The translations under genes were made by a program, and so were the position numbers. A DNA stretch of 6,611 nt from a virus. Taxonomy: Duplodnaviria > Heunggongvirae > Uroviricota > Caudoviricetes. The notes below the pieces were generated by a model, which was not told the origin of the DNA, searched no databases, and worked only from the letters and a program-made list of their open reading frames with translations. Shown here piece after piece: positions 1 through 6,611 of the stretch (positions are counted from its first letter, which is position 1; the number at the start of each line of letters is the position of its first letter). The DNA lies in IMG/VR virus record IMGVR_UViG_2744054854_000002. One strand, given 5' to 3'.

Positions 1-99
1 GTGGCGGCGGCACAGTTGGTGTGGCGGCCTCAGTCCGGAACAATTTGAAAACAAGAACCTCGCTTAGGCCTGTGTCCATATTACGTGGGTAGGATCATC

Positions 100-255
100 A
101 TGCGTGAATATCCAAATGGCGAAAAAACACACCTTACTGTAATGGCCGCAGGGTTTCCATCTCTGACCGGAGATCATAAAGTCATTTATGTAGCCGCGGA
201 TCGACATGTTACTTCAGAAGAAATTCTGGAAGCAGCAATAAGGCTCTTGAGTTGA
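100..255 (+). CDS. ynfN: Small 51-aa protein, YnfN-like (Qin-type prophage small protein)
   Basis: ATG at 100-102 with AGGA at 91-94 (5-nt spacer); 51 codons to TGA at 253-255; translation MREYPNGEKTHLTVMAAGFPSLTGDHKVIYVAADRHVTSEEILEAAIRLLS. Too short for the supplied ORF track. Identity rests on memory of K-12 YnfN and on the conserved neighbourhood (gnsB, ydfO, ynfO, Nu1 homolog). Confidence 0.5.
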   Translation: MREYPNGEKTHLTVMAAGFPSLTGDHKVIYVAADRHVTSEEILEAAIRLLS

Positions 256-348
256 TTTGATGCTATTGCATTGATAATTCAGGAAAATTCTCTTTGTCTG
301 TTTGTGTAAAATTTAGACTATCGTATGTTGATTATTGCGATGTTTCAT

Positions 349-395
349 CTTATCTTTTACACGTTTGCACCATATAATCGACTTACTGTGTAACT
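349..395 (+). promoter_or_regulatory. Candidate sigma70 promoter for the gnsB-like gene
   Basis: Perfect -10 hexamer TATAAT at 373-378; weak -35 candidate TTATCT at 350-355 (17-bp spacer); TTGCAC at 365-370 is an alternative -35 for a downstream -10. AT-rich intergenic region upstream of the ATG at 427. Sequence-pattern only. Confidence 0.3.
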
Positions 396-426
396 GGAAA
401 GTCATAACAGACTAAAAGAGGAAATG

Positions 427-599
427 ATGAATATTGAAAACTTAAAAACAAAAGCAGAAGCAGATATTTCTGAATATATAACAAAAAAATTATTGAACTT
501 AAGAAAAAGACCGGGAAAGAAGTTACCAGTATTCAGTTTACCGCACGGGAAAAAATGACGGGTCTTGAAAGCTATGATGTCAAGATTAATTTAATCTGA
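427..599 (+). pseudogene. gnsB: GnsB/GnsA-family gene with a frameshift in an A7 homopolymer
   Basis: ATG at 427 with SD-like AGAGGA at 417-422. Frame A reads MNIENLKTKAEADISEYITKK then runs to TGA at 556-558. The other frame, from the A-run at 483-489 onward, reads IIELKKKTGKEVTSIQFTAREKMTGLESYDVKINLI and ends at TGA 597-599. Together they give 57 residues colinear with GnsB as I recall it (MNIEELKKQAETEIADFIAQKIAELNKNTGKEVSEIRFTAREKMTGLESYDVKIKIM). Span is 173 nt; 174 (A8) would restore one frame. Confidence 0.6.
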
Positions 600-626
600 T
601 GTATTCAATAATAAAATTTATCCATA

Positions 627-657
627 AACCTCGTTTTTACGGGGTTTTGTTATATTT
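627..657 (+). terminator. Candidate rho-independent terminator downstream of the gnsB-like gene
   Basis: Stem AACCUCG (627-633) pairs with CGGGGUU (640-646) including one G-U pair; 6-nt loop UUUUUA; followed by UUUUGUUAUAUUU. Orientation-specific: the reverse strand is followed by an A-rich tract. Confidence 0.35.
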
Positions 658-713
658 GAATGGTTCCGAATATCTAAATCACAATTGTTGATGGTTTTTA
701 TTAAACCAATGCA

Positions 714-742
714 GTCCGGCTCAGGAGTGAGAGAAGCCGGAC
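714..742 (-). terminator. Possible weak terminator hairpin after the ydfO-like gene
   Basis: Perfect 8-bp inverted repeat GTCCGGCT (714-721) / AGCCGGAC (735-742) with a 13-nt loop, just 3' of the minus-strand stop at 751-753. No clean U-tract follows on the minus strand, so weak. Confidence 0.2.
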
Positions 743-750
743 GTTATGGT

Positions 751-1161
751 TTAGCGTGGTAAGATCTGTGTAGTTTTCTGGATGCTTTCAGTAAATAGTA
801 ATAAATTATCAAAGGTATAGTAATATCTTTTTTGTTCGTGGATATTTGTAACCCACCGAAAAACTCCTGCTTTAGCAAGGTTTCTTCTGTATTCCTGAAA
901 TGTGATCTCTCTGGATTTCAGCTTATTAGAGGTCGTTTCTATAAGATGCCTATCCTTTGAAAATTTGACAGACACAATGTTTTTTAGGCCCTTTAATAAC
1001 ACTGTATTATCATTTTTTAATACAATATGAACATTCTCTGTGGCTAAATAGTAAATGTAATGTGAGACATTGTGACGTTTTAGCTCAGAATAAAACCATT
1101 GATAGTTTAAATCGTTTCGAACTTTATCAAATATTTGTTTAAAAATGACTACCTGATCCAT
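751..1161 (-). CDS. ydfO: DUF1398-family prophage protein (YdfO/YbcV-like, often labelled putative envelope protein), 136 aa from the second ATG
   Basis: Track ORF 751..1176 (141 aa). The first ATG is preceded by C-rich sequence with no SD. The second ATG (1159-1161) has GGAAGG with a 7-nt spacer, giving [18 protein letters not shown]... Family assignment is from memory of K-12 YdfO/YbcV and from gene order. Confidence 0.7.
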
Positions 1162-1218
1162 AGATAAACCTTCCATGTGATATGAGGGGGCGTAGTCTGC
1201 ACGATTATCTAAATTTCT

Positions 1219-1452
1219 TCAATCTGGTCTGACCTGTTTTCTGAGCAATTCAGTAATGTCACTCTTTTCTTTGTTTGCTTCAGAAGAAACTCTTTTTTCT
1301 GAGCACAGTCTCCGGCGGCAGGCTTCAATGACCCAGGCTGAGAAATTCCCGGACCCTTTTTGCTCAAGAGCGATGTTAATTTGTTCAATCATTTGGTTAG
1401 GAAAGCGGATGTTGCGGGTTGTTGTTCTGCGGGTTCTGTTCTTCGTTGACAT
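1219..1452 (-). CDS. ynfO: 77-aa ribbon-helix-helix-like small protein (YnfO-like), immediately upstream of the ydfO-like gene on the same strand
   Basis: Track ORF 1219..1452. Basic N-terminus MSTKNRTRRTTTRNIRFP followed by NQMIEQINIALEQKG and SGNFSAWVIEACRRRL, matching the beta-strand/helix/G-turn/helix pattern of Arc/MetJ/CopG folds (visual inspection only). 42-bp gap to the ydfO start. No strong SD. Confidence 0.55.
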   Translation of the reverse strand: MSTKNRTRRTTTRNIRFPNQMIEQINIALEQKGSGNFSAWVIEACRRRLCSEKRVSSEANKEKSDITELLRKQVRPD

Positions 1453-1640
1453 GAGGTTGTCCCGTATTCAGTGTCGCTGATTTGTATTGTCTGAAGTTGT
1501 TTTTACGTTAAGTTGATGCAGATCAATTAATACGATATCTGCGTCATAATTGATTATTTGACGTGGTTTGATTGCGTAGATGCACGTTGTGACATGCAGA
1601 TGATAATTATTATCATTTTGCGGGTCCTTTCCGGCGATCC

Positions 1641-1674
1641 GACAGGTTACGGGGCGGCGACCTCGCGGGTTTTC
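1641..1674. other. cosN: lambda-type cohesive-end nicking site
   Basis: CGACAGGTTACG (lambda right-end terminus) abuts GGGCGGCGACCT (lambda left-end 12-nt cohesive end, 1652-1663) then CGCGGGTTTTCGCTATTTATGAAAA. Flanking 1453-1650 is colinear with the lambda right end as I recall it, with scattered substitutions; this includes the cosQ region. Confidence 0.85.
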
Positions 1675-1694
1675 GCTATTTATGAAAATTTTCC

Positions 1695-1820
1695 GGTTTA
1701 AGGCATTTCCGTTCTTCTTCGTCGTAACTTAATGTTTTTATTTAAAATACCCCCTGAAAAGAAAGGAAACGACAGGTGCTGAAAACGAGCTTTTGGGCCT
1801 CTGTCGTTTCCTTTCTCTGT
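1695..1820 (+). other. cosB: terminase small-subunit binding region (R3, A/T-rich IHF-type bend region, R2, R1)
   Basis: R-element-like motifs CATTTCCGTTCTTCTTC (1704-1720, R3), GAAAGGAAACGACAG (1761-1775, R2, inverted) and CTGTCGTTTCCTTTC (1801-1815, R1). R2 and R1 are a perfect 15-bp inverted repeat separated by 25 bp. A/T-rich stretch 1725-1750 lies between R3 and R2. Position between cosN and Nu1 matches lambda. Confidence 0.75.
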
Positions 1821-1840
1821 TTTTGGCCGTGGAATGAACA

Positions 1841-2360
1841 ATGGAAGTCAACAAAAAGCAGCTGGCTGACATTTTCGGTGCGAGTATCCGTACCATTCAG
1901 AACTGGCAGGAACAGGGAATGCCCGTTCTGCGAGGCGGTGGCAAGGGTAATGAGGTGCTTTATGACTCTGCCGCCGTTATAAGATGGTATGCCGAAAGGG
2001 ATGCTGAAATTGAGAACGAAAAGCTGCGCCGGGAAGTTGAAGAACTGCGGCAGGCCAGCGAGACAGATCTCCAGCCAGGGACTATTGAGTACGAACGCCA
2101 TCGACTTACGCGTGCGCAGGCCGACGCACAGGAGCTGAAAAATGCCAGAGACTCCGCTGAAGTGGTGGAAACCGCATTCTGTACTTTCGTGCTGTCGCGG
2201 ATCGCAGGTGAAATTGCCAGTATTCTCGACGGGATCCCCCTGTCGGTGCAGCGGCGTTTTCCGGAACTGGAAAACCGACATGTTGATTTCCTGAAACGGG
2301 ATATCATCAAAGCCATGAACAAAGCAGCCGCGCTGGATGAACTGATACCGGGGTTGCTGA

Positions 2361-2386
<26 letters not shown>
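1841..2386 (+). CDS. nu1: Terminase small subunit gpNu1 (181 aa)
   Basis: Track ORF 1841..2386; MEVNKKQLADIFGASIRTIQNWQEQGMPV... matches the N-terminal winged-HTH of lambda Nu1 as recalled. Near-identical to lambda along its length; 26-nt overlap with A as in lambda. Confidence 0.95.
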
Positions 2387-5118
<2,732 letters not shown>

Positions 5119-5284
5119 CGCCACGACGGCATCCACGAAGGCGACAGAGGCAGCTGGCAGTGCGACGGCAGCAGCTCAGAGCAAAAGTACGGCGGAATCT
5201 GCAGCAACGCGCGCTGAGACAGCGGCAAAACGGGCAGAGGATATTGCATCCGCCGTGGCGCTTGAGGATGCGAGCACGACGAAA

Positions 5285-5497
5285 AAGGGGATAGTACAGC
5301 TCAGCAGTGCGACCAACAGCACTTCCGAGTCACTGGCGGCAACGCCAAAAGCCGTTAAGGCCGCGTATGACCTGGCTAACGGGAAATACACCGCACAGGA
5401 TGCAACGACAGCACAGAAAGGGATAATCCAGCTAAGCAGCGCGACCAACAGCACGTCTGAAACGCTGGCGGCAACGCCAAAGGCAGTAAAAGCAGCC
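5285..5497 (+). repeat. Tandem in-frame duplication of the conserved tail-fiber motif (two ~81-bp copies, 132-bp period) inside stf
   Basis: Copy 1 at 5285-5365 encodes [27 protein letters not shown]; copy 2 at 5417-5497 encodes [27 protein letters not shown]. Nucleotide copies are similar but not identical. Lambda Stf, as I recall it, has one copy. Confidence 0.8.
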
Positions 5498-6611
5498 AAT
5501 GACAATGCTGAGAAACGTCTGCAGAAAGATCAGAACGGTGCGGATATCCCTGGCAAAGACACCTTTACGAAAAATATTGGTGCCTGCCGTGCCTTCGGTG
5601 GGTCAGTAAGCACAACAACAGGAAACTGGACGACTGCACAGTTTATCGAGTGGCTGGATTCTCAGGGAGCATTTAACCATCCATACTGGATGTGCAAGGG
5701 TTCCTGGTCTTATGGCAATAATAAAATCATTACTGATACTGGCTGCGGTAATATTCATCTCGCCGGAGCTGTCATTGAAGTAATGGGGATAAAGTCAGCG
5801 ATGACGATCCGCATTACCACACCGACCACCTCCACTGGTGGTGGAACAACTAACGCCCAGTTTACCTATATTAATCACGGAACAGATTATTCACCTGGCT
5901 GGCGAAGGGACTATAACTCCAGAAATAAGCCAACGGCATCAGAGATCGGGGCGTTACCGTCAGGTGGAACAGCAGTATCATCAGTTAATCTGTCTTCAAA
6001 AGGTCGGGTAACCGCGCTGACAGACAATACGCAGGGGGCAACAGGTCTTGAGTTATACGAGGTGTATAACAACGGATATCCAACAGCGTATGGAAATATC
6101 ATTCACCTGAAAGGGATGACAGCCGTTGGCGAAGGTGAGTTACTCATCGGCTGGAGTGGTACAAGCGGTGCTCATGCTCCGGCATTTATTCGTTCACGAC
6201 GGGATACGACCGACGCAAACTGGTCGCCGTGGGCGCAGCTTTACACCTCGGCTCATCCTCCTGCAGAGTTTTATCCAGTCGGTGCACCAATCCCGTGGCC
6301 ATCAGATACCGTTCCGTCTGGTTATGCCCTGATGCAGGGGCAGACTTTTGACAAATCTGCTTACCCGAAACTTGCAGCCGCTTATCCGTCAGGCGTGATC
6401 CCTGATATGCGTGGCTGGACGATTAAGGGCAAGCCCGCCAGTGATCGAGCCGTATTGTCTCAGGAACAGGACGGCATTAAATCACACACCCACAGCGCCA
6501 GCGTATCCAGTACGGATTTGGGGACGAAAACCACATCGTCGTTTGATTACGGCACTAAATCCACGAATAACACTGGTGCGCATACCCATAGTGTTAGCGG
6601 TACGGCTGCTT

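Follow-up and report, generated by a model that had tools for sequence, protein, structure and literature searches.

A recurrent, probably neutral one-nucleotide deletion in the A8 tract of gnsB in a Qin-type prophage of Escherichia coli

The window analysed here, 6,611 bp in length, is the whole of contig LWDC01000012.1 from the draft Escherichia coli assembly GCA_001640145.1, and it contains part of a defective lambdoid prophage of the Qin type. From left to right we identified the following features.

1–95, plus strand: right end of an IS3 element inserted in ynfN; the contig begins inside the insertion sequence
97–255, plus strand: 3′ fragment of ynfN, disrupted by IS3, upstream of gnsB (from the PGAP annotation of the equivalent region in NZ_AP021894)
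416–421, plus strand: Shine–Dalgarno-like AGAGGA, 5 nt ahead of the ATG at 427 (read from the sequence)
427–599, plus strand: gnsB
427–558, plus strand: gnsB open reading frame as encoded, 43 amino acids, stop codon at 556–558
483–489, plus strand: A7 homopolymer in place of the usual A8; the 1-nt deletion lies here, and the run forms an A_AAA_AAA heptamer in the phase of gnsB
489–599, plus strand: C-terminal 36 codons of gnsB, IIELKKKTGKEVTSIQFTAREKMTGLESYDVKINLI and then a stop, in the −1 frame
626–657, plus strand: terminator-like hairpin (9-pair stem) with a T-rich tail, 3′ of gnsB
751–1161, minus strand: ydfO
1219–1452, minus strand: ynfO
right of ynfO, in this order: nohA/Nu1, terminase large subunit and gpW
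within 4486–5300: portal gene, truncated near 5114–5117, with an internal part of a side-tail-fibre gene fused to it

Genomes without the IS3 insertion align with the window from position 96 onwards. In the sister genome 2018-10-1CC (NZ_AP021894), where the insertion in ynfN is also present, the IS3 transposase coding sequence ends at the equivalent of position 67 and the ynfN remnant comes next; PGAP describes the equivalent of 97–255 as ‘ynfN, incomplete, missing N-terminus’. Towards the right of the window, the portal gene ends after about 210 codons, and the side-tail-fibre part to which it is fused has alanine-rich repeats. This fusion indicates a deletion of head and tail genes, which the Qin prophage of K-12 also has, with other end points. 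The window also carries a private non-synonymous polymorphism in ydfO, in which codon 120 (window 803) is TTA (Leu) rather than the TCA (Ser) found in all ten compared genomes that still align there; the resulting YdfO S120L variant is absent from every other contig of the protein collection that we searched.

The hairpin 3′ of gnsB is the one intrinsic-terminator-like site found, against 0.3 expected from shuffled sequences. A simple scan of positions 200–800 found no sigma-70-like promoter, so gnsB may perhaps share a transcript with the cold-shock gene cluster upstream. No Rfam family reached its gathering threshold anywhere in the window.

The start of intact gnsB is placed by PGAP at the second ATG, equivalent to position 427. 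Read in frame 1 from the ATG at 424 or 427, the window encodes MMNIENLKTKAEADISEYITKK and then the out-of-frame LLNLRKRPGKKLPVFSLPHGKK, up to the stop at 556–558; from the ATG at 427, the part ahead of LLNLRKRPGKKLPVFSLPHGKK is MNIENLKTKAEADISEYITKK. The first 21 residues of the 43-amino-acid product are native to GnsB, and the other 22 are read out of frame. The remainder of GnsB lies in the −1 frame, which begins at 426 and ends at 599 with KKIIELKKKTGKEVTSIQFTAREKMTGLESYDVKINLI and a stop. Residues 1–21 and 22–57 are in different frames, and an uninterrupted open reading frame of about 57 codons with the C-terminal FTAREKMTGLESYDVKI segment is missing from the locus, the frames switching at 483–489. 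A model-made first-pass annotation of the window, based on the letters alone, had located the split within a run of seven A residues and proposed that an eighth would repair the gene. The tract does read as exactly A7, and the addition of one A yields a single protein of 57 or 58 amino acids (57 codons and a stop); the normal allele has ACA AAA AAA ATT (A8) at this point. Independent translation of the C-terminal half was considered and rejected, because that frame has no ATG, GTG or TTG before Met45. As judged from its sequence, the A7 form is a predicted pseudogene allele of a GnsA/GnsB family member.

Once restored, the 58-amino-acid protein matches Pfam family PF08178 (GnsAB_toxin) over the whole model (positions 1–54; 120.2 bits, E = 3.3e-35), far above the curated membership cut-off of 27 bits, and the open reading frame as encoded matches model positions 1–32 only (50.3 bits). 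The restored protein also aligns, over its full length, with GnsA of known structure (4XO1 and 4XO2), and it is identical to the 57-amino-acid UniRef entry GNSB_ECOLI. The gnsB identity given in the first-pass annotation is borne out by the Pfam match, the structure match and the PGAP name of the A8 allele, and the colinear 57-residue frame on which its argument depended does exist.

The gene corresponds to gnsB (ydfY, b1550) of the K-12 Qin prophage, from which it differs by a single A in otherwise identical sequence (95 nt compared for K-12 and 261 nt for A8 genomes). The K-12 gene order cspI-ynfQ-ynfR-ynfN-gnsB-ydfO-ynfO-nohA is common to the neighbourhood of the window, which differs from K-12 Qin in its A7 tract and split reading frame, its IS3-interrupted ynfN and the end points of its morphogenesis-gene deletion. 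The chromosomal relative gnsA (yccL), which lies beside ymcE, encodes a protein that is about 68% identical, with a nearly invariant C-terminal FTAREKMTGLESYDVKI motif. Whereas gnsA overlaps ymcE, gnsB has no adjoining ymcE counterpart. The equivalent run in gnsA is only A6 (GCG CAA AAA ATC), which makes it less slippage-prone than gnsB. Between gnsB and gnsA, dN/dS is 0.13 overall, 0.21 in the N-terminal part and 0.09 in the C-terminal part (codons 23–57, which are out of frame in A7). These low values indicate that selection has acted on the single-frame A8 form and that the truncated product is without the more constrained part of the protein. As related in papers that cite the original work, overexpression of K-12 gnsB makes the membrane richer in unsaturated fatty acids and suppresses the defects of fabA6(Ts) and secG-null strains, and overexpression of gnsA has the same phenotype (Sugai et al. 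2001, cited in bioRxiv 10.1101/2024.03.27.586906 and PMC10607373).

Across all 6,611 bases, the closest complete genome, 2018-10-1CC, differs from the window by three single-nucleotide polymorphisms and by having A8 in place of A7. It has the same IS3 insertion in ynfN, the same fusion of portal and tail-fibre genes, and an intact A8 gnsB. In the window, 1 nt is thus deleted from the tract of gnsB that is natively A8, and the identification of the feature as this known gene with one nucleotide missing is far beyond chance.

The first-pass annotation had also proposed a comparison with other E. coli gnsB alleles. For this we used a 95-nt query, in which a single gap brings identity below 99%, so that identity bands count alleles. 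Among 2,136 complete E. coli genomes with this gnsB, 38 have A7 (1.8%), four have A9 and the rest, about 98%, have A8; the A8 carriers include K-12 MG1655, C600 and ATCC 8739. In a 261-nt comparison the A7 allele is 100% identical in 37 complete genomes (38 with the 95-nt query), and over those 261 nt it is otherwise identical to A8, which indicates that each A7 event is recent. In a collection of 15 billion proteins, 2,217 index blocks and no fewer than 1,000 contigs contain the exact 43-amino-acid product. Most of these contigs are 2–5 kb long, as expected of short-read assemblies.

The frameshift is already known in the sense that it is flagged in public annotation. In Ecol_AZ155, RM10042, ER1709 and 01_3327, PGAP assigns the A7 allele to the GnsA/GnsB family and labels it ‘frameshifted’. 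These RefSeq alleles are exactly the A7 allele of the window, and the background of the window strain differs from theirs (YdfO S120L and the IS3 insertion in ynfN). Newer PGAP annotation renders the equivalent of window 474–599 as an intact 41-amino-acid ‘GnsA/GnsB family addiction module toxin’ (WP_349812768.1) that begins at ATA. Given that no conventional start precedes Met45 in that frame, we treat this call as an annotation artefact. The allele thus has three public labels (frameshifted pseudogene, 43-amino-acid ‘protein GnsB’ and 41-amino-acid ATA-start ‘toxin’), and because the newer intact-toxin label and the older frameshifted label are applied to one and the same DNA, public annotation is inconsistent.

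The A7 allele recurs, as it is found on clearly distinct prophage backbones. It occurs in the K-12 derivative ER1709, the other K-12-derived genomes among the matches listed being A8; on the backbone of a clade marked by an IS3 insertion in rrrQ; in CX12, which has a different left flank in the lysis region; in 2018-05-2CC, which has a K-12-like deletion between terminase and tail fibre; in EC1 and 01_3327, where ydfO is divergent and the terminase module is of the DUF1441 type; and in the window, the sister strain of which is A8.

The allele is also heritable. Twelve complete genomes have in common a 2,751-nt stretch, 100% identical, that includes the junction of IS3 with rrrQ. All 12 have A7, and no A8 genome with this junction was found among the complete genomes compared. 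The clade was sampled in humans, in a dog and in a lake; its genomes come from different countries (the two that we traced were from China) and belong to many accession series. One of them, GZ04-0086, is a Unicycler hybrid assembly of Illumina MiSeq and MinION reads and was assigned to phylogroup A and ST44 (PMC7031209). The uniformity of the clade, together with this hybrid assembly, indicates that A7 is stably inherited in that lineage.

Other 8-nt tracts of the same prophage provide a measure of how often such runs change length. The T8 tract at the 5′ end of ynfN, just upstream of the window, is T7 in 416 of 1,570 complete genomes (26%), including every K-12 strain listed; the K-12-type ynfN being T7, PGAP calls ynfN of ER1709 ‘frameshifted’. 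The intergenic T8 tract between rzpQ and cspI is T7 in 127 of 2,110 genomes (6%) and is longer in EC1, and the A8 tract of rzpQ is A7 in 6 of 1,504 genomes (0.4%). Beside these tracts the frequency of A7 in gnsB (1.8%) is unremarkable, and the pattern is what slippage during replication of a fragile tract would produce under weak selection or none. The share at gnsB is about four times that of the rzpQ control, which leaves room for a modest selective or mutational excess at gnsB. In E. coli genes the heptamer AAAAAAA is under-represented in all frames, for which proneness to indels or transcriptional slippage has been suggested as a reason (PMC4066793).

We consider it probable, at roughly 78%, that the window carries an ordinary, recurrent and probably neutral loss of 1 nt from the A8 tract of Qin gnsB, which makes the gene a pseudogene. 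One A would have been lost from A8, most likely through strand slippage during DNA replication. Translation would then depart from the GnsB frame after residue 21 and end 22 unrelated residues later. As the conserved part of the protein, its C-terminal two thirds, would not be made, the truncation argues for a loss-of-function (pseudogene) allele. The locus belongs to a decaying prophage, with ynfN split by IS3 and the portal gene truncated and fused, and in this context the loss of gnsB probably had little or no effect on fitness. Full-length GnsB would still be produced in trace amounts at most, by spontaneous −1 slippage of the ribosome or by addition of an A by RNA polymerase; published reporter data suggest that this share might amount to a few tenths of a percent. 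The first-pass annotation, too, had put an inactivating mutation at a tract prone to slippage first among its readings, and this is upheld.

We regard it as unlikely that the strain is truly A8 and that its draft assembly undercalled the homopolymer by one base. Several circumstances make such an error conceivable. The window is a complete 6.6-kb contig of a draft assembly, and our literature search found no publication on LWDC01 or GCA_001640145.1; the private haplotype of the strain is on no other contig of the collection, so A7 has no replicate on this background; and the gnsB tract is the sole 8-nt run in play in the comparison of the window with its relative. The excess of deletions over insertions (38:4) fits an undercalling bias as well as it fits a biological one. 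Undercalls of this kind do exist in public data: UTAK-1 and VE-V11-M (NZ_AP027978) combine A7 in gnsB with the rare A7 in rzpQ (6 of 1,504 genomes), a coincidence expected about 0.1 times, so that systematic homopolymer undercalling is likely in these two genomes. Some complete long-read assemblies probably carry gnsB A7 only as an undercall. The T7 alleles of ynfN in ER1709 and of the intergenic tract in E300082 were also considered as assembly errors; both are common natural polymorphisms and do not count as signs of error. Against an error in the window itself, the other 35 runs of at least 5 nt (11 of them of at least 6 nt) have the same length as in the nearest relative, and A7 is real elsewhere, both in the 12-genome clade with its Illumina hybrid assembly and in more than 2,000 index blocks made up mostly of short contigs. 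It is thus quite likely that A7 is real in this draft contig.

We think it improbable that the A8 tract is a preferred breaking point at which recurrent loss of gnsB is mildly adaptive, or that A7 is a hypomorph retaining traces of GnsB. If loss were mildly adaptive, the benefit could be the removal of a prophage-encoded modulator of membrane-lipid composition; if A7 were a hypomorph, the traces would arise by −1 slippage on A_AAA_AAA.

Less probable still is an outright selected deletion, either because GnsB is a toxin whose partner was lost with the IS3 insertion in ynfN or because loss was beneficial in some other way; selection against toxicity had been raised in the first-pass annotation. 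The Pfam and PGAP family label reads ‘GnsA/GnsB addiction module toxin’, and ymcE-gnsA is listed as a type II toxin–antitoxin pair; the label stems from this reported pair. In addition, both ynfN and gnsB are disrupted in the window, A7 is fixed in the internationally spread 12-genome clade marked by IS3 (of which one typed member is ST44), and A7 is about four times commoner in gnsB than in rzpQ. However, the gene upstream of gnsB is ynfN, not a homologue of ymcE, and BLASTP gave no alignment between YmcE and YnfN at E ≤ 100; this lack of similarity gives no ground for seeing in YnfN an antitoxin like YmcE. In the sister strain gnsB is intact next to the same ynfN insertion, and in seven of the eight other A7 genomes with annotation that we examined ynfN is annotated as intact, the eighth, ER1709, having the native T7 of K-12. 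Plasmids that overexpress gnsA or gnsB (ASKA clones) rescue growth defects rather than kill cells (bioRxiv 10.1101/2024.03.27.586906 and PMC10607373). The purifying selection on gnsB (dN/dS 0.13) and an A7 frequency inside the range of neutral tracts nearby also speak against an adaptive loss. Given the dissimilarity of YnfN and YmcE, the intact gnsB of the sister strain and, as indirect evidence, the growth rescue by the overexpression clones, the idea of selection against toxicity is not supported.

We give very little credence to recoding, in which A7 would still yield full-length GnsB by programmed −1 frameshifting or by transcriptional slippage that adds an A. The layout invites the idea, as positions 483–489 are exactly in X_XXY_YYZ phase (zero-frame codons 484–486 and 487–489) and a simulated −1 slip yields wild-type 57-amino-acid GnsB, residue for residue. 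In E. coli, A_AAA_AAA is among the motifs at which frameshifting exceeds 0.1% even when stimulators are absent, and insertion sequences make use of it (PMC4066793); indels in A runs can be partly corrected by transcriptional slippage (PMC1088944). The −1 sites of IS1- and IS3-family elements and of dnaX (A_AAA_AAN) are of the same heptamer kind and phase, and a slip would likewise fuse the frames. In contrast to those sites, gnsB has no hairpin, pseudoknot or upstream Shine–Dalgarno sequence, its split lacks conservation, and A8, the unsplit form, is both ancestral and dominant. The 81 nt 3′ of the heptamer (490–570) have a folding energy of −9.9 kcal/mol, whereas shuffled versions average −12.1 (z = +0.87), so that the real sequence folds no better, and inspection by eye of the 20 nt upstream of the heptamer showed no Shine–Dalgarno-like or GGAGG-like sequence. 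[quoted passage not shown] Nor is the two-frame arrangement conserved: in about 98% of alleles A8 keeps the gene in one frame, the A7 alleles are recent, and gnsA is a single frame with A6. Trace full-length GnsB from A7 is plausible; a functional recoding signal is not. The low rank that the first-pass annotation gave to a programmed frameshift agrees with the missing stimulator and with the single A8 frame in 98% of alleles.

Phase variation, an option in the first-pass annotation in which the tract would be a contingency switch toggling gnsB at high frequency, is equally hard to credit: A7, A8 and A9 all occur in nature and A7 is present on several backgrounds, but switching within lineages is rare, with A7 in 12 of 12 genomes of the rrrQ-marked clade, A8 in all K-12-derived genomes among the matches listed save ER1709, A9 in four genomes only and A8 in about 98% overall, and other 8-nt tracts of the prophage, non-coding ones included, vary as much or more. 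By the standards of phase-variable loci an A tract of 8 nt is short, and mismatch repair is normally functional in E. coli.

The main use of the pseudogenising deletion is as a caution, both for annotation and for the quality of homopolymers in assemblies. Where toxin–antitoxin systems or the presence of gnsB are counted across E. coli, tract length should be handled explicitly. The biological weight of the finding is small: it is an example of a small prophage gene that decays at a fragile homopolymer.

Follow-up and report, generated by a model that had tools for sequence, protein, structure and literature searches.

Gene content and setting of the locus

The window, that is, the whole stretch of 6,611 nucleotides analyzed here, comprises the right end of a lambda-like prophage; cos and then the packaging genes come next. 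ORF calling recovers two co-oriented minus-strand ORFs, at 1219-1452 (77 aa) and 751-1176 (141 aa). The original prediction had placed ynfO and ydfO at these same positions, and both names are borne out by Pfam, NCBIfam, and PDB entry 2HH8. The product of 1219-1452 is a YlcI/YnfO-family (DUF3950) protein, matching Pfam DUF3950 (PF13132; E value, 2.7e-21; 75.6 bits against a curated cutoff of 25) and NCBIfam YlcI_YnfO_N (NF041551; E value, 3.3e-9; 36.6 bits against a cutoff of 30). The product of 751-1176 matches Pfam DUF1398 (PF07166; E value, 8.9e-46; 155.3 bits against a cutoff of 22), covers this profile over its full length (1-119/119), and is identical in 139 of 141 residues to E. coli YdfO of PDB 2HH8. 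In RefSeq, the corresponding DNA bears the names ynfO and ydfO in about 2300 E. coli genomes (identity up to 99.8%), the contiguous ynfO-ydfO arrangement being present in 2317 of 5426 complete genomes (E. coli chromosomes, RefSeq), and window positions 96-2369 are 99.3% identical to the K-12 Qin prophage. Since 81 of 82 related loci preserve both ORFs intact and their pN/pS ratios are 0.24 to 0.31, the two represent more than chance reading frames. We conclude that ynfO and ydfO are real, already cataloged genes of the E. coli Qin-type lambda-like prophage.

Both genes are read leftward and lie antisense to the late operon, in the interval from the lysis/gns region to cos. On the plus strand, the cosN cohesive-end sequence GGGCGGCGACCT can be read directly at 1652-1663, 200 nt from the ynfO start codon; it is the left-end sequence of lambda. 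Nu1 follows downstream of cosN at 1841-2386 (Pfam Phage_Nu1; E value, 2e-101). From ydfO (31% GC), the GC content rises to 36% in the 3' part of ynfO, 49% in its 5' part, and 53 to 54% in Nu1/A. The picture of AT-rich accessory DNA between the lysis region and cos, in which a small basic protein is encoded upstream of and co-oriented with a larger one, was thus drawn correctly from the start. The gap between the two genes is 42 nt when measured from the longest ORF and 57 nt from the likelier ydfO start (see below).

Several other features of the window were observed. The gnsB gene (424-600) is frameshifted, with A7 at about 483-489 compared with A8 in the 99.7%-identical strain EC11, giving a product of 44 aa compared with the 57-aa GnsB; either a homopolymer sequencing error or a true pseudogene could explain the difference. 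From about 5117, portal gene B (4486-6611) no longer matches the intact EC11 prophage and continues into an Stf-like side-tail-fiber reading frame (frame 3 from about 5120), a junction from which it follows that head and tail genes are deleted and that the prophage is defective. The K-12 Qin deletion is larger and removes the equivalent of window positions 2370-6008. A ynfN-like ORF (85-255; PHROG 3425/4911) lacks its 5' end; the truncation, at about position 95, coincides with the onset of similarity to the EC11 prophage and is another mosaic junction.

Translation start and fold of YdfO

The true start of ydfO is probably the ATG at 1161, which gives a 136-aa DUF1398 protein encoded at 751-1161 (minus strand); the longest ORF, reaching up to ATG 1176, equals the 141-aa construct of PDB 2HH8. 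We prefer ATG 1161 because a Shine-Dalgarno sequence, GGAAGG, sits 7 nt upstream of it and because a 1-nt indel in lambda and DLP12 throws the upstream ATG out of frame in otherwise conserved sequence, as seen in an alignment of the upstream regions of the window, K-12 Qin, DLP12, and lambda. The RefSeq annotation of ydfO also starts at ATG 1161.

The AF2 model of YdfO is confident (pLDDT, 89.8) and displays two repeats of helix-helix-three strands, the fold of the solved member 2HH8. Residues L32, Y40, T46, N48, A101, G104, W108, R117, and Y119 are nearly invariant, and their identity does not suggest a catalytic site. In addition, no enzymatic or sensor domain is present in YdfO. YdfO is an alpha/beta protein of two repeats whose fold is unique, and it probably acts nonenzymatically through binding of a partner or ligand.

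Relationship of YnfO to ribbon-helix-helix proteins

YnfO consists of a basic N-terminal arm (aa 1-13), a putative ribbon-helix-helix (RHH) core (aa 14-49), and a lineage-specific C-terminal tail (aa 50-77). The N-terminal 49 aa, with the core IRFP...NFSAWVIEAC, are invariant or nearly so in the family, while the tails differ wholly between lineages. Among 82 loci, the N-terminal part has a pN/pS of 0.24, and the tail has one of 0.31. The AF2 model of YnfO shows a coil followed by two helices, with a pLDDT of about 85 in the core, which is how an RHH monomer modeled without its partner would be expected to appear.

A DUF3950 profile built from 127 sequences was compared with RHH proteins using hhalign. 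It aligns to Arc (P, 0.007), placing N-I-R-F-P over N-L-R-W-P, to the NikR N-terminal domain across the whole strand-helix-turn-helix (P, 0.03), and to Mnt (P, 0.13), in each case in the same strand/helix register. The top Foldseek matches of the YnfO model are to the RHH antitoxin ParD2, at a nonsignificant E value of about 8. Searches of YnfO against the PDB with phmmer and hmmsearch gave no match to solved RHH proteins, and a Pfam search at E values up to 10 returned DUF3950 alone. The RHH character originally proposed for YnfO thus finds partial support: the coil-helix-helix model and the common register with Arc, NikR, and Mnt speak for it, but no sequence or structure match reaches significance. 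Taken together, these models and alignments are weakly consistent with YnfO being an Arc/NikR-like RHH DNA binder, which we regard as plausible.

Control elements around ynfO and ydfO

A palindrome, ATCTGGTCTGACCTGTT, lies at 1222-1238 and overlaps the last codons of ynfO; its core, GGTCTGACC, occupies 1226-1234. The upstream alignment reveals a block conserved upstream of ydfO, ybcV, and the lambda homolog that starts at GGTCAGACC (1226-1234) and ends at the Shine-Dalgarno site. This palindromic motif has been reported from gSELEX as a PdhR site, AAcaGGTcagACCAgaT, at ynfO/ydfO, with a matching site between ybcV and ybcW, and ybcV mRNA is 10-fold lower in a pdhR mutant (PMC7660256). Judging by the Shine-Dalgarno site and the conserved palindrome, ydfO appears to carry its own control elements, and we infer that it is independently transcribed. 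We consider ydfO, ybcV, and ycgX to be regulated by the host, namely, by PdhR and probably also by H-NS.

Nested inverted repeats, ATCAATTAATACG/CGTCATAATTGAT and TGATGCAGAT/ATCTGCGTCA, are located at 1514-1554, 60 to 100 nt upstream of the ynfO start, in a region 96% identical to lambda, and constitute a candidate operator or promoter region. Scans of the minus strand for consensus sigma-70 promoters gave none for ynfO, ydfO, or ybcV. The sequences preceding DUF3950 genes in different types of element cannot be aligned, so that no shared operator is definable, and the other palindromes seen upstream of satellite DUF3950 genes are not conserved between contexts. Three GTTTAAAC-type palindromes, for example, precede the DUF3950 gene of a Dickeya island (L131, about 5870-5950), which also bears the defense genes KwaA/KwaB.

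The 57-nt spacer between ynfO and ydfO (1162-1218, minus strand) holds the ydfO Shine-Dalgarno site and contains no terminator-like hairpin, and for this reason the two genes may be cotranscribed in the Qin arrangement. One reading of the locus, the weaker of the alternatives in the original prediction, builds on this point, namely, that of a self-regulated bicistronic cassette specific to Qin, in which YnfO would repress its own promoter and set the level of YdfO from a single ynfO-ydfO mRNA. Such a cassette would account for the co-orientation of the genes across a terminator-free spacer, for the inverted repeats upstream of ynfO, for how common the Qin arrangement is, and for the intactness of both genes in 81 of 82 loci under purifying selection that includes the YnfO tail. 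However, ydfO keeps the upstream element of lambda and DLP12, where reading from ylcI must cross a divergent gene. Moreover, the same YnfO N-terminal domain can be accompanied by ybcW/ybcV, by bor alone, or by no cargo, and ydfO alleles are shuffled relative to ynfO. We therefore hold the cassette to be possible but unlikely.

Arrangement in lambda, DLP12, and the Qin lineage

Lambda and DLP12 also carry both genes, in the same orientation and next to cos, but separated by the divergent gene ybcW on the opposite strand, within a segment of about 560 to 650 bp. Window positions 1290-2000 are 96% identical to lambda, the stretch between 1235 and 1290 is specific to the Qin type, and the ydfO stretch (732-1235) is 84% identical to lambda, whose DUF1398 protein is 78% identical to YdfO. 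The direct adjacency of ynfO and ydfO is best read as a feature of the Qin lineage, where the ybcW segment of lambda and DLP12 is absent, and not as a functional unit.

In a lambda CRISPRi screen, knockdown of the ydfO homolog lambdap78 (ybcV) leaves lambda plating unaffected, and the gene is dispensable for lytic growth. A CRISPRi screen scores lambdap79/ybcW (L001, 3716-3922) as "essential," while the literature cited by that screen has it as nonessential; the gene lies in the late-operon orientation, and a polar effect is a possible cause of the score. Lambdap79 is also named six times in a 2026 preprint on a NADase defense domain.

Different histories of ynfO and ydfO

Comparison of diversity across 82 Qin-type loci shows a synonymous diversity (pS) of 0.03 to 0.05 in ynfO versus 0.23 in ydfO. 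YnfO retains an amino acid identity of at least 92%, tail included, while the YdfO alleles joined to it range from 73.5 to 100%. Identity drops sharply at about position 1180, marking a recombination break at the ydfO start. The contrast in pS, the shuffled YdfO alleles, the break near 1180, and the steps in GC content (49%, 36%, and 31%) together indicate that the two genes have separate histories. As a side observation, ynfO and ydfO share a reading frame, and in some assemblies a TGA-to-TGG change results in a read-through YnfO-YdfO fusion (P0122, 233 aa).

The occurrence of each gene without the other points in the same direction. By tblastn, YnfO-like genes are found in 155 of 50,697 phage records, compared with 43 records for YdfO-like genes. 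Phage 434 carries a cos-adjacent DUF3950 gene followed by bor, i.e., YnfO alone, and Stx phages likewise carry YnfO without YdfO; in Stx phage YYZ-2008, the DUF3950 gene has Rz on one side and, on the other, a packaging module (HNH/TerS/TerL) of another type. A second YnfO subfamily, of 63 to 67 aa and about 40% identity, occurs widely in Klebsiella, Salmonella, Serratia, Yersinia, and Dickeya. Within cf-PICI/P4-like islands (L126-L132), no gene other than that for DUF3950 runs on the opposite strand between alpA and the primase gene, and no DUF1398 gene was found near it in the islands examined. What is constant in DUF3950 is its position, alone on the opposite strand within a long operon of the mobile element. 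Some members have escaped annotation, as in the satellite records of Pasteurella phage Pmp7 (L003, 2501-2680, plus strand, 59 aa) and vB_KppS-Ant (L004, 2501-2704, plus strand, 67 aa), where the DUF3950 ORFs lie antisense inside CDSs labeled "transcriptional repressor" and "hypothetical protein"; in many Enterobacteriaceae genomes, the same protein carries the label YlcI/YnfO family.

Among E. coli genomes, DUF1398-like DNA is present in 5376 and ynfO-like DNA in 4184, with at least 1192 genomes containing a DUF1398 gene (ycgX) but no ynfO-like DNA. In K-12, ycgX is the third DUF1398 gene and adjoins bluR, with no DUF3950 gene beside it. Distant DUF1398 proteins are widespread in Klebsiella aerogenes and Raoultella ornithinolytica (up to 941 and 1000 contigs, respectively), and none were found in scans of viral and metagenome contigs; these genes and ycgX look like resident chromosomal genes. 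The genome scan with a single DUF1398 protein recovered close relatives only, of which many were lambda control-DNA contaminants. The lambda ybcV/ylcI region is found on many ENA contigs of about 3.5 kb and in "genomes" of unrelated taxa such as Kitasatospora, Cohnella, and Flavobacterium. These contigs look like nanopore lambda control DNA and inflate the apparent diversity and host range of the DUF3950 and DUF1398 families, and some of the variant "tails" are probably read errors.

These patterns bear on the proposal that the adjacency of the two genes marks a toxin-antitoxin pair or an obligate two-gene module. In its type II form, YdfO would be a toxin neutralized by the C-terminal tail of YnfO, an autoregulating RHH antitoxin. 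Gene order and sizes do resemble those of RHH-antitoxin/toxin operons, ParD2 supplies the top, albeit nonsignificant, Foldseek matches of the YnfO model, and ydfO was insertion free in one TraDIS screen (PMC5821084). However, YdfO matches no toxin fold. Nor are the genes inherited as a unit, as seen from the solitary ycgX, the 5376 versus 4184 genomes, the interposed ybcW, and the recombination break, and the YnfO tail does not covary with YdfO, which argues against an antitoxin tail gripping a toxin. The inference drawn from adjacency in the original prediction is hence not supported, and we deem a toxin-antitoxin function extremely improbable. The TraDIS "essentiality" of ydfO was not accepted as functional evidence, since strains exist from which the Qin and DLP12 prophages, ydfO and ybcV with them, have been removed completely (PMC3105296). 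Additionally, overexpression of ybcV from an ASKA clone leaves cells viable, albeit in hosts that have retained ylcI and ynfO, and a Keio ybcV::kan strain exists.

Accessory character and reported responses

Both ynfO and ydfO are listed as uncharacterized in the 2024 y-ome list (PMC11551758), in line with the earlier remark that neither protein has an established function. Several observations would suit a lambdoid moron: variable presence in phages, a GC content of 31% in ydfO, an orientation antisense to the late operon, and a nonessential homolog, lambdap78. No promoter or terminator of its own emerged, however.

Accessory genes at such variable positions may protect the lysogen, and YdfO, with or without YnfO, could likewise be antiphage defense or superinfection exclusion cargo. 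The variable accessory position near bor and gns and an orientation suited to expression from the prophage agree with this idea, as do the 116-fold induction of ydfO by an ionic liquid, a membrane-active stress (PMC4077768), and the more than 1000-fold increase of ybcV/ybcW upon expression of T4 MotB, which binds H-NS (PMC7827196). On the other hand, PADLOC-DB 2.0 contains no match to YnfO or YdfO at E values up to 1, enzymatic and sensor domains are lacking, and no phenotype is reported for ydfO/ynfO. In addition, the DUF1398 genes of Klebsiella aerogenes and Raoultella, like ycgX, have a chromosomal appearance and are absent from viral contigs. We consider a defense role very unlikely.

Expression of ydfO is also altered by DicC overexpression (PMC11430063). 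A further, often-repeated report, that YdfO overexpression leads to oxidative-stress resistance (PMC4077768, citing PMC3105296), was rejected, as the cited source concerns YfdO of CPS-53 and never names ydfO. A similar confusion is found in PMC9181523, which prints ydfO where yfdO is meant.

Two independent accessory genes as the preferred reading

We consider it probable that ynfO and ydfO are two independent accessory genes of a lambda-like prophage and not a coevolving pair. According to this model, ynfO belongs to the cos-proximal segment that the window has in common with phage lambda and most likely encodes a small DNA-binding regulator of the Arc/NikR-like RHH kind that has a basic N-terminal arm, the inverted repeats upstream of its own gene being the first candidate target. 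Its relatives occupy equivalent places as lone opposite-strand genes, either in the late operon of other lambdoids or, in satellites, between alpA and the primase gene. The ydfO gene would be a separate AT-rich cargo gene with its own ribosome-binding site and a conserved upstream palindrome reported as a site of the host regulator PdhR. Lack of the ybcW segment in the Qin lineage would then have brought the two genes side by side.

A bolder version holds that DUF3950 is a hitherto unstudied class of small RHH regulators, common to phages and satellites as the lone opposite-strand gene of an operon, and that YnfO of Qin has captured YdfO as a regulated effector. We rate it as decidedly unlikely. 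If true, helper phages and satellites would share a DUF3950 control point, beside the packaging genes in the lambdoid late operon and in the AlpA operon of cf-PICI/P4-like elements, and the effector YdfO would carry a host-physiology or phage-exclusion phenotype.

The preferred reading of two separable modules changes how these genes are to be studied, with ydfO, ybcV, and ycgX as stand-alone, host-regulated genes and ynfO/ylcI as a conserved small regulator. Both ynfO and ydfO reside in the best-studied bacterium and have homologs in phage lambda itself, yet both are still uncharacterized. Our results stop the spread of a wrong toxin-antitoxin annotation and flag the mix-up of the names YdfO and YfdO. 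The main interest lies in DUF3950 as a conserved regulator of lambdoid phages and satellites and in the unique DUF1398 fold.

Comparison with known systems

The ParD/ParE, CcdA/CcdB, and RelB/RelE operons resemble ynfO-ydfO in that a small RHH-like gene lies upstream of a gene for 130 to 140 aa on the same strand. They differ in that ynfO-ydfO lacks a toxin fold and is not inherited as a unit, each of its genes being found alone.

The repressors Arc and Mnt (phage P22 immI) and NikR share small size and a basic N-terminal arm with YnfO. The strand motif N-L-R-W-P of Arc resembles N-I-R-F-P of YnfO, and a helix, a G-containing turn, and a helix would follow in YnfO as in Arc, although no significant sequence or structure match links YnfO to Arc, Mnt, or NikR. 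The mnt gene of P22 lies inside a late operon on the opposite strand, and ynfO is similarly placed; unlike in immI, no ant-type target gene is adjacent to ynfO in the window. In Stx phage YYZ-2008 (L005, 3001-4781), an antirepressor gene, ant, is found less than 1 kb from the DUF3950 gene in convergent orientation, and an AntA-domain gene also neighbors the DUF3950 gene in cf-PICIs. These neighbors recall the Arc/Mnt-ant region of P22, although the genes are laid out differently.

Cf-PICI/P4-like satellites of Klebsiella, Dickeya, and Pasteurella (Pmp7) encode DUF3950 proteins of 59 to 67 aa whose core, IRFP...NFSxWVxDAC, corresponds to that of YnfO. They are set apart by an identity of about 40%, by a position between alpA and primase instead of at cos, and by the lack of a DUF1398 neighbor.

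The lambdoid prophages of K-12 and lambda itself also offer counterparts. K-12 Qin carries ynfO (b4533) and ydfO (b1549; PDB 2HH8) with the same sequence and arrangement as the window, whereas the window prophage retains genes that K-12 Qin has lost, namely, those for the terminase large subunit and W and part of portal gene B. At the right end of lambda and DLP12, the order is a ylcI-like orf (64 aa), ybcW (lambdap79), ybcV (lambdap78), and bor. The N-terminal 49 aa of their YlcI are identical to those of YnfO, while the tails are unrelated, and the cos-adjacent position, the orientation, and the palindrome upstream of ydfO/ybcV are the same as in the window.

Follow-up and report, generated by a model that had tools for sequence, protein, structure and literature searches.

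In E. coli, microhomology-mediated illegitimate recombination, or alternative end joining, is known from the lambda Spi- and lambda-bio assays and from RecBCD- and LigA-dependent end joining. The Spi- assay has been treated in two papers (PMC3375238, PMC11372144). Among the prophages of this species, Qin is integrated in ydfJ, and its size ranges from 11 to 97 kb among 189 strains (PMC6379469). A described state of Qin is the nohA-stfQ junction of K-12 (b1548/b1547), where the deletion of head and tail genes has left a C-terminal stf fragment together with tfaQ and pinQ. Our study describes another state of the same prophage, at the same ydfJ site and with the same flanking genes, in which 17.4 kb were very probably lost from the late-gene end in a single step, this being the best explanation of the junction, and in which the breakpoint in the portal gene is one that is reused elsewhere. 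The junction itself is an ordinary one, already annotated as a pseudogene junction, and constitutes a new allele of a known type of decay.

The stretch of DNA analysed here, which we call the window, has 6,611 nucleotides (IMGVR_UViG_2744054854_000002) and is the late-gene end of the Qin cryptic prophage at ydfJ in E. coli. The initial annotation had described it as resembling the K-12 Qin arrangement; the likeness holds, but the locus is Qin itself, at ydfJ and with the K-12 gene order on both sides. In the complete genome NZ_AP021894, the Qin that contains this sequence carries flxA, relBE, hokD, rem, ydfU, the lysis cassette, cspI, gnsB, ydfO, ynfO and nohA on the upstream side, and tfaQ, pinQ, ydfK, ynfT and an N-terminally truncated ydfJ on the downstream side, in the order of MG1655. 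By comparison of this annotation with MG1655, the prophage is integrated at the 5' end of ydfJ, which is truncated and lies outside the window, and its marker genes (relBE to nohA, then tfaQ and pinQ) stand in K-12 order. The lineage that carries this type of Qin includes strain 2018-10-1CC, and the junction region is 100% identical in the two complete-genome records of that strain (2018-10-1CC and TBU0218_10-1CC); from the 2018-10-1CC record the window differs at four positions, all of them upstream of 1820. The same junction is found in at least five assemblies (AP021894/AP027716, GCA_045610745.1, GCA_023244395.1, GCA_052417675.1), from which the window shows 2-10 aligned differences each. 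It is confined to one lineage, in 2 of 20,395 records.

Some further marks of this lineage were observed. The first 97 nucleotides of the window belong to the right end of an IS3 copy by which ynfN is interrupted (whole element, L001 14005-15197), and this insertion is present in all assemblies with the window junction whose upstream flank is included (in L015 it is not visible). A second IS3 and one IS1 lie elsewhere in the same Qin. Besides, tfaQ is frameshifted in the AP021894 annotation (L001 22014-22560) and is an intact ORF of 191 aa in L009, L014 and L015, of the same lineage; either an error of sequencing or a mutation of very recent date could explain the frameshift.

The features of the window are the following:

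1-97, end of an IS3 element, then the small Qin genes ynfN', gnsB, ydfO and ynfO (from the ORF list and the sequence)
1652-1663, plus strand, cosN cohesive-end sequence GGGCGGCGACCT, an exact match to the lambda left end
1841-2386, plus strand, nohA (Nu1 homologue, terminase small subunit), full-length ORF of 181 aa
2361-4286, plus strand, A (terminase large subunit), full length, 641 aa, the same length as lambda A
4283-4489, plus strand, W (head-tail joining protein), full length, 68 aa, matching PF02831 positions 1-66 of 66
4486-5118, plus strand, B' (portal stub), 210 aa, ending in ...YYVSEDG with TAG at 5116-5118
5100-5117, plus strand, portal-side sequence CGTCAGCGAGGACGGCTA, which ends at the recurrent breakpoint and which intact genes continue with TCCTGG
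5116-5117, no strand assigned, crossover TA, a dinucleotide found in both parents and the sole perfect microhomology (alignment of parents and junction)
5117-6611, plus strand, 'stf (side-tail-fibre gene from codon 410 on), out of frame with B' and running off the window end

From the cos site to the junction the window is lambda-like: positions 1652-5117 align with lambda 1-3467 at 98.2% identity. The product of nohA, which bears this name in NZ_AP021894, covers PF07471 completely (positions 1-164 of 164, E = 2e-101), and that of A matches the GpA_ATPase and GpA_nuclease domains of Pfam over their full profiles. By contrast with a whole lambda-family portal protein, which would match all of PF05136 and have about 533 aa, B' matches only positions 2-171 of 354 of this profile; it is part of such a protein, its gene is the same as intact ones up to nt 632, and RefSeq lists it as an incomplete portal pseudogene. 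On the other side of the junction, 'stf keeps the Phage_fiber_2 repeats and the Collar domain of Pfam and lacks the N-terminal phage_tail_N domain for tail attachment; its frame is open from an ATG at 5072 to the window end. The two Phage_fiber_2 units correspond to an 87-nt direct repeat in stf (5285-5371 and 5417-5503, 80% identical).

Two additional reading frames touch the junction. An antisense ORF of 218 aa on the minus strand (4480-5136) starts just past the junction and covers the portal stub nearly exactly; we found no sign of gene status, and the G+C richness of the coding strand probably accounts for it. RefSeq also lists a "hypothetical protein" of 66 aa (WP_349626566.1) that spans the junction in the third frame (window 5094-5294; L001 20195-20395) and looks like an annotation artefact made by the deletion.

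At base level, portal homology extends to 5117, and positions 4286-5117 are 100% identical to many intact portal genes, while 5119-6611 are 100% identical to the stf gene of ATCC 8739 Qin. With a caret marking the join, the portal parent reads ...GAGGACGGCTA^TCCTGG, the stf parent ...GCGAAGGGTA^GCGCCACG and the window ...GAGGACGGCTA^GCGCCACG. C5115 is thus specific to the portal and G5118 to stf, and TA (5116-5117) is common to both parents. The TAG at 5116-5118 was created by the junction, since its G comes from stf; comparison with the parents in this way bears out what the initial annotation had suspected of this codon, and also its reading of a portal gene that is lambda-like to codon 210 and then joined to the middle of stf, which resumes at codon 410 of 1007. 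The stf codon phase (5117+3k) is +1 relative to B. Around the crossover the parents match at four of five positions (GGCTA and GGGTA), TA alone being perfect. A longer microhomology of 15-18 nt was suggested by the overlap of the BLAST alignments, in which the portal match runs to 5117 and the stf match is extended back through mismatches to 5100; in the base alignment, this overlap comes down to 13 scattered matches of 18, with TA as the only perfect stretch. C5115 was likewise considered as a mutation made at the junction and was ruled out, as many intact portal alleles read GGCTAT.

Two Qin copies with the full head and tail module at the same integration site, those of ATCC 8739 and TUM9868, permit the lost DNA to be measured. 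Their module comprises B, C, D, E, FI, FII, Z, U, V, G, T, H, M, L, K, I, J, lom, stf and tfaQ, with the whole 17.4 kb from B to stf in place and, in ATCC 8739, a frameshift in Z only. Relative to TUM9868 the window lacks 17,410 bp (L007 20833-38242), and relative to ATCC 8739 it lacks 17,472 bp (L004 2547-20018). The lambda equivalent is 3468-20562, or 17,095 bp: as had been predicted, the alignment with lambda breaks at 5117 and resumes inside stf. What was lost is B from codon 211 to 533, C/nu3, D, E, FI, FII, Z, U, V, G, T, H, M, L, K, I, J, lom and stf codons 1-409, in agreement with the gene list and the figure of roughly 17 kb that had been estimated from the lambda map. With no capsid or tail genes left, the locus would be unable to form particles, as the initial annotation also held.

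Both flanks are collinear with the undeleted reference and nothing is inserted between them. Window 96-5117 is 99.86% identical to TUM9868 (L007 15810-20832), and 5100-6611 is about 99.6% identical (99.67% by megablast) to L007 38225-39736; as a whole, the flanks are 99.7-100% identical to the intact Qin copies. TUM9868 further shares the accessory-gene variant of the window's lineage, with a lipocalin and a short Q-family antiterminator. Judged from these flanks, the backbone of the event is a TUM9868/ATCC 8739-like Qin. The identity of the flanks to those of intact relatives (portal GGCTAT alleles 100% up to 5117, ATCC 8739 stf 100%) points to a recent deletion; no further damage is seen in them, nohA, A and W being of full length. 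The segment with cos, nohA, A and W (1652-4489) is intact though every capsid gene is lost. In this sense, the remnant leaves the chromosome with what the sequence predicts to be a whole terminase and a cos site open to cleavage, which could affect packaging by a helper phage or terminase-induced breaks.

As to how the join arose, a DNA end formed within the portal gene (...GACGGCT(A) on the top strand) would have been joined to a stf site 17.4 kb downstream. Few bases are shared, namely TA, and there is no long repeat. No IS sequence is present at 5100-5130, the nearest being the IS3 end at 1-97, so that an IS-mediated adjacent deletion finds no footing here, and no crossover of the Pin/Gin/Hin type (AAACC-NN-GGTTT) is visible by eye in the portal or in the partner sites. 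Microhomology-mediated illegitimate recombination, by end joining or by template switching, is suggested as the pathway because only TA is shared and because there is no insert, no IS end and no recombinase-type site. The outcome would be a 210-aa portal stub closed by the junction TAG, followed by the out-of-frame C-terminal 60% of stf, tfaQ and pinQ. To our knowledge, none of the consensus sequences for the Pin invertase, IS ends, the lambda Int core, gyrase or type IA topoisomerase would fit the break position convincingly. The nick motif of MOBP relaxases, which we take to be YATCCTG^Y, has a counterpart in TATCCTG^G, 5 nt downstream of the break, and this is no convincing fit either.

The K-12 deletion, like that of the window, has a 2-nt TA microhomology at its junction. 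It joins window position 2369 to 6009, so that segments 96-2369 and 6009-6606 are contiguous in K-12; its left end is 9 nt inside A, at the 3' end of nohA, its right end lies in stf, 891 nt beyond that of the window deletion, and it amounts to about 21.0 kb. K-12 Qin is without A, W and B', whereas the window keeps them, which confirms that the two end points differ, as had been noted from the window alone. At most 375 of 5,426 complete genomes carry the K-12 deletion, whereas the window type belongs to one lineage. The flanks of K-12 are 99.3% identical to the window at 96-2369 (15 mismatches in 2275 nt) and 97.2% at 6009-6606 (17 in 598 nt). Since the K-12 deletion encloses that of the window on both sides, their order is not decidable by structure alone. 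The window deletion is probably independent of that of K-12, because the K-12 backbone has diverged more than the intact Qin copies have (99.3% and 97.2%, against 99.7-100%). In the initial annotation the window had been taken for an independent or intermediate state of decay; the first of these is favoured, with flanks nearer to intact Qin than to K-12.

A third state is found in the Qin of pig isolates (CP062895 and relatives), where the portal gene is truncated at the same nucleotide but the partner is J and not stf: six pig-isolate genomes match the portal stub through 5118 and then continue into a J fragment. One of them (L006, CP062895) has three deletions, at positions 8857-8862, 9830 and 11228-11260. 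The first runs from nohA to the end of A via a 6-nt GCTGGC microhomology, the second is the portal-J deletion at the recurrent site and the third joins lom to stf; the three make up a stepwise decay series on a K-12-like backbone.

The recurrence of this breakpoint in many unrelated deletions was not foreseen in the initial annotation. The same portal position, GGNT(A)^TCC, is joined within 4 nt to ten partner sites in lambdoid prophages: stf twice, J three times, lom, D, FI, FII and the 3' part of the portal gene. The junction types are listed below, where the caret is the join and the deleted side of the partner's parent is written before it:

T1, stf codon 410, parent GGGTA^GCGCC, shared TA, the window's lineage
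T2, J (368-aa remnant), GGATA^GCCGCC, shared TA, pig-isolate Qin
T3, J (773-aa ORF), GGACA^ACGGC, shared A, a Bor-carrying lambdoid prophage
T4, stf (267-aa remnant), GCAGAT^GAAGG, shared T, GGG portal allele with the break 1 nt earlier
T5, lom in frame (353-aa portal-Lom chimera), CGTTAT^GAG, shared TAT, 47 index blocks
T6, portal nt 1258-1260 (626-bp internal deletion), GGCCATC^G, shared ATC, L022-L024
T7, FII, GGGTA^CATGG, shared TA, L025 (GGC allele)
T7, GGG allele, five IMG/VR contigs, up to CGGGTA (6 nt) shared
T8, FI, parent not recovered, L026, portal allele 79% identical
T9, J tip, parent not recovered, L027, portal allele 76% identical, break 3 nt later (TATCC^)
T10, D, CCTCCA^CCCGT, shared A, L274 (IMG/VR)

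Every partner is on the downstream side, at a distance of 0.6 to about 18 kb, and a left-hand DNA end at portal nt 631-635 would suit all ten junctions. Among the nine other types, those with a known parent share 1-3 nt, the exception being the FII junction in the GGG allele with up to 6 nt (CGGGTA); this junction and that of the GGC allele, both counted as T7, may be one event. The portal alleles of T8 and T9 have a nucleotide identity of no more than about 76-79%. The portal-Lom chimera (L019-L021, for example OZ040064.1 1994673-2003734) belongs to a separate lambdoid prophage, with several complete genomes among its 47 index blocks, and joins portal residues 1-211 to the C-terminal 142 of Lom through TAT. 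These junctions resemble the known products of illegitimate recombination in their 1-3 nt of homology, in their deletions of 0.6-18 kb and in having neither a recombinase site nor a mobile element. However, illegitimate recombination usually scatters both end points, and here one of them is fixed within 4 nt over ten events and three allele classes.

The survey behind this list was seeded from the junction of the window. The exact 210-aa stub was present in 97 index blocks with four different DNA junctions, by an exact-protein look-up that finds only junctions making a stop codon right after codon 210. We also searched with the stub protein and mapped the end of portal homology in all 82 hits, setting aside contig-end partials and frameshift read-throughs. 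This gave six distinct products at codons 210-212, for which the partners in the underlying DNA are lom, the portal 3' part, FII, FI and J, and about 19 truncations or fusions elsewhere in the portal, at 19 codons (118 to 278) with one junction each. Six of 25 in one three-codon bin corresponds to a Bonferroni-corrected binomial P of about 3e-4, with a background density that is approximate owing to the length filter and the 90% clusters of this search. In a pre-specified test, IMG/VR was scanned for 29 exact portal bases up to the site followed by any base but the portal's T; all six hits were junctions, of two types (partners FII and D). The control consisted of six single positions only (portal nt 350, 470, 570, 675, 725 and 850), and its 27 hits were all alleles in which the portal continues, with no junction among them. 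Matches of a 19-nt degenerate pattern in genome and metagenome contigs were chance matches in unrelated taxa only, the pattern being too short. An insensitive search with portal residues 211-420 revealed no junction in which the right side of the site is retained; it returned ORFs that begin at an internal Met, and of the two examined one is due to a nonsense mutation (L029) and the other to the start of a contig (L030). The open-access papers searched describe the breakpoint nowhere, which is weak evidence.

Several kinds of apparent break were discarded. The 90% cluster members of the 210-aa stub are mostly partial genes at contig ends, and contig ends at codons 196-210 were ruled out as breaks, as they follow allelic SNPs. 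Two such contigs (L017 and L018, one of 472 kb) end at locus position 6629, right after ...GAGGACGG and a single base short of the third position of codon 210, which is polymorphic. These ends are probably a branch of the assembly graph between co-resident portal copies, and the point is a frequent contig break. Frameshifts of 1 nt at portal nt 467-471 and 634-638 coincide exactly with the two CCWGG (Dcm) sites (P0026/L028, P0066, P0082); they are probably methylation-related basecalling errors of long-read assemblies and not real variants, and L028 is rich in errors, with many broken genes.

Since at least nine other deletions with different right-hand partners reuse the position, a DNA end or nick may form preferentially at GGNTA^TCC(T/A)GG and would then join a downstream site offering 1-3 nt of homology. 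We lean, although only slightly, to the view that lambda-family portal genes hold a one-sided hot spot of deletion, exact to the nucleotide, at codons 210-212, GGNT(A)^TCC(T/A)GG, from which a recurrent nick, break or replication stop would lead to arbitrary downstream sites. Among local features, a pseudo-cosN cut by terminase was discarded, as the best matches to cosN cores of 12, 20, 22 and 32 nt on both strands of intact Qin do not include the portal site. A hairpin or cruciform was also discarded (DNA fold z = -1.0), the only inverted repeat being the 5-bp GGATA/TATCC with a 19-nt spacer. No Chi, Dam or EcoKI site lies at or near the portal breakpoint. The sole local feature noted is a Dcm site, CCTGG, which begins 2 nt past the break (portal nt 634). 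An activity of the host at this adjoining site, or a nuclease borne by a phage or plasmid, could be the agent.

Other origins of the window junction have to be weighed against a single-step loss. E. coli genomes carry several copies of portal and stf sequences, and some draft contigs stop exactly here (L017, L018), as might be expected if the assembly had joined fragments of two lambdoid prophages; but the identical junction and flanks stand in two complete-genome records and in at least three further independent assemblies, the parents share 2 nt only, far less than any assembler k-mer, and the chromosomal context is unbroken on both sides out to ydfJ. These concordant assemblies indicate that a misassembly can be ruled out for practical purposes. 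A nested series is always formally possible for one-sided deletions, and an origin in two steps would begin with a portal-J deletion as in pig-strain Qin (GGCTA^GCCGCC), followed by a second one from that junction to stf via a 4-nt TAGC; both the B'-'J junction and the stf parent read ..TAGC.., so that exactly the window sequence would result. However, the B'-'J junction is known on a different, K-12-like Qin backbone with a stf allele 89-95% identical, whereas the window flanks match the intact Qin of TUM9868 and ATCC 8739. The second event would also have to begin exactly at the old junction, so the same site preference is still needed, and junctions in GGC, GGG and GGT portal alleles cannot make one chain; we regard this origin as decidedly improbable. 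Even less can be said for the window being the direct precursor from which K-12 Qin arose by later trimming at either side. The K-12 deletion (window 2370-6008 plus 17.4 kb) does fully contain that of the window, and both show TA microhomology, but the mismatches of the K-12 flanks (15/2275 and 17/598) against the 99.7-100% identity of intact Qin copies, a Q/cold-shock region that differs between the window's Qin and that of K-12, and the confinement of the window-type junction to one lineage (2/20,395 records) make such a descent scarcely probable. A single-step loss from an intact Qin is the reading we retain.

With regard to the hot spot, an outward search from one junction may find that junction's position again by its design: the look-up behind the first four types depends on a stop codon directly after codon 210, and the protein search favours targets near the 210-aa length of its query. 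Nevertheless, fusions ending elsewhere than at codon 210 (Lom, FII, internal portal, FI and J tip) break here too, the same search recovered truncations at codons 118-204 with one junction each, and the IMG/VR scan gave six junctions in six hits at the site against none in 27 at the six control positions, so that an artefact of ascertainment seems improbable. Selection instead of mutation would hold that a stub of about 210 aa is favoured, for example as a dominant-negative product against superinfecting lambdoid phages, or that other lengths are harmful. Stub arrangements are in fact unusually widespread (97 index blocks, and 47 for portal-Lom) compared with the 1-3 contigs of most truncations; but a choice at protein level has no means of placing a break to within 4 nt, the products are of several kinds (some stop at once, one has an out-of-frame tail of 63 aa, others are in-frame fusions to Lom and FII) and truncations at many other codons also persist, which makes this account highly improbable. 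A specific nick or cut beside the break is another possibility, and its top candidate is the processing of the Dcm site by Vsr (C^CTGG) or by an EcoRII-type enzyme (^CCTGG), which would leave a top-strand 3' end at ..CTAT(C) to be trimmed by 0-3 nt and then joined. The CCTGG lies 2 nt from the break, and Dcm sites are sparse enough (about 1 per 615 bp) for such adjacency to be unlikely by chance. The left extents of all ten junctions (nt 631-635) fit an end at nt 633-634 trimmed by 0-3 nt, T9 doing so only if its unrecovered J parent gives one or two C's. On the other hand, the idea is post hoc, picked after several others had failed, and suggestive only; the portal's other surveyed Dcm site (codon 156) is without a junction cluster, and the right-hand partners are not at Dcm sites. 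We hold this cut to be possible but doubtful. A one-sided hot spot in the portal gene, whatever its agent, is the reading to which we incline.

The junction of the window offers a cleanly resolved and dated case of what is very probably a single-step loss, which can be compared with the intact Qin and with the larger deletion of K-12. For practical work, draft assemblies tend to break at this point, and tools that assess prophage completeness will meet the 210-aa stub in many unrelated contexts. If the hot spot is real, it would be a natural, sequence-defined substrate for studies of illegitimate recombination in vivo. It would also constitute a major route for the loss of head and tail genes in lambdoid prophages that keep cos, terminase and W, and would account for the common modules of cos, terminase, W and portal stub. 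Indeed, if deletions start at a defined position of the portal gene, the domestication of prophages would be channelled in part by a site-specific lesion and not by random loss.

Follow-up and report, generated by a model that had tools for sequence, protein, structure and literature searches.

A side tail fiber gene of mosaic ancestry, 5'-truncated by a portal-to-stf deletion, in the cryptic prophage Qin of Escherichia coli 2018-10-1CC

Positions 5116-6611 of the 6,611-nt stretch of DNA analysed here (the window; IMG/VR record IMGVR_UViG_2744054854_000002) are best explained as the 3' part of a lambdoid Qin side tail fiber gene (stf), an old mosaic that in E. coli 2018-10-1CC is a dead relic, 5'-truncated by a deletion joining the portal gene to stf, and we place the probability of this explanation as a whole at about 0.9. 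The initial annotation had described a mosaic tail fiber with a duplicated motif, a divergent middle and an HxH-rich C-terminus, and although all protein strings that it quoted are contained in the translation, its reading was incomplete as it overlooked the truncation. Likewise, the start that it gave to the feature, 5285, was arbitrary, since in frame 2 the stf sequence begins at the junction. The features of the window are collected in Table 1.

Table 1. Features of the window, with positions counted from its first letter.
Feature	Position	Strand	Basis or remark
ydfO	751-1176	-	
ynfO	1219-1452	-	
nohA (lambda Nu1 homologue)	1841-2386		
terL (terminase large subunit)	2361-4286		
W (head-tail joining protein)	4283-4489		
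Truncated portal gene (lambda B homologue)	4486-5118	+	ATCC 8739 comparison; 210 codons, then TAG at 5116-5118
Deletion junction, partial microhomology patch	5110-5117		Base-by-base three-way comparison with ATCC 8739 portal and stf DNA
5'-truncated side tail fiber gene ('stfQ-type'), frame 2	5116-6611	+	Codons 411-907 of the 1007-codon intact gene
End of Ala/Ser-rich proximal coiled-coil shaft (lambda Stf-like)	5120-5269	+	Lambda similarity
Phage_fiber_2 repeat 1 (core motif 5288-5365)	5273-5395	+	Pfam PF03406, aa 52-92
Phage_fiber_2 repeat 2 (core motif 5420-5497)	5405-5527	+	Second Pfam stretch; contiguous with module A
Module A, globular shaft domain common to Mu S' (G(-) fiber), P1 Sv' and P2-type H	5525-5974	+	PDB 8JU3, homology
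Module B, small beta-domain ('knob'), like the T4 gp34 C-terminus and R-pyocin fibers	5975-6259	+	AF2 model and fold comparison
gp37/lambda-type C-terminal region: collar and start of iron-binding needle (by homology)	6260-6611	+	PDB 2XGF, PF07484

The window locus is the cryptic prophage Qin at ydfJ in E. coli 2018-10-1CC, to whose sequence (NZ_AP021894.1) the window is 100% identical. Using megablast against all complete E. coli genomes, window positions 4400-6611 were matched at 100% over their full length in only two records, NZ_AP021894.1 (E. coli 2018-10-1CC) and a second record of the same strain lineage, while parts of this interval were matched by thousands of genomes. The prophage reads essD, ydfR, rrrQ, rzpQ, cspI, ynfQ/R, ynfN (split by IS3), gnsB, ydfO, ynfO and nohA, and from nohA onwards terL, W, portal', a "hypothetical protein", 'stf, tfaQ (frameshifted), pinQ, ydfK, ynfT and a truncated ydfJ. 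Qin is known to vary between 11 and 97 kb in size among strains (PMC6379469). At its own start, the window (positions 1-255; 3505-4855 of our locus sequence L001) lies inside or just past the IS3 element that interrupts ynfN, with the 3' part of ynfN at 96-254 and similarity to ATCC 8739 running from position 96 onward.

E. coli ATCC 8739 carries the intact form of the same gene, encoding a 1007-aa Stf (WP_000279128.1), in a complete prophage at the same ydfJ site, with portal, protease, decoration protein, major capsid protein, tail genes, J, lom, Stf, tfaQ and pinQ. Window positions 96-5114, which hold nohA, terL, W and portal, are 98.8% identical to this prophage, and the portal similarity ends at 5114, at nucleotide 629 of the 1602 in the portal gene. 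Here portal nt ~629 is fused to stf nt ~1227, placing stf codon ~410 after portal codon 210, and position 5115 is a T in the window but a G in both parental sequences, which creates the TAG that terminates the portal frame. As stf lies in frame 2 and portal in frame 1, the fusion is out of frame. The DNA lost amounts to ~17.5 kb (about 2289712 to 2307185 in ATCC 8739 coordinates) and comprised the 3' part of portal, all head and tail genes, J and lom, both of which lie upstream of stf in ATCC 8739 and in phage mEp460, and stf codons 1 to ~409; a frameshifted tfaQ remains downstream. Across 20,395 records the portal-stf junction was present in two, both of one strain lineage (one assembly lineage). 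PGAP labels the upstream gene 'phage portal protein, incomplete, missing C-terminus', and it also calls a 66-aa 'hypothetical protein' at L001 9695-9895 (window 5094-5294) that crosses the junction in the third frame.

Downstream of the junction there were no mismatches to ATCC 8739 stf in 1496 nt (window 5116-6611). Compared with the Stf genes of ATCC 8739 and mEp460, the copy in the window has lost its first 410 codons and is joined to the truncated portal gene; it extends 302 nt past the window to a stop at window-equivalent position 6913. Counted from window position 5120, the protein encoded by the remnant has 597 aa; it equals aa 411-1007 of the intact ATCC 8739 Stf with 100% identity and matches PHROG 295 'tail fiber protein' (E = 1e-206). 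A Pfam search detected phage_tail_N (PF08400) in the intact ATCC 8739 Stf (E = 8e-72) but not in the window copy, where it went with the deleted 410 codons, while Phage_fiber_2 (twice) and Collar were detected in both; what the window contains is therefore only part of a Stf family member. On the upstream side of the junction divergence from ATCC 8739 amounted to 59 mismatches in 5020 nt, and this unevenness suggests that the two sides have separate recent histories, for example through recombinational replacement of one of them.

The remnant frame opens at 4898 and holds an ATG at 5072, and PGAP calls a 552-aa 'phage tail protein' CDS from the GTG at 5255 with no pseudogene flag, so that translation of an N-terminally truncated product is possible. 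It might accordingly be asked whether the remnant still functions as a shorter fiber, of 552 aa from the GTG or 613 aa from the ATG, for example by decorating a helper phage or tailocin or by blocking a receptor, and the uninterrupted frame up to the natural stop, the PGAP call and the complete identity to the intact allele speak for this. However, we regard it as improbable, because phage_tail_N and the 410 residues are missing, the prophage is without any tail genes, the cognate chaperone gene tfaQ is frameshifted, no Shine-Dalgarno-like sequence was seen ahead of GTG 5255, and the identity to ATCC 8739 is equally explained by a recent deletion. We therefore favour a dead relic, which is probably not expressed. 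The 66-aa 'hypothetical protein' and the GTG 5255 start look like annotation artefacts of the fusion, and the locus is properly labelled as a stfQ-type pseudogene and a portal gene, both truncated and fused to each other, and not as an intact "phage tail protein" with a "hypothetical protein".

The deletion in 2018-10-1CC is not the only one of its kind. Qin-type prophages display at least four different packaging- or portal-to-stf junctions at the ydfJ locus, namely nohA'-'stfQ in K-12, IS3 plus terL'-'stf in A30, a terL::stf fusion annotated as a single 601-aa 'terminase' CDS in CREC-629, and the portal'-'stf junction of the window, with a fifth, similar junction (terL'-'stf) in E24377A at another locus, bio/ybhB. 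All five of these prophages retain tfa, and those at ydfJ also retain pinQ. Deletions in Qin-type prophages are thus repeated and independent, with the 3' part of stf, tfa and pinQ kept. In K-12, where prophage and locus are the same, residues 3-320 of StfQ (b1547, Qin) are 84% identical in amino acids to aa 297-597 of the remnant, and the stfQ DNA is 96% identical to window stf over 6009-6624 and 94% over 6722-6913, although the tip segment differs; the independent nohA'-stf deletion there falls at window-equivalent 6009 and so left K-12 with neither repeat, no module A and a module B that lacks its start. It is conceivable, but in our estimate a long shot, that selection keeps the stf 3'-tfa-pinQ module, either as a host-carried reservoir of fiber cassettes for superinfecting lambdoid phages or because a truncated gp37-like tip is expressed and modulates the accessibility of OmpC or LPS.

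The initial annotation proposed looking downstream of the window for tfa and a Pin-type invertase, and both tfaQ and pinQ are present. Relative to ATCC 8739, tfaQ (L001 11514-12060, equivalent to window 6913-7459) has lost 29 bp between direct repeats of 12 bp, and this loss frameshifts the fiber chaperone gene. On the opposite strand, 98 bp past tfaQ, pinQ (L001 12158-12748) is intact, with Resolvase (E = 7e-36) and HTH_7 domains. An intact serine invertase beside fiber genes, together with the homology of modules A and B to parts of the invertible Sv' of P1 and Mu, could point to an active Pin-type inversion switch that alternates fiber C-termini, as in Mu G, P1 C and e14 P. We consider this very unlikely, since no cix/gix-like crossover site (TAAACCNNGGTTTA, allowing up to 2 mismatches) was found near stf, tfa or pinQ, L001 9600-13400 contained no inverted repeats of more than 18 nt, the locus has a single tfa and no second, inverted Sv'/U' set, and the identical arrangement is found in ATCC 8739, mEp460 and K-12. 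The single tfa, the 98-bp tfa-pin gap and the lack of crossover sites and inverted repeats instead indicate that pinQ encodes an orphan invertase and that there is no segment for it to invert; in Mu and P1, by contrast, the modules lie within the invertible segment.

Turning from the relic to the ancestry of its sequence, we compared it with lambda Stf, reconstructed across the PaPa frameshift. Using blastn, lambda stf matched the window at 5126-5360 (81%; lambda nt 922-1156), 5397-5490 (the repeat) and 6281-6559 (86%), with more distal matches at 6557-6630 (73%), 6734-6795 (77%) and 6764-6913 (85%), but with no match to 5491-6280; likewise, remnant aa 127-384 were left unmatched by blastp. 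This agrees with the initial annotation, which had called the Ala-rich N side and the C-terminal region lambda Stf-like and the middle unlike lambda. The blastp alignment covers lambda residues 306-429, which are 63% identical to the shaft-end part, and 530-774 only, indicating that lambda has a different stretch (PLDSPALTG...) between them. The Ur-lambda Stf (orf-401 plus orf-314) shares with the window the shaft end, the motif, the collar and the HxH needle, at 63-67% amino-acid and 81-86% nucleotide identity in these parts, and tfa follows stf in both, but it has one copy of the motif against two in the window, eight HxH against seven, and no pin. The counterpart of region 5120-5269 in Ur-lambda gpStf is the proximal coiled coil; the architecture of this fiber and its binding to OmpC have been described (PMC12617516).

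The motif said by the initial annotation to be duplicated is indeed present twice, its copies spaced 132 nt (44 aa) apart, and PF03406 matches the remnant at both copies (E = 1e-37, 127.9 bits against a gathering cut-off of 22). Over 37 aligned codons the copies share 15 identical codons and differ at 13 by synonymous and at 9 by residue-changing substitutions, and such divergence of both kinds means that the copies are old. Repeat 1 is lambda-like through ...AATPKAVK and P2-H-like afterwards (AAYDLANG), and P2-H-type sequence runs from within this copy via the second into module A. In P2-type H protein four tandem 44-aa units are followed by a linker and module A, as after repeat 2 here, and repeat 2 and module A are contiguous both in P2-type H and in Mu S (PDB 5YVQ, aligned at aa 80-158). 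The simplest reading is that a lambda-type shaft was joined to a P2-H-type array within the conserved motif, which would account for its doubling. A fresh tandem duplication of the motif was considered and rejected in view of the synonymous divergence and the P2-H-type repeat array; hence, of the tandem duplication originally claimed, the two adjacent copies stand but a local duplication event does not, as the unit is repeated four times in P2-type H.

The middle of the fiber consists of two modules. Module A matches residues 178-334 of Mu S' in PDB 8JU3 (domain E = 1.4e-69), a structure of Mu gp52 (PMC11821841), and is 66% identical to P1 Sv' in amino acids and 77% in nucleotides. The first 143 aa of the middle are ~80% identical to P2-type H. 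When 50,697 phage records were searched with tblastn, the middle was found in lambdoid phages (mEp460, PhiR26_1 and others) at 97.6-98.8% amino-acid identity, in P1 Sv' at 74% and in P7 Sv at 71%, with distant copies in Yersinia, Salmonella, Vibrio and Aeromonas phages. Mu S', P1 Sv' and P2-type H belong to contractile-tail phages and have other N-termini and distal tips. Module B shares homology with the first part of P1 Sv/Sv' and aligns with P1 Sv' 47-153, with the two modules in the opposite order in P1 Sv'. Searches of the PDB by sequence with module B gave no match up to E = 10, and a single-sequence AF2 run on the entire middle (272 aa) reached a pLDDT of 30 and no usable model. The protein search for modelling returned mostly short partial proteins, and partials, including frameshifted fragments, were removed beforehand; fold comparison with the resulting alignment-based AF2 model gave matches of modest strength to gp34 and pyocin fibers, so that module B, as modelled, resembles domains of T4 gp34 and pyocin fibers.

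Modules A and B fill the interval that in lambda is taken by the hinge and distal coiled coil, which makes them elements of the shaft and not of the receptor tip. The middle thus belongs to the distal shaft and is flanked by the hinge motif on one side and by the gp37-like collar, needle and tip on the other. This bears on the domain shuffling that the initial annotation placed in the receptor-recognition part of the fiber: shuffling relative to lambda Stf is borne out by the modules shared with Mu S', P1 Sv' and P2 H, but its location is not, since the modules are shaft knobs and the swap affecting the tip is found at ~6600-6727 instead.

The C-terminal part is of the T4 gp37 type. Pfam Collar (PF07484) matches 6281-6424 (E = 3e-12, 46.7 bits against a cut-off of 24), and the HxH-rich C-terminus noted initially is real, with two HxH inside the window (6485-6493 and 6581-6589) and five more beyond its end. 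Using phmmer, each of the seven was aligned to a counterpart among the seven HxH of PDB 2XGF, the T4 gp37 tip (E = 1.4e-86, aa 384-597), where these motifs coordinate iron ions along the needle. The collar, the needle and the C-terminal ...NIAFNYIVRLA are shared with T4 gp37, but the stretch lying exactly between the third and fourth HxH, which in 2XGF forms the head (tip) domain, is unrelated, and the remainder of gp37 is not homologous. Near-identical alleles (mEp460 and K-12 StfQ) lose DNA similarity to the window only at ~6600-6727, in the head domain. The mEp460 Stf (VUF53340.1), from a phage that shares tfaQ, pinQ and the ydfJ site, is 97.4% identical in DNA over 5120-6600 and 90.9% in amino acids, and deviates in this same segment. 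Judged by these alignments, the head at and past the window end is probably the true specificity hot-spot. By homology to the solved structures, the fiber would form a trimer, with iron bound by the seven HxH and the receptor contacted by the head, and by analogy to lambda and T4 this allele may bind OmpC or LPS.

Within E. coli, the parts of the remnant differ in how widely they occur. Among 5426 complete genomes, and requiring at least 80% coverage per segment, the N-side flank (5120-5524) was present in 2808, the middle (5525-6259) in 800 and the C-side flank (6260-6611) in 3674. Matches to the middle of at least 99% identity were found in 1075 records, a number that includes partial coverage (K-12 laboratory derivatives, query positions 485-735 only). 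Widespread flanks around a rarer middle indicate that the middle is one of several alternative cassettes, and itself a common one.

Taken in order, ancient recombination among lambdoid, P2-, Mu/P1- and T4-type fiber genes at short conserved motifs most likely produced the patchwork stf. The intact 1007-aa product, as in ATCC 8739 and phage mEp460, comprises, on its N side, phage_tail_N, a long Ala/Ser coiled-coil shaft and two Phage_fiber_2 hinge motifs, and, on its C side, modules A and B, a T4 gp37-type collar, a seven-HxH needle and a small variable head; going by its homologues Ur-lambda Stf and T4 gp37, it would be a trimer with iron on the HxH and contact between head and receptor, and with Tfa as its folding chaperone. 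An illegitimate deletion of ~17.5 kb at microhomology then left a relic without the attachment domain and without head and tail genes, with tfaQ frameshifted.

Horizontal swapping of fiber parts between lambda, T4, P2, P1, Mu and p15B has long been on record. De Paepe et al. (2014; PMC3945230) describe the horizontal transfer of stf segments as 'well documented', with Montag 1989, Haggard-Ljungquist 1992, Sandmeier 1992 and Sandmeier 1994 among the works cited there for fiber exchange, and report recombination of Ur-lambda with K-12 Qin and Rac via stf-tfa at ~2e-6. Engineered lambda-P2 Stf chimeras are functional (PMC11338833), which is consistent with modularity. The only activity plausibly left to the relic would be as a donor of fiber sequence in recombination with superinfecting lambdoid phages. 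The allele, its modules, the solved structures of relatives and the mosaic principle, established since 1989-1994, are all already known and nothing here is new, so that the case matters little beyond correct annotation. None-the-less, the module map (two hinges, Mu S' knob, gp34-like knob, gp37 collar, needle, variable head) may be of use in engineering chimeric lambda Stf and in studying the donation of fiber sequences by cryptic prophages.

The middle had also been described as more AT-rich, and this is real but modest and significant against the upstream part only. Its GC content was 0.495 (5525-6259), compared with 0.580 upstream (5120-5524; p = 0.007) and 0.533 downstream (6260-6610; p = 0.27, not significant). 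Applying pooled codon usage to the amino-acid composition predicts a GC of 0.581 upstream and 0.540 in the middle; about half of the upstream difference is therefore expected from composition alone, as the upstream part is Ala-rich. GC3 contrasts were marginal (p = 0.054 upstream and p = 0.51 downstream). Composition is thus weak evidence for mosaicism, and we rejected the GC drop as a decisive argument, with half of it explained by composition and the downstream contrast not significant; it is homology that carries the case.

A recent origin of mosaic and duplication within this genome, giving a new chimeric fiber, as adjacent motif copies and a GC drop across the middle might suggest, can be dismissed almost entirely given the identical allele in ATCC 8739 and many strains, the near-identical middle in isolated phages, the codon differences between the motif copies, a GC difference that is small and partly due to amino-acid composition, and the full-length colinear matches, which refute it. 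The initial annotation had set its mosaic against colinear alignment to a single known Stf of uniform composition, and this is largely what was found, over the full length, in ATCC 8739 Stf (100% in amino acids) and mEp460 (~97% in nucleotides). Elsewhere in the window, positions 200-1300, which span gnsB, ydfO and ynfO, are strongly AT-rich (GC 0.28-0.41), a contrast that far exceeds that within the fiber gene and follows a pattern typical of 'moron' genes beside cos/nohA.
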